In this document: piece after piece, positions 1 to 40,280 of the stretch
Layout: each line of letters begins with the position of its first letter
Numbering within the stretch: position 1 is the stretch's first letter
DNA from: a virus
Reading direction: 5' to 3' (one strand)
DNA: 40,280 nt
IMG/VR virus record: IMGVR_UViG_3300013413_000001
Coordinates: 1 to 40,280 of that record
Notes under the pieces: model-generated
Database searches by the model: none
Told to the model about the DNA's origin: nothing
Seen by the model: the letters and a program-made list of their open reading frames with translations, nothing else
Program-made: the position numbers and the translations under genes

Positions 1-127
1 CGCGCGGGATTGAGCCGATCAAAGTACGCATTGCGGCGCGGTAATTCGGAACGAATTCGGAACAAATTCGGAACACCCCGCGCCAGCATTGGGTTTCCGG
101 TTCGATCTGCCTCCACGCCCTGCGGGC
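1..127. repeat. Terminal 127-bp exact duplicate of 40154..40280 (contig-end overlap, implying a circular or terminally redundant unit of about 40,153 bp)
   Basis: Direct comparison shows bases 1-127 are identical to 40154-40280. Positions 1-44 duplicate the last 44 nt of the integrase ORF. Confidence 0.9.
43..75. promoter_or_regulatory. Three tandem 11-bp units AATTCGGAAC(G/A) directly after the int stop codon; candidate integrase arm-type or accessory binding sites of attP
   Basis: The units at 43-53, 54-64 and 65-75 are read directly (also present at 40196-40228). The 11-bp phasing is about one helical turn, and they lie next to int. Confidence 0.4.
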
Positions 128-154
128 CTCTAAATATGGCGATTTCTCGTTACC

Positions 155-234
155 AATCAATGACTTGCACCATGAAAATTGGCAGTTTTACAGCGTAGAA
201 ACAAGGTTTTGCAAGGCAATAAAATCAATGACTT
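155..234. repeat. Direct repeat AATCAATGACTT (155-166 and 223-234) in the non-coding region downstream of int; possible attP protein-binding sites
   Basis: Two identical 12-mers 68 bp apart in an AT-richer non-coding stretch between int and the first cargo gene. Confidence 0.3.
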
Positions 235-290
235 AGCGTGGTGTTTCGCAACACCCCTTCGATATAATCCGCTGACTTCAGGAAAAGAAC

Positions 291-1022
291 ATGAACAAGA
301 AGATGCTCGCCGCCGTCGCGGCCTCGATTATCCCTTGGTTCACAGGATGCGGTGGCGGCGGTGACCCGGCGCCCTTGGCTGCTGCGACTGTCGCACCATC
401 CGTTGCCCAGCCGCAGACTGTCCTGATTGAAGCCTACGGCGACTCCACGATGTGGGGCTTCGACTCGTCCATCGGAGAGCAGACGCCGCAGAACGTGCCC
501 ACGATCACGCAGAAGAACCTGCGAGGCATCTACGGCACCGTGGTGACGATCGCCAATGAAGGCGTCGGCGCAACCACGCTGGGCTATCTGATGGGCGGCA
601 CGGATGGGCATCATCTGCCGTGGGAACAGCAAATGGCGAACTCCAAGGCGAACATCGTGCTCGTGAATCACGGCATCAATGACAGCCTGGTCGGGCCCGG
701 GGAAACGCCGGACGGCTACCGCGCGCTGCTGGTGCGCTTCGTGACCGTCGCCCGAGCAAGTGGCAAGACGCCGGTCTTCGATGAGCCGAACCCCACGTGT
801 GACACTCTGCACGACACGCTGCCGGACTATGTGGCCGTGATGCGGGACGTGGGCCAGAAGATGGGCGTGACCGTCATCCCGCAGTTCGACTACATCAAGA
901 GTCTGCCGGGCTGGCAGGGCTATCTGAAAGACTGCATCCACCCGAACGCGGCACTGTACGAGATCGAGGCGCAGCGCGTATCGCTGGCGCTTAAGCCGTT
1001 TGTGGCAAATCTGCTGCGGTAG
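291..1022 (+). CDS. SGNH/GDSL-family hydrolase, probable lipoprotein (cargo gene next to attP)
   Basis: ATG with AGGAAA upstream. The N-terminus MNKKMLAAVAASIIPWFTGC is signal-peptide-like with a Cys lipobox. It carries a GDS block (EAYGDSTMWG), a VNHGINDS block and a C-terminal DCIHPN (DxxH) motif. Confidence 0.75.
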   Translation: MNKKMLAAVAASIIPWFTGCGGGGDPAPLAAATVAPSVAQPQTVLIEAYGDSTMWGFDSSIGEQTPQNVPTITQKNLRGIYGTVVTIANEGVGATTLGYLMGGTDGHHLPWEQQMANSKANIVLVNHGINDSLVGPGETPDGYRALLVRFVTVARASGKTPVFDEPNPTCDTLHDTLPDYVAVMRDVGQKMGVTVIPQFDYIKSLPGWQGYLKDCIHPNAALYEIEAQRVSLALKPFVANLLR

Positions 1023-1025
1023 AGG

Positions 1026-2006
1026 TTAGGGCGCCTTACGTCGCTTGAATTTCAGATAGTCGGCGCCATCCTCCGCCTCCCAAAACACCTTGATCTTATC
1101 CGCGTGGTGGTCCGGTAGCGCCGGGTCAATCACCGTCACTGCGCAGGGCGATAGGCTGGAATCCCGGAACCCGCGTTCCTTGGCGTATCGGTCATAGACC
1201 TTGTAGGAGGCGATCTGCAGTGCATGGCACACCCGTCCTGAATCTGGGTCTTTCAGCACGCCGTAGCCCGACACATGCTTGTGGCCGCAGATAGAGAGGT
1301 GATCTCGAGTACCGAAGTGCGTCGCCTTCATCACGCCGTGCGCCGGGTTGTAGATCGAGTTGCCGGCGAAGTCGTGGCGCGCATTGACCATCACGCTCGA
1401 GCGATTCGGGAAGTTCAGGGCCATGCGGACGCCGTGGTCCTTGTGAACTCCGGAGATTCCTCGAGCCAGCCATTGCAGCGGATCCCCGGCACCGCTCCAA
1501 GCGTCATGGTTGCCACCGACCAAGTAGAGCCAGTCCACTGAGCCAATGAACCACTCGGTGAGGCGCCATGCCTCTTTTGCCGTGGTCGACTGCTCTGCGT
1601 ATAGCCGCGCCAGCCTGCCGACCCAGTTATTGCTCACGTCGCCTATGTTGGCGCCGAACAGGCCTTCCGTGCTACGGATCAGCTTCGCGTGCCGCTCGAG
1701 CGCGAGAATATCGGTGCCGTCATCGTCCACGTGTGGATCACCGAAATGGAGGATGCCAACCGGCCCGGAAACCTTGACCTTGATGTCAACGACCTTGTTG
1801 GCGACTTCCGCTCGAGACTTTTGCGCGAACTTCCGCTTGCGCATCTCGAGCAATTCCTCAATCGGCAGGTCTTCGTCAACCTGTGGCGCAGCCTCAAACT
1901 GCGCGCCTCGCTCGAATCGTGAGCGCAGCGTTGATTCATTCACCCCCATCGCCCGAGCCGCAGCCCGGATGCTGCCGTATTGCTGGATCAGATCGTCGCG
2001 TGTCAT
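1026..2006 (-). CDS. Calcineurin-like metallophosphoesterase with an N-terminal helix-turn-helix-like segment
   Basis: Motifs GDPHVDDDG, GDVSNNW, GGNHD and GHKH occur in canonical order. The N-terminus has IRAAARAMGVNESTLRSRF. The start could instead be GTG at 2042. Confidence 0.7.
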   Translation of the reverse strand: MTRDDLIQQYGSIRAAARAMGVNESTLRSRFERGAQFEAAPQVDEDLPIEELLEMRKRKFAQKSRAEVANKVVDIKVKVSGPVGILHFGDPHVDDDGTDILALERHAKLIRSTEGLFGANIGDVSNNWVGRLARLYAEQSTTAKEAWRLTEWFIGSVDWLYLVGGNHDAWSGAGDPLQWLARGISGVHKDHGVRMALNFPNRSSVMVNARHDFAGNSIYNPAHGVMKATHFGTRDHLSICGHKHVSGYGVLKDPDSGRVCHALQIASYKVYDRYAKERGFRDSSLSPCAVTVIDPALPDHHADKIKVFWEAEDGADYLKFKRRKAP

Positions 2007-2010
2007 GGTT

Positions 2011-2226
2011 TTAGCTGTTGAGTTTCGCGGCCCAGCATCCACAGAATTCGCCGGCCTCCACTAGCGGGAACATGCTGGTAACGCCGCCGTCTTGGAAGTC
2101 AACAACTATCGTCGGCGGGTTCCTGCGGCACTCGTTGCGGCCATCCTTCTCCACGAAGTAGCGGCAGTTTTCGCACGCGACCAGCGTTTCGGTCGGCTCT
2201 AACTTCTTTGGCTTGCGGGTTGCCAT
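2011..2226 (-). CDS. Small Cys-rich hypothetical protein (71 aa)
   Basis: Internal ATG (MATRKPKK...) of the 2011..2412 ORF. It has a CxxC...CxC pattern and is tightly packed after the preceding gene. Confidence 0.45.
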   Translation of the reverse strand: MATRKPKKLEPTETLVACENCRYFVEKDGRNECRRNPPTIVVDFQDGGVTSMFPLVEAGEFCGCWAAKLNS

Positions 2227-2230
2227 GGCT

Positions 2231-2458
2231 TCAGTCCGGGACGGTTGCGCTGGCGCCATCGTCAGGATTGACCGACAGCTTGCAGTGATTTTTTTGGAAC
2301 AAATCGAGGAAACGGCAGAACACGCAGGCGAATCTGCTGCCCTTGGCCTGTGCTTTCCCGAGACGCGATGAGATCGTTTCGTCTCCGCTGCCGAACGTAA
2401 TGGCGTTGGCAAGCCGGTCGAGCGCGGACAGGATGTTCATGAGGTAACGCTTGAGCAT
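2231..2458 (-). CDS. Conserved-looking small phage protein (75 aa), function unknown
   Basis: ATG lies 3 nt after the stop of the upstream gene. The composition is protein-like (LDRLANAITFGSGDETISSRLGKA...NHC). Confidence 0.55.
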   Translation of the reverse strand: MLKRYLMNILSALDRLANAITFGSGDETISSRLGKAQAKGSRFACVFCRFLDLFQKNHCKLSVNPDDGASATVPD

Positions 2459-2461
2459 GGG

Positions 2462-3010
2462 TTATCCCCGGTTGTCGGTCTTTACACCGGGGTCGGCCTG
2501 CATCTTTCCCCGGAAGAAACTTGCAACACCCAGCACGCCACCGATGGCAATCCACGCCTCGGGCGGAATCGTCGGCTGTGTAATGTTCGGCCACCAGCCG
2601 CGCAGGATCGGGATCACGAAGTAAGCGCCGATCCAGGCAAAACCAAAGCAGAAACCGACGAACGGGCGCCAGCTATATGTAGGCCAGTGATCCGCCTTCG
2701 CTTCGGCTTGCATGGTCTGATTGACTGCGGCGGTATTTGCCTGATCTGCGGCGATTTGCTGCTTCTCGACATCCGCGGCGATCTCTGCCAGATGCGCCTG
2801 CTGATCCAGCACGGCTTTCTGGAACTGGTAAGCCAGATTGGGATCGGCCTGCAGCGCAGCGACTGCAGCATCCGGCGAGGATTGACCAGTCACCGTTTGC
2901 GCGATGCCTACGACCTTGGCGGCAACGTCTTCGGCCTTTGATCCTCCGAGCCATCCTGCGATCATCGGCGCAAACTGAGCCAGCGCCATGGCGATAGGGA
3001 TGAGTGGCAT
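2462..3010 (-). CDS. GTA-type 3-TM holin-like membrane protein
   Basis: It has an N-terminal hydrophobic segment, an Ala/Gln-rich coiled region, then WRPFVGFCFGFAWIGAYFVIPIL and further TM segments. Its ATGA start overlaps the endolysin stop. Confidence 0.55.
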   Translation of the reverse strand: MPLIPIAMALAQFAPMIAGWLGGSKAEDVAAKVVGIAQTVTGQSSPDAAVAALQADPNLAYQFQKAVLDQQAHLAEIAADVEKQQIAADQANTAAVNQTMQAEAKADHWPTYSWRPFVGFCFGFAWIGAYFVIPILRGWWPNITQPTIPPEAWIAIGGVLGVASFFRGKMQADPGVKTDNRG

Positions 3011-3492
3011 CAGGCGGCTCCCCGTTTCAGGTTGTCAGCAATGCGATTAGCCCAGCCCTTGCCGAACGTGCTCCACGTCTTGAGGCTGGTGTAATAGCGC
3101 AGGCGCAGGGCGTTCCAGCGCAGGATGAACTGCCATGGATTCATGGCCTGCACTGCGGCGATGGTCTTCGGCCCTATCAACCCATCTACGCTGACGCCAG
3201 CCGCTCCCTGCATCCAGATGATCGGATGCCCACCGTTGTAGTTGGCATCGAATATCTGGAACGCCACGCGCGGGTCGAATAGATCGAGCTTCAGCGGGTC
3301 CCAATAGAGTTTCTTGGCGATCGCCTTGGCGGTGTCGTGTGGCAAGTCACGCATCTGCCCGGTGTAGCCATGGGCGCGAGCAACGCGCTCAGTTACCCCC
3401 CAGCAAGTCGCGCCGCCCGGGTCCTTGGGGTTGTCCACGAAACCCCCTTCGTTGCCGATCAGCGCATCAAACGCGTCATCAAAGGTTCCCAT
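3010..3492 (-). CDS. Endolysin, GH108-type muramidase with a C-terminal peptidoglycan-binding domain
   Basis: Carries the NEGGFVDNPKDPGGATCWGVT motif and VDGLIGPKTIAAV. The start is taken at the internal ATG (MGTFDD), which overlaps the holin 3' end. Confidence 0.85.
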   Translation of the reverse strand: MGTFDDAFDALIGNEGGFVDNPKDPGGATCWGVTERVARAHGYTGQMRDLPHDTAKAIAKKLYWDPLKLDLFDPRVAFQIFDANYNGGHPIIWMQGAAGVSVDGLIGPKTIAAVQAMNPWQFILRWNALRLRYYTSLKTWSTFGKGWANRIADNLKRGAA

Positions 3493-3661
3493 TCCCCTGC
3501 CCCTTGATCTTGTCGCGCCACAGCACGTAACCCTGCATGCACGTATAAACCAGCGTTGCGAATAGCACGAGCTTGGACAGCGTGATGCTGCCCAGCAGTG
3601 CACCAACCCACATGACCAGCGCCTTGAGCAGCGCAATACCCGTATCGTTGTTGTCGTGCAT
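3479..3661 (-). CDS. Holin (60 aa, two hydrophobic segments, charged C-terminus)
   Basis: Segments ALLKALVMWVGALLGSI and LVLFATLVYTCMQGYVLW are followed by a basic tail. It lies immediately upstream of, and overlaps, the endolysin. Confidence 0.7.
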   Translation of the reverse strand: MHDNNDTGIALLKALVMWVGALLGSITLSKLVLFATLVYTCMQGYVLWRDKIKGQGNGNL

Positions 3662-3676
3662 TGGATGGCCCAGTAA

Positions 3677-5341
3677 TTAATCCCACATTGCGCCGGAAAT
3701 CACAGAATCCGCAGCGACGCCGGATGCGTTGTACGTCAGGACGTTCACCGTGCTGGCGCTGATGATCTGGGTGGTACACATCGGCTGCGAACTGCTGATG
3801 CCAATCTTGAAGTTCGCATTGGCGAAAGCTGGGCTGATCGTGATCTGATACTGGCCCGTTGCCACACGCGAGATGACGCAACCGACTGCCGCATTGGTCG
3901 TGTTGCCAGGCCCGTTAAAGTTAAACGAGACGGGCGCGGTGGTGCGGCCAACAACCTTCCCGAGCCCAAGCTGAACCGCCTTCTGCGTGCTCAGGTCAGT
4001 AATGTTCGTCGTGCAGGAGTCGTAGTAGGGATTGACGACTGTGACACCGATGTCCGTGGACTGAATCACGATGCCGGTCGACAACTGCTCCAAACGCGGA
4101 GAAATGATGGTCGTCCCGCTGGTGTTGCCATTGCATTGGATGCCAATCAGCGTGTTGCTTGGCTGCTCGATGCCGACACCGAGAATCGTGTTGCCGTTGA
4201 CATTGTTCAGGGCGGTCGCAGTCAGCAGGATGCCGATCGCACCAGAAACAGGGGACTGGAAGCGCCCGCCCTCAATCAGGTTGGCATTGGCGCCATCCGT
4301 CATGTAGACGCCGTATTGCGTGTTGCCGTTGTAGTGGTCCCTGAGAACGTTGTACGTGCACTGAAGCGTGGTGTTCGTGCTCGCCATGTAGATGCCGATC
4401 GATGACGCGGCACCCTTCCCGAACGTGAAGCAGCGTTCGAGATAGCAGAACATCATGTCTTTCAGGTCGACAATCCGACTGACACCACCGTTGTCGAGGA
4501 ACTGAATATCCGAGGCGCGGCAGTAGAGGCGTTGCGTCGTGCCTTGGGTGCTGGACAGGAGCGCCGATGGGCCTGAGAAGTTGAAGTTGAAGATCGTCAG
4601 GCTACGGCCGGCACCCTGAATCCACGTGTTGTCGATCGCCCACTTCAGCGCAGCAGTGATCTTGTAGTTGCCAGCCGGTGCCCACAGATTCCCGCCGATG
4701 TTCAGCCACGCCTGCAGCGCCGTCGTGTCGTCGGTCGTGCTATCACCCTTGGCTCCGAACTGCCGGCAGGAGATCCAGTCGACTTTCTGCAGCTTCCAGC
4801 GGCCACCGTCAGACGCGACGATGATCGTGCCGCCATTGTCCGCGCTGGTCGTGTCGGCTGGGTCGTACTGGTACGGGCCGCCGCCGCCGTCACCAATGGC
4901 GTAGTAGCCGGTAACGAAGGCTCGCGTATAGAGCGTCTTGGAAAGGGTGCGCAGAGCAGCAATGCTGTCTACGACCCGGTTGTTCTTGGACTTGAAGAAA
5001 TCAGCAACCGTGCCGCCATCGAACCCGACGAGAGCTGCGCCGCCCGCCCCCGCCGTATTGGACAGGGATGCGCCGCCAGTCGGCGTGTCGACAATCTGAT
5101 CCCAGATTGTGACGCCTGACGCATCCTTGACGATCTGGCGATAGGTGCCAGTGCCCCACACGATGGCCTGCCCGCGGCTGTCCAGAGTGATAGGATTCGT
5201 GTTCTGGATCGTGCCGCCCTGATCCTGATATGTGGCTTGAGGATTCAGCGTGCCAGGGGCGTAGAAGCCGACCGTACCATTGGCGAGCGGAAGGCCATTC
5301 TGATCGATCCACTGCTGTTTTCCGTTTTGCAGTAGCTGCAT
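3677..5341 (-). CDS. Tailspike or tail fibre with a pectate-lyase-type beta-helix (probable polysaccharide depolymerase)
   Basis: Carries the FGAKGDSTTDDTTALQAWL motif. The N-terminus has a tail-attachment-like QNGKQQWIDQNGLPLANGTVGFY. It is the last structural gene. Confidence 0.8.
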   Translation of the reverse strand: MQLLQNGKQQWIDQNGLPLANGTVGFYAPGTLNPQATYQDQGGTIQNTNPITLDSRGQAIVWGTGTYRQIVKDASGVTIWDQIVDTPTGGASLSNTAGAGGAALVGFDGGTVADFFKSKNNRVVDSIAALRTLSKTLYTRAFVTGYYAIGDGGGGPYQYDPADTTSADNGGTIIVASDGGRWKLQKVDWISCRQFGAKGDSTTDDTTALQAWLNIGGNLWAPAGNYKITAALKWAIDNTWIQGAGRSLTIFNFNFSGPSALLSSTQGTTQRLYCRASDIQFLDNGGVSRIVDLKDMMFCYLERCFTFGKGAASSIGIYMASTNTTLQCTYNVLRDHYNGNTQYGVYMTDGANANLIEGGRFQSPVSGAIGILLTATALNNVNGNTILGVGIEQPSNTLIGIQCNGNTSGTTIISPRLEQLSTGIVIQSTDIGVTVVNPYYDSCTTNITDLSTQKAVQLGLGKVVGRTTAPVSFNFNGPGNTTNAAVGCVISRVATGQYQITISPAFANANFKIGISSSQPMCTTQIISASTVNVLTYNASGVAADSVISGAMWD

Positions 5342-5349
5342 GTGGGCCT

Positions 5350-5379
5350 CAAAACAAAAAGGCCACCCGAAGGCGGCCT
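5350..5379 (-). terminator. Rho-independent terminator (minus strand) just upstream of the tailspike start
   Basis: The minus strand reads GGCCGCC-TTCG-GGTGGCC followed by TTTTTGTTTTG. Confidence 0.6.
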
Positions 5380-5421
5380 ATAATGAGAAATCCCCGCGCA
5401 TGGCGGGGTTGGGGGGGGGGA

Positions 5422-5811
5422 ATGCCGGTGTGTAGTTACTACGAAGTGCTAATGGTCACGCGCGATGCGCCGCCCGAAGTCATACGGGCCGCATACAAGG
5501 CGCTGTCGCAGAAATGGCACCCTGACCGGAACAGCCACGGAGACGCGCCGGAAATCATGGCGTATCTGAATCGGGCGTACGATGCGCTGTCCGATCCCGA
5601 GCGGCGCCGCGAATACGACGAATGGCTTCGCGACGAGGAAGCCAGTCCAACCACCGAGCCAATCCGGCGCGGCACGCCATTTGCCATAGACGAAACCAAG
5701 GTGCGCCCCGCATTAGCCGAGTTGGCGCGTCGCGACCGATGGAAGCTCGTGCCATGGCAACGTCGTGTGCTACTGATGCTCATCACTGGCGGCCTCATCA
5801 ACCTCACTTGA
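5422..5811 (+). CDS. J-domain (DnaJ-like) protein with a C-terminal hydrophobic segment; opposite-strand cargo gene inside the late operon
   Basis: YYEVLMV...AYKALSQKWHPDRN carries the HPD motif, followed by YDALSDPERRREYD and a C-terminal VLLMLITGGLINL. ATG at 5422 follows a G10 run. Confidence 0.8.
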   Translation: MPVCSYYEVLMVTRDAPPEVIRAAYKALSQKWHPDRNSHGDAPEIMAYLNRAYDALSDPERRREYDEWLRDEEASPTTEPIRRGTPFAIDETKVRPALAELARRDRWKLVPWQRRVLLMLITGGLINLT

Positions 5812-8377
5812 CCGGCTGCGGGTTCGCCAGAATTCCGCGTAGCTTATTGGCGTTTGCCATGTCTGCGGCCTTCGCCACGCGCCCGGACAGCGTGCTACCC
5901 AGCGCAGAACCCATCGCCATCCCCGGATAGCCAGCGATCGAATGCCCGAGCGCAGCCCCTGCAGCCGGGGGCGCCCAAATCATGCCGCGCTGCAGCAGGT
6001 TATGCCCCTGCACTGCCGCACCAGGGTAGGCCGATGGCGTCTGCAGGATATGGCCGCCTCTGTTCAGGGTCTGGAATTTCGCCAGCTCTTTATCATCGAA
6101 CACCAGCGCCATCTTTGATGCCTGCTTGTTCATCTCGCGCGTGACGTTGGCCGCGTTCCACATCGACGGGCCGTTTTGCGTGCCGCCGCTGTCACCAGCC
6201 CGATAAATCTGCTTGGCAAGTTCGCCCTTGATCTCGGATAGCGCCTGCTGGGCCTGCGGCTGCAGTTCTGCTGGCATGCTCTTGAGCGTATTGATGACGT
6301 GCTCAAACTGGCCAGTCGGCATGCTAACGACCTTGGCGCCGATCTTCTCGTCCGGAACGGCTTTGTTGATGCCGTCAGGGCCGGACTCGTTGATGAGCGA
6401 GGCGATGCCCTTGGGATTGTCCAGGGTGTTCTTGCGCTCGGCATGCAGGGCGCGGGCTTGGGTGTAGATGTCATCGCCGCCAGCTTTGGCGACATCCATA
6501 TCCAGCGCCTCCTTAATCTTGCCGACCAGACCCGAATTCTGCGGCGACCACACATTCGGACTATTCAAGTATTGGCGCATGCCCTCCGCCTGCTTGGCGG
6601 TAATCTGCTGGATATTGCCGTCAGCATCGACAATGCCCTGCTCACGCATGTAAGCCCGAATGCCGCGGCGCAACTGTGAATTCTCCGCCTTGCCGGCGAA
6701 ATTGGAGTTTGTGTCCATGAGCTTAACGAAGGCTTCTGGTTCGATGCCTGCCACGCCGCCAGCGCGCTCGTCTGCGGCGCGGTAAAGCGCCGAGACCTCC
6801 TTGTCGTAGTGCTCTGACAGGGCTTGCAGCGGGGCGCGCACCGATTGCCCGATGGCCTCAGGACTCGCGGCAGTCGCGCCGGTATCCTTCACGATGCTAT
6901 CGGCATAGTTCTTGATGGCGCCCTGCTCTTTCTGGATCTGCTCGCGAACCACATCGCCCATCGGGCTATCCAGCTTCGAGTGCTGGTATTCCTGCCCTGC
7001 GGTGAACTTGTCGCCCGTGATCGCGCTCTGCCGTTGGGTGTCAAGGCCGATGTCGCGCATCGTCTGAATATTGGCCTGCTGCTCGGAAACTGGCAGACTG
7101 GTCTTCGGCTTAGGTAGTTCCGGCACCTCAAAGGCGGGCGTCGGCTGCGCTCCCGCAGGTTTCACCTGCGTGAATGTGCCATCGCCGTTCGGAACGTACT
7201 TGGGTTTCGCTGCCGTTGCGGCGGCCTTGGCCTCGCCAGCCGCCGCTTTGTCTGCGGCGGTCTGGAACGGGATGCTGCCAGCCTCAATCATGGGCGCCGC
7301 CTTCCCGGCAATCGCAGCGCGCAGATTGTTGACTACGCCGGCTCCGTCAAACGCGGAGCTAACAGCCTTGCCAGCCGCGGGCGCCGCGACAGTACCGATG
7401 ACCATGGGAACCTGATCGTTGATCGTTGCCAGCAACGGGTTAGACGTACCCTTTACGAAGGTGTTGTCATACGCCTGCCCAACCGAGGACAGCGTATTGC
7501 CAACCGGTGTATCCATGACCGCTTTGACGCCACGCGAGGCCATGCCACCAAGATCTGACAGCGCGACCTGACCGCCTTGCGTCTCAGGGTGATAAGTCAG
7601 CGCATCAGTGATCTTGTTGCCAAAGGTCTTCGCCTCGTCGTAAGTCTTCCCCGTTGCTGCGGCGATAGTGCGACCGATCATGCCGACCGGTTGTGCAATC
7701 ATGGAGGTGCCGGCAGTCAGCAGCGGCTCAACAGCGGCGCCAAGAACGTTAGTCGGCGTCCATGGCGCGGCAGCGGGTTGCTTTGCGGAGGCATTCGGCG
7801 CCCCTGCGGCCTTCGCCTGATCGGTCTGCGCCATGAAGCGCGAGAACGGATCATCCGTCGAAGCCGCGGCTTGAGCCGGCGTGCTTGCCGCCTTCTGCTG
7901 GCCTCCTGTACTCGCGAGGAAATGCGAGAACGGATCATCGCCACCCGCCGCGCTGGCATCGGGAGGCAGTCCAGGCATTTGAGGTTTCGGCATGTTCTGG
8001 CCCTGATATGCGCCCATCGTGCGCTTTACGTATGCTTGCGTCTCTGGGAAGTTCGGGATGCCGCCAGCCTTGTCTACAGCGCCGGGGCCAGCATTGTAGG
8101 CTGCCAGAGCTAGCGGAACGGTGCCGTACTTGTCCAACTGCTGCGACAGGTACTTCGCGCCCCCGTAGATGTTCTGCGTAGGGTCGTTGACGTCCGTGAC
8201 GCCCATCTCTTTCGCGGTGTCCGGCATCAACTGCATCAGCCCCGCCGCACCCTTGGGAGAAACGGCGCGGGGGTCGCCGTTGCTCTGTTCGCCGTAGAGC
8301 ATCACCGCCCGCAACAGACGCGGGTCTACATTGTGCTGCTTACCCGCCGACTCGAGGATGGACGAGTAGTCGGCCAT
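5804..8377 (-). CDS. Internal virion / ejection protein with an N-terminal lytic transglycosylase (SLT) domain
   Basis: SLT motifs AAGLMQLMPDTAKEMG and AAYNAGPGAV are present. At 857 aa it occupies the position of P22 gp16. Confidence 0.75.
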   Translation of the reverse strand: MADYSSILESAGKQHNVDPRLLRAVMLYGEQSNGDPRAVSPKGAAGLMQLMPDTAKEMGVTDVNDPTQNIYGGAKYLSQQLDKYGTVPLALAAYNAGPGAVDKAGGIPNFPETQAYVKRTMGAYQGQNMPKPQMPGLPPDASAAGGDDPFSHFLASTGGQQKAASTPAQAAASTDDPFSRFMAQTDQAKAAGAPNASAKQPAAAPWTPTNVLGAAVEPLLTAGTSMIAQPVGMIGRTIAAATGKTYDEAKTFGNKITDALTYHPETQGGQVALSDLGGMASRGVKAVMDTPVGNTLSSVGQAYDNTFVKGTSNPLLATINDQVPMVIGTVAAPAAGKAVSSAFDGAGVVNNLRAAIAGKAAPMIEAGSIPFQTAADKAAAGEAKAAATAAKPKYVPNGDGTFTQVKPAGAQPTPAFEVPELPKPKTSLPVSEQQANIQTMRDIGLDTQRQSAITGDKFTAGQEYQHSKLDSPMGDVVREQIQKEQGAIKNYADSIVKDTGATAASPEAIGQSVRAPLQALSEHYDKEVSALYRAADERAGGVAGIEPEAFVKLMDTNSNFAGKAENSQLRRGIRAYMREQGIVDADGNIQQITAKQAEGMRQYLNSPNVWSPQNSGLVGKIKEALDMDVAKAGGDDIYTQARALHAERKNTLDNPKGIASLINESGPDGINKAVPDEKIGAKVVSMPTGQFEHVINTLKSMPAELQPQAQQALSEIKGELAKQIYRAGDSGGTQNGPSMWNAANVTREMNKQASKMALVFDDKELAKFQTLNRGGHILQTPSAYPGAAVQGHNLLQRGMIWAPPAAGAALGHSIAGYPGMAMGSALGSTLSGRVAKAADMANANKLRGILANPQPVK

Positions 8378-9843
8378 TACTTCTTGCCCTCGATGTAGCC
8401 GCTCTGCGCTGCCCAGTTATAGGTTTCCTTAAACTGCGCCTGTTGCTTCGGCGACATCTTGTTGTAGGCCGCCCGGACCTTATCCGGCGCCACGTCAGCG
8501 ATGAACACGTTCGGATCAACCTTGCCGGCCCATTGCAGTTTCCAGTTAGCGTACTGATTCGCGGGAAGACCCGTAGCCGCAAAGGCGTCCGTCATGGCCT
8601 TGTCCATGCGCTCAAGGCCAATGTTTGCCTTGATAACGTTCTCGGCGGCAAGCTGTGAGATATGCGTGCTGGCGTTTCCGGCGAGCGTCGTGGCGAGTTT
8701 GGAATCCGTGCCGCCACCCAACGCGCCAGCCTTGGCCGAAGCGTATTGCGTCAGGTACTTGTTCGCCTCGTCGTAAGACTCGATCTTGCTCGCATCCACA
8801 CCTGGGAACTCGCCAGCATGCGCAAGGATGAACGACTTCGCCTGATTGACAGCGGCCGAGCCGGGGCCGATGTCGCCCTTCTGAACTGCGCCGAGCGCCG
8901 ATTGCAGTTGGTACAGCCTGCCGGGAACGCCACCGGCATTCGCGCGGTCGGCATCCCATTGCTTGGCAGAGCCTTCCATCGCCGTCGATTCGCCTGTCGG
9001 TGCACTCGTCGGGTTGAATCCACCGGCAGTCGGCTGTGCGGGCTGCGCGCCAGGATAACGCCCATTGCCAGACGCGCCGCCCGGTACGAGATTGCCGAAT
9101 CCCTGATCCTGCGCGACCTGACCAAGCGGCTTGGTTCCCGGTTGTCCGTTCTGGTAGGTGCCGACCTGCGAAACCTGCTCCGCTGGCGTCAGCGTCTTGG
9201 TGACTTGCGTGCCGATGATTCCCGGATTGGTTAGCGCGTTGGTGTCGACATACTTCGCGGTGCCACCCTGATCCACCAGCGTCGGCGTCGGCGTCATGGC
9301 GCGTAGTTGCGTTTCTCCGCTCAAAGCCGCTTGGTAGTGCTGCGCGAGCCATTGACGAAGTTGCGCGGGGTCTTGCGGCATGCTCTGGACTTCTGCAGCC
9401 ACAACCTGCGGCGTCACGGCGCCAGCCTGCAACTGGGTTCCTGCGAAACCGAGAATGTCGGCGGCCGTCAGATCCCTCTTCTGCATTAACGACCCGAGCC
9501 CTTGACGCAAGCCGGACTGCACCTTGATGGCCTGTTCCAGTTTGCCGGTGTCCAGCGTCTGTTGTTTCTGCTGCGCGTCCAGAATGCTGTTATTGATCTG
9601 CGGCAGGTTGTAGGCGCCAGCACCCTGCGCCATGATCGAACGGAACTTGTTGTAGTCCGTGTTTCCGTTGGGGTCGGTAGCCTGCTTGAATGCTTCCGAT
9701 GCGGCGTTGTTCGCGTCAATGCCCTGCTGAAGCGCCTGAGCGTTCAGATTCGACATGCGGAACTGAGCCGCCTGCATAGCTGTCTGCAACGGATTGGTCT
9801 GCGGGACTTGCGCCTTGAGCGGGATGGTGTAATCGAGTGGCAT
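8377..9843 (-). CDS. Ejection / internal virion protein (gp20-position)
   Basis: Start at the internal ATG (MPLDYTIPLK), 4 nt after the upstream stop. It is Gln/Ala/Gly-rich, and its size and position match a P22-like ejection protein. No specific motif was seen. Confidence 0.5.
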   Translation of the reverse strand: MPLDYTIPLKAQVPQTNPLQTAMQAAQFRMSNLNAQALQQGIDANNAASEAFKQATDPNGNTDYNKFRSIMAQGAGAYNLPQINNSILDAQQKQQTLDTGKLEQAIKVQSGLRQGLGSLMQKRDLTAADILGFAGTQLQAGAVTPQVVAAEVQSMPQDPAQLRQWLAQHYQAALSGETQLRAMTPTPTLVDQGGTAKYVDTNALTNPGIIGTQVTKTLTPAEQVSQVGTYQNGQPGTKPLGQVAQDQGFGNLVPGGASGNGRYPGAQPAQPTAGGFNPTSAPTGESTAMEGSAKQWDADRANAGGVPGRLYQLQSALGAVQKGDIGPGSAAVNQAKSFILAHAGEFPGVDASKIESYDEANKYLTQYASAKAGALGGGTDSKLATTLAGNASTHISQLAAENVIKANIGLERMDKAMTDAFAATGLPANQYANWKLQWAGKVDPNVFIADVAPDKVRAAYNKMSPKQQAQFKETYNWAAQSGYIEGKK

Positions 9844-9847
9844 CGTA

Positions 9848-10675
9848 TCAACCGTAGGCGGAAGCGTCGTTGAAATAGGTCGTCGTGTCGTTCGGGTTGA
9901 ACTGAGTTCCCCACGAACCAGTTGATCCGGAAGGTCCGCCAGCATTGTTCTTCATCATCCCGTACAGCAGTGCGTTGCCTCCAATGCTATTTGCCCCGCT
10001 GGCAAGCGCATTGGCCGATCCGACGCGACCCGCAGCCGCAGCATTGGCGCCACCCATCATCGTGTCACCGATGCTGTTCATGGCCTGCGCGCCGAGCGAA
10101 CCATTCGTAGATGCGGCGTTCTGGCCGTTATTGACGACGGCGCTCAGGCGGTTGACGCGATTCGCGGCGCTCCCATAGTTCGTGTTGAACGTCTGCAGCG
10201 CGCGATTGAAGACATCGTTGTAAGTCGTGTTGGCAAGACCCGTGGCATACCCAGTCGCCCCTTTCAGCGCCGCGCCTGACGTGCCGAGCCCTCGGGCCGC
10301 AGCCGAATTCTGCACCGCCCTCAGACCTTGATCGAGGGTGAACTGATAGCCGGGTGTCGCTTCCGCTTCCGCTTGAGTGGGCGCGTGAAACGTCTGCATC
10401 AGCGGATTGGTCGGGTCGTAGCCCGTCAGGTCATAGCCGCCATTGGCGTTACCCTGCGGCAGGTAGCCCATCGCCCCGAGCAGTTGCGGGATCAGATTCG
10501 TCCCGGCCTGCATGTACGGCTTCAGATTGTTCTGCGTCTGCTGCCACTGCGCATTCTGCATATCCGCAGTTCGATTTGCGGCGTCTGCCTGTGTATCGGC
10601 CGCAGATTGCGCCCCCATTGCGCTAATCCCGCCACCCACAACCGCACCACCCGCTATTGCGGCAGCTACGCACAT
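9848..10675 (-). CDS. Gly/Ala/Asn-rich ejection / internal virion protein (gp7-position)
   Basis: It has a hydrophobic Gly/Ala N-terminus and low-complexity composition. Assignment rests on synteny only. Confidence 0.45.
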   Translation of the reverse strand: MCVAAAIAGGAVVGGGISAMGAQSAADTQADAANRTADMQNAQWQQTQNNLKPYMQAGTNLIPQLLGAMGYLPQGNANGGYDLTGYDPTNPLMQTFHAPTQAEAEATPGYQFTLDQGLRAVQNSAAARGLGTSGAALKGATGYATGLANTTYNDVFNRALQTFNTNYGSAANRVNRLSAVVNNGQNAASTNGSLGAQAMNSIGDTMMGGANAAAAGRVGSANALASGANSIGGNALLYGMMKNNAGGPSGSTGSWGTQFNPNDTTTYFNDASAYG

Positions 10676-11169
10676 GTCTCACCTCCCGGAAGATCTTTGA
10701 GTTTGAGTTCCATCACAACGTCGTCGGCGATATAACCGCGTCGCTGGAGAATCTCGTACAGTTTTCCGGTCCTCGTGACCGGCCAGCCAACGATGCTGAC
10801 GCCGCGCTCGCGAAGCGCTGTCTCTACGCTCGACATGAAGCGCGGCATAGATCGCCTATGATCTGGATGCACATAGAACGTATCGACGTTTCCGCACAAC
10901 TCGGTTTTCAGGTGGAGGCTCTTGTATAGAATTAGCAGCGCATATCCGGTCAAGATACTGTCTTGGTCGCGCAACGTCATTGCGATCAGAGAATGGTTGG
11001 CGGCCAAATAAAGGTACTGATCGATGTCTGGATCAATCGCAAGGCCGCGCTGTCCGTGATAGGCGCAGGTATCTTTCTTGATCTCCGAACATTCATCCCA
11101 GCTTTGCTGGCCAAGTGGGATGATCTCGTTCGCAAGTTCGCGCGTGAAAGTTTCGATGGCAATCTTCAC
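10666..11169 (-). CDS. GNAT-family acetyltransferase-like protein embedded in the virion module
   Basis: GTG start in a GTGA overlap with the upstream stop. The core FYVHPDHRRSMPRFMSSVETALRERGV followed by LYEILQRRGY resembles GNAT motif A/B. Confidence 0.5.
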   Translation of the reverse strand: MKIAIETFTRELANEIIPLGQQSWDECSEIKKDTCAYHGQRGLAIDPDIDQYLYLAANHSLIAMTLRDQDSILTGYALLILYKSLHLKTELCGNVDTFYVHPDHRRSMPRFMSSVETALRERGVSIVGWPVTRTGKLYEILQRRGYIADDVVMELKLKDLPGGETCA

Positions 11170-11510
11170 GAGAACAGGCCTCCATTCATGAAATGCACGG
11201 TGATGACACTCGCCGTCCCGGCTTTGCCCTGCAGGATGTCGCCAGCCGCCATCGTGGGAAGGTCGACGTCTACCCATCCGTTTGCCGGAACGGTGTAATT
11301 GGTTGGCACGAGCTGCGTTGCTGCGCTGGCCGAACCGCCATTCGGGACAGCATCGATTTCCGTCGCCACCGCAACGCCAGACGTGTTGGTGAGCCGGATG
11401 CGGCCACCACGCAGCAGCACGGTGGACGGGGCCAGCGGCATCGTGAAGATTGCCGCAAGCGCAACGCCCAACTGCACCGGCTGGAAAAGTTTCGAGTAGG
11501 TGATTGCCAT
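11166..11510 (-). CDS. Small beta-rich virion-module protein (114 aa)
   Basis: Tightly coupled ORF between the needle-like gene and the GNAT gene. No recognisable motif. Confidence 0.5.
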   Translation of the reverse strand: MAITYSKLFQPVQLGVALAAIFTMPLAPSTVLLRGGRIRLTNTSGVAVATEIDAVPNGGSASAATQLVPTNYTVPANGWVDVDLPTMAAGDILQGKAGTASVITVHFMNGGLFS

Positions 11511-11512
11511 AG

Positions 11513-12172
11513 TTATTGCGCCGCCGTGAAAGTCAGCCCATCAAGGGATACATAGGTGTTGTTGCCTGCATCTGGATTTACGCCGCCAGCACCCGAAACC
11601 GAGACGCGGCCGACTGCTCCATTGCTGATGCAGACCAGCAATTCCGTGTTGACGGGGCGGTAACCAACCGGCAACAGGAAGGCGAGGCTGCCGATCGTCC
11701 CGAGTTTGATTGTTCCCCGTAGATGCACGACGCCGAACGGGTCTTTCCAGTAGCCGGCGGGGTTGAACGGCGATCCGTAGTTCACCCACGAATTCAGCAG
11801 CGTCGGCGCGTTCCACTGTTCCAGGCTCTGCGTCTGCGGCGTCCGTATGTCTAGCGCCTGCGCTTCCAGATCATCGAGGCGCCGCTGTAGCGCGCTGATG
11901 TTCTGTGGGCCTAACTGCTGCGATTCAAGATCCGCAATCCGGCGCAGCGCTTCCTGCAGAGCGGCGTCTGACGGCACAACCGACTGGTAATCCGCCTGGG
12001 TCTGCACTGCCGCAATTGCCTTGAGGATCTGCGTCAGATCAGTGCTCGAACTTCCGCCCCCGAGCTTGTTGAAAAACGTCAGGAACAGTTGCCACCAGAC
12101 CTGTGTGACCTGCCCGTTCGTCAGGTCCACCATCGGCGCATTGGGCGCCGGGAGGTTGTTATCCGGCGTCAT
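11513..12172 (-). CDS. Tail needle / fibre-like protein with a coiled coil and a C-terminal knob (gp26-position)
   Basis: ATGA overlap with the upstream gene. Heptad-like LQEALRRIADLESQQL...LQRRLDDLEAQAL is followed by a beta-rich C-terminus WNAPTLLNSWVNYG...VHLRGTIK. Confidence 0.55.
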   Translation of the reverse strand: MTPDNNLPAPNAPMVDLTNGQVTQVWWQLFLTFFNKLGGGSSSTDLTQILKAIAAVQTQADYQSVVPSDAALQEALRRIADLESQQLGPQNISALQRRLDDLEAQALDIRTPQTQSLEQWNAPTLLNSWVNYGSPFNPAGYWKDPFGVVHLRGTIKLGTIGSLAFLLPVGYRPVNTELLVCISNGAVGRVSVSGAGGVNPDAGNNTYVSLDGLTFTAAQ

Positions 12173-13590
12173 GTCCGAGCCGACGAAATGTCGATGTATG
12201 CGCCATTCAGCGCCGTTTTCACCGGAGCCGACCACGACAGCTCAAACACGCGATCGCGCGCGTAGCCGAGTCGCTGGTACTGGATCACGCTGATGTAATC
12301 ACCGGCCCTTCCGAGCGAGCCTGCGACGTAATTGCCCCACGAAAAGCCACGATCATCCGACCAGCGCAGCCGGATTTCCGGGTCTGCTGTATCACCCGGA
12401 AGGCCTTGACCGACTTCCATGTCTGCGACGAACTGGCGGAAGAAAGCACGCTTTCCACTTGCCCCGATATGCGGGAATGAGCGGATTCGGAGAATCGGAT
12501 TGCCGTTGTCGGTGTAATTGTTCGGGTCCAGCGCATACACGGCACCGGTCGCGTAGTCGCCCACCAGATTGCGGCCCTGGTTGAACGAATGGCACGCGCC
12601 ACGATGACGGGAAATCGTCCCGTTGGCTTCCAGATAGCCGCGCTGATGCCACGTGCCGGTCGCGGTGTCGTACACCCACGTCTTATTGGCAGTCGGAAAC
12701 GTCAGCACGTAGAACGGATGGCCGCCCTGCTGATAGGTGTAGCCGATCGCGTCATCAATCCGGCTGTAGGTCGAGAACTCCTGCTCAATGGCGTGGGTGC
12801 TGATTCGGTTGGCCGTGTAGTTCCTGCCGGCCATCACGATCCCTTGTCCCTGTTGGTCCTTCGACAGCCAGAACAGCGTCAGATCGAACTTCGCAACCGA
12901 GTGCTTGGCAGCGCAGCCATGCTCGATGAACACGCCAGGCATGCGCCCGAACGTGAAATCCGAGGCGCCCGTGTTGTACCAGACCTCCGTAGTCACATCC
13001 CCGAACAGCCAGATTTCGCGGTGCATGACCGCATGCGATACCAGATTGTCCGGATAGGTCGACTTCGAGGCGATGTCGAGCGAGTTGAACGTCACCGCCT
13101 GGTAATTCGAGATATAGAACTGCTGCGCGGATGGCTTGTTGAAGATGAAATAGCCATCCACGAAATCCACGCGATCCGCGCCATAGAACGCCGGATCGGT
13201 AACCTGCGTCATGACATTTGTCACGAGATGAATCGTGTAGCCGTTGGGCGTGCCGTCCACGATTACAGCGTCCGTGCCGTTGTCAGCGATGACCACATGG
13301 CCGCTCAGGGTCGAGATCGAGCCAAGCAGCGTGTAGACGTTATTGATGTCAACCGCATAGACATTCGCCCCCACCACCTCATACCGCTGGCCGGTCGTCG
13401 CCGTATAGATGCAGCGCGATTCGGCCTGCACCGGAGGGGTGGAGACGAGCGTCAGCCCCGGCGTCGGGTAATGCGTGATCTTCGTGGCGGCATCGTCCGG
13501 ATTCGCTTCCTGGTACAGATTCACGCAGCGCTGCGCATCGGCGATCAGGCTGCGGGCAGTGTAAGCGCCGCCGACGAGAGGAACGCGCAT
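12169..13590 (-). CDS. Packaged-DNA stabilisation / tail hub protein (P22 gp10-like by size and position)
   Basis: 473 aa with N-terminus MRVPLVGGAYTARSLIADAQRCVNLYQE. It sits downstream of the gp4-position gene. Confidence 0.55.
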   Translation of the reverse strand: MRVPLVGGAYTARSLIADAQRCVNLYQEANPDDAATKITHYPTPGLTLVSTPPVQAESRCIYTATTGQRYEVVGANVYAVDINNVYTLLGSISTLSGHVVIADNGTDAVIVDGTPNGYTIHLVTNVMTQVTDPAFYGADRVDFVDGYFIFNKPSAQQFYISNYQAVTFNSLDIASKSTYPDNLVSHAVMHREIWLFGDVTTEVWYNTGASDFTFGRMPGVFIEHGCAAKHSVAKFDLTLFWLSKDQQGQGIVMAGRNYTANRISTHAIEQEFSTYSRIDDAIGYTYQQGGHPFYVLTFPTANKTWVYDTATGTWHQRGYLEANGTISRHRGACHSFNQGRNLVGDYATGAVYALDPNNYTDNGNPILRIRSFPHIGASGKRAFFRQFVADMEVGQGLPGDTADPEIRLRWSDDRGFSWGNYVAGSLGRAGDYISVIQYQRLGYARDRVFELSWSAPVKTALNGAYIDISSART

Positions 13591-14192
13591 CAGTCACCAA
13601 TCCTGACCGGCTTAAATAGCCGTTCTGGGGGCAACCCGCGCCATACGCGGTGCCGCAAGGTCTTGAGATCAATCCCAAACATTTCTGAAGCCTCTCTAAT
13701 GGTCATTTCGCCTTTCGGCGTCTGAATCTTTGGGAAATTCCTATTTCGGTTCTGCTCAGCATCTGTAGCCCATCGACAGTTACTGGGCTCGTAGTTGCCA
13801 TTGTTGTCGATGCGATCAATCGAAAGATCGTCCCTATACGCGTCGCCCATGTCAGCGAAGAATTCTTCGAATCGTTGCCACCTTTCGCAGACAACAATTC
13901 CCCTCCCTCCATACATCGAATAGCCAGTAGCTTTCGGATTTGCGCAGCGCTTTTTCATGTCAGCCCAAATGCGGTAGACCCTAGTCCCGGCCATTCCGTG
14001 AGCTGTCTTTTGTTTAGCGACGGAGGCCTTCCTTAAACATCCGCAAGACTTCGATTTCCCGCCACGGAGACTTTGCCCTGCAACAAATGCTTCAGTCCCG
14101 CAATCGCATCGGCATAGCCATTTGCTGCCGCGCGGCTCAAGGGCCATCCACTTACCGAACCGCTTACCTACGAGATCAATGTGCCTCTTCAT
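13590..14192 (-). CDS. Free-standing HNH-type homing endonuclease-like protein with a C-terminal HTH
   Basis: ATG at 14192 has a GGAGGTG SD. Motifs include YRIWADMKKRCANP, YGGRGIVVCERW, SIDRIDNNGNYEPSNCRWAT and EQNRNR. It lies in a lower-GC island between two tail genes. Confidence 0.65.
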   Translation of the reverse strand: MKRHIDLVGKRFGKWMALEPRGSKWLCRCDCGTEAFVAGQSLRGGKSKSCGCLRKASVAKQKTAHGMAGTRVYRIWADMKKRCANPKATGYSMYGGRGIVVCERWQRFEEFFADMGDAYRDDLSIDRIDNNGNYEPSNCRWATDAEQNRNRNFPKIQTPKGEMTIREASEMFGIDLKTLRHRVWRGLPPERLFKPVRIGD

Positions 14193-14246
14193 TTCACGCA
14201 CCTCCAATGAGATACGCTAATTATAACTTCTTCGTGTTTCTTCGTA

Positions 14247-14960
14247 CTAATAATTCATGCCGTTATAAATATTAAATTTCTGCCGCGAGATCAGCCCACG
14301 GGGCATGCGCATCTGTTCAATCTGCGCGTTCATGCGCTTGATGACGCGCTTCGCATTGGCAGCACGCTTTACGAGCGACGGCAACGGCTCGATCTGGTAC
14401 GAAGGGGCCAGATATGGCCCGAGATTGAAGCGGATGGCCGACAAATACTGCGGCGGCAGGTTGACAACCGTTCCCGGTGCCGCGAACTGCGGCAGCACTT
14501 CCATCGTCAGGATATGAATCTGGAACGTGCTATCCGGGATCGGGTAGAAGAACAGATTCCCGAGCGGATATGCCGCGTCGTAGTAGGCGAACTCCGGGAA
14601 CGAAGTCAGACCCTTGAGCGCGATCCTCGCGTAGTCCTCGCGCGACCCCAGCAGTGTCACCGGGTAGTCGATGGCGCTTGCGCTGCCGGCGTTCAGGCGC
14701 GCATAGGCCGCCTCGATCCGCACCGGGCGCGTAATGTTGAAATTGCCGCCAGTGCCCACCGTGTAGGACTGTGCGCCGGTCGATGTCAGCGGCGTATCGA
14801 CCAAGTGATAGACGGAAAGCCTCTCGGTCTGCCACTCACCCAGCATCATGTTTAGCGTGGCGAGTCCGTCAGCGGTGTCATCCGGGCTAATGGATTGCCC
14901 GATGCCCAGCGCGCCGATGTCCTTCAGCGACAGCGTGAGCAGATCGACGGCGGTCGTCAT
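14247..14960 (-). CDS. Head-tail adaptor / tail accessory protein (P22 gp4-position)
   Basis: N-terminus LLTLSLKDIGALGIGQSISPDDTADGLATLNMMLGEW. Assignment rests on its position after the coat gene. Confidence 0.45.
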   Translation of the reverse strand: MTTAVDLLTLSLKDIGALGIGQSISPDDTADGLATLNMMLGEWQTERLSVYHLVDTPLTSTGAQSYTVGTGGNFNITRPVRIEAAYARLNAGSASAIDYPVTLLGSREDYARIALKGLTSFPEFAYYDAAYPLGNLFFYPIPDSTFQIHILTMEVLPQFAAPGTVVNLPPQYLSAIRFNLGPYLAPSYQIEPLPSLVKRAANAKRVIKRMNAQIEQMRMPRGLISRQKFNIYNGMNY

Positions 14961-15295
14961 CAGGCAGTCTCAATCGCAGCGCGCAGCTTGGCATCCGACC
15001 AGCGGCCATCGACCTTGATGCCCTTTTCGGTGGCGATCTGCATCAGGATGGCGCGTTCACTGTCGGGTTGCGCAGCCAGCAATGCGGCTTCGGCCTCGGC
15101 GCTGTCAACGATGACGCCATTGACCCATTTCGGATACTCCACGTAGTCCGGGCTTTGTTCGCGCGGCGTGAACGGTGCGCGCTCGGGCAACTGCCACCCA
15201 TCGCCCAACGCCGTGTGTTCCTCGACGGTCTGGACAAGCTTCGATTCGCCATCCTTGCTCACCCATGCCGGGTACTCTTTGAACTCGTAGGTCAT
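14960..15295 (-). CDS. Hypothetical protein (111 aa)
   Basis: Internal ATG (MTYEFKEY) preceded by GAGGA, placed just after the coat-gene terminator. Confidence 0.5.
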   Translation of the reverse strand: MTYEFKEYPAWVSKDGESKLVQTVEEHTALGDGWQLPERAPFTPREQSPDYVEYPKWVNGVIVDSAEAEAALLAAQPDSERAILMQIATEKGIKVDGRWSDAKLRAAIETA

Positions 15296-15305
15296 ACGAT
15301 CCTCG

Positions 15306-15334
15306 GAAAGAAAATCCCCCGCCGAAGCGGGGGA
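15306..15334 (-). terminator. Rho-independent terminator after the major capsid gene
   Basis: The minus strand reads CCCCCGC-TTCG-GCGGGGG followed by ATTTTCTTTCC. Confidence 0.7.
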
Positions 15335-15351
15335 AGATTGGCGAATGAGCA

Positions 15352-16560
15352 TCAGCGGACGATGCGGCAGGCCAGTTCGGGGTAGATCGAGGCCCAGCCA
15401 TAAAGCACGTCAATCCGGCAAGGCACCGTGTCAGTGCCAATCGCGTACTGGCGGCTGATACGCATTGAAATGCCCTTGTAGTTGCGACGGGCACCCCATG
15501 CGCCGTACTGGGCCACGTCTTCGAGGTCGGCGGTTGCCAGCGTGAAGGCGTCGCGGTGATACGCGAGGTTGGCGACGTAGTTGGTCGACGCAGCGATGTC
15601 CCACGTCACAGCCGCGCCGTTGGCCGGACCAGCCGAAACGGTCTGATACTGCTGGTTGGAGGCTGCGGTGTTGATCGCCGGGAAGATCGACACGGTAGCG
15701 TTGCCCGAGCCGTCAGCCGTTGCGTTGGCGGTCACGGTGAACTGGCGCAGCACGCCGGTCGATTGGCGGTTCTGCGGGTTCACACCGAACACGCCAGCGA
15801 TGGTGAAGGTGTCGCCCTTGTTCACCGTGCCAGCGGCGCCCAGACCCGCTAGGATCAGCGACGAGCCAGTCTGCGACGCGCCGTTCACGGTACCGTTGGT
15901 GCGGGTACCGGTCGTGAGCGTGTTCACGTTCTGGTCCATGCCGATGTCGAAGCCTAGACCCGAGGGCGAGAAGATGCCCGAGTCATATTGCGAGCCGATC
16001 TTGTTCGATGGGTTGAACAGGCCAGCAGCCGCCTTGACCATCGAGCCGTTCGTGGCCGGGTCCCACACGACGGTACGCATACCGTCACGGGGAGTGGCTT
16101 CGTTGTCGAGCTTCACGCCAGCGTCGAGCAGCGCCTTGATGTCGTTCGGGGTCGTGCCCACGGTACCGACAGTGTTGGCGACACCCGCGGCGAGTGCCAG
16201 GCCATCAAAGTCCAGCTTGTTGGCGATGGTCGCCATGGCCGGCTTCAGATAGCGCGTGGCGAACTCGTCAACGATCAGGGTCAGTTCCTGCGACGAGAAC
16301 GTGAAATCCACGTGGAACTGCGTGGTCAGCGTGATCGGAACCGAGGTTTCGTTCACGTTTTCGAGCGACAGGTTCGGGCCGGTCGTACCGACGAAGCGGT
16401 TCGGCTTGCGGGCGTTCACCGTTGCGCCGATCTTGGCGCCCGTGCGAGCGAACTCGTCGGAGTATTCGCGGTTCGAGCGCGACGTGAACGACAGGTTGTT
16501 CTCGAGAATCATCAGCGATTCATCGAGAATCTTGGTCGGAGTGAGAAGCGTATTGCTCAT
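15352..16560 (-). CDS. Major capsid protein (P22 coat-type)
   Basis: 402 aa with N-terminus TKILDESLMILENNLSFTSRSNREYSDEF...GATVNARKPNRF, typical of P22-type coat proteins. It follows the scaffold gene. Confidence 0.8.
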   Translation of the reverse strand: MSNTLLTPTKILDESLMILENNLSFTSRSNREYSDEFARTGAKIGATVNARKPNRFVGTTGPNLSLENVNETSVPITLTTQFHVDFTFSSQELTLIVDEFATRYLKPAMATIANKLDFDGLALAAGVANTVGTVGTTPNDIKALLDAGVKLDNEATPRDGMRTVVWDPATNGSMVKAAAGLFNPSNKIGSQYDSGIFSPSGLGFDIGMDQNVNTLTTGTRTNGTVNGASQTGSSLILAGLGAAGTVNKGDTFTIAGVFGVNPQNRQSTGVLRQFTVTANATADGSGNATVSIFPAINTAASNQQYQTVSAGPANGAAVTWDIAASTNYVANLAYHRDAFTLATADLEDVAQYGAWGARRNYKGISMRISRQYAIGTDTVPCRIDVLYGWASIYPELACRIVR

Positions 16561-16570
16561 CGTGGTTCAC

Positions 16571-17281
16571 CTATTTGCGATTGGCTTTCCGCCATGCCGC
16601 GTATTCCTCCGTCGAGGCGAACTCGGACGGTTCGGGAGCCGCAGCGCGGCCACCTACGGGGCTAATCGGCGGGGGAGCCTTGGAGACAGGAGGGGCTTTG
16701 GAGAGCGACGCTTCGATGCGCGTCAACTCCATTGCCATGCGCATGGGAGGAAGGGACAACAGACGCTCAGCCGCTTCGGGATTGCTGCCGAGGTGATGAA
16801 TCACCTTGTGGCCCGCATCCATCGCCGTGATCGCCTCAAGAAACTCTTGCGGCGCACCGCCGAGCATCCCGAACGTACGTAGCGAGGATTCCCAGTCCGG
16901 GAAATCCTTCTTGCCTGCCTCAAAGGTCTTGTTGCAGGCCTCGTCAAAGCGTTCTTGCTGCACCAGCCGCTTCGCTTCCGTGCGGATCTCGTCGGCAGTC
17001 ATTGGCTTGGGAGCCTGCTGCGTCTGGTCCGGCTGCTGGTACTGGCGCAATTGCGCTTCGAGGGCTTCGCGTTGCCGCTTTTCCTCGTGTTTCTCCCGCG
17101 TGAGCTGGTCGATGCGGCGTTGCACCCAATCGTTCTTGGGCTTGGCTTCCTGCGTCGTGTCGATCTGCTGCGCGGCTTGTCCGGTGCCCGACTCCGAACC
17201 TTCTACGAGCGGTTGCGCCTGTTCCTGTCCCGTAGGCGTGACGGTTTCCACTACCGGTACAACTTGATCTTCGGTTTGCAT
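16571..17281 (-). CDS. Scaffolding protein
   Basis: Start at the internal ATG (MQTEDQVV). It is acidic, Gln/Glu-rich and helical, and lies between portal and coat. Confidence 0.65.
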   Translation of the reverse strand: MQTEDQVVPVVETVTPTGQEQAQPLVEGSESGTGQAAQQIDTTQEAKPKNDWVQRRIDQLTREKHEEKRQREALEAQLRQYQQPDQTQQAPKPMTADEIRTEAKRLVQQERFDEACNKTFEAGKKDFPDWESSLRTFGMLGGAPQEFLEAITAMDAGHKVIHHLGSNPEAAERLLSLPPMRMAMELTRIEASLSKAPPVSKAPPPISPVGGRAAAPEPSEFASTEEYAAWRKANRK

Positions 17282-17324
17282 GGACGAGTCCAAGAATTGA
17301 GCCCCGCGATGCCGCGCGGGTGCG

Positions 17325-17355
17325 GAAAACAAAAAAGCCGCCCGGAGGCGGCTTG
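17325..17355 (-). terminator. Rho-independent terminator between the 102-aa gene and the scaffold gene
   Basis: The minus strand reads AAGCCGCC-TCCG-GGCGGCTT followed by TTTTTGTTTT. Confidence 0.7.
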
Positions 17356-17375
17356 GTGAGGGAGCGGGAAGCGGG

Positions 17376-17684
17376 TTAGCGCTGGCCGCCGATGATGTAT
17401 TGCTCGCTGGTCGGCGTGATCGAGCCGGCGGTCGTGTTGATGTACTGAATCGCCAGCGTGTTGGCGGCGGACACGCGCACGTTGCCGATCGCAAGGCCGG
17501 TCTGATGCGATGCCTTGTTGATGTCGAGCGAGTCACCGACCTGCAGGCCCGGCACCGTGAAGGTCTGCTCGACGGTCGTGTTGGCGCCAACAGCGGTGGG
17601 CGTCAACACCTGGCGGATGATGAACAGCGCAGTCACGGGCGTCGGGTTGGACGCGTCCTGAAGAATTCCGATGTAGCCGGGCAT
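17376..17684 (-). CDS. Small beta-rich protein (102 aa) between portal and scaffold; possible decoration or accessory head protein
   Basis: ATG with an AAGGAA SD. It is Thr/Val/Gly-rich and followed by its own terminator. No motif recognised. Confidence 0.5.
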   Translation of the reverse strand: MPGYIGILQDASNPTPVTALFIIRQVLTPTAVGANTTVEQTFTVPGLQVGDSLDINKASHQTGLAIGNVRVSAANTLAIQYINTTAGSITPTSEQYIIGGQR

Positions 17685-17693
17685 GGTTGTTCC

Positions 17694-19805
17694 TTATTGA
17701 GCGGGCAAAGAAAAACCCGCGCTCGGCGGGTTCGGTTGGGGTTGCTGCTGCTGTGGATCTGGCGGCGAATCTGCGGGCATGCCGGTCTGCATCATCTGCA
17801 TCACGACCTGTGTCGCCACGTGCGCCACGACCTGCGGGTCGAGCGGCTGGCCCAACGCCTGCAAGCGCTTGGTCTCCGCGTCGTATTCCTTGATGTTGAC
17901 CTCTTTCGCTTCCTTGCCGGTCTGAGCGTCCTGAAGTGCTTGCGACAGATGCTCGATCATCTGGCCCATTTGCTGCATCTTCTGTTGCATGTCCTGCTCG
18001 GTCGGGCTCGGACCTTCGCCAAGGATCGCCTTCGGGATCGTGCGATGCAGACGTTCTGCGACATCCGAGGCCATCGGGAAGTCGGCCGCCTTGAACAGCA
18101 GATCGCCGGCTACCTTCATCAGGTCCTTGTCCTGCGACATGATCTGCGTGAGCGCATTGAAGGCTTCCTGCCGGCGCGTCTCGAAGTTCGGGCCGACTTC
18201 CACCGTCACGTCATAGCGCCCGATGCCGGGGTTGTAGATCAACTGTACGTCCATGCCTTCGCGCTCTTTCTCGTCGGGCGCGGGCTGGCCGTTGGGCATC
18301 GCAACAGGATGCTGCTGCTCGGGGTCAATCGTGGCGAACGTCTCCGTGCCGTCTTCCCCGAGGATGCGCAGCACGCGCTTCGTGTCGTAAATCTTGGGGA
18401 TCAGATCGATCAGGATGCGACCGGTGTAGCGGATCGCGCGGGCCACGTTGTCGATGTAGTGATACGTCGCCGTGTCGCCCTGGCGCTGACGAGCCTGAAT
18501 CGCAACACCGGCCTGAGCGTTCGACGGCTGGCCGAATTGCTCCTGATACTGGCCCGAGGCCATCATCAGTTCTTGCTGTGCGGTCTGCATGCCGGTCAGG
18601 TAAGCGGCAGCACCGACAGGCGGTTGCTCGCGCTGCGGCTTCTGGATCGGATTGCCCTGCTCGTCGTAAGCGTTGTACGGCAGATACGGCAGGTTATCGA
18701 GGTTCGCGCGGCTCCATTCCGACTCATAGCCTTCGATGGCTTCAGCCGCGGCGATGAACGGCGTTTTGGTCTGCAGCGCGATGAACTCGACGTTGGCAGA
18801 CGACATGTAGTTGTACATGCGTTGCGCGTCCTTTAGGTTGCGCGTATGGCCCTTGCGCTCGATCTTGCCCTCGATGTACCGCTCTTCGCCCACCACGCGC
18901 ACGATTGGGATGTACCGACCGGGCCATGGCTTGGTGTCGATCACCTTATTGCCGGCAATCTTGCACCACGTGATTTCAGGCATCATCACAGGCCGCTTCT
19001 GAACCTGTGGATCGGCCATGAGCGCCTTAGCCTCATCGGGATTCTCGACATCCGACAGCAGCATCGGGCCGTTCATCGGATGGTTGATGAGCGTTTCAGC
19101 CTTGTTGCGCTTGTAGAAATATTCCGCGACGCGGATCTTGTCCTTGTCGATCCAAGTATTGCCGGTGCGATCGAGCGGGAAGCTCACATCCTTGGCTTCC
19201 TCGCCCGGATACTGCGCCTTGAACTCACTCTCGGTGATGTCCTCGAACACGAAGGCGAACTTGGCGTCAGCGCCATCGGCCGATTCGATGTCAGGGTCCA
19301 GATAGACCGTCATCGCATCCTTGACGCGGCGCAGGAAGATTTCCTGCTCGAAGCTGCCATCGTGCGCGTACTCCGTCACGACGCGCCAGAAGCCAATCCC
19401 ACCTTCCACAGCCGATTCCGTGGCCGTGTCGTACACCGTCTCGGCGTGCGAGTTGTACTCGATGTGCCGAACGATGCCGTCATAGATCTTGGCGACCTCG
19501 ACATCGGCAGCGCCATCGACCGGCAGCGTCTTGATGCTTGGCTTGTTCTTCTTGGCGTCGTTGATGATCTGCAGGTTGTGCTGACGCGTCTTGTTGATCG
19601 TCAGGCATGGGCGATTGTCACCGTCGCGGCTGTTGCGGATCTGGTCGGGCCACTGCCAGCCGTTGTCCGGATCTCCATTAGCAAACTTCACGTCCTCGAC
19701 AAAGCGACGGCGAAACTCGTCCTCGATCTCCTGGCAGCGAGCGAAGCGGTCCTGCGCCTCTTTCACTATTGGGTCGAGCCCGTCGTCTTTGCGCTTGCGT
19801 GCCAT
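17694..19805 (-). CDS. Portal protein
   Basis: 703 aa, directly downstream of the terminase genes, with an acidic/Gln-rich C-terminal tail. Size and synteny are typical of a P22-like portal. Confidence 0.8.
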   Translation of the reverse strand: MARKRKDDGLDPIVKEAQDRFARCQEIEDEFRRRFVEDVKFANGDPDNGWQWPDQIRNSRDGDNRPCLTINKTRQHNLQIINDAKKNKPSIKTLPVDGAADVEVAKIYDGIVRHIEYNSHAETVYDTATESAVEGGIGFWRVVTEYAHDGSFEQEIFLRRVKDAMTVYLDPDIESADGADAKFAFVFEDITESEFKAQYPGEEAKDVSFPLDRTGNTWIDKDKIRVAEYFYKRNKAETLINHPMNGPMLLSDVENPDEAKALMADPQVQKRPVMMPEITWCKIAGNKVIDTKPWPGRYIPIVRVVGEERYIEGKIERKGHTRNLKDAQRMYNYMSSANVEFIALQTKTPFIAAAEAIEGYESEWSRANLDNLPYLPYNAYDEQGNPIQKPQREQPPVGAAAYLTGMQTAQQELMMASGQYQEQFGQPSNAQAGVAIQARQRQGDTATYHYIDNVARAIRYTGRILIDLIPKIYDTKRVLRILGEDGTETFATIDPEQQHPVAMPNGQPAPDEKEREGMDVQLIYNPGIGRYDVTVEVGPNFETRRQEAFNALTQIMSQDKDLMKVAGDLLFKAADFPMASDVAERLHRTIPKAILGEGPSPTEQDMQQKMQQMGQMIEHLSQALQDAQTGKEAKEVNIKEYDAETKRLQALGQPLDPQVVAHVATQVVMQMMQTGMPADSPPDPQQQQPQPNPPSAGFSLPAQ

Positions 19806-19807
19806 AT

Positions 19808-20002
19808 TTATCGAGGCGTTGCGTTCAGGTGCGTGTCAGGTACGTTGACAACCGTCAATCCATTGGGGAAAGCCCATCCGTCGCCGGCTTGTACCGTCCA
19901 TGTGCCATCGTTGCCACCAAGCACGGTCACCGTGCGGTTGATGTACTCGGGCATGCCAGAGCGGACGATGTAGGCCATGTCGCCGGGGGCAAAGGAGTTC
20001 AT
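19808..20002 (-). CDS. Small hypothetical protein (64 aa) between TerL and portal
   Basis: ATG 1 nt after the TerL stop, filling the whole intergenic gap. Confidence 0.5.
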   Translation of the reverse strand: MNSFAPGDMAYIVRSGMPEYINRTVTVLGGNDGTWTVQAGDGWAFPNGLTVVNVPDTHLNATPR

Positions 20003-20003
20003 G

Positions 20004-21263
20004 TCAGTTCATCCAGCCGCCAGTGCCCATCGGGCCACGAGCGCGGTTAGGTTTGTCCTGTGGTTTCTTTGGCTCCCGCAGCGCGACAGCCAGGTATCGG
20101 AAAGCATCTGCGCCGTGCGAGGCCCAATCGTGCAGCGGCTTGGTGCTGTACTGCCGCGTGTCAGGATCGACCTCGTAGCGGTAGTTGCGCAGGCACTGGA
20201 TGCCATCGGCGCATTTGTCCGCGTCGAACCAGCACGCGCCAAAGATCGTGCGAGCCGCGTTGATACCGTCCGCTACGCTGCTCTTCGGTGTGATGCGCAC
20301 CTTGAAGCCCGCGGCTCTGGCCTGCTGCGCAATCGTGCGCTCCGAGGCCAGCAATTCGTTGTCCGCGTCGTGTGGCAGCCAAGTATCGCCGTACACGTAC
20401 GACTTACCCTGCAGATGCTTCAGGTAATGCGCCAGCGCGTGGCCTTGGTTCTCGTAGTAGTCGATCACTCGGAACTCGAAGCCCACCATCTGCGCGAACC
20501 AGATTGCCGTTTTGTCCGCCCTGCCCAAGTCCCAGAACGTATGCACTGGCTTGGACTCGTCATAAGGCACTCGGGTAAAGCGCTGCTCTTCCGTCGCCCT
20601 GCGTACCTCGTTGGCGTAGATCGCACCGTCCAGCGTCTGCTTGCAATGCCCTTCCCACACCGTCAGGTATGCATCAGGGTCTTTCGCCTTCAGATCGTCC
20701 TTCTCCTGCTCCAGCACCTTGGGAAACCAAGGGTTGTCGGACCAGTTGATCTTGACGACGATGCTGCTCGTCGGCGGCTTCACCACGAACCGCTGATATG
20801 TTTCGTCCGCCTCAAGCGACGGGTTGAACGTGATCCAGATTTCCGACTCTTCCTTACGGATGGTCGGGATCAACGTGTCCCACGAGCTTTTGCTGATCGT
20901 CTGCGCTTCCTCGCACCACACGATGTCAACGCCCTCGAAGGACTTGATCTTGGTGACGTTGTGCCGCAGGCCAGCAAAGTAGAACGCACTGCCGTTCTTG
21001 CCGATGATCGTCGTGTTCTGGATCTCGTAGAAGTCCGACAGACCGAGCGCCTTGATCTGGTCACTCAGCAGCGCATGAACAGACTCGCTGATCGAGTTCT
21101 GGAACTCACGCGCGCACAGAATGCGTAGGGGCTTGCCAGCAGCCAGAATCAGCAGTGCTCGGGCTACACCCCACGACTTCGCGCCGCCGCGCCCTCCGTA
21201 GAGGACTTTGTAACGGCTGCGCTCGAACAAGCATTGCAGCTTCTCAGGAAACTGGATTTCCAT
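20004..21263 (-). CDS. terL: Terminase large subunit
   Basis: Walker A-like YGGRGGAKSWGVARAL, an ATPase-then-nuclease layout, and a position after TerS. Confidence 0.85.
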   Translation of the reverse strand: MEIQFPEKLQCLFERSRYKVLYGGRGGAKSWGVARALLILAAGKPLRILCAREFQNSISESVHALLSDQIKALGLSDFYEIQNTTIIGKNGSAFYFAGLRHNVTKIKSFEGVDIVWCEEAQTISKSSWDTLIPTIRKEESEIWITFNPSLEADETYQRFVVKPPTSSIVVKINWSDNPWFPKVLEQEKDDLKAKDPDAYLTVWEGHCKQTLDGAIYANEVRRATEEQRFTRVPYDESKPVHTFWDLGRADKTAIWFAQMVGFEFRVIDYYENQGHALAHYLKHLQGKSYVYGDTWLPHDADNELLASERTIAQQARAAGFKVRITPKSSVADGINAARTIFGACWFDADKCADGIQCLRNYRYEVDPDTRQYSTKPLHDWASHGADAFRYLAVALREPKKPQDKPNRARGPMGTGGWMN

Positions 21264-21603
21264 CCGGAGTCTTGAAGCTGATTGTGATGCTCTGCGTTAG
21301 CGGTCCACCATTAGCGCCAGTGACCTCGGCCTGCACATTCGCCAACTTGGCATGCACAAAGGGCGCGGCCTTCTGCGCAACCTCGGCAGCCTGAATACGG
21401 TAATCGAGAGGGGTGACGACCTTCCCGCCGTCCCCGCCAACCTCGCCGTTCTCAGCCATCTGCCACAGCTCGCGCATCGTGCCGAGCATTACCTCAAGCG
21501 GCGTGATGCCCTCGGCCGCAGCCTTGTCCGCAATCTCTCGGGTCTTCTTTGTCACGGCGCCAGGTTTGCGTCCCGCGCCTTCGCGTGATCCGCCTCGGGC
21601 CAT
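21244..21603 (-). CDS. terS: Terminase small subunit
   Basis: The N-terminus MARGGSREGAGRKPGAVTKKT is typical of small terminases. It overlaps the TerL start by 20 nt. Confidence 0.7.
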   Translation of the reverse strand: MARGGSREGAGRKPGAVTKKTREIADKAAAEGITPLEVMLGTMRELWQMAENGEVGGDGGKVVTPLDYRIQAAEVAQKAAPFVHAKLANVQAEVTGANGGPLTQSITISFKTPDGNPVS

Positions 21604-21641
21604 GTTTGATTACCTTTGATTTCGTTTGATTGTTTTCAATC

Positions 21642-21977
21642 TTAATTTGCCCAGCTTGTCTCTATGTCGCCAACCAATCCCGTCGTCCTTGACTCGGAAG
21701 TCTTGCAGCCCCATGTCATTGCGGCTCGTGGAAGCCGACTTATCAGCCTTGAGCCCTTCAAAGATGCGAGGTCGCGCGCCACGAGCGGGTTATTGGCCCT
21801 GCATGTCACCTCGCCTATCCCGTAAGGGAGATGCCGCGTGGCCTTCCACATCCGACGCCCACTTTTGTAGTAAGGCGTGATGCCCACATTATCCAATTCC
21901 TCTAGCGAGGCGAATCGTCCGCGCCAGCGCTTGCCAAGATCAACTTTGTGATTCGGATTGAACGGAATCGGTAGCAT
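21642..21977 (-). CDS. Hypothetical protein (111 aa), first ORF of the late operon
   Basis: Internal ATG (MLPIPFNPNHK) downstream of the leader terminator. GC is lower than in neighbouring genes, and no motif was recognised. Confidence 0.4.
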   Translation of the reverse strand: MLPIPFNPNHKVDLGKRWRGRFASLEELDNVGITPYYKSGRRMWKATRHLPYGIGEVTCRANNPLVARDLASLKGSRLISRLPRAAMTWGCKTSESRTTGLVGDIETSWAN

Positions 21978-22084
21978 CGGCAAATCCTTAGTTGAATCAA
22001 TCACATCAAGGAGCGCGCCCCTATGCGGCGATTGGGGGAATCGCGGGAGGCGTGTCCGCTGGAGCGCGCTGCTAGATGCGACTG

Positions 22085-22113
22085 CAAAAGAAAAACCCCG
22101 CACGAGGCGGGGC
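22085..22113 (-). terminator. Rho-independent terminator at the end of the late leader (tR'-like)
   Basis: The minus strand reads CCCCGC-CTCGT-GCGGGG followed by TTTTTCTTTT. A 6-bp GCTAGC hairpin lies just upstream (22119-22137). Confidence 0.65.
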
Positions 22114-22235
22114 GGGAAGCTAGCCTTTCGAGCTAGCGGAGGAGACAAGGTGCAACGTGATGCTGGGTGAGGGGCCGGTTGGACGTTGACTTTGCCGAGA
22201 CACGTTACCGGCCTGCGCGATCGGCACCGCGCATT

Positions 22236-22311
22236 CCCTCGCGTTTGGTGACTGCGACCGGAGCATCCCGGACTCGACTAAGCCGTGCTGTTCAGTCACC
22301 AAACGCGAGGG
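22236..22311 (-). repeat. Perfect 19-bp inverted repeat (CCCTCGCGTTTGGTGACTG / CAGTCACCAAACGCGAGGG) with a 38-nt spacer, inside the late leader
   Basis: Arms at 22236-22254 and 22293-22311 were read directly. The spacer itself contains a short CCGG...CCGG hairpin. Confidence 0.85.
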
Positions 22312-22376
22312 CGCTACGTTTCGTGTAGCACTCGGCCTCAACAGAGGCACCAAGGGAGACTATCTATACGAGGCTG

Positions 22377-22406
22377 ATTTTAGGGAAGAAAAGCGAACAT
22401 TTCCAA
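22377..22406 (-). promoter_or_regulatory. Putative late promoter (TTGGAA-18 nt-TAAAAT on the minus strand)
   Basis: The hexamers were read on the minus strand in an AT-rich gap just downstream of the Q-like gene. No experimental support. Confidence 0.35.
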
Positions 22407-22431
22407 AACTGTTTTGTCGAAAATTTTCGCC

Positions 22432-22851
22432 TTAATCCACTACGGCGACTTCCTGCCTTTGCCCATACTGCTCGTCAGTCTGAACGCGCCGCAGAATCTT
22501 GCCCATCCTCACGGCTTCACGCGCAAACCTGCGAGCGCGATAGGTCACGGTCGATTGAGCCACCTCGAGATCAATCGCAATGGCCTTGCGCTTGTCCGAG
22601 TTCACCCACAGGCGCACGAAGCATTGCAAGTCGATGCTATCCGGCTCATTCTCAGCCAGTCCGTGGATAGCCTGGTTGAAAAAGGCAAGCTCCTGGGAGA
22701 GCTCCGCATCAGGCTCGGGCCGCACGCGTGACGGCTGGAACCTGCCCAAGACATTGCCCTTTACCTTCGGCGCAAGAATCCCCTTGCTGCCGCACCAGAT
22801 TACCCACGCACCGCACTTCGCGTCTAGTTGCTGGTCATCCATTCGATTCAT
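22432..22851 (-). CDS. Q-like late-gene antiterminator / late regulator
   Basis: It has a GAWVIWCG segment and a C-terminal HTH-like KRKAIAIDLEVAQSTVTYRARRFAREAV. It lies immediately upstream of the promoter-leader-terminator region. The start codon is uncertain (22851 or 22842). Confidence 0.5.
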   Translation of the reverse strand: MNRMDDQQLDAKCGAWVIWCGSKGILAPKVKGNVLGRFQPSRVRPEPDAELSQELAFFNQAIHGLAENEPDSIDLQCFVRLWVNSDKRKAIAIDLEVAQSTVTYRARRFAREAVRMGKILRRVQTDEQYGQRQEVAVVD

Positions 22852-23278
22852 CCCTATGGTTGTCCGCCTTGGATACTCGATCCTTGAGTGATCGGATGGC
22901 TGCAATCGTTACTTGCACATGTTCCTCTCCGAACGTCATTGGAATTAGCGACGGGTCTTGGCTCAGTTCAAGCATGACACGGCGAAATGCGTCATATCCG
23001 ATCTTTGCCTGAGCCTCGATGACTGCCATTTCCTTTTGATGCGACTCGCGCCGCAGCACAGCTTCAGTCTCCGCAATCTCTCGTTTGTCGGCTTGAGAAA
23101 TCATGAAACGAATGAGGTAGTAGCCGGCCGCTCCGAGAGAGCCAATAACCGTCGCCCATGTCAGGAACGTCATGACTGGAGGCAAAGCACGATCCAGCAC
23201 GAGATACCAGACAAACGCATCCTTTGCTGTCTCGCCGAGCCCCTGCATCATCTGCAGGATGAGTTTTAGTTCTTCCAT
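22835..23278 (-). CDS. Membrane protein (two predicted TM segments) with a coiled C-terminal half
   Basis: FVWYLVLDRALPPVMTFLTWATVIGSLGAAGYYLIRF. The ATG at 23278 overlaps the upstream stop. Confidence 0.5.
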   Translation of the reverse strand: MEELKLILQMMQGLGETAKDAFVWYLVLDRALPPVMTFLTWATVIGSLGAAGYYLIRFMISQADKREIAETEAVLRRESHQKEMAVIEAQAKIGYDAFRRVMLELSQDPSLIPMTFGEEHVQVTIAAIRSLKDRVSKADNHRDESNG

Positions 23279-23553
23279 CACGCCACCTCCATCAGCAATC
23301 GAATCGTGTCATTGAGTACCGAAAGTTCGTCCTTCTTGAGCACCTTCCAGATACGCTTTTGCCCATGCAGCCCATTGAAATGATCCATATGGCAGCTTCG
23401 GCACAACGGAATTGCCGTGTACCACGCTCCCTGCTCTATCTCGTGCGCGTCGCTCGGCCCACCGGTCCCGCAGCACCCGCAGTCCATCGACTTGATGCGC
23501 TCGATGTGGCGGGACTCGGCTGCGGTGGGCTTGGGCTTATTTTTGGATTGCAT
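23278..23553 (-). CDS. Ref-like / HNH-fold small nuclease (recombination enhancement-type)
   Basis: The pattern CGCCG...AHEIEQG...AIPLCRSCH...NGLHG resembles Ref-type nucleases found in lambdoid nin regions. Confidence 0.45.
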   Translation of the reverse strand: MQSKNKPKPTAAESRHIERIKSMDCGCCGTGGPSDAHEIEQGAWYTAIPLCRSCHMDHFNGLHGQKRIWKVLKKDELSVLNDTIRLLMEVA

Positions 23554-23556
23554 AGC

Positions 23557-23613
23557 TCATACCCCATGCCACCAGAAATACCAGCCCAGCCACGGCCAAT
23601 AGATCAGTCCCAT
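23557..23613 (-). CDS. Micro-ORF encoding an 18-aa Trp-rich hydrophobic peptide MGLIYWPWLGWYFWWHGV
   Basis: Not in the ORF track. ATG is preceded by AAGGAGGG at a 5-nt spacing, and the stop is 3 nt before the next gene's start. Confidence 0.4.
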   Translation of the reverse strand: MGLIYWPWLGWYFWWHGV

Positions 23614-23663
23614 GTCAGCCCTCCTTTGAAAGTTCATCTGGAATGCAGTTGTGCGCTTGGTGG

Positions 23664-24260
23664 TCATGGTTGCGGACTCCACCCCGGAACGTTCAGGCGA
23701 ATCAATGTTCGCGCACAGTCGCGCGCCACAGGCAGCGATTCATGAAGCATCGTGACGTTTCCGGCATATGCGTATCCGGCTAAGAGCCTCACCTCATCCA
23801 TGTCGGAAACATCGATGTGGCTGCAATCACCTCCGTCGGCAGGAAGGCCATTGAAATCACCTATCATCGCGCGACATGAAGACACGTCCGACGCAAGAAT
23901 GATGGCTTCTGGCCCCCAATTCATCGCGTGAACATGACGCGGACGATCTGGCGTAGGGACGTGTCCGTGGCCTGGAGGGCGACTCGGCATTCCGTGCGCA
24001 TAGACGCCTGGATTCCAATAGCCATCAATATGCAGCCCTGAACGGCGATGGTGATGTCCGGCGCGAACGATGCCCTGATCGACCATCATGTAGATTGGTT
24101 CATCCGTATCAATGCCATCAAGCATTGCATCAATGGTGGGTTGCCAGCGCCGTAAATCTGCGGGTAGTCCTTCATGCTTCCGAAACTCTCGCATATATAC
24201 CCGCTCACCTCGAAACTCAGGGAACGAAACCATTCCTCTCTTTTCAACGATGCTATGCAT
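23664..24260 (-). CDS. Hypothetical protein with an HxD...H signature (possible double-stranded beta-helix oxygenase-like fold)
   Basis: RRSGLHIDGYW is followed about 95 residues later by NVTMLHESLPVARDCAR. The His-rich segments suggest metal binding. The fold assignment is unverified. Confidence 0.3.
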   Translation of the reverse strand: MHSIVEKRGMVSFPEFRGERVYMREFRKHEGLPADLRRWQPTIDAMLDGIDTDEPIYMMVDQGIVRAGHHHRRSGLHIDGYWNPGVYAHGMPSRPPGHGHVPTPDRPRHVHAMNWGPEAIILASDVSSCRAMIGDFNGLPADGGDCSHIDVSDMDEVRLLAGYAYAGNVTMLHESLPVARDCARTLIRLNVPGWSPQP

Positions 24261-24315
24261 TTCTCTCTCCTACACACGTTAGGCTGTAAAGCCGATTTAC
24301 ACCGGATGTGGGGTG

Positions 24316-24537
24316 TTATGCCTTGCGGTTGACTGCGCCTTTGTACTGGCTACGGTACTGGCGCATCAGTTTGGATTCGTTGCTTTCCAGTTTGTCCTTG
24401 CGGCGGTCTTCGCCATTCCCGCTGTTGCGCATGGTGTGGCGCTTGTAGCCGCTGCCAGTCGCGCCCATTGCCTGCCACAGCATGTGGGACCAGCGCTGGG
24501 TGAAGGTCTGCTTGCCGAGGATGTCGGTGATACGCAT
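24316..24537 (-). CDS. Small basic hypothetical protein (73 aa)
   Basis: High third-position GC in this frame and the same strand as its neighbours. The overlapping + ORF is judged antisense noise. Confidence 0.5.
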   Translation of the reverse strand: MRITDILGKQTFTQRWSHMLWQAMGATGSGYKRHTMRNSGNGEDRRKDKLESNESKLMRQYRSQYKGAVNRKA

Positions 24538-24546
24538 TGATTTCTC

Positions 24547-24828
24547 CTAGTTCGTGATGGCCTCAATGGCCTGTTCAACGGTTTCCACTACTGCCACTTG
24601 GCCTCGCCAGTTGGCGTGCCATTTCTCCTGATCCTCGGTCAGCTTGCGGGCGCTGGGCGGCTTTGCCCCATCTTTCACTTCGAGCAAGCTCGTCATCCCG
24701 CGCCATCCAACGAGTAAATCCGGACAACCTTGACCTACCGCGTGCAGCGGCTGGACCGTGGCCCCGATCTTCCGGAGCGCGGCCACAATCTCAGCCTGGT
24801 TGTCATCGACCTTTGCCGCTCGCCTCAT
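24547..24828 (-). CDS. VRR-NUC / PD-(D/E)xK-type nuclease
   Basis: GCPDLLVGWRGMTSLLEVKDG...LTEDQEKW contains the D...EVK motif. The ATGA start overlaps the upstream stop. Confidence 0.6.
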   Translation of the reverse strand: MRRAAKVDDNQAEIVAALRKIGATVQPLHAVGQGCPDLLVGWRGMTSLLEVKDGAKPPSARKLTEDQEKWHANWRGQVAVVETVEQAIEAITN

Positions 24829-24992
24829 GCCAGCGCATCCCGCACCCGCAGCACGCCTTTCGCAGCCACGGTGAACACGAGCGCCACGCAGCCCACGGCC
24901 CAGCCCACCGCAGCGAATGCGCCAGCGAGCAGGCTGACCAGCGCGTACAGCAGCACGAAGCCGATGCCAGAGAGGATCGTGATGGTTTTCAT
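24825..24992 (-). CDS. Small membrane protein (55 aa)
   Basis: MKTITILSGIGFVLLYALVSLLAGAFAAVGWAVGCVALVF gives two hydrophobic segments. It has ATGA overlaps at both ends. Confidence 0.5.
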   Translation of the reverse strand: MKTITILSGIGFVLLYALVSLLAGAFAAVGWAVGCVALVFTVAAKGVLRVRDALA

Positions 24993-25180
24993 GCCTCGCT
25001 CCAAAGATCGCCCTTGTAATGCGCCACCACCCCGCCGATGTACGGCCCCTCGGCGTATCGGAAGCAGCGCCCATCCCATTGCACTTTCATCGTGTGCCCG
25101 AAGACATCGTTCAGCCGGTACTCGCCTACTGTCTCCGGATGCTCGGTGTAGGGGTGCCATGTACCCGTTTCTGCGGTCAT
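24989..25180 (-). CDS. Small hypothetical protein (63 aa)
   Basis: The ATG forms an ATGA overlap with the primase-helicase stop. Confidence 0.45.
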   Translation of the reverse strand: MTAETGTWHPYTEHPETVGEYRLNDVFGHTMKVQWDGRCFRYAEGPYIGGVVAHYKGDLWSEA

Positions 25181-26901
25181 GCTGGCTCCTTGCGCTTGGG
25201 CATCGATTGCGGATACCAACTCGGTTTCTCGTCCCGGTACTGGCCGGTGATCGGGTCATAGACGAGCTCGCAAAGCCCGACTTTTCCGTTTGCCTTCTTG
25301 CGGACCTTCTGCACGTGGACCTGTACGAACTTGGCTTCGTCGGTCACGTCACGGAACACGGTGATGCAGTTGTCCGCCTTGTTGCGCCAGTGGGCGGAGC
25401 CACTGACGTCGTAGGGGGTCGGGACCGGATACTTGCCGTCCTTGTCCTTGTAGAGCTTGGCCGGGTGAGCGACCAGCCAGACGTGAACCTGGCACTCTCG
25501 GGCAAACTTGCGGATGCGCGACAGGCACTGCGAGATGTGCTCCGTCTCGGAGATTTGCGCCACTCGGGAGTGGTCGATCTCATTCCACGGATCGATGACG
25601 AATCCCCGGATGCCGCGCTGCGACACCATTTCCTTGGCGATCTCGAGCAAGCCGTCCACAGTCGGGAACTCGGGCAGGATGAACGTGAAGTGGTCGTTCA
25701 GCCATGTAGTCGCCATGTCCACGTCAGCCGGCGTCATGCGTTCGGTCGGGCCAGCGTCAAACGGCTTGCCGGTGTACTTCTGCATGATCTTCTCGGCGTG
25801 GTAGCTCATCGGCTGGTTCTCGGGCGAGAAAATCCCGAACGTCCACCCTTGGTTCTTCGCCAGATTCACGCACAGGGCGTCCAGCCATTCCGACTTCCCG
25901 TGGCCTGGGATGCCGGTCACCAGCGTCCATTCCCCGGGCATCACCCGATAGAACGACTCGAGGCTGTGCCAACCAGGCGCCGTACCCTTGGGCATGCCAT
26001 GCCGGTAGTGGTCCCGGATTTCCTCGAGGAAGTCGACCACCCGGTAAGTCCCCTCGATCGGTAGGGGCTGCGCAGACTCGAGACATTCGGACAGAACATC
26101 GGCGCCATGGGTCAGAAGCACTTCGTTCGCGTCCTTACAGTCCTGCGGCCACGACACGACGAGGCACTTACCGCGGCCCAGCCGGCGCACCAGTTCTTCC
26201 TTGAGCCGCACGCCAGGCGCGTCGCTGTCGACGGCGATGATGTGGGTTTTCACCGTCTCGAGCACCGGATCAGCCAGGAAATCGAACTTGTTGGCGTAGC
26301 TCTTGGAGTCCGGGGCGGGTGCGCCGTCCGGGACCGATACGCAACTGGTATGCCCCGCCATCTCGATAGACAGCTTGTCGATCTCGCCCTCGACCCAGAT
26401 CAGGCATTCCGGCGAGATGTCGTTCACGCCGTACAGGATGCGCTCGGCGCCAGCCGCCATGCGAAAGAGCTTGTCCCGGGTCCGGTACTTGATGTTCACG
26501 ACCTCAGTGCCGCGGTAGTACGGAAACAGGATGCAACCCCGTTCTTCCTCGACCTGCGGGAAGTAGATGCTGCCCCGGGAGATGCGATTGCGCTGCAGCA
26601 CGTCCGCCGAGATGCCTCGAGTCTTGAACCACTCGACCACATCGTCTTCCGGCTTTTCCGCCTTGACCACGTATGCCGGCTTTGCGTAGGCCTTCACGAC
26701 CTCGGGGCGCTGCCATTCCCCGGCCTTCAGCGAGCCCGACCAGCCGCAATGCCAGCAGTTAAAAAGTCCGTCCGTCAGACTCACGTTCAGGCACGGATAG
26801 CGCGACTTCTTGCGCGAGCTCGAGCACTGCGGACACGTGGTCTTGTGCTCGCCGTGCGTGTGGTGGCCTACGTCGATTCGCAGATCAGCCCAGGTTTTCA
26901 C
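25177..26901 (-). CDS. Bifunctional primase-helicase (zinc finger + Toprim + DnaB/RecA-type helicase)
   Basis: It has CPQC...CWHC zinc-finger cysteines, a Toprim-like IWVEGEIDKLS...VDSDAPG and a Walker A GIPGHGKSEW. GTG start in a GTGA overlap. Confidence 0.8.
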   Translation of the reverse strand: MKTWADLRIDVGHHTHGEHKTTCPQCSSSRKKSRYPCLNVSLTDGLFNCWHCGWSGSLKAGEWQRPEVVKAYAKPAYVVKAEKPEDDVVEWFKTRGISADVLQRNRISRGSIYFPQVEEERGCILFPYYRGTEVVNIKYRTRDKLFRMAAGAERILYGVNDISPECLIWVEGEIDKLSIEMAGHTSCVSVPDGAPAPDSKSYANKFDFLADPVLETVKTHIIAVDSDAPGVRLKEELVRRLGRGKCLVVSWPQDCKDANEVLLTHGADVLSECLESAQPLPIEGTYRVVDFLEEIRDHYRHGMPKGTAPGWHSLESFYRVMPGEWTLVTGIPGHGKSEWLDALCVNLAKNQGWTFGIFSPENQPMSYHAEKIMQKYTGKPFDAGPTERMTPADVDMATTWLNDHFTFILPEFPTVDGLLEIAKEMVSQRGIRGFVIDPWNEIDHSRVAQISETEHISQCLSRIRKFARECQVHVWLVAHPAKLYKDKDGKYPVPTPYDVSGSAHWRNKADNCITVFRDVTDEAKFVQVHVQKVRKKANGKVGLCELVYDPITGQYRDEKPSWYPQSMPKRKEPA

Positions 26902-27605
26902 AGTGCCAGCCTCGCTTTTTCTGGCGCCATCGCAGCCTCGATGTACGCCTTGGGTTCGATCTTCGGATTCGCCGCCAGATAGCCGATGACCTCTGACAGC
27001 TTCGTTTCGTTGCCTCGAGCATGCTTGCCGAGGAAAGAGCGCGCCGATTGCTCTGGGGTCCCCGCTTGCATCAACAGCCCCAACCCAACCGAGAAAATCA
27101 TCGCCTTCGGGGTGGTGAAATCTCCCGGTGCCGCGACTGCGGCTTCTGAACGTAGTGAAGAAGTAGTATTGGGATTGGGATTGGGATTGGGAGCTTTTGA
27201 GTTGGTTATTTCTGGGTTTCCACTTGCTAACCCAGAAATAACCGGGTGGGTTTCTTCTGGGTTAGCTGTGGGTTCTTTCTTGGTTTTAGGGCGTCCACCT
27301 TTTTTCCCGTTTGCTCGAGCGCGATCGGCCGCTTCGTTCGCCTTCACGATCTCTTCATCGCATCGTTTGTGGCGCCAACCGTCCGAAGCAAGGGCGAAAA
27401 ATTCCTTAACTACCTGCTCCACCGCCTTGCACTCTTCCTTCGAGCGAGCCACAACCAGGCGACAGACAGCCGCGAGATCTGCAGGAAGCGGCGCCTCACG
27501 GGTGTAATACAGGTCCAGCAGAAGACGGTACGCACCGTGCTCGAGCATCGTCAGATGCCGTGTGGCACTGTTGTAGTCTCCGATGTGGTGCGGGTAATAG
27601 TTCAT
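26898..27605 (-). CDS. DUF1376 (YdaU)-like replication-associated protein
   Basis: The N-terminus MNYYPHHIGDYNSATRHLTMLEHGAYRLLLDLYY is characteristic of the family. It has a basic linker with a (PN)4 repeat. Confidence 0.7.
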   Translation of the reverse strand: MNYYPHHIGDYNSATRHLTMLEHGAYRLLLDLYYTREAPLPADLAAVCRLVVARSKEECKAVEQVVKEFFALASDGWRHKRCDEEIVKANEAADRARANGKKGGRPKTKKEPTANPEETHPVISGLASGNPEITNSKAPNPNPNPNTTSSLRSEAAVAAPGDFTTPKAMIFSVGLGLLMQAGTPEQSARSFLGKHARGNETKLSEVIGYLAANPKIEPKAYIEAAMAPEKARLAL

Positions 27606-27778
27606 TCAGCCTTGCCTTCTGCGGTCACTTCCTTGGCGCAGTCTTTGATCCACTGGCAAAGAAGATCGGCCTGCTCCGGCGTGATGCGGATGACGTTGAG
27701 AGAACCCTCAGTGCGTTCTTGGCTGATGGAAATCACCCCTTCTTCCAAATACGCAACTTCAATGTCGAACATCCTCAT
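27602..27778 (-). CDS. Small hypothetical protein (58 aa)
   Basis: Hand-translated as MRMFDIEVAYLEEGVISISQERTEG...AEGKAE. The stop overlaps the next gene's start. It is absent from the ORF track because of the length cut-off. Confidence 0.45.
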   Translation of the reverse strand: MRMFDIEVAYLEEGVISISQERTEGSLNVIRITPEQADLLCQWIKDCAKEVTAEGKAE

Positions 27779-27781
27779 TTG

Positions 27782-27940
27782 CTACCCCTGCCGCTTAATC
27801 AATGCCGCCTTCATCGCCGCCGCCCATTTGCTGACACGCTTTGCTGTCGTGCCATCAGAGGCCATCTTTCTCGCCGTCCGGTGCGCCTCCGCAAAACTGC
27901 GCTGCGCGGGATCAAACTGCTTTGGTTCGTTTGGTTTCAT
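27782..27940 (-). CDS. Small basic hypothetical protein (52 aa)
   Basis: Internal ATG (MKPNEPKQ) in an ATGA overlap with the cII-like stop. Confidence 0.4.
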   Translation of the reverse strand: MKPNEPKQFDPAQRSFAEAHRTARKMASDGTTAKRVSKWAAAMKAALIKRQG

Positions 27941-28287
27941 GCGGCCCTCAGGGCTATCACTTCTTCCATTACCGTCAACTTGGCCTGATGCATCAGCCAT
28001 TGCTGCACGCCCCAGTTACCTGTCACCGCAGCCCAAGCGCTCAACTTCTCGGCCGGCAGACTGCGGCGAGTCGGCTTGTCATCCGCCGCCAGGTAATCCG
28101 ACATATGCGACGCGTAACACTCGGTAAGTTCGGCCAGCGTTCGTTGCGTCATGCCCTTGATCCGGCGATGCATCCACGACGCGCGGACTGCTTCGCGATA
28201 CGTACTGCAGGCTGCGATCACCTCTGCCGGAAGGAACGCCGGCGCATTCACCACCCCACCAAATAACCTCAGCTCATCCATGGCCAT
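27937..28287 (-). CDS. cII-like HTH regulator
   Basis: HTH-like MTQRTLAELTECYASHMSDYL, and it is the second gene of the leftward early operon after cro. Confidence 0.4.
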   Translation of the reverse strand: MAMDELRLFGGVVNAPAFLPAEVIAACSTYREAVRASWMHRRIKGMTQRTLAELTECYASHMSDYLAADDKPTRRSLPAEKLSAWAAVTGNWGVQQWLMHQAKLTVMEEVIALRAA

Positions 28288-28403
28288 CTCTCCAGAAGCT
28301 CCCCGTTAGCCAGAATTCATCGCGTACCTGCTTGAATTACCTGTTGGCCGCGACTTTTAATAAAAGCGCCGCTAAGGACGCCTTTGGAAAACTGATGACC
28401 GGC

Positions 28404-28670
28404 TTACTTCTTCGTCTTCTTTCTGCTCGACGTGCCGACTGGCGGCTGAACGTCATCGCTGGCGTCCTGGCTAAACTTGATTTCCTTCAGGAACAGGCCG
28501 GGATGTGCGATCTTTACGGATGGCGGGATACCCCTTTCCTTCCAGTTCTGGACCCGCTGGACGCCGCCATGGCGCACGTCATAGCCAAGGAGGAGCGCCA
28601 CTTTCGTGGGGCCTCCGAGGCCAATGACCAGCTGCCAGTCAGGGTGGATGGGAGTTCGTTTCGCGTTCAT
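28404..28670 (-). CDS. cro: Cro / YdaS-type HTH repressor
   Basis: GGPTKVALLLGYDV...VQRVQNWKERGIPP. It is divergent from cI across the operator region. Start at the internal ATG 28670. Confidence 0.65.
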   Translation of the reverse strand: MNAKRTPIHPDWQLVIGLGGPTKVALLLGYDVRHGGVQRVQNWKERGIPPSVKIAHPGLFLKEIKFSQDASDDVQPPVGTSSRKKTKK

Positions 28671-28676
28671 GCGTAT

Positions 28677-28705
28677 ATTAAACATGACGTTTAACGGAAA
28701 GTCAA
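28677..28705 (-). promoter_or_regulatory. Leftward early promoter (PR-like): TTGACT-17 nt-TTTAAT
   Basis: Read on the minus strand. The -10 element ends 6 nt before the cro ATG, which predicts a leaderless or near-leaderless mRNA. Confidence 0.55.
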
Positions 28706-28718
28706 ACACCGCGTTTAT
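28678..28718. promoter_or_regulatory. Two 17-bp operators (TTAAACATGACGTTTAA and TCAAACACCGCGTTTAT), AAAC-N5-GTTT type
   Basis: The palindromic half-sites have centres 24 bp apart. They overlap the -10 and -35 elements of the leftward promoter. Confidence 0.6.
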
Positions 28719-28752
28719 CAACGAAACGTTTACTCGTGAGAACATCCGCGGC

Positions 28753-29490
28753 ATGCACGAAACCATGGTTCGCCTCTACGAGGCCGCGAAGAAACTAAAG
28801 GGACTTGAGACGCCGACGGAGGTGGCTCGGGCGCTGAATCAATCCCAGCAAACGGTCAACAACTGGGAGAGGAGGGGTATTTCCCAAGCGGGGATGTTGA
28901 AAGCACAAGCTTTGCTGGGGTGTAGCGCTACATATCTCCAAACAGGAGAGCCTCCGATGGAGGCTGTCAATCCCAAATCTGGTGCATATCAGATTGAAAC
29001 CAAACTTACTGAGAAGTCTGAAGCGCCTCCTTACAATGTGTCTCGGCTGCCAGACCCAAACACTCCGGTGGGCAGCTCTCCCGCGCGGCGTGTGTATGTC
29101 GTGGGACGGGCCAATGGCGGCCTACCTGAGCGAGTTTGGACGGATGGCGGGTATCTTGTGGGCGCAACAGAAGAATTTGCAGTACTGGCGACGGATGACC
29201 CGTATGCCTTTCTTACCCCGGTCATTGGTACATCCATGGTACCGGTCTACAACCCCGGGGATTTTGCGTTTGTCGAGCCAGGCACAGAGGTTGATCTCGG
29301 TGATGATGTCTTGGTCAGACTGAACACCGGGGAGACGCTCCTAAAGCGGCTGCTTGTCAGGCGACCAGACGGCATGCAACTTGGCTCATATGGAGAGCCC
29401 GGCACGCTCTACTTCAAGCCAGATGAGATCACATGGATGTACTACGTGGCCCACCCAGTCAGGCGCAAGAAGATCAAAACGCGGTTCTAA
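28753..29490 (+). CDS. cI: CI-type repressor (N-terminal HTH + S24 LexA-like peptidase domain)
   Basis: HTH PTEVARALNQSQQTVNNWERRG, with a C-terminal VIGTSMVPVYNPGD (Ser) and LLKRL (Lys). The start may be 28753 or 28765. Confidence 0.85.
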   Translation: MHETMVRLYEAAKKLKGLETPTEVARALNQSQQTVNNWERRGISQAGMLKAQALLGCSATYLQTGEPPMEAVNPKSGAYQIETKLTEKSEAPPYNVSRLPDPNTPVGSSPARRVYVVGRANGGLPERVWTDGGYLVGATEEFAVLATDDPYAFLTPVIGTSMVPVYNPGDFAFVEPGTEVDLGDDVLVRLNTGETLLKRLLVRRPDGMQLGSYGEPGTLYFKPDEITWMYYVAHPVRRKKIKTRF

Positions 29491-29501
29491 TCCGCCCCCG
29501 T

Positions 29502-29531
29502 AGCCCACCCTTCGCGGTGGGCTTTTTCTTG
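29502..29531 (+). terminator. Rho-independent terminator after cI
   Basis: AGCCCACC-CTTCGC-GGTGGGCT followed by TTTTTCTTG. Confidence 0.7.
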
Positions 29532-29585
29532 TATGTGCCTTGTATGTAACTGATCGCTAACACTTCGTTACCCTTTGCAACGATT

Positions 29586-29610
29586 GCCGCCCATGAGGCG
29601 GTTTTTTGTT
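29586..29610 (+). terminator. Second plus-strand rho-independent terminator
   Basis: GCCGCC-CATGA-GGCGG followed by TTTTTTGTTG. Confidence 0.55.
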
Positions 29611-29652
29611 GTCAAGAAACTACACACCATGTTTCATCTTTTTCTCCCTTCG

Positions 29653-29693
29653 CTAAACATAGCGTTTGACACGTTTATAAACATGGTGTTTAA
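29653..29693. promoter_or_regulatory. Two 17-bp operators (CTAAACATAGCGTTTGA and ATAAACATGGTGTTTAA) of the same AAAC-N5-GTTT type
   Basis: Same motif and same 24-bp centre spacing as at 28678-28718. They overlap the -35 and -10 elements of the rightward promoter. Confidence 0.6.
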
Positions 29694-29694
29694 T
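29666..29694 (+). promoter_or_regulatory. Rightward early promoter (PL-like): TTGACA-17 nt-TTTAAT
   Basis: Consensus -35 hexamer, 17-nt spacer and a near-consensus -10 hexamer, lying 35 nt upstream of the ATG at 29729. Confidence 0.6.
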
Positions 29695-29728
29695 AAGATC
29701 CATCAACCCGCACCGATGGAGCAGAGAG

Positions 29729-30778
29729 ATGCAAGAGCACGACAAGAGCGCAGAAACGATCGTCAGTTACAAGGGCTTCAAATCCGACTGGACTTGCCGC
29801 GGCTTCCAGTACGCATTGGGCGAGTCCTACGAACACAAGGGCGAAGTCGCTGCGTGCGAAGGCGGCTTCCACGCCTGCGAAGATCCGCTGCACGTTCTGC
29901 GCTACTACTCGCCGGCCAAGTCGCGTTACGCCGTTGTCGAGCAATCGGGTGCGCTGAGCCGCCACGAGGAAGACTCGAAGGTAGCCAGCTCGCGTATCAA
30001 CATCAAGGCCGAGATTGATCTCGTTGGCCTGATCAAGGCTGGCATCAAGTGGCGCATCGATCGTTGCACGCCGGTCGAAGACAAGACCTCGCATCTGGAT
30101 AACGCAGCAGTGACAGCCAAGGGTCGGAACGAATCGGCGGCGTCATCGGGCGACTCCGGCGCTGCCACTGCATCGGGCAACTACGGCGCTGCCACTGCAT
30201 CGGGCGACTACGGCGCTGCCACTGCATCGGGCGACTCCGGCGCTGCCACTGCATCGGGCGACTCCGGCGCTGCCACCGCATCGGGCTACTCCGGCGCTGC
30301 CACTGCATCGGGCGACTCCGGCGCTGCCACTGCATCGGGCAACTACGGCGCTGCCACTGCATCGGGCGACTCCGGCGCTGCCACTGCATCGGGCGACTCC
30401 GGCGCTGCCACTGCATCGGGCAACTACGGCGCTGCCACTGCATCGGGCGACTCCGGCGCTGCCACCGCATCGGGCTACTCCGGCGCTGCCACCGCATCGG
30501 GCAACTCCGGCGCTGCCACTGCATCGGGCTACTCCGGCGCTGCCACTGCATCGGGCTACTCCGGCGCTGCCACTGCATCGGGCTACTACGGCGCTGCCAT
30601 GTCGAGCGGCCGCAACGGCAAATCCCAGGGTAAGAAAGGTTGCGCGCTGTTCCTCGTCTACCGCGACGCGAACTGGAAGATTGTCCACGCCAAGGCGGCA
30701 ATCGTCGGTCAGAGCGGCATCAAGGCAGATACGTTCTATCGCCTGAATGCCGATGGCGAGTTTGTTGAAGTGGAGTAA
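29729..30778 (+). CDS. Tandem-repeat protein: Cys/His-containing N-domain, 17 x 9-aa SG(D/N/Y)(S/Y)GAATA repeats, beta-rich C-domain
   Basis: ATG with a GGAG SD. The N-terminus reads KGFKSDWTCRGFQY...CEGGFHACEDPLHVLRYY. The repeat block was read directly. This is the first ORF behind the operator-controlled promoter. Confidence 0.8.
   Translation: MQEHDKSAETIVSYKGFKSDWTCRGFQYALGESYEHKGEVAACEGGFHACEDPLHVLRYYSPAKSRYAVVEQSGALSRHEEDSKVASSRINIKAEIDLVGLIKAGIKWRIDRCTPVEDKTSHLDNAAVTAKGRNESAASSGDSGAATASGNYGAATASGDYGAATASGDSGAATASGDSGAATASGYSGAATASGDSGAATASGNYGAATASGDSGAATASGDSGAATASGNYGAATASGDSGAATASGYSGAATASGNSGAATASGYSGAATASGYSGAATASGYYGAAMSSGRNGKSQGKKGCALFLVYRDANWKIVHAKAAIVGQSGIKADTFYRLNADGEFVEVE
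30146..30604 (+). repeat. 17 head-to-tail copies of a 27-bp unit TCGGGC-NAC-TMC-GGCGCTGCCACYGCA (last copy degenerate)
   Basis: Counted by hand and in frame with the CDS. Units differ only at nt 7 (G/A/T), nt 11 (C/A) and nt 24 (T/C, synonymous). Confidence 0.9.
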
Positions 30779-30781
30779 GCC

Positions 30782-31039
30782 ATGCAAGCCCTACACCCCA
30801 TCTTCGCGGACATCGTGTCCACATGGATTCCGCCGCAGCCTGCAGGTGTGACCGTCCGCCAGACGCGCTTCACGTCACCCATGGAAATCGAGTTTCGCGG
30901 CATCGACCGTGAAGCTGTGCAGCAGGCCGCAGAGCGTCGCAAGAACGGGCTCGACTCTTACCGTAGCCCCGCCGTGTCGATGACGCGCATGGAGCAAGGC
31001 GAGTGGGTGACGACGCTTCGGTTTTACGCAGTGGACTGA
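30782..31039 (+). CDS. Hypothetical early protein (85 aa)
   Basis: ATG 3 nt after the upstream stop. No motif recognised. Confidence 0.5.
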   Translation: MQALHPIFADIVSTWIPPQPAGVTVRQTRFTSPMEIEFRGIDREAVQQAAERRKNGLDSYRSPAVSMTRMEQGEWVTTLRFYAVD

Positions 31040-31059
31040 ACAACAACTAGGAGAGAGCA

Positions 31060-31404
31060 ATGCAAATCGAAGTTAAGGGCTTCGTGCTCGGCAAGAAGGA
31101 TTCGTGGCGCGATCACATCGACTACACGTTCCACACGGTGGAAATGCTGGAGCACGGCTACATGACGATTCAGCCGTACGTACTCCGCTTCGACCTACCG
31201 GAAGGCTTTGATCCACGCCTCGCGCAGATCGACATGCTGGAACGACAGAAGGAAAAACTCCGTGCTGACCTTGGCCGCCGCATCCAAGAGATCAACGAAG
31301 AGATCAGCAAGTTGCAAGCGATCTCGTATGTGATCGATGACGAGCCGCGGAAAAGACGCCGGCTGTTTCCGGCGACTTCACCGACATCCCGTTCTAAGGG
31401 GTAA
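31060..31404 (+). CDS. Hypothetical early protein (114 aa) with a coiled-coil segment
   Basis: AGGAGAGAG SD, and a helical segment LERQKEKLRADLGRRIQEINEEISKLQ. Confidence 0.55.
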   Translation: MQIEVKGFVLGKKDSWRDHIDYTFHTVEMLEHGYMTIQPYVLRFDLPEGFDPRLAQIDMLERQKEKLRADLGRRIQEINEEISKLQAISYVIDDEPRKRRRLFPATSPTSRSKG

Positions 31405-31406
31405 GC

Positions 31407-31676
31407 ATGAAAACCCTGCAAATCGAAATCGACGGCATCACCCTCCAAGTCACTGGCGTCTTCTGCGAAGGCTACGGCCCGACATGGAGCGATCCGGGCA
31501 TGGAGCCGAGCTTCGAGGTCTACGCGCTCACCGATAGTGGCGTGGACGTCCTGCATCTGCACGACGAAGCCGAAGTAGAGGCGCTGGCAATCGAAGCATG
31601 CCGCGCCGCCGACGAATATGAGCGCGATCACGCGGCAGAGTGCCGGCGTGAGGATGCGCGACTGGGGATGCTGTGA
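31407..31676 (+). CDS. Hypothetical acidic early protein (89 aa)
   Basis: ATG 2 nt after the upstream stop. Acidic composition. Confidence 0.5.
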   Translation: MKTLQIEIDGITLQVTGVFCEGYGPTWSDPGMEPSFEVYALTDSGVDVLHLHDEAEVEALAIEACRAADEYERDHAAECRREDARLGML

Positions 31677-31858
31677 TGCGACACCTTCCGGAAATCGACC
31701 CGCAGTTTGTTCGGCTCATGTCCGAAGAAACGCGAGAGGAAATTGCCAGGCAGTCGCGTGACCCGTGGGGTAGCGCGGCGCTCAAGGTGCTGTACGCGGT
31801 GCTGGCGCTCGTTGTGCTGGCTGTGGTGGTTTATCCGGTATGGGAGACGCTGAAATGA
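31676..31858 (+). CDS. Small membrane protein (60 aa)
   Basis: The ATG overlaps the upstream TGA. The C-terminus AALKVLYAVLALVVLAVVVYPVW is a TM segment. Confidence 0.5.
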   Translation: MRHLPEIDPQFVRLMSEETREEIARQSRDPWGSAALKVLYAVLALVVLAVVVYPVWETLK

Positions 31859-32268
31859 GTATGACCCCCGAGCAAAAGCTGAAGCACATGATCCTCGTAC
31901 ATTACGCCGGCCTGTATGAGCGCGCGCCTCGCGCACCGGAAAACGTGACGGCAGAGAACATCAACGCGCTGTACAGCGACGTCTACGACAACGACGACGG
32001 ATGCATTTTTGATGCGATCAACGAGGTGCGCAGCAGTGGCATCGAAACTGGCCTGAAGTGCGAGTGGTCGCGCCACTACGAGTCCGAGGCAGTCGCAACG
32101 CAGTACTTCGACAAGTCGTGGATCGGCTGGACCTATTGGTACGGCGGCGGCAAGCACGGCGAGCCGGAAGCCATCGACTGGATGGACGAGGCATATGACG
32201 TGACCTGCGCCGAGGAAGAAAAGATGGTCGTGGTGCGCACGTTCACCCGGCCCGAGGAGCAATCATGA
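31855..32268 (+). CDS. Hypothetical early protein (137 aa)
   Basis: ATGA overlap with the upstream gene. It has a conserved-looking WIGWTYWYGGGKHGEPEAIDW block. Confidence 0.55.
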   Translation: MSMTPEQKLKHMILVHYAGLYERAPRAPENVTAENINALYSDVYDNDDGCIFDAINEVRSSGIETGLKCEWSRHYESEAVATQYFDKSWIGWTYWYGGGKHGEPEAIDWMDEAYDVTCAEEEKMVVVRTFTRPEEQS

Positions 32269-32387
32269 GCAAGTGGATCGAACGCATGGATGCCGAGCAC
32301 CCGTTGCTGACCACGGTTGGCATGACGATTTTCATCCTCATCGGAATGGGGATGGCGGGATGGGCGGATTACCCACTGGCGGCCTAG
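32265..32387 (+). CDS. Small membrane peptide (40 aa)
   Basis: Hand-translated as MSKWIERMDAEHPLLTTVGMTIFILIGMGMAGWADYPLAA, with an ATGA overlap with the upstream gene. Confidence 0.4.
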   Translation: MSKWIERMDAEHPLLTTVGMTIFILIGMGMAGWADYPLAA

Positions 32388-32389
32388 CC

Positions 32390-32650
32390 ATGGACGCGCT
32401 GCAGTGGTGGGCGCAATGCGGTAGCCGGGAAGAGGCCGCAGAGCAGGAATCCCTGATCGAGTGCATGGAGTGGTACGAAGCCAGGCGCGATCAGTTCAAC
32501 CAATCAGACAAGGAATCAGACCATGAGCATCGCAACCATGATCATCGGGGAGAGCGGAACGGGCAAGAGCACGAGCCTGCGCAATCTAGATCCGAACAAC
32601 ACGCTGCTGATCCAGGCAGTGAGGAAGCCCCTCCCTTTCCGCTCCATTGA
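32390..32650 (+). CDS. Small hypothetical protein whose 3' part overlaps the Sak4-like gene by 128 nt
   Basis: The ATG follows the previous stop by 2 nt. The first ~44 codons have coding-like third-position GC. The overlapping tail does not. Confidence 0.35.
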   Translation: MDALQWWAQCGSREEAAEQESLIECMEWYEARRDQFNQSDKESDHEHRNHDHRGERNGQEHEPAQSRSEQHAADPGSEEAPPFPLH

Positions 32651-33185
32651 CTGGAAGCCGGTTGTAAAGGGCCAAGGCGGCTCGGTATTCGTGACTGACC
32701 ACAGCGACAAGATCGTCGGCGCGATGCAGCGCACGGACAAGGAAATCATCGTAATTGATGACTTCCAGTACGTGCTGGCAAATGAGTTCATGCGCCGCGT
32801 GACGGACAACGAGCAAGGAAACAGTGCTTTCGCCAAGTACAACGAGATCGCCCGACATGCGTGGGATGTCTTGATGGCGGCAAGCTCCCTGCCGGATCAC
32901 AAGCGCGTCTACATCCTGAGCCACACCAGCACCGATGACTTCGGCAAAACGAAGATCAAGACCATTGGGAAGCTGCTGGACGAAAAAATCGTCATGGAGG
33001 GGCTTGTCACCATTGTCTTGCGTACCGGCGTGACGAATGGCGAATACACCTTCAGCACCAAGAACAACGGCCAAGACACCGTAAAGGCACCGCTTGGCCT
33101 CTTTGAATCCGACCTGATCGAGAACGACCTCGCCATGGTGGATGCGGCGATTGCCGATTACTACAACCTCAAGCAAGCAGCCTGA
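32523..33185 (+). CDS. Sak4-like RecA-fold ATPase (single-strand annealing / recombination)
   Basis: It has an N-terminal Walker A IIGESGTGKST and Walker B-like IIVIDDF. Its size and its pairing with the downstream SSB-like gene are typical. Confidence 0.65.
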   Translation: MSIATMIIGESGTGKSTSLRNLDPNNTLLIQAVRKPLPFRSIDWKPVVKGQGGSVFVTDHSDKIVGAMQRTDKEIIVIDDFQYVLANEFMRRVTDNEQGNSAFAKYNEIARHAWDVLMAASSLPDHKRVYILSHTSTDDFGKTKIKTIGKLLDEKIVMEGLVTIVLRTGVTNGEYTFSTKNNGQDTVKAPLGLFESDLIENDLAMVDAAIADYYNLKQAA

Positions 33186-33198
33186 AAGGAAATCAAAC

Positions 33199-33873
33199 AT
33201 GTACACACTCGATAAGCAAGCCGCCATGAATGCTGACTCCACCGGCAAGTGGCTCACTGAAACCGGCAAGTACATCGGCCGCATCCTTTGCGCCGAGGAC
33301 ATCAAGGCTGCCACCGGTACCCGCGGCATCGCTCTGACGCTGCAGGCCAATGATTGCCGCGAGACTCGCCAGTTCATCTACACGCAGAAGGCCGATGGCG
33401 AAAAGCTCTCTGGCTTCGATCTGGTGATGGCACTTATGACCTGCCTGAAGCTGCGTGACATCAAGCCCGTCGCGGGCCAGGTGAAGCGTTGGGACCGTGA
33501 ATCCAAGCAGGAATACACCGAGCAAGGTCAGGTGTTCCCGGAACTGGCAAACAAGCCCATCGGATTTCTGCTGCAGAAGACCGAAGAGGAAAGCCGCAAG
33601 AACCCGGGCGAGACGGCGTGGACCGCGAAGCTCGTCGGCGTTTTTGAGTCGACCACCGAGTTGATGGCGTCAGAAATCCTGAACGGGAAGAAGGCTCCCG
33701 AGGCTCTGGCGCAACGCGTCGCTCTGCTTGCCGATCGCCCGATGAAGAAGCGCCCTCAGGCCGCCAGCCGCAATTCGTACGCGGATGCGTCGAATGGTGG
33801 CGGCGCTGGATTTCCCGACGACGATATTCCCTTCTCCGCACACATGAGCGGGCGTGCTGGCCTCGCCATCTAA
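33199..33873 (+). CDS. SSB-like protein (DUF669-like) carrying a DDDIPF motif near the C-terminus
   Basis: AAAGGAAA SD. A Gly-rich linker is followed by FPDDDIPF. It lies adjacent to the Sak4-like ATPase. Confidence 0.5.
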   Translation: MYTLDKQAAMNADSTGKWLTETGKYIGRILCAEDIKAATGTRGIALTLQANDCRETRQFIYTQKADGEKLSGFDLVMALMTCLKLRDIKPVAGQVKRWDRESKQEYTEQGQVFPELANKPIGFLLQKTEEESRKNPGETAWTAKLVGVFESTTELMASEILNGKKAPEALAQRVALLADRPMKKRPQAASRNSYADASNGGGAGFPDDDIPFSAHMSGRAGLAI

Positions 33874-33883
33874 GGAGTCGATC

Positions 33884-34396
33884 ATGACCGCACTGAGCCT
33901 TTACACCCTTTCCGATGAAGTCGAGCGCCTCCTGAGTAGCGACGAAGCGTACGACGCCGAGACCGGCGAACTGTCGCCCGCACTCGTGCAAGCGCTGGAT
34001 GCGACGAAAGACAAGGCAGCCAACGTCTGTGCATACATCCTGAATCAGGACGCCCAGATCGTCGCCATTGAGCAGCACGAGGCAAAGATTGCCGCACACA
34101 AGGCAGTGATCGTGCGCAAGCAAGAGCGCCTGCGCGAATACCTCGCTGCCAATATGAAGCGCACCGGCATCCTCGAAATCGCCGCCAACGATGGCACGTT
34201 CAAGGCCAAGTTGCATATCGACCGTGACGCATCGGTCGAGATCTACGACGACAAGCAGATCCCGGCGCAGTTCATGACCACGCCGAAGCCGCCCGAGCCG
34301 AAGCCGAGCAAGACGGAGATTGCCAAGGCCATCAAGGCGGGCACCGAAGTGCCAGGTGCCCGGATCATCAAGAAGGACCGCTTGGAACTGAAATGA
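33884..34396 (+). CDS. Gp157-like protein
   Basis: AAGGAG SD. The helical N-terminus LSDEVERLLSSDEAYDAETGELSPAL and the IP..F...PKPP C-terminal pattern resemble the siphovirus Gp157 family. Confidence 0.45.
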   Translation: MTALSLYTLSDEVERLLSSDEAYDAETGELSPALVQALDATKDKAANVCAYILNQDAQIVAIEQHEAKIAAHKAVIVRKQERLREYLAANMKRTGILEIAANDGTFKAKLHIDRDASVEIYDDKQIPAQFMTTPKPPEPKPSKTEIAKAIKAGTEVPGARIIKKDRLELK

Positions 34397-34737
34397 GCGA
34401 CGAAGCCGAAATCAACATCTTCAAATGCCTGGACTTCATCCGGGATAACGCGCCGCAGTATGCGCAGGCTAAGGCCAATCGCGTCTATCTCGAAGAGTTC
34501 CGCAAGAGCAAGAAATCGCTACTGATGAAGCGGGCAGAGGTAAACGGTCACAACGCAGTCAGTGCGCAGGAGCGGGAAGCCTACGCCGATGCCGGGTACA
34601 TCCAGCACCTTGAGGCCCTGAAAGAGGCTGTGGCGAACGAAGAGGAACTGCGCTGGATGATGATCGCGGCGCAGGCAAAGATTGAAGTATGGCGCACCCT
34701 CGAATCGTCGCGCCGGATCGAAGCAAAGACGCTGTAA
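34393..34737 (+). CDS. Hypothetical helical protein (114 aa)
   Basis: ATGA overlap with the upstream gene. Charged, helical composition. Confidence 0.5.
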   Translation: MSDEAEINIFKCLDFIRDNAPQYAQAKANRVYLEEFRKSKKSLLMKRAEVNGHNAVSAQEREAYADAGYIQHLEALKEAVANEEELRWMMIAAQAKIEVWRTLESSRRIEAKTL

Positions 34738-34747
34738 GGAGCGAGCA

Positions 34748-35194
34748 ATGTCAGGTGACGATGTAGTTCGATCAGACGAGGAACGCAAGCGCAGGTACAT
34801 GGAGCGCATGGCAAAGCGATCCGCAGAGAGGTCCGCGATGCTGGACAAGTGCATCGAGGTGATCAACGCGCTTGGCTCGGCAACGGTCCGCGAACTCAGA
34901 GAACACCTGGGACTCGTGGATGTCACCGCAAGAAAGTACATGCGGAGCTTGTATGAATCGAAGCGCGTCTATGTCTTTGACCATGTATGGATTGAGGGCT
35001 GCAAACAGCGCGTGCCGCTGTTCAAGGTCGGGAATCTGCCTGATGAGCCGATCGAAGTTCTGCAAGAGCCGACACACGTCGTCAGAGAGGATCTGGAAGG
35101 CGAAGCGCTGGCAAAGATCGACGCGAACAAGAAGCACGAGGCATGGGCAAAACAATGGACGCCGCACCGCGACATCGCCGCATCCTGGATCTGA
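34748..35194 (+). CDS. Hypothetical protein with a winged-helix-like segment
   Basis: Internal ATG with a GGAGCGAG SD. It contains LGSATVRELREHLGLVDVTARKYMRSLYESKRV. Confidence 0.45.
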   Translation: MSGDDVVRSDEERKRRYMERMAKRSAERSAMLDKCIEVINALGSATVRELREHLGLVDVTARKYMRSLYESKRVYVFDHVWIEGCKQRVPLFKVGNLPDEPIEVLQEPTHVVREDLEGEALAKIDANKKHEAWAKQWTPHRDIAASWI

Positions 35195-35204
35195 GGACTA
35201 AGAC

Positions 35205-35567
35205 ATGACCACCACCCAACCCCAAGCGGGTAGCGAGATGACGGTGAAGGATGCGATACGACGCGCCTTCTACCTTGGCCAGACCTACTGGCAGCAAGCG
35301 GACAGCGAGTACGTATCGCAGAACAAGAAGGCCGATGAGACGATGGCCAAATACGAGACGCTGGTCGAGGAAACGCTGGCCATCCTGGCGCGCGACTACG
35401 CCCCGGAAGCGTTGGGCGCTGCGAAGGGGGAGTTGAGCGATGAACAAATTGTTCACATTGCAAATGAAACATCGGCAACCTGCACATCTTGTGAATGGCT
35501 ATTCGAGTGTGAGCATCTTATGACATTCGCCCGCGCCATCCTCGCCAAAGCAAAGGAGCAATCGTGA
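35205..35567 (+). CDS. Hypothetical protein (120 aa)
   Basis: GAGGA SD. No motif recognised. Confidence 0.5.
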   Translation: MTTTQPQAGSEMTVKDAIRRAFYLGQTYWQQADSEYVSQNKKADETMAKYETLVEETLAILARDYAPEALGAAKGELSDEQIVHIANETSATCTSCEWLFECEHLMTFARAILAKAKEQS

Positions 35568-35731
35568 AGGCGTTCAAAACCACGAGCAACCAATGGGGCC
35601 TCGGAATTGGGCTGCGGCGATCCACGATCTATGGCGATAACCGCTGGATGCTGTGGATCACATATGGCTATTCGAGCGCCACATGGTCGTGGAAACGGAA
35701 CCCTAATCGCCCTATTGAGGAGCAAGCATGA
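35564..35731 (+). CDS. Small Trp-rich hypothetical protein (55 aa)
   Basis: GTG in a GTGA overlap with the upstream stop, and its own stop forms an ATGA overlap with the next start. Hand-translated as VKAFKTTSNQWGLGIGLRRSTIYGDNRWMLWITYGYSSATWSWKRNPNRPIEEQA. Confidence 0.4.
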   Translation: MKAFKTTSNQWGLGIGLRRSTIYGDNRWMLWITYGYSSATWSWKRNPNRPIEEQA

Positions 35732-36144
35732 GCCAAGACAACGCCACCGCACGCCAAGCGGGGATGACGGATGAGCAATACGCCGACATGGCCGCTGACT
35801 ATGGCGTCTACCACGATGCCGATAACGCCATCATCGGACGGTTCTGTCGAGCTATCCTCGCCGCCCATTCTGCGGATGCCCGCAATGGGGAGGGGGTGGC
35901 GCTGAGCGAGCACCAGTGGCATGAAGCATTCGCTGCGAAGGCCATCAACGGCGCGATGCTGAATGTGCGTATGGCGGTAGAGATCGTAATGGAAACCCTT
36001 GCCGCGCCCGCCGCACCAGTGCCGCCCGATTTGGCGCCATGCATTGGGCAGTGTGGCAATGCCGTGCCAGCATCTGGTGATCGCATCTGCTATGAGTGCC
36101 GTGAATCTGCCCCGGCACCCGCTGCGCAGGCTGACAAGGAGTAG
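35728..36144 (+). CDS. Hypothetical protein (138 aa) with C-terminal Cys pairs
   Basis: GAGGAG SD, with a CIGQCG...CYEC pattern. Confidence 0.5.
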   Translation: MSQDNATARQAGMTDEQYADMAADYGVYHDADNAIIGRFCRAILAAHSADARNGEGVALSEHQWHEAFAAKAINGAMLNVRMAVEIVMETLAAPAAPVPPDLAPCIGQCGNAVPASGDRICYECRESAPAPAAQADKE

Positions 36145-36147
36145 CCC

Positions 36148-36624
36148 ATGGATACGCCTTGCATCATCTGGCCGAACTGCAAAGACAAGTTCGGCTATGG
36201 ACAAGTCAGGCACAAAGGGAAGATGGTTAAGGCGCATCGTCTTGCGTACTGCCGCCATCACGGCTTGGACATCCATGCGCTTAATGGTCTCGTGATCCGC
36301 CATAAGTGCGACAACACAAGCTGCGTCAATCCAGAACATCTGGAGACTGGAACCAATGACCAGAACATGGCCGATATGGTGAAGCGCGGCAGATCCCCAT
36401 GCGGGGAGCGAAATGCTCAGGCCAAACTAACGGCTGCTCAGGTTTTGGAGATCGTGGCGACGTACGTCCATGGCAGCAAAGAATTCGGAGCACGCGCACT
36501 TGCCGAGAAACACGGCGTAGTGCCAGCCTCGATTACGGAAATCATGACTGGGAAGAAATGGAAGTCTGTCACCGCTGGAATATTGAGCCAGCGCGAGCGG
36601 CAACAGGAGGCGGATCGTGGCTAA
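36148..36624 (+). CDS. HNH endonuclease
   Basis: VKAHRLAY...IRHKCDNTSCVNPEHLETGTNDQNMAD is a classic HNH core. AAGGAG SD. Confidence 0.8.
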   Translation: MDTPCIIWPNCKDKFGYGQVRHKGKMVKAHRLAYCRHHGLDIHALNGLVIRHKCDNTSCVNPEHLETGTNDQNMADMVKRGRSPCGERNAQAKLTAAQVLEIVATYVHGSKEFGARALAEKHGVVPASITEIMTGKKWKSVTAGILSQRERQQEADRG

Positions 36625-36856
36625 GAAAGACGCCGACATTCTGCGAAACGTTGCGCACCATCTCAATGCAGCCGAGGACGCTCTTGCGAATGCGGTGGCG
36701 GAGTTTGGACCGCGTGCCGGTGGCCTTCGCTATTTCCTTGGATCGGTTGCAGACTACAAGAAGATGGTCGGTACGATGCTGCGCGTCCGATATATCAAGA
36801 GTCGAATTTCTCGTGCAGTGGCGCGCACCGAATCGGAGGGCGGGAACAATGGCTGA
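36617..36856 (+). CDS. Hypothetical protein (79 aa)
   Basis: GTG start with an AGGAGG SD. It overlaps the HNH stop. Confidence 0.45.
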   Translation: MAKKDADILRNVAHHLNAAEDALANAVAEFGPRAGGLRYFLGSVADYKKMVGTMLRVRYIKSRISRAVARTESEGGNNG

Positions 36857-37214
36857 GAATCTGAATGCATCGGCAATCGCCGACGCACTGGAAGCAGAAT
36901 ATCTGGCCGTCGCAAATGGGCAGAAGAAGCCCGGGAAGATAGATCTTGAAGCGATGGTGCGAGCTGTGCAGATTATCCGAGAACTGGAGCGCGCCAGCCA
37001 GCCTGGTGGCGGGGAGGTACTCAGCGGATATGTGGCCGTACCTGCGGAGCCGACCGAGCAATGGTGCAAGCGGCTTTCCGAGAAAAGCTACGGCACCGGT
37101 TACGTTAGCGACAAGGCACGGCTCAAGTTCTGCGAGAACGTCATCCGCGATGTTCTCTCTACTGCGCCTCAGGTAGACGCAGCCCGCGCCGCGCTGGCCG
37201 GAAGGGAGGGGTGA
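36849..37214 (+). CDS. Hypothetical protein (121 aa)
   Basis: Internal ATG (MAENLNAS) overlapping the upstream stop by 8 nt. Confidence 0.5.
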   Translation: MAENLNASAIADALEAEYLAVANGQKKPGKIDLEAMVRAVQIIRELERASQPGGGEVLSGYVAVPAEPTEQWCKRLSEKSYGTGYVSDKARLKFCENVIRDVLSTAPQVDAARAALAGREG

Positions 37215-38455
37215 TGCGATACCTATCCGTTTGTTCCGGAATCGAAGCCGCGAGCTGCGCCTGGCACCCGATGGGATGGAGCTCGTTCGCCTTCAGTGAG
37301 GTGGATCGGTTTCCGTCCGAAGTTCTAGCGCACCACTACCCGACCGTGCCCAACCTGGGCGACATGACCAAGTTCAAGGACTGGCCCGATGCAACTATCG
37401 ATCTTCTCGTCGGAGGAACACCTTGCCAATCCTTCAGCGTCGCGGGACTTCGAAAGGGACTGGCTGATCCGCGTGGCAACCTCATGCTCACCTATCTTGC
37501 CATTGCTGAGCGCTACGCTCCCAAGTGGCTGGTTTGGGAAAACGTCCCCGGTGTCCTGTCTTCAAACCAAGGACGGGATTTTGGCACCTTGCTCGGGGGG
37601 CTGGCAGAACTCGGGTATGGGTTCGCCTACCGCGTTCTTGACGCTCAATACGTCCGAGTGGAATCACACTCTCGCGCCGTCCCTCAGCGACGTCGGCGTG
37701 TGTTCGTTGTTGGACATCTTGGAGACTGGCGACGTGCCGCCGCAGTACTTTTTGAGCGCGAGAGCATGCTCGGGCATCCTGCGCCGCGCCGCCAAGCGGG
37801 GGAAGCAGTTGCCGGATGCCTTAGCCCGGGCGCTCATCCAGGTGGCTTCAATGGACAGGACGCATACGAAAACAAGTTGATACCCGAAATTGCTCGCGCG
37901 CTGACGACCAGCAACCAGAGAATTGATGCGGAGACGGAGACGTTGCTCGTTGCGCATTCCCTACGCGCTGAAGGCTTTGACGCCAGTGAGGACGGCACGG
38001 GCCGCGGGACGCCGCTGATTCCTGTGCCGTTCGACACCACGCAGATCACTAGCAAGGCTAATTACAGCAATCCGCGCCCTGGTGATCCGTGCCATCCGCT
38101 GGCGGCTGGAGCTCATGCTCCAGCCATCGCCTTCGACTGCAAGTCAAGCGGCCAGAACGGTTTCGCTATCGGCGATATTGCTGGCACGCAGCGCGCGATG
38201 GGCCATGCGAACAGCCATACGAACGGCGGCGGTCACCAAGCTGTGGCCTATGGCAGCGCAGTGCGCCGTCTCACACCTCGCGAGTGCGAACGTCTGCAGG
38301 GCTTCCCTGATGACTACACCGCCATCCTGCGTGCATGCAAAGGCGCAAAAGATGGCCCGCGCTACAAAGCGCTTGGCAACAGCATGGCAGTCAACGTAAT
38401 GCGATGGATCGGCTCGCGCATCGATGACGTGAGCCAGTTACCGATAGCCGCCTAA
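37214..38455 (+). CDS. dcm: DNA (cytosine-5)-methyltransferase
   Basis: Motif I is SVCSGIE, motif IV PCQSFSVAG, motif VI ENVPG, motif VIII QRRRRVFVV, then RRLTPRECERLQGFPDDYT and motif X GNSMAVNV. The start could also be GTG at 37211. Confidence 0.9.
   Translation: MRYLSVCSGIEAASCAWHPMGWSSFAFSEVDRFPSEVLAHHYPTVPNLGDMTKFKDWPDATIDLLVGGTPCQSFSVAGLRKGLADPRGNLMLTYLAIAERYAPKWLVWENVPGVLSSNQGRDFGTLLGGLAELGYGFAYRVLDAQYVRVESHSRAVPQRRRRVFVVGHLGDWRRAAAVLFERESMLGHPAPRRQAGEAVAGCLSPGAHPGGFNGQDAYENKLIPEIARALTTSNQRIDAETETLLVAHSLRAEGFDASEDGTGRGTPLIPVPFDTTQITSKANYSNPRPGDPCHPLAAGAHAPAIAFDCKSSGQNGFAIGDIAGTQRAMGHANSHTNGGGHQAVAYGSAVRRLTPRECERLQGFPDDYTAILRACKGAKDGPRYKALGNSMAVNVMRWIGSRIDDVSQLPIAA
37389..37880 (+). 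CDS. 163-codon ORF fully embedded in dcm in the +1 frame (candidate overlapping gene)
   Basis: ATG is preceded by AAGGA at an 8-nt spacing. A hand count over 37680-37880 gives third-position GC of about 80 percent in this frame and about 52 percent in the dcm frame. The peptide contains CSLLDILETGDVPPQYFLSARACSGILRRAAKRGKQLP. Confidence 0.4.
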   Translation: MQLSIFSSEEHLANPSASRDFERDWLIRVATSCSPILPLLSATLPSGWFGKTSPVSCLQTKDGILAPCSGGWQNSGMGSPTAFLTLNTSEWNHTLAPSLSDVGVCSLLDILETGDVPPQYFLSARACSGILRRAAKRGKQLPDALARALIQVASMDRTHTKTS

Positions 38456-38500
38456 CCGCCCCACCGCCGATTATCCGGCGCAGAGAAATGGAGAGCAACG

Positions 38501-38854
38501 ATGAATGACCGGGAACTATTGGAACTGGCGGCTAAGGCTGCGGGGATTGTGCCAGCACCGAATCCGTTTGATGTCGGCCCTAACGTTGGCATGGCAGTCA
38601 TTGGGTGGGGAGACAGGGCTGGCCGCGAAATTGGATGGAATCCGCTCACCAGAGATGGCGACGCACTGCAGCTGGCGGTGAAGTTGCGGCTTTCCATCAA
38701 CTTGGATGCTCATCCAGTAGTCGGCATAGAAAACAACCGACTACCAAGGGTGTTTATCTGCGTTATGGCTGAGGATGACGACCCTGAAGCATACGCTGCC
38801 ACGCGCCGCGCCATCGTCCGCGCTGCTGCAGAGATCGGTAAGAAGAAAGACTGA
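38501..38854 (+). CDS. DUF2591-like phage protein
   Basis: NDRELLELAAKAAGI...WNPLTRDGDALQLAVKLRL is typical of this family. GGAGAG SD. Confidence 0.55.
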   Translation: MNDRELLELAAKAAGIVPAPNPFDVGPNVGMAVIGWGDRAGREIGWNPLTRDGDALQLAVKLRLSINLDAHPVVGIENNRLPRVFICVMAEDDDPEAYAATRRAIVRAAAEIGKKKD

Positions 38855-38917
38855 TGCAAGCAGCAGCACAACGAGTGATCGAATTGACCCGCCGTCTGTG
38901 GCGGATTGGAGAGTCGG

Positions 38918-39112
38918 ATGAAAGTCAGCCTTGAGAAATGGGGAGCCAGGAACTATGATCCCGCTCCGCACATCGACACCCTCCGCGGCTGGGCGCGCGA
39001 CGGCAAAATCTACCCGCCGCCGCAGAAGGTGGGTCGCGCCTATTATGTGGACGAGCACGCGGTATTCAGCGCCGATGCTCGTCCCCGTCTCATCCATAGG
39101 ATCGCCGCATAA
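38918..39112 (+). CDS. xis: Excisionase (lambda Xis-like)
   Basis: SLEKWGARNY...IDTLRGWARDGKIYPPPQKVGRAYYVDEHAV parallels the lambda Xis N-terminal fold. It lies immediately upstream of, and overlaps, the int start. Confidence 0.7.
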   Translation: MKVSLEKWGARNYDPAPHIDTLRGWARDGKIYPPPQKVGRAYYVDEHAVFSADARPRLIHRIAA

Positions 39113-40197
39113 TGGCTGCACGCCCAAGGATCAAGAAGCGAGCCGACTGGCCGGCACACCTGCGCGAGCCACGGCCCGGCTATTACACGTGGGTTCACCC
39201 GGTTACCGGCAAGAGCTTCACGCTGGGACGTATTCCGCTGGCGCAGGCCATCTTTGAGGCGCATGAGGCCAACGCCTCCATTGCATCGCAGGCCACCCCA
39301 AAGAAGCTGGCAGAGCGCATCCAAGAGGGCGGCGAAACGGTTGCGGACCTGATCGCCAAGATGCCGACTGAAGGCATCGCGCACAGTACGGTACTGACGC
39401 GCCGGTCATTGGACAAGCGCATCCTCGCGGCCTTCGGTAGTCTCAAATGCACAGAAGTAGAGACGCGGCATGTTGCCAAGCTGATCGAGGACATCGAGAA
39501 GGAGGGGAAGGCGCGGACGGCGCAGGCCATGCGCAGCCACCTGACGAAACTATTTACGAAGGGGATGGCGCTAGGCTGGATGAACCAGAACCCGGCACTG
39601 GTGACCGAGGCTGTCAAGGTCAAGGTTGCGCGCGAGCGGCTGACGCTGGAACAGTTCCAGGCCATCCGCGCCAAGGCTGGTGAGGTATCCGACTGGCTGG
39701 AGAACGCCATGCTGCTGGCACTCGTCAGCGGGCAGGACCGGTCAACCATCGTCGCATGGGAGCGATCCACAATCGGCAAGGACGTGATCGTGGCGAGCCG
39801 CAGCAAGACGGGCGTCAAGATCGCCATTCCGCTGGACATCCGACTCGATGCCATTGGCCTGTCGCTGCGGGATGTGGTGGCGCGCTGCAAGGGAACCGGC
39901 GTGGTGAGCCGCTTTCTGGTGCACCACGTCAAGCAATGGCGCGGCACGAAGCGCGGTGATCCGGTCCACTATGACACGCTGTCGAACAAGTTCGCGGAGG
40001 CCCGGGCCCTGGCAAAGATCCCCGGTGAGAACCCGCCTACGTTCCACGAGATACGCAGTCTGGCGAAGCGGCTATACGAGGCGCAGGGGAACGTCGACAC
40101 CAAGGCGTTGCTTGGTCACAAGACGCAGAAGATGGCGGATCTGTACGCCGATGCGCGCGGGATTGAGCCGATCAAAGTACGCATTGCGGCGCGGTAA
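39112..40197 (+). CDS. int: Tyrosine integrase (lambda Int family)
   Basis: It has an N-terminal arm-binding-like region and a C-terminal HEIRSLAKRLY...LLGHKTQKMADLYAD, giving the HxxR, H and Y catalytic pattern. Confidence 0.9.
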   Translation: MAARPRIKKRADWPAHLREPRPGYYTWVHPVTGKSFTLGRIPLAQAIFEAHEANASIASQATPKKLAERIQEGGETVADLIAKMPTEGIAHSTVLTRRSLDKRILAAFGSLKCTEVETRHVAKLIEDIEKEGKARTAQAMRSHLTKLFTKGMALGWMNQNPALVTEAVKVKVARERLTLEQFQAIRAKAGEVSDWLENAMLLALVSGQDRSTIVAWERSTIGKDVIVASRSKTGVKIAIPLDIRLDAIGLSLRDVVARCKGTGVVSRFLVHHVKQWRGTKRGDPVHYDTLSNKFAEARALAKIPGENPPTFHEIRSLAKRLYEAQGNVDTKALLGHKTQKMADLYADARGIEPIKVRIAAR

Positions 40198-40280
40198 TTC
40201 GGAACGAATTCGGAACAAATTCGGAACACCCCGCGCCAGCATTGGGTTTCCGGTTCGATCTGCCTCCACGCCCTGCGGGC
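40154..40280. repeat. Second copy of the 127-bp terminal duplicate
   Basis: Identical to 1-127. It spans the int 3' end (to 40197) and the first part of the putative attP region. Confidence 0.9.

Follow-up and report, generated by a model that had tools for sequence, protein, structure and literature searches.

A nonapeptide array with two hypervariable residues per unit, encoded by the first gene of a phage early operon, as a candidate recognition scaffold

Why would a phage carry, as the first gene behind its early promoter, a protein built around 17 nearly identical nine-residue units that differ from one another at only two adjacent residues? The gene lies in a virus genome from IMG/VR (record IMGVR_UViG_3300013413_000001); the window, meaning the whole stretch of DNA analyzed, comprises positions 1 to 40,280 of that record (40,280 nt). 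A first-pass annotation made from the letters alone had drawn attention to the array, to the domains on either side of it, and to the promoter in front of it. The features of the locus, in window coordinates, are as follows.

28680..28716, + strand: two operator-like sites (28680-28692 and 28704-28716) between a divergent cro-like gene (- strand) and the repressor gene
28753..29490, + strand: prophage repressor with S24 peptidase domain, cI/LexA type (Pfam Peptidase_S24, E=3e-8)
29502..29611, + strand: two tandem intrinsic terminators from a terminator scan, stems 29502-29523 and 29586-29602, each followed by a T-run
29622..29691, unstranded as a group: three operator-like sites at the early promoter, matches to AAACATNGYGTTT
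29666..29694, + strand: early promoter TTGACA-17 nt-TTTAAT, read directly from the sequence; counterpart of lambda PL
29718-29721, + strand: GGAG, likely ribosome-binding site of the repeat gene, ATG 7 nt downstream
29729..30778, + strand: DUF7666 repeat protein gene, ATG start, 349-aa ORF
29759..30037, + strand: N-terminal DUF7666 domain, aa 11-103 (Pfam PF24703)
30146..30604, + strand: array of 17 units of 27 nt, SG[DNY][SY]GAATA (in-frame reading and Tandem Repeats Finder)
30605..30631, + strand: degenerate 18th unit SGRNGKSQG, a conserved transition to the C-terminal domain (family consensus SGxxGKARG)
30626..30775, + strand: small C-terminal β domain, aa 300-349, four predicted strands (AF2 pLDDT 90-94; phrog_27197, E=9e-16)

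The early promoter consists of a -35 hexamer TTGACA (29666-29671), a 17-nt spacer, and a -10 hexamer TTTAAT (29689-29694); it is absent from the output of a consensus scanner that demands an A at the second position of the -10 hexamer, an A that TTTAAT lacks. With at most one mismatch allowed, the operator motif AAACATNGYGTTT is matched five times in the window, where chance alone would give 0.19. Two of them (29655-29667 and 29679-29691) overlap the -35 and -10 hexamers, respectively, and a third lies nearby on the - strand (29622-29634). The near-consensus promoter with two covering operators that had been reported in front of the repeat gene is thus present, and its control by the repressor is supported by the motif common to the cro/repressor region and the early promoter, where the center-to-center operator spacing is the same, 24 nt. 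The repressor probably starts at ATG 28753 or 28765, since a longer ORF from 28606 would cross the operators, and the tandem terminators downstream of it probably insulate the early operon from repressor transcription. No ORF intervenes between the early promoter and the repeat gene, which is therefore the first gene after the promoter. The promoter had been called rightward, which holds for window coordinates (+ strand) but not as a functional label: the early operon runs in the same direction as the repressor gene and has integrase at its end, and is therefore the counterpart of the lambda PL operon. An Rfam scan of the whole window returned no match, megablast of positions 27000-33000 against phage genomes found no close relative, and the small ORFs downstream of the repeat gene are mostly unmatched in PHROG and Pfam, with no tie to it.

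Within the gene, Tandem Repeats Finder reports a repeat at 30144-30599 (period 27, 16.9 copies, 94% matches, score 793), and the in-frame reading agrees in every detail with the 17 head-to-tail 27-bp units described earlier at 30146-30604. Sixteen full units have the form TCGGGC-NAC-TMC-GGCGCTGCCACYGCA, encoding SG[DNY][SY]GAATA, and the 17th reads SGYYGAAMS. Reading unit by unit also upholds the claim that amino acid changes are confined to nt 7 (D/N/Y) and nt 11 (S/Y), with one further, synonymous site: the variable columns among the 16 full units are nt 7 (G in 8, A in 4, T in 4), nt 11 (C in 12, A in 4), and synonymous nt 24 (T in 13, C in 3), and no others. All six D/N/Y by S/Y combinations occur when the 17th unit is counted (DS in seven units, YS in four, NY in three, and DY, NS, and YY in one each). 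Adenines at unit positions 8, 22, and 27 are invariant, and position 11 alternates between C and A only. The encoded array is acidic (charge -8.5, pI 4.05, zero basic residues); the whole protein has a pI of 5.55.

On either side of the array lie the Cys/His-containing N-domain and the β-rich C-domain noticed at first pass, both of which are recovered by profile and model. The head matches PF24703 with E=4.2e-36 and 123.8 bits against a cutoff of 27, aa 11-103 spanning profile positions 1-94 of 95; its AF2 model has pLDDT >90, and the head alignment shows K15, G16, F17, C23, G31, G38, C43, G46, F47, H48, P53, Y60, K84, and A86 to be invariant. A helix (aa 98-112) and a linker to aa 139 (nt 30145) lead from the head into the array. 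The C-terminal β domain is found in every 9-mer family member examined in the tail alignment. The whole protein belongs to PHROG 4433 (E=2.7e-106, 356.5 bits), which like DUF7666 is annotated without function, and none of the searches matched a known fold, a defense family, or an anti-defense family. For the window protein, NCBIfam gave nothing above threshold; PADLOC-DB gave no match at E up to 0.1 for the full protein, head, or tail; and a head profile search against PDB sequences was empty. The corresponding tail search returned polyubiquitin, which we rejected as an artifact of roughly 4-bit hits summed over ubiquitin copies. No publication on any family member was found in the searchable literature.

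The first-pass annotation had suggested that similar N termini followed by SG-rich 9-mers occur in uncharacterized phage and bacterial proteins. This kinship is real and extends to a huge family (Pfam DUF7666/PHROG 4433): DUF7666 heads form >6,000 clusters at 50% identity, occur in phages of Proteobacteria, Firmicutes, Bacteroidetes, and Cyanobacteria and also in giant viruses, and are accompanied by a repeat array in most of the best-scoring members. We defined a 9-mer subfamily by a DUF7666 head, at least five tandem copies of [ST]G-x-x-[GS]A[AS][ST][AN] in which x-x alone is variable, and the conserved C-terminal β domain; the window protein belongs to it. Among the 120 best homologs, 119 have the 9-mer with only the two residues variable, in 5 to 22 copies, and in practically all homologs variability at these two positions far exceeds that of the remainder. 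Across these homologs, 81 dipeptide types occupy the variable pair, with mostly Y, D, and N at position 1 and mostly S, Y, R, Q, and W at position 2. The [ST]G-[DNY]-x core is also present in phages of Vibrio, Blautia, Bacteroides, and Pseudanabaena and, as 5-mers, of C. difficile, one phage of which encodes the same head followed by NTG[YND]x 5-mers (Pentapeptide_2 match, E=6e-22). In other viruses the head is combined with what the entries call pentapeptide, ankyrin, and DUF4116 proteins.

Salmonella phage ES18 gp53, Pseudomonas phage phi2 gp13, and Ralstonia phage Hyacinthe 8G_00057 share the head, the two-variable 9-mer array, and the C-terminal cap with the window protein, and these DUF7666/PHROG 4433 relatives occupy the same early-operon site downstream of the repressor. 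They differ from it in detail: the backbone is SG..GAATA in the window protein but TG..SAATN or TG..SAASN in the enterobacterial and Pseudomonas members, the D/N/Y plus S/Y alphabet of the window protein is unlike theirs, and the window gene is the very first after its promoter, whereas the ES18 operon starts with N. The gene is early and downstream of the repressor in the window phage, ES18, phi2, fEg-Aba01, a Cupriavidus prophage, and a metagenomic phage, and it is at or near the start of a lambda-PL-like operon in several unrelated temperate phages. The DNA of the ES18 gp53 head had no match in complete E. coli genomes.

Gene-by-gene comparison reveals that every gene has its own synonymous codon set, uniform across its units, that the same two codons are polymorphic in every gene compared, and that the backbone differs only synonymously between distant genes. 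Because units are homogenized within genes and only synonymous differences separate genes, these comparisons indicate that the array evolves in concert under purifying selection. The copy-number instability predicted for so perfect an array is visible among close relatives: six Pseudomonas phages with flanking DNA 87 to 99.5% identical have arrays of 8 to 27 units in unrelated orders, with recombinant unit types and an 11-unit internal duplication, and within 90%-identity clusters protein lengths differ by exact multiples of 9 aa. Phages YA3 and Flu_PA14_4, whose flanks are 99.5% identical, have arrays alike in unit composition and unrelated in order. The same three unit types are retained in all Pseudomonas arrays despite the homogenization of everything else, which argues that the mixture of unit types is itself under selection; the types are YQ, NR, and DY in phi2. 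The enterobacterial ES18 array has NW, YQ, and DQ. Over 86 arrays, unit order is indistinguishable from a random shuffle and has no lag periodicity, and a period-2 or higher-order unit pattern, expected if the edges of a solenoid differed, was found in none of them. Many of these arrays use 5 to 11 unit types; by net charge at the variable positions, where Arg and Trp occur often, the 86 divide into 56 negative, 20 neutral, and 10 positive arrays.

In the AF2 model the array consists of regular strands (core AATAS) that alternate with turns G-x1(-x2-G), the variable pair lying at the turns, and has a pLDDT of 63 to 73. AlphaFold has a tendency to render any perfect repeat as a solenoid. A Foldseek search of the PDB with the full model gave nothing below E=1, its weak and nonsignificant resemblances all being to parallel β-helices, and phmmer of the window protein against the PDB gave only collagen and other low-complexity matches. 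With strands and turns predicted in place of coil at this pLDDT, the model speaks against a disordered linker. It agrees in part with the regular solenoid and exposed ladder suggested earlier, in that it places the variable pair at turns between strands, but the pLDDT is only 63 to 73 and the β-helix matches are nonsignificant. As in RTX β-rolls and flat Thr/Ala-rich antifreeze solenoids, the period of the window array is 9 residues, and coils of 18 residues, each made of two units, would yield a flat solenoid of two sheets with small residues inside and Gly/Asx turns, in keeping with the strands and turns of the model. This likeness is a geometric one, drawn from a moderate-confidence model. 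With the RTX nonapeptide (GGxGxDxUx) the window repeat (SGxxGAATA) shares the period of 9 but not the consensus; the RTX repeat family is absent from the Pfam scan at E up to 1, and the window protein has no secretion signal. Pentapeptide_2 (PF01469, xNxGx, mycobacterial PPE-MPTR) is matched by the C. difficile phage relative but not, in Pfam, by the window protein, whose 9-mer looks like a Pentapeptide_2-type 5-mer core plus four residues.

The best explanation of the role of a gene with this architecture, family-wide two-position hypervariability, concerted evolution, turnover of copy number and order, and early-operon placement is, in our judgment, a β-structured scaffold displaying a hypervariable recognition ladder, to which we assign a probability of about 0.45. 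The product would be a cytoplasmic protein, made once the repressor releases the PL-like promoter, with three modules: the conserved DUF7666 head, the array of nine-residue units, and a small β cap. Each unit would contribute one short β-strand (AATAS) and one tight turn (G-x1-x2), and the array would form a regular β-structure whose corners bear a ladder of the two variable residues; a flat solenoid in which two units make one coil is the likeliest form. The ladder residues are of a recognition type (Tyr, Asp, Asn, and Ser here; Arg, Gln, Trp, His, Thr, and Glu elsewhere), and the ladder would be the part that touches a partner, probably some component of the host or of a rival phage that is encountered in the early phase of infection. 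The backbone would be kept uniform by purifying selection combined with gene conversion and unequal recombination between units, and the same recombination would shuffle, lengthen, and shorten the array, so that its length and order outpace the rest of the gene. The head would serve as a constant functional or adaptor module that is elsewhere coupled to other repeat scaffolds.

Lamprey VLRs, DARPins, and minimal Tyr/Ser/Asp/Ala antibody libraries likewise combine a constant scaffold with few diverse surface positions. The window family resembles such variable repeat binders in confining diversity to few positions rich in Tyr, Ser, Asp, Asn, Arg, and Trp; it differs from them in fold and in the origin of its diversity, which comes from germline recombination between units, not from somatic assembly or design. 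Random unit order, and unrelated orders in near-identical phages on one host strain, are nevertheless unexpected for a surface fitting one conserved partner; random order fits a function that depends on composition or valence, or a very fast arms race. Asp and Asn at position 1 could be favored simply as tight-turn residues, and Foldseek against the PDB gave no significant structural match that would back a binding function.

If order does not matter, the array might instead be a multivalent series of stickers and spacers that depends on how many Tyr, Arg, Trp, Asp, and Asn side chains it has and in what mixture, acting through avidity or self-assembly (as a polymer, condensate scaffold, or length-variable spacer) and presenting no defined complementary surface. 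This is possible but unlikely. It agrees with the random, aperiodic unit order, with the retention of composition but not order between YA3 and Flu_PA14_4, with array lengths that vary freely by single units, and with the resemblance of SGYSG and SGNYG to [G/S]Y[G/S], the sticker motifs of low-complexity domains. The spacer, however, is under strong purifying selection as GAATA or SAASN, with only synonymous changes between distant genes, and the same peptide recurs in phages ranging from those of Burkholderiales to a cyanophage, as would be expected of a regular folded structure; the AF2 model has strands instead of coil, and folded cap domains stand at both array ends. A more specific proposal, made already at first pass, is a charged face that mimics nucleic acid: an Asp-rich ladder on a rigid β-helix could copy the phosphate backbone and trap a DNA-binding host enzyme such as a restriction enzyme, RecBCD, or gyrase, for which Ocr, ArdA, Gam, and pentapeptide-repeat proteins are precedents. 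The window array is acidic (charge -8.5, pI 4.05, no basic residue), a net negative charge at the variable positions is seen in 56 of 86 arrays, the gene adjoins recombination genes and occupies the operon region that in lambda contains ral and gam, and one relative, in the C. difficile phage, bears pentapeptide-type repeats. The property is nevertheless not family-wide, as net charge at the variable positions, where Arg and Trp occur often, is zero or positive in 30 of the 86 arrays; Pseudomonas arrays combine NR with DY; the whole-protein pI of 5.55 is far less acidic than that of Ocr-type mimics; and Foldseek of the full and head models matched no known mimic. We therefore consider mimicry quite improbable. 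An enzymatic role likewise has a low probability. Here the head would act as an enzyme, divergent and ADP-ribosyltransferase-like or else of another Cys/His type, and modify a host target in early infection in the way of T4 Alt, ModA, and ModB, with the array selecting or holding the substrate. C23, C43, H48, Y60, K15, and K84 are invariant, depositors of the Acinetobacter phages gave the homolog such a label, and the best PDB matches of the head-only model, recurring with the full model, are PARP-like proteins (ZC3HAV1/ARTD13, PARP16, PARP14) and diphtheria toxin. These fold matches are nonsignificant, however (E=0.3-2.3, probability ≤0.44, TM ≤0.35; the best has E=0.3, 0.44, and 0.34), and hhalign of the head profile with Arr-2, its sequence checked against PDB 9iba, gave a probability of 0.2%. 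The empty head profile search of the PDB also counts against an enzyme, as do the size of the domain, at ~95 residues below the known ADP-ribosyltransferase core, and the lack in two head alignments of an invariant Glu/Asp to complete an H-Y-E/D triad with H48 and Y60.

The closest parallel in repeat design is with the TAL effectors of Xanthomonas and Ralstonia, which, like the window family, have long, near-identical arrays with two adjacent variable residues and homogenized DNA, and in which recombination alters unit number and order. TALE units are α-helical stretches of 33 to 35 residues that bind double-stranded DNA and read one base each through the second variable residue, whereas the window units have 9 residues and are predicted to be β; the TALE family is absent from the Pfam scan of the window protein, and there is no sequence relation. 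The parallel raises the idea of a natural programmable recognition code, in which the units would read a linear target one element each through their variable pairs (an RNA or single-stranded DNA base, a polymer residue, or a sugar), and in its nucleic acid form each variable pair would read one base of single-stranded RNA or DNA, so that unit order spells the target as in TALE, PUF, and PPR proteins. We regard both as very unlikely. Near-identical repeats with two adjacent hypervariable residues are the TALE hallmark; enterobacterial and Pseudomonas arrays have only three unit types, five of whose six entries (NW and YQ in ES18; YQ, NR, and DY in phi2) pair a hydrogen-bonding residue with an aromatic residue or Arg, ES18 DQ being the exception; and order varies among phages as though information-bearing. 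But the argument is purely compositional, with no nucleic acid-binding fold or motif found; many arrays use 5 to 11 unit types; the acidic arrays of the window phage and its Burkholderiales relatives have no basic residue to near the phosphates; and base reading by a predicted β geometry of this kind is without precedent. Were it true, phages would retarget by recombining three to six unit types, in a β-strand counterpart of TALE/PUF/PPR, and the code would be spread over thousands of phages and some giant viruses. It is extremely unlikely that the array is no such protein feature at all and is instead a collagen-like or tail-fiber protein, a CRISPR- or iteron-like DNA array, or the target of a diversity-generating retroelement. 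Sub-threshold matches to Pfam Collagen, NCBIfam Scl/Lcl, and tail-fiber PHROGs point toward the first of these; collagen (PF01391, Scl/Lcl) was rejected, as Gly occurs only at positions 2 and 5 of 9 and not at every third residue, NCBIfam scores are 58, 45, and 31 bits against cutoffs of 325, 500, and 400, and no Pfam stretch passes alone. A tail fiber is at odds with a gene in the early operon, on the strand opposite the large ORFs of 1026-21263, which from their size and arrangement we take to be the structural module. A spacer annotation covers the homologous array of a Vibrio phage, but CRISPR and iteron arrays were rejected because the units abut without spacers and keep to the reading frame of a conserved ORF, with only synonymous differences from gene to gene. 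A diversity-generating retroelement was rejected as well: adenine-directed mutagenesis cannot be reconciled with the constancy of adenines 8, 22, and 27, and there is no reverse transcriptase among the 20 neighboring ORFs scanned.

The array is among the cleanest natural cases of a constant scaffold with two diverse residues per unit that is renewed by recombination, the design principle that also underlies TALEs, VLRs, and engineered repeat binders. Provided that the ladder does serve recognition, the family would represent a widespread and fast-evolving early phage function, in host takeover, counter-defense, or phage-phage competition, and could provide a compact new scaffold for binder engineering. 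The arrays could also act as strain-typing markers for prophages. In existing records, array proteins are mislabeled as collagen, C-type lectin, ATPase, or CRISPR spacers, the last in the Vibrio phage record, where the label lies over a coding array. In the Acinetobacter phages the homolog is entered as a "putative ADP-ribosyltransferase," the depositors citing likeness to rifampin ADP-ribosyltransferase. Arrays of this kind also break short-read assemblies, yielding false frameshifts and partial gene calls.

The repeat-protein gene and the features mapped in its early region are as follows.

29502-29611, two tandem intrinsic terminators about 60 nt apart, past the repressor stop codon and ahead of the early promoter
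29666-29671 and 29689-29694, early promoter read from the sequence (TTGACA, 17-nt spacer, TTTAAT)
29729-30778, + strand, repeat-protein gene encoding 349 aa (ORF table)
36148-36624, + strand, HNH endonuclease of the early operon
37211-38455, + strand, C5 cytosine DNA methyltransferase of the early operon

Within the repeat gene, Tandem Repeats Finder placed a 27-nt array at 30144-30599 (16.9 copies, 94% matches), and reading in frame from 30146 gives 17 units. The 16 full units follow TCGGGC-NAC-TMC-GGCGCTGCCACYGCA, or SG[DNY][SY]GAATA, and vary only at nt 7 (G/A/T), nt 11 (C/A), and the synonymous nt 24 (T/C), exactly as the first-pass annotation had described. The 17th unit is SGYYGAAMS, followed by a degenerate 18th, SGRNGKSQG; all six combinations of D/N/Y with S/Y are present once the 17th is counted.

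Residues 11 to 103 of the protein match Pfam DUF7666 (123.8 bits, cutoff 27) and the full-length sequence falls in PHROG 4433 (E = 3e-106), both catalogued families without an assigned function; we found no publications on any member in the searchable literature. Collagen, collagen-like adhesin, and tail-fiber matches were compositional and far below threshold, and these readings were rejected. Homologs occur in phages of Ralstonia (Hyacinthe and relatives), Salmonella (ES18 gp53, SEN22, Emek), Acinetobacter, Vibrio, Blautia, Bacteroides, Pseudanabaena, Clostridioides, and Lactobacillus, in about 28 Pseudomonas aeruginosa phage records, and in prophages of Cupriavidus, Ralstonia, Burkholderia, Paraburkholderia, and Mesorhizobium. 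At 85% identity, a protein from a prophage of Cupriavidus sp. EM10 is the closest relative, which makes the Burkholderiaceae the probable family of the window phage's host. Searching with a head-domain profile recovered 6088 clusters (50% identity) at E up to 0.001 and 3582 at E up to 1e-10. Foldseek searches of predicted viral structures located the head in giant-virus entries labeled as ankyrin-repeat or DUF4116 proteins, as well as in a phage entry labeled "Pentapeptide."

A 9-residue period with only two adjacent variable columns is present in 119 of the 120 best matches (5 to 22 copies), so the pair is clearly more variable than the rest of the unit, the reverse of what the first-pass annotation had said would count against its proposal. 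Pooled over the 119, position 1 is Y (447), D (415), or N (251), then T, E, W, R, and H, and position 2 is S (510), Y (337), R (168), Q (167), or W (72), then C, G, and H. Two residues that lie only one mutation from the common codons, His at position 1 and Phe at position 2, are nevertheless rare, which indicates that the unit alphabet is shaped by selection and not by mutational access alone. The two positions are also not independent of each other (86 arrays, chi-square P = 1.5e-9). The same core recurs in other lineages on another backbone: TG[NDY][WQ]SAATN in ES18, TG[DNY][QRYH]SAASN in phi2 and Vibrio phage 1.185.O, and TG[YDN][RWC]GASSN in Blautia phage Montmirail; the unit of cyanophage Pan4 is SG[YTND][QRYI]GAATA. 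About 95 of the 149 best head-domain representatives carry 9-mers or multiples of them. In Clostridioides difficile phage AR1086-1 (locus L015, 1483-2430), the same head is followed by 5-mers, NTG[YND]x, that match Pfam Pentapeptide_2 (E = 6e-22), and by a C-terminal region unrelated to that of the 9-mer proteins; the comparison suggests that the 9-mer is a 5-mer core plus four residues.

Each gene compared has its own synonymous set of backbone codons, fixed in all of its units (TCGGGC..GGCGCTGCCACTGCA in the window, ..GGCGCGGCCACGGCA in Hyacinthe, ..GGCGCAGCCACCGCT in the Cupriavidus prophage, AGCGGC..GGTGCTGCCACGGCC in the metagenomic phage L005), and the same two codons are polymorphic in every one. 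The units thus evolve in concert, with the backbone peptide under purifying selection, and several unit types are retained despite homogenization. CRISPR/iteron and diversity-generating retroelement readings were rejected on the in-frame unit anatomy and the gene-specific synonymous codons. In six P. aeruginosa phages whose head and tail flanks are 87 to 99.5% identical in DNA, the arrays have 8, 9, 12, 15, 26, and 27 units, drawn from three common types (YQ, NR, DY) in unrelated orders, with the recombinant types DR and NQ now and then. The 27-unit array of Pseudomonas phage YA3 (locus L006, 277-1626) contains a near-exact duplication of the 11-unit block YQ DY YQ DY YQ DY NR NR NR NR NR, direct sequence evidence of multi-unit unequal crossing-over. 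In four 90%-identity clusters, the lengths of full-length members step in exact multiples of 9 aa (in one cluster, 251, 260, 269, 278, 287, 296, 314, 323, and 350 aa), and many other members are "partial" because their contigs end inside the array. The predicted instability of copy number is thus borne out at the level of the family.

Five copies of the motif AAACATNGYGTTT are present in the window, where chance alone would give 0.19. The -35 and -10 hexamers of the early promoter are each overlapped by one copy, with a third copy 33 nt upstream of the one at the -35. The remaining two, also at 24-nt spacing, sit between a divergent cro-like ORF and the S24-peptidase repressor; since these operators are common to the promoter and the immunity region, we infer on good evidence that the promoter is repressor controlled. 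The tandem terminators may doubly insulate the operon against read-through in a lysogen or bracket a small RNA; Rfam gave no match there. Downstream of the repeat gene on the same strand lie small ORFs of unknown type, an AAA_24 ATPase, an SSB-like protein, and a Gp157 protein, then the endonuclease, the methyltransferase (plausibly for self-protection against restriction), and lastly a lambda-type integrase, and the replication genes (DUF1376, primase-helicase) lie across the immunity region on the opposite strand. By this arrangement the operon corresponds to lambda PL, and its promoter, previously called rightward, is so in window coordinates only. Elsewhere, ES18 gp53 comes after an N-like antiterminator and ahead of cIII and kil in what is annotated as the PL operon; in phi2, fEg-Aba01, the Cupriavidus prophage, and L005, the gene shares the orientation of the repressor gene and follows it with 0 to 5 small genes in between, with recombination genes (RecT, YqaJ) following it in the last two; and in Vibrio, Blautia, and cyanophage genomes it sits among replication and DNA-metabolism genes. 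The gene is therefore consistently early, as proposed, but not always first.

An AlphaFold2 model of the window protein (60-sequence alignment) has a mean pLDDT of 79, with the head above 93, the C-terminal domain at 90 to 94, and the array at 63 to 73. Each modeled unit consists of a strand and a turn (G-x1); the strand has the core AATAS and in roughly half of them reaches x2-G. This places the variable pair at or beside turns. The final two units are degenerate yet kept family-wide (SGxxGKARG) and run straight into the cap domain, which argues against a floppy linker. Foldseek found no significant match to the model in the PDB; the top nonsignificant ones were parallel β-helices (VacA p55, pectate lyase, left-handed β-helix acetyltransferases). 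If the array were a flat solenoid, with 18 residues and two units to each coil, the small Ala/Gly/Thr in the strands would be accounted for, and that coil length would approximate four 5-mers of the pentapeptide-type relative.

The observations are consistent with a constant β-structured scaffold displaying a hypervariable, recognition-type ladder, a reading to which we give somewhat less than an even chance (roughly 45%). In such a protein, the scaffold would stay constant while two residues per unit were shown as the ladder, unequal recombination would renew the ladder, and the whole would be tethered to a conserved head module. Whether unit order matters is the chief uncertainty. Order is indistinguishable from a shuffle at lags 1 to 6 (86 arrays), and this randomness, with the unrelated orders in near-identical phages on the same host strain, fits either a function set by unit composition and valence, which we think unlikely, or a very fast arms race. 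A modular nucleic-acid code seems very improbable. The variation follows a principle known from TAL effectors, near-identical repeats with a two-residue variable site, but the present family differs in its 9-residue, predicted β unit, its own head domain, its viral early-gene setting, and its breadth.

An acidic mimic of DNA would suit the window array, whose charge is -8.5, but 30 of 86 arrays are neutral or basic; the charged face suggested earlier thus fits the window protein and not the family, and we regard this explanation as doubtful at best. About equally doubtful is an enzymatic head with a targeting array. The head modeled alone (pLDDT 90) has PARP-like best PDB matches that are nonsignificant (E ≥ 0.3, TM ≤ 0.35), and the label "putative ADP-ribosyltransferase" in Acinetobacter phage records rests on similarity to Arr-2 (rifampin ADP-ribosyltransferase), which aligned to the head profile with a probability of 0.2% (hhalign). 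The head alignment has no invariant acidic residue; its invariant residues are K15, G16, F17, C23, G31, G38, C43, G46, F47, H48, P53, Y60, K84, and A86.

Several public records of the family carry annotation problems. Four "CRISPR spacers" marked in Vibrio phage 1.185.O (locus L011, 1872-2089) lie inside a coding 27-nt array of a DUF7666 homolog and are an annotation artifact. In several records the array and C-terminal domain are out of frame with the head: the frame shifts at an A-run, GATAAAGAC, in Acinetobacter phage fEg-Aba01 (locus L016, 3471-4300) and within the array in Pseudomonas phage TC7 (locus L017, 1477-2451), and the Emek homolog is annotated "with frameshift." Out-of-frame repeat translations (e.g., QLSKLCYW, QRRPRA) occur in at least 7 of 149 representative proteins. 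Such breaks are probably indel errors or pseudogenes, with true frameshifting a possible alternative.

The ends of the window (1-127 and 40154-40280), a contig from a JGI metagenome, are identical over exactly 127 nt, which identifies it as a circular assembly. The phage genome is thus complete, at about 40,153 bp, and its G+C content is 59%. Three tandem copies of an 11-mer, AATTCGGAACA, at 43-75 (again at 40196-40228 through the end overlap) overlap the integrase gene (39112-40197) by two bases at its 3′ end, and are candidates for arm-type integrase sites or a portion of attP. ATTGGG is repeated 4.2 times in tandem at 27168-27192, within the DUF1376 replication-module gene (26898-27605, - strand), and may be an iteron-like origin element. 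A GDSL-family lipase/acylhydrolase gene (291-1022, + strand), whose product may be a surface-polysaccharide esterase, adjoins a - strand block of large ORFs taken to be structural genes.

What the first reader, a model, noticed from the sequence alone, without database searches (positions are those of the whole stretch)
37389..37880. A 163-codon ORF embedded in the cytosine methyltransferase gene looks more coding than the host frame
The dcm frame is unambiguous, with the PCQ, ENV and QRRRRVF motifs and GNSMAVNV. An ATG-initiated ORF in the +1 frame nevertheless runs for 492 nt entirely inside it.

Seen:
- It has an AAGGA Shine-Dalgarno 8 nt upstream of its ATG.
- By my hand count over 37680-37880, about 80 percent of its third codon positions are G/C, against about 52 percent for the dcm frame over the same bases.
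- Downstream of the overlap the dcm frame returns to roughly two-thirds G/C at third positions.
- The product is not low-complexity: ...SGWFGKTSPVSCLQTKDGILAPCSGGWQNSGMGSPTAFLTLNTSEWNHTLAPSLSDVGVCSLLDILETGDVPPQYFLSARACSGILRRAAKRGKQLPDALARAL.

Inference:
- The ILE...YFLS...ILRRA segment resembles the start of target-recognition regions seen in other C5 methyltransferases.
- The same nucleotides encode motif VIII in the dcm frame.
- Possible explanations are a genuine overprinted gene, a frameshift-generated alternative isoform, or a relic of a different ancestral reading frame.
Basis: partly seen in the sequence, partly recalled or inferred. Interest (0 to 1): 0.7.

Follow-up and report, generated by a model that had tools for sequence, protein, structure and literature searches.

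The report
Conserved hidden gene inside phage methyltransferase
A 163-codon reading frame hidden inside a prophage DNA cytosine methyltransferase gene is very probably a real second gene, kept open and under selection in this methyltransferase subfamily across phages of many bacterial phyla (including coliphage P1), yet it is almost never annotated and its function is unknown.

Summary
ORF 37389-37880 (ATG, AAGGA 8 nt upstream) lies in the +1 frame of C5-methyltransferase gene 37211-38455.

It is not chance:
- Only 1-2% of synonymous recodings of dcm keep it open.
- It is open in all 80 viral loci fetched with dcm alone as bait, and in 80 genome copies from at least 10 phyla, every one inside a dcm frame.
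- It is also open in P1 dmt, mycobacteriophage Omega and low-GC Streptococcus and Bacillus phages.
- Canonical C5-MTase genes (SPbeta-type, Klebsiella phiKp_4) have a stop-filled +1 frame.
- dcm-synonymous divergence drops 3-4 fold in the overlap (dSN 0.45 versus 1.46 and 1.83).
- +1-frame dN/dS is 0.63 overall and 0.40 in the C-terminal half.
- After motif VIII the +1 frame is better conserved than the methylase frame (46% versus 31% identity).
- The C-terminal ~50 residues fold confidently (pLDDT 90-98) into a helical domain with no PDB relative.

Function is inferred only. Several lineages extend the product with methyltransferase TRD modules, which suggests a methylase partner, as in M.EcoHK31I alpha/beta. 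There is no expression evidence.

The parts
37211..38455 (+). Host gene: phage-type DNA (cytosine-5) methyltransferase, 414 codons, all motifs I-X in one frame
   Evidence: Pfam PF00145 at 3.5e-50; TIGR00675; M.HhaI at 3e-22 in two blocks, residues 2-169 and 340-404
37376..37380 (+). Shine-Dalgarno-like AAGGA, 8 nt upstream of the nested ORF's ATG. It is encoded by the Lys-Asp codons of dcm.
   Evidence: Sequence. An AGGA/GGAG-type element is retained upstream of the start in most of the 68 non-redundant homologues, by inspection, and in P1, TC7, Pan4, Javan102 and Javan6
37389..37880 (+). Nested +1-frame gene: 163 codons plus stop
   Evidence: Open in 80/80 dcm-baited viral loci and 80/80 genome loci. 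Shuffle P(open) 0.009-0.024. dSN 0.45 against 1.46 and 1.83; dNN/dNS 0.63. 903 close hits and 4968 representative hits
37389..37706 (+). N-terminal and middle part of the product (residues 1-106). It overlaps dcm motifs IV and VI and the start of VIII. It is less constrained and only partly structured, with helices 19-31 and 36-43.
   Evidence: pLDDT about 50-79. dNN/dNS is 1.09 for the N-terminal half of the overlap (dcm codons 61-140), but dSN/dSS is 0.30. In distant phages the ORF starts only just before motif VI
37707..37862 (+). Conserved C-terminal helical domain of the product (residues 107-158, LLDILETGDVPPQYFLSARACSGILRRAAKRGKQLPDALARALIQVA). It overlaps the end of dcm motif VIII and the 'GDWRRAAAVLFERES...' stretch.
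   Evidence: pLDDT 75-98 with helices 107-113, 124-137 and 143-158. dNN/dNS 0.40 for the C-terminal half of the overlap (dcm codons 141-221), 95% interval 0.29-0.53. In distant lineages +1-frame identity is 0.46 against 0.31 for the dcm frame, and +1 is better in 41 of 45 pairs
37421..37429 (+). dcm motif IV catalytic PCQ, read as 'LAN' in the nested frame
   Evidence: Sequence
37538..37546 (+). dcm motif VI ENV. 'WLVWENVPGVLS' reads as 'GWFGKTSPVSC' in +1.
   Evidence: Sequence
37685..37705 (+). dcm motif VIII QRRRRVF, read as 'SDVGVCS' in +1
   Evidence: Sequence
37798..37802 (+). G5 run inside the KRGK codons of the nested ORF, near where the frames are joined in some relatives (L092). Its significance is unknown.
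   Evidence: Sequence; L092 junction near 'GILRRAA|RQRV'

Best explanation
37389-37880 is a genuine second protein-coding gene, nested in the +1 frame of a phage-type C5-cytosine methyltransferase gene.

**Shown**
- The frame is kept open, with its own start codon and ribosome-binding site, in this whole methyltransferase subfamily.
- The subfamily spans phages and prophages of Proteobacteria, Acidobacteria, Actinobacteria, Firmicutes, Cyanobacteria and other phyla, and includes coliphage P1 dmt.
- The shared nucleotides evolve under double constraint.
- For about 50 codons after motif VIII, the nested frame is the better conserved of the two.

**Inferred: how it is made**
- It is translated from the dcm mRNA by independent initiation at the internal SD/ATG.
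- The product is a ~160-residue protein. Its conserved functional core is a basic C-terminal three-helix domain (...LSDILE..VPxRYFLSxKACxGILRRAEKRGKxLPxxLxxAL), preceded by a flexible, less conserved N-terminal part.

**Inferred, about 40% probability: what it does**
- It works together with the methyltransferase that hosts it, as an accessory or second subunit involved in DNA or target handling.
- The nested arrangement would guarantee co-inheritance and co-expression, as in M.EcoHK31I alpha/beta or lambda Rz/Rz1.
For: **Openness**
- Window P(open | dcm protein) is 0.009-0.024.
- There are no internal +1 stops over the homologous 150-165 codons in 80/80 viral loci fetched with dcm as bait (dcm identity 58-87%). 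The same stretch has 3-10 stops in +2, and the +1 frame has normal stop density up- and downstream.
- A codon-shuffle null expects 4 of 67 non-redundant homologues to be open; all 67 are.
- Distant genes:

| Gene | Open +1 codons | P(open) |
|---|---|---|
| P1 dmt | 163 | 0.007 |
| Javan102 (GC 0.39) | 135 | 0.001 |
| BhaS-171 | 208 | 0.0002 |

- Javan6, CcrBL9, Omega, TC7, CobraSix, DMCA and Pan4 are also open.
- Negative controls: the SPbeta-type and Klebsiella phiKp_4 C5-MTases have the +1 frame full of stops.

**Start signals**
- ATG lies at the homologous site in 55 of 68 homologues; most of the rest have ATG or TTG within a few codons (two have none nearby).
- An AGGA/GGAG element lies upstream.

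**Selection**
- Diversity at dcm position 3 is 0.32 in the overlap, against 0.51 upstream and 0.59-0.63 downstream.
- dSN is 0.45, against 1.46 and 1.83.
- +1 dNN/dNS is 0.63 (0.51-0.77), and 0.40 in the C-terminal half. Control regions give 0.96 and 0.89, and the +2 frame gives 1.58.
- After motif VIII the +1 frame is more conserved than frame 0 in 41 of 45 distant pairs.

**Coding potential**
- Gene callers pick the +1 ORF over the dcm 5' half.
- 4968 cluster representatives match at E <= 1e-3.
- PHROG 16143 matches 36 of 40 members.
- Thibault gp104 is annotated.

**Fold**
- The C-terminal domain has pLDDT 90-98.

**Link to the methylase**
- All 160 copies examined sit inside a dcm frame.
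- At least 6 of 150 diverse representatives, plus P0024 and P0057, carry an N-terminal extension in the nested frame that matches MTase variable-region (TRD) modules. The best cases are 55% over 44 aa (E 3e-11) and 66% over 44 aa (E 3e-15). These extensions are created by insertions that read as nonsense in the dcm frame.
- Precedent: M.EcoHK31I beta is encoded in another frame inside alpha (PMC2836561; PMC3404938).
Against: - There is no expression evidence of any kind: no peptides, ribosome footprints or genetics.
- The N-terminal half shows no amino-acid-level purifying signal by dNN/dNS (1.09). Part of its conservation is forced by dcm motifs IV and VI.
- The middle of the model is low confidence.
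- Some lineages (Omega, DMCA, Lelie) lack an obvious Shine-Dalgarno or start.
- The product matches no Pfam, NCBIfam, PADLOC or PDB entry, so the function is pure inference.
- The host dcm already has all ten motifs including IX and X, so no missing part is evident for the nested protein to supply.
- C-terminal fusions to motifs IX-X (6 of 150) are matched by a similar number of dcm-N-terminus-to-ORF chimeras (5 of 150). Both may be plain frameshift mutants or assembly errors.
- In L002 and L124 the methylase frame is broken while the nested ORF is intact. If real, that would fit a methylase-independent role.
Confidence: 0.8

Rival explanations
1. It is a genuine nested gene, but its function is independent of methylation, for example a regulator, an anti-defence factor or another early phage function. 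It arose by overprinting on a conveniently conserved gene, and the overlap is only genome economy.
For: - The product has no detectable similarity to any methyltransferase part.
- The host dcm has all motifs I-X.
- L002 (8 contigs) and L124 (a complete genome) keep the nested ORF intact although the methylase frame is broken downstream.
- The basic helical C-terminus could bind nucleic acid on its own.
Against: - It was never found outside a dcm frame in 160 loci.
- Recurrent extensions with methyltransferase TRD modules occur in the nested frame.
- No PADLOC match.
- The breaks in L002 and L124 lie at G-runs and may be sequencing errors.
Confidence: 0.3
2. It is not an independent gene. The +1 stretch is reached by ribosomal frameshifting or transcriptional slippage from the dcm frame, giving an alternative methylase isoform: the dcm N-terminus fused to the +1 sequence, or the +1 sequence fused to the TRD and motifs IX-X.
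For: - Database proteins exist in which the dcm N-terminus continues in frame into the +1 sequence (5 of 150), or the +1 sequence continues into motifs IX-X (6 of 150; P0146 is on 19 contigs).
- G-runs lie near the junctions.
Against: - A start codon and Shine-Dalgarno are conserved at the head of the ORF.
- The ORF's stop position is conserved.
- In the window, a shift into +1 would end at 37880 without motifs IX and X. 'SLLDILE' physically overlaps motif VIII, so no single shift can keep both.
- No conserved slippery site was looked for or seen.
- The fusion forms are rare: 0 of 80 in the dcm-baited sample.
Confidence: 0.06
3. It is a decaying relic. An ancestral two-frame, M.AquI-like split methylase had its second subunit start in the +1 frame. 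After the frames were fused, the N-terminal stump of that subunit remained open by inertia.
For: - Two-frame methylases exist in related phages. Steamy gp77/gp76 overlap in +1, Rani gp51 is annotated as an 'internal gene' in +1, and Rabbitrun has a similar +1 stretch.
- Their +1 leaders look vaguely similar to the ORF's N-terminus.
Against: - Inertia cannot keep 150+ codons open across phyla and in 39-41% GC genomes.
- There is clear purifying selection on the C-terminal half, and it is better conserved than the host frame.
- The similarity to the two-frame methylase subunits is not significant: E 0.6 to more than 1.
Confidence: 0.04
4. There is no selection on the +1 frame. Its openness and apparent conservation are by-products of the strongly conserved dcm protein sequence and GC-rich codon usage.
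For: - Motifs IV, VI and VIII force parts of the +1 sequence.
- ORF-frame GC3 is fully explained by the dcm amino-acid sequence.
- In high-GC relatives P(open) per gene can reach 0.1-0.4.
Against: - Shuffles that preserve the protein and codon usage expect 4 of 67 open, and 67 are observed.
- Low-GC phages give P = 0.0002-0.001.
- Synonymous sites of dcm are 3-4 fold suppressed only inside the overlap.
- Canonical C5-MTases with the same motifs have a closed +1 frame.
- The +1 frame is more conserved than the dcm frame after motif VIII.
Confidence: 0.02

Closest known systems
M.EcoHK31I alpha/beta (C5-MTase whose beta polypeptide is encoded in another reading frame entirely inside the alpha gene)
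   Same: A second ORF lies wholly nested, on the same strand and out of frame, inside a C5-cytosine methyltransferase gene. In EcoHK31I both products are needed for activity (PMC2836561; PMC3404938).
   Different: - EcoHK31I beta supplies conserved motif IX, which alpha lacks. Here the host frame has its own motifs IX and X, and the nested product has no PF00145 similarity.
- The overlap here covers catalytic motifs IV-VIII rather than the region that holds beta.
- The product is a different, much larger family, spread over many phyla.
- A requirement for activity has not been tested.
M.AquI-type split C5-MTases (alpha = motifs I-VIII, beta = distal variable region plus IX-X)
   Same: Relatives of the window gene exist in which motifs I-VIII and TRD/IX/X are in different frames or ORFs: L092 with P0146, L124, Omega gp127/gp128 and Steamy gp77/gp76. 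In L092 the nested ORF's frame continues into TRD/IX/X.
   Different: In the window the methylase is a single chain with motifs I-X, and the nested ORF stops 58 codons after the start of motif VIII without any MTase motif. The AquI subunit composition is taken from PMC3404938.
Nested same-strand genes of dsDNA and ssDNA phages (lambda Rz1 inside Rz in the +1 frame; phiX174 B in A and E in D). This entry rests on general knowledge and was not checked here.
   Same: An embedded out-of-frame gene has its own start signals. In Rz/Rz1 the two products act together.
   Different: Those overlaps are short or lineage-restricted. This one spans ~160 codons across the catalytic core of an enzyme and is conserved across phages of several bacterial phyla.
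PHROG 16143 ('DNA methyltransferase', 139 positions), with thousands of metagenomic 'hypothetical proteins' and Mycobacterium phage Thibault gp104
   Same: These are the same protein family as the nested product: 36 of 40 aligned members hit PHROG 16143 down to 1e-11, and Thibault gp104 is the best BFVD match.
   Different: The label 'DNA methyltransferase' appears to come from the locus, not from any similarity to methyltransferases. The out-of-frame, nested nature is not recorded. The window ORF itself scores only E = 0.018.
'Internal gene' gp51 inside methylase gp50 of Paenibacillus phage Rani, and overlapping methylase gene pairs of mycobacteriophages (e.g. Steamy gp77/gp76)
   Same: A +1-frame ORF starts inside the N-terminal catalytic half of a phage C5-MTase gene (offsets 202 and 352 nt, both 1 mod 3). 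The leader has a similar flavour: '..QLTLFP..LAN.S..PGSE..'.
   Different: Those +1 products continue into 'LPTPxAxD' modules and a motif-IX-like 'EWMMGFPxGWT', so they are the second half of the methylase. Their relationship to the window's product is not statistically supported (E 0.58 to more than 1 at Z = 1e6).

Membership tests
Nested (same-strand, out-of-frame) protein-coding overlapping gene | The alternative frame stays open in homologues far beyond chance | tested here: met
   80/80 viral and 80/80 genome loci are open. The shuffle null expects 4 of 67. Low-GC phages give P 0.0002-0.001. Canonical MTase controls are closed.
Nested (same-strand, out-of-frame) protein-coding overlapping gene | Own translation start signals are conserved | tested here: met
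   ATG at the homologous site in 55 of 68; most of the rest have ATG or TTG within a few codons (two have none nearby). AGGA/GGAG lies 5-12 nt upstream in most. Exceptions are Omega, DMCA and Lelie.
Nested (same-strand, out-of-frame) protein-coding overlapping gene | Purifying selection acts on the alternative frame, and synonymous rate is suppressed in the host frame | tested here: met
   dSN 0.45 against 1.46 and 1.83. dNN/dNS 0.63, and 0.40 in the C-terminal half, against 0.89-0.96 in controls. +2 frame 1.58. The +1 frame is more conserved than frame 0 after motif VIII. The N-terminal half alone gives dNN/dNS 1.09.
Nested (same-strand, out-of-frame) protein-coding overlapping gene | The product is detected (peptides or ribosome footprints), or there is a phenotype | not testable with these tools
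   No expression data are available, and no paper was found.
M.EcoHK31I-type two-polypeptide C5-MTase | The second polypeptide is encoded out of frame inside the methylase gene | tested here: met
   the definition comes from PMC2836561.
M.EcoHK31I-type two-polypeptide C5-MTase | The small polypeptide carries a conserved MTase motif (IX) that the large one lacks | tested here: not met
   The host frame has RRLTPRECERLQGFPDDY (IX) and GNSMAVNV (X) and aligns to M.HhaI 263-318. The nested product has no PF00145 match.
M.EcoHK31I-type two-polypeptide C5-MTase | Both polypeptides are required for methylation | not testable with these tools
   This needs genetics or biochemistry.
M.AquI-type split C5-MTase | Motifs I-VIII and IX-X lie on separate polypeptides | tested here: not met
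   The window dcm is one 414-codon ORF with motifs I-X. The feature is met only in some relatives, such as L092, L124 and Omega.
C5-cytosine DNA methyltransferase (PF00145), host gene only | Motifs I, IV (PCQ), VI (ENV), VIII (QxRxR), IX and X in canonical order | tested here: met
   PF00145 3.5e-50 over residues 2-404, TIGR00675 4.5e-48, M.HhaI 3e-22.
Canonical TRD-start segment of C5-MTases ('L.DILE...KYYLS') as homologue of the nested product's C-terminus | Significant sequence or structural similarity to that in-frame segment | tested here: inconclusive
   There is no PF00145 or PDB match. The SPbeta-type in-frame 'REILEEYVDEKYYLSEE' aligns to the 'LSDILE..YFLS' block at about 12 bits, E about 8 at Z = 1e6. 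Only a motif-level resemblance is seen.
PHROG 16143 | Match to the family profile | tested here: met
   36 of 40 aligned relatives match, best 1e-11. The window protein itself scores only E = 0.018.
Programmed ribosomal frameshift product | A conserved slippery site with a stimulator, and a trans-frame product | not tested
   No slippery-site analysis was done. A conserved own ATG and Shine-Dalgarno argue for independent initiation.

The most novel reading that the evidence does not exclude
A large subfamily of phage 'orphan' C5-cytosine methyltransferases, including P1 Dmt and at least 141 deposited phage genomes and thousands of metagenomic ones, may in fact be two-component systems. The second component would be a ~130-165-residue protein encoded out of frame across the catalytic motifs (IV/VI-VIII) of the enzyme itself. 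This dual-coding arrangement would be old enough to be shared by phages of Proteobacteria, Firmicutes, Actinobacteria and Cyanobacteria. The hidden frame is the more conserved of the two for about 50 codons. The hidden protein would act in trans on the methylase or its DNA target, for example as a specificity or loading subunit that can itself acquire TRD modules.
Probability: 0.35. Interest if true: 0.88.

Novelty: new variant of a known kind. Interest (0 to 1): 0.78.

Why it matters
**If the nested frame is translated**
- It is one of the longest and most widely conserved same-strand overlapping genes in dsDNA phages.
- It sits across the catalytic core of an enzyme, which is an extreme case of two proteins co-evolving on one stretch of DNA.
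- It has been missed by annotation even in the model phage P1.

**Practical consequences**
- Gene callers currently either drop it or, worse, call it and truncate the methyltransferase. That corrupts annotations of thousands of phage genomes.

**Biological consequences**
- If the product is a partner of the methylase, phage anti-restriction methylation by this family cannot be understood, or reconstituted, from the annotated enzyme alone.
- The hypothesis is directly testable with one silent point mutation in a tractable phage such as P1, or in a Burkholderiaceae prophage.

Tried and rejected
- **GC3 as evidence of coding: rejected.** ORF position 3 is dcm position 1 and is fixed by the dcm protein.
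- **Family scans of the product.** Pfam, NCBIfam and PADLOC gave nothing except a chance-level Chor_lyase hit (E 0.026).
- **PDB by sequence and by fold.** Nothing. BFVD returned only family members.
- **First AF2 run with a shallow alignment.** Uninformative, pLDDT 48. The deeper alignment was needed.
- **Homology of the C-terminal block to the canonical in-frame TRD-start segment.** Not demonstrable.
- **Homology to the +1 'internal' or second-subunit genes of Paenibacillus and actinophage methylases.** Not significant even after one profile iteration.
- **C-terminal fusions to motifs IX-X as 'Rosetta-stone' evidence: down-weighted.** Equally many dcm-N-terminus-to-ORF chimeras exist, as expected from plain frameshifts.
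- **Search for a free-standing copy outside dcm.** None in 160 loci.
- **Internal promoter or terminator.** Nothing above chance. The terminator-like hairpin at 37727-37742 is within the shuffle expectation.
- **Literature.** Five searches for the overlap or the peptide motifs found no description. Subscription journals are not covered, so prior description cannot be excluded.
- **Antisense ORFs in the region** (e.g. 37664-37957 on the minus strand). Not pursued; they are typical of GC-rich DNA.
Full report
**1. The observation**

The ORF exists as described: 37389..37880 on the + strand, ATG start, 163 codons plus TGA, with AAGGA at 37376-37380, 8 nt upstream. It lies entirely inside a 414-codon ORF (37211..38455). 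That ORF is an unambiguous C5-cytosine methyltransferase: Pfam PF00145 at 3.5e-50, TIGR00675 at 4.5e-48, and M.HhaI at 3e-22 in two blocks covering motifs I-VIII and IX-X. The nested frame is dcm +1, so its third codon position is the first position of dcm codons.

Over 37680-37880, third-position GC is 0.79 in the ORF frame and 0.52 in the dcm frame. dcm GC3 is 0.78 upstream and 0.66 downstream of the overlap.

The locus is the integrase-proximal end of a prophage: HNH endonuclease at 36148-36624, dcm, a PHROG-5086 protein, an excisionase at 38906-39112 and an integrase at 39112-40197. The closest genomic relatives are in Pandoraea and Paraburkholderia.

**2. Is it more than chance?**

The GC3 contrast is not evidence. 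Shuffling synonymous codons of dcm reproduces the ORF-frame 'GC3' exactly (0.738 against 0.733 +/- 0.006), because it is fixed by the dcm protein. Shuffling does not reproduce the depressed dcm GC3 inside the overlap: 0.549 against 0.628 +/- 0.029, P = 0.003.

The absence of stops is evidence. Given the dcm protein and its codon usage, 3.1-3.6 +1 stops are expected over the 163 codons, and only 0.9-2.4% of recodings keep the frame open.

**3. Conservation in an unbiased sample**

To avoid ascertainment bias I fetched 80 viral loci with the dcm protein as bait.
- In all of them (dcm identity 58-87%) the +1 frame has no internal stop across the homologous 150-165 codons.
- The same nucleotides carry 3-10 stops in the +2 frame.
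- The +1 frame has 1-5 stops in the 58 codons upstream and 2-10 in the ~200 codons downstream.
- Across 67 non-redundant homologues the protein-preserving shuffle null predicts about 4 open ORFs; all 67 are open.
- ATG sits at the homologous position in 55 of 68; most of the rest have ATG or TTG within a few codons (two have none nearby). It is preceded by AGGA or GGAG, which is encoded by the Lys/Gln/Glu-Asp/Glu codons of dcm.

**4. Selection**

On a codon alignment of 69 sequences (below 95% nucleotide identity):
- Diversity at dcm third positions is 0.32 in the overlap, against 0.51 upstream and 0.59-0.63 downstream.
- An OLGenie-style two-frame count was made (my own implementation, with codon bootstrap). 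The distance for changes that are synonymous in dcm but non-synonymous in the ORF is 0.45 in the overlap, against 1.46 and 1.83 in the flanks.
- +1-frame dNN/dNS is 0.63 (0.51-0.77), and 0.40 (0.29-0.53) in the C-terminal half. The same frame gives 0.96 and 0.89 in control regions, and the +2 frame gives 1.58.
- The N-terminal half gives dNN/dNS of 1.09, although dSN/dSS is 0.30 on few sites. Its amino-acid constraint is therefore not demonstrated, and part of its conservation is forced by motifs IV and VI ('WLVWENVPGVLS' reads as 'GWFGKTSPVSC').

**5. Breadth**

- The 163-aa product has 903 close relatives in the 5.8-billion-protein set, mostly 150-170-aa 'hypothetical proteins'.
- A profile finds 4968 cluster representatives, of which 3263 are at E <= 1e-10.
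- In their contigs, gene callers chose the +1 ORF and then called only a truncated C-terminal methylase, although the full dcm frame is open.
- A genome scan found at least 545 copies in Pseudomonadota, Acidobacteriota, Planctomycetota, Verrucomicrobiota, Nitrospirota, Actinomycetota, Chloroflexota and others. All 80 fetched copies lie inside an open dcm frame with motifs IV, VI and VIII; none is free-standing.
- Among deposited phages, tblastn finds the product in 141 records. In the rows listed it lies almost always under a methylase gene or an unnamed ORF. It is in the +1 frame of the annotated CDS in all nine tested: P1 dmt, CobraSix, Javan102, Lelie, BhaS-171, Omega gp127, TC7, DMCA and Pan4.
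- P1 dmt has a 163-codon stop-free +1 stretch where that frame otherwise has 3.2 stops per 100 codons.
- Streptococcus phage Javan102 (GC 0.39) has 135 open codons against 6.1 stops per 100 elsewhere.
- Shuffle probabilities are 0.007 for P1, 0.001 for Javan102 and 0.0002 for BhaS-171.
- A profile of the product hits only the +1-frame segments of these loci: P1 7e-31, Javan102 3e-23, Javan6 6.5e-16, CcrBL9 1e-7, scaled to 1e6 sequences.
- In these distant members the ORF starts just before motif VI rather than before motif IV. The universally conserved part is the C-terminal block '..SEWPxDxxVCSLSxxLE...PxRYFLSxKACxGILRRAEKRGKxLPxxLxxAL'.

**6. Negative control and subfamily limits**

1650 phage records have a homologous C5-MTase N-terminal domain, but only 141 have the product. 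Canonical enzymes (SPbeta-type, GC 0.35; Klebsiella phiKp_4) have the +1 frame full of stops over motifs VI-VIII. Openness is therefore not a generic consequence of the shared motifs.

**7. Which frame dominates?**

I compared the 49 codons following motif VIII among 10 distant lineages (45 pairs). The +1 frame is better conserved than the methylase frame. Mean identity is 0.46 against 0.31, mean BLOSUM score is 94 against 37, and +1 is better in 41 of 45 pairs. The 'GDWRRAAAVLFERES' signature of this methylase subfamily may thus largely be the shadow of 'ILETGDVPQRYFLSAKAC' in the other frame.

**8. The product**

- With a 111-sequence alignment, AlphaFold2 gives mean pLDDT 70.5.
- Residues ~111-160 reach 75-98, with helices 107-113, 124-137 and 143-158.
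- Two N-terminal helices reach about 79, and the middle stays uncertain. A shallow alignment had given pLDDT 48.
- Foldseek finds nothing in the PDB. In BFVD the best match is the 81-aa Thibault gp104, an annotated member of the same family.
- There is no Pfam, NCBIfam, PADLOC or PDB sequence match. PHROG 16143, labelled 'DNA methyltransferase', is this family.

**9. Hints to function**

(a) The ORF is never separated from the methylase gene.

(b) In several lineages an insertion sits in dcm between 'EWPDA' and motif IV. It reads as Cys-rich nonsense in the dcm frame. In the nested frame it reads as an N-terminal extension that significantly matches variable-region (TRD) modules of methylases read in their own frame.
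- P0024 against L052 residues 275-317: 55% over 44 aa, E 3e-11.
- P0131 against L048: 66% over 44 aa, E 3e-15.
- In L091 the extension copies the gene's own downstream TRD.
- In total 6 of 150 diverse representatives, plus P0024 and P0057, show this.

These insertions are coherent only if the +1 frame is the one being read. They also tie the product to DNA-recognition modules.

(c) Forms exist in which the nested frame continues into TRD and motifs IX-X (6 of 150; P0146 is on 19 contigs). I down-weight these, because dcm-N-terminus-to-ORF chimeras are equally frequent (5 of 150), as expected from plain frameshifts.

(d) Conversely, L002 and L124 keep the ORF intact while the methylase frame is broken at G-runs. 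If real, that would fit an independent role.

**10. Comparison with what is known**

- The nearest precedent is M.EcoHK31I, whose beta chain is encoded entirely in another frame inside the alpha gene and supplies motif IX (PMC2836561; PMC3404938).
- M.AquI is the other natural two-polypeptide C5-MTase.
- The present case shares the architecture of a nested out-of-frame ORF in a C5-MTase gene. It fails the defining feature of EcoHK31I, because the host enzyme has its own motifs IX and X and the nested product carries no methylase motif.
- Some phage annotators have recorded +1 'internal' or overlapping genes in other C5-MTases: Rani gp51, and Steamy gp77/gp76. Those products continue into 'LPTPxAxD' modules and a motif-IX-like element. 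Their relationship to this ORF is not statistically supported.
It remains a motif-level resemblance at about 12 bits.
- I found no paper describing this nested gene. The searchable library omits most subscription journals.

**11. Verdict**

- The 'genuine overprinted gene' reading is strongly supported by comparative evidence. My confidence that it is a selected, protein-coding nested gene is about 0.8. The missing piece is any direct expression evidence.
- A role as partner of the host methylase is the best functional guess (about 0.4), and an unrelated function comes next (about 0.3).
- I class it as a new variant of a known kind: nested genes in phages, and nested second polypeptides in C5-MTase genes. 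It is unusual for its length, its position across catalytic motifs, its phylogenetic breadth, and the fact that the hidden frame is locally the better conserved one.

Noticed in passing
L092 2811-4029 (JGI Ga0613822_004306; protein P0146, seen on 19 contigs): The methylase frame carries motifs I-VIII and then decays into nonsense after 'LFERESL'. The TRD and motifs IX-X continue in the nested ORF's frame, giving a 342-aa [nested-ORF core]-[TRD-IX-X] protein. This is either a split, AquI-like enzyme or a frameshift mutant.
   Followed up: partly
L090 1115-1888 and L091 966-1676 (proteins P0057, P0024; also P0125, P0128, P0130, P0131, P0149, P0179): Insertions of about 70-90 codons sit in dcm just before motif IV. 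They stay open in both frames. They read as Cys-rich nonsense in the dcm frame and as methyltransferase TRD modules in the +1 frame, extending the nested protein N-terminally. In L091 the insert copies the gene's own downstream TRD.
   Followed up: partly
L002 3643-5005 and L124 1820-3344 (Acidobacteriaceae bacterium ZG23-2, CP085323.1): The methylase reading frame is broken at a Gly/G-run in the variable region, while the nested ORF upstream is intact. This could be sequencing error, a pseudogene or phase variation.
   Followed up: no
L088 (Mycobacterium phage Omega) 1653-2957; L179 (phage Thibault) 620-2421: Omega's methylase is annotated as gp127 and gp128, in the same frame and separated by a stop codon. 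In Thibault the methylase frame has a ~270-codon insertion right after motif VIII, which carries an HNH endonuclease gene (gp103) in another frame. It looks like an intron or a mobile insertion that interrupts both overlapping frames at one point.
   Followed up: partly
L187 (Paenibacillus phage Rani) 586-1656 with 788-1492; L185 (Mycobacterium phage Steamy) 601-1134 with 953-1612; L186 (Gordonia phage Rabbitrun) 641-1219: This is a second kind of +1-frame ORF inside phage C5-MTase genes. It is annotated as 'g50 Internal gene' in Rani and as overlapping methylase genes in many mycobacteriophages. It encodes 'LPTPxAxD' repeats and a motif-IX-like 'EWMMGFPxGWT'. In Rani the annotated frame after motif VIII looks like nonsense. 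Two-frame C5-MTases may be common in phages.
   Followed up: partly
L094 (phage P1, NC_005856.1 about 66728..67201): The model phage P1 carries a 157-codon version of the nested ORF inside dmt. It starts MQLTTNG... and has GGAG 7 nt upstream. It is not annotated in the heavily curated reference record.
   Followed up: partly
window 36399-37214: A 271-codon ORF ends at the dcm start (overlap GTGATG). It has no PHROG match and overlaps the 3' end of the HNH endonuclease gene (36148-36624). Its true start is probably much further downstream.
   Followed up: no
window 37727-37742: A terminator-like hairpin followed by a T-run lies inside the overlap. The count is within shuffle expectation, so it is probably meaningless.
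   Followed up: no
L089 (Pseudomonas phage TC7) about 1262 and window 37389: The nested ORF's N-terminus 'MQLT/MQLS' arises from similar dcm codons ('IDAIDL' in TC7, 'PDATIDLL' in the window), although these lie at different places in the methylase: after motif IV in TC7 and before it in the window. This may be convergence or an internal shift of the start.
   Followed up: no
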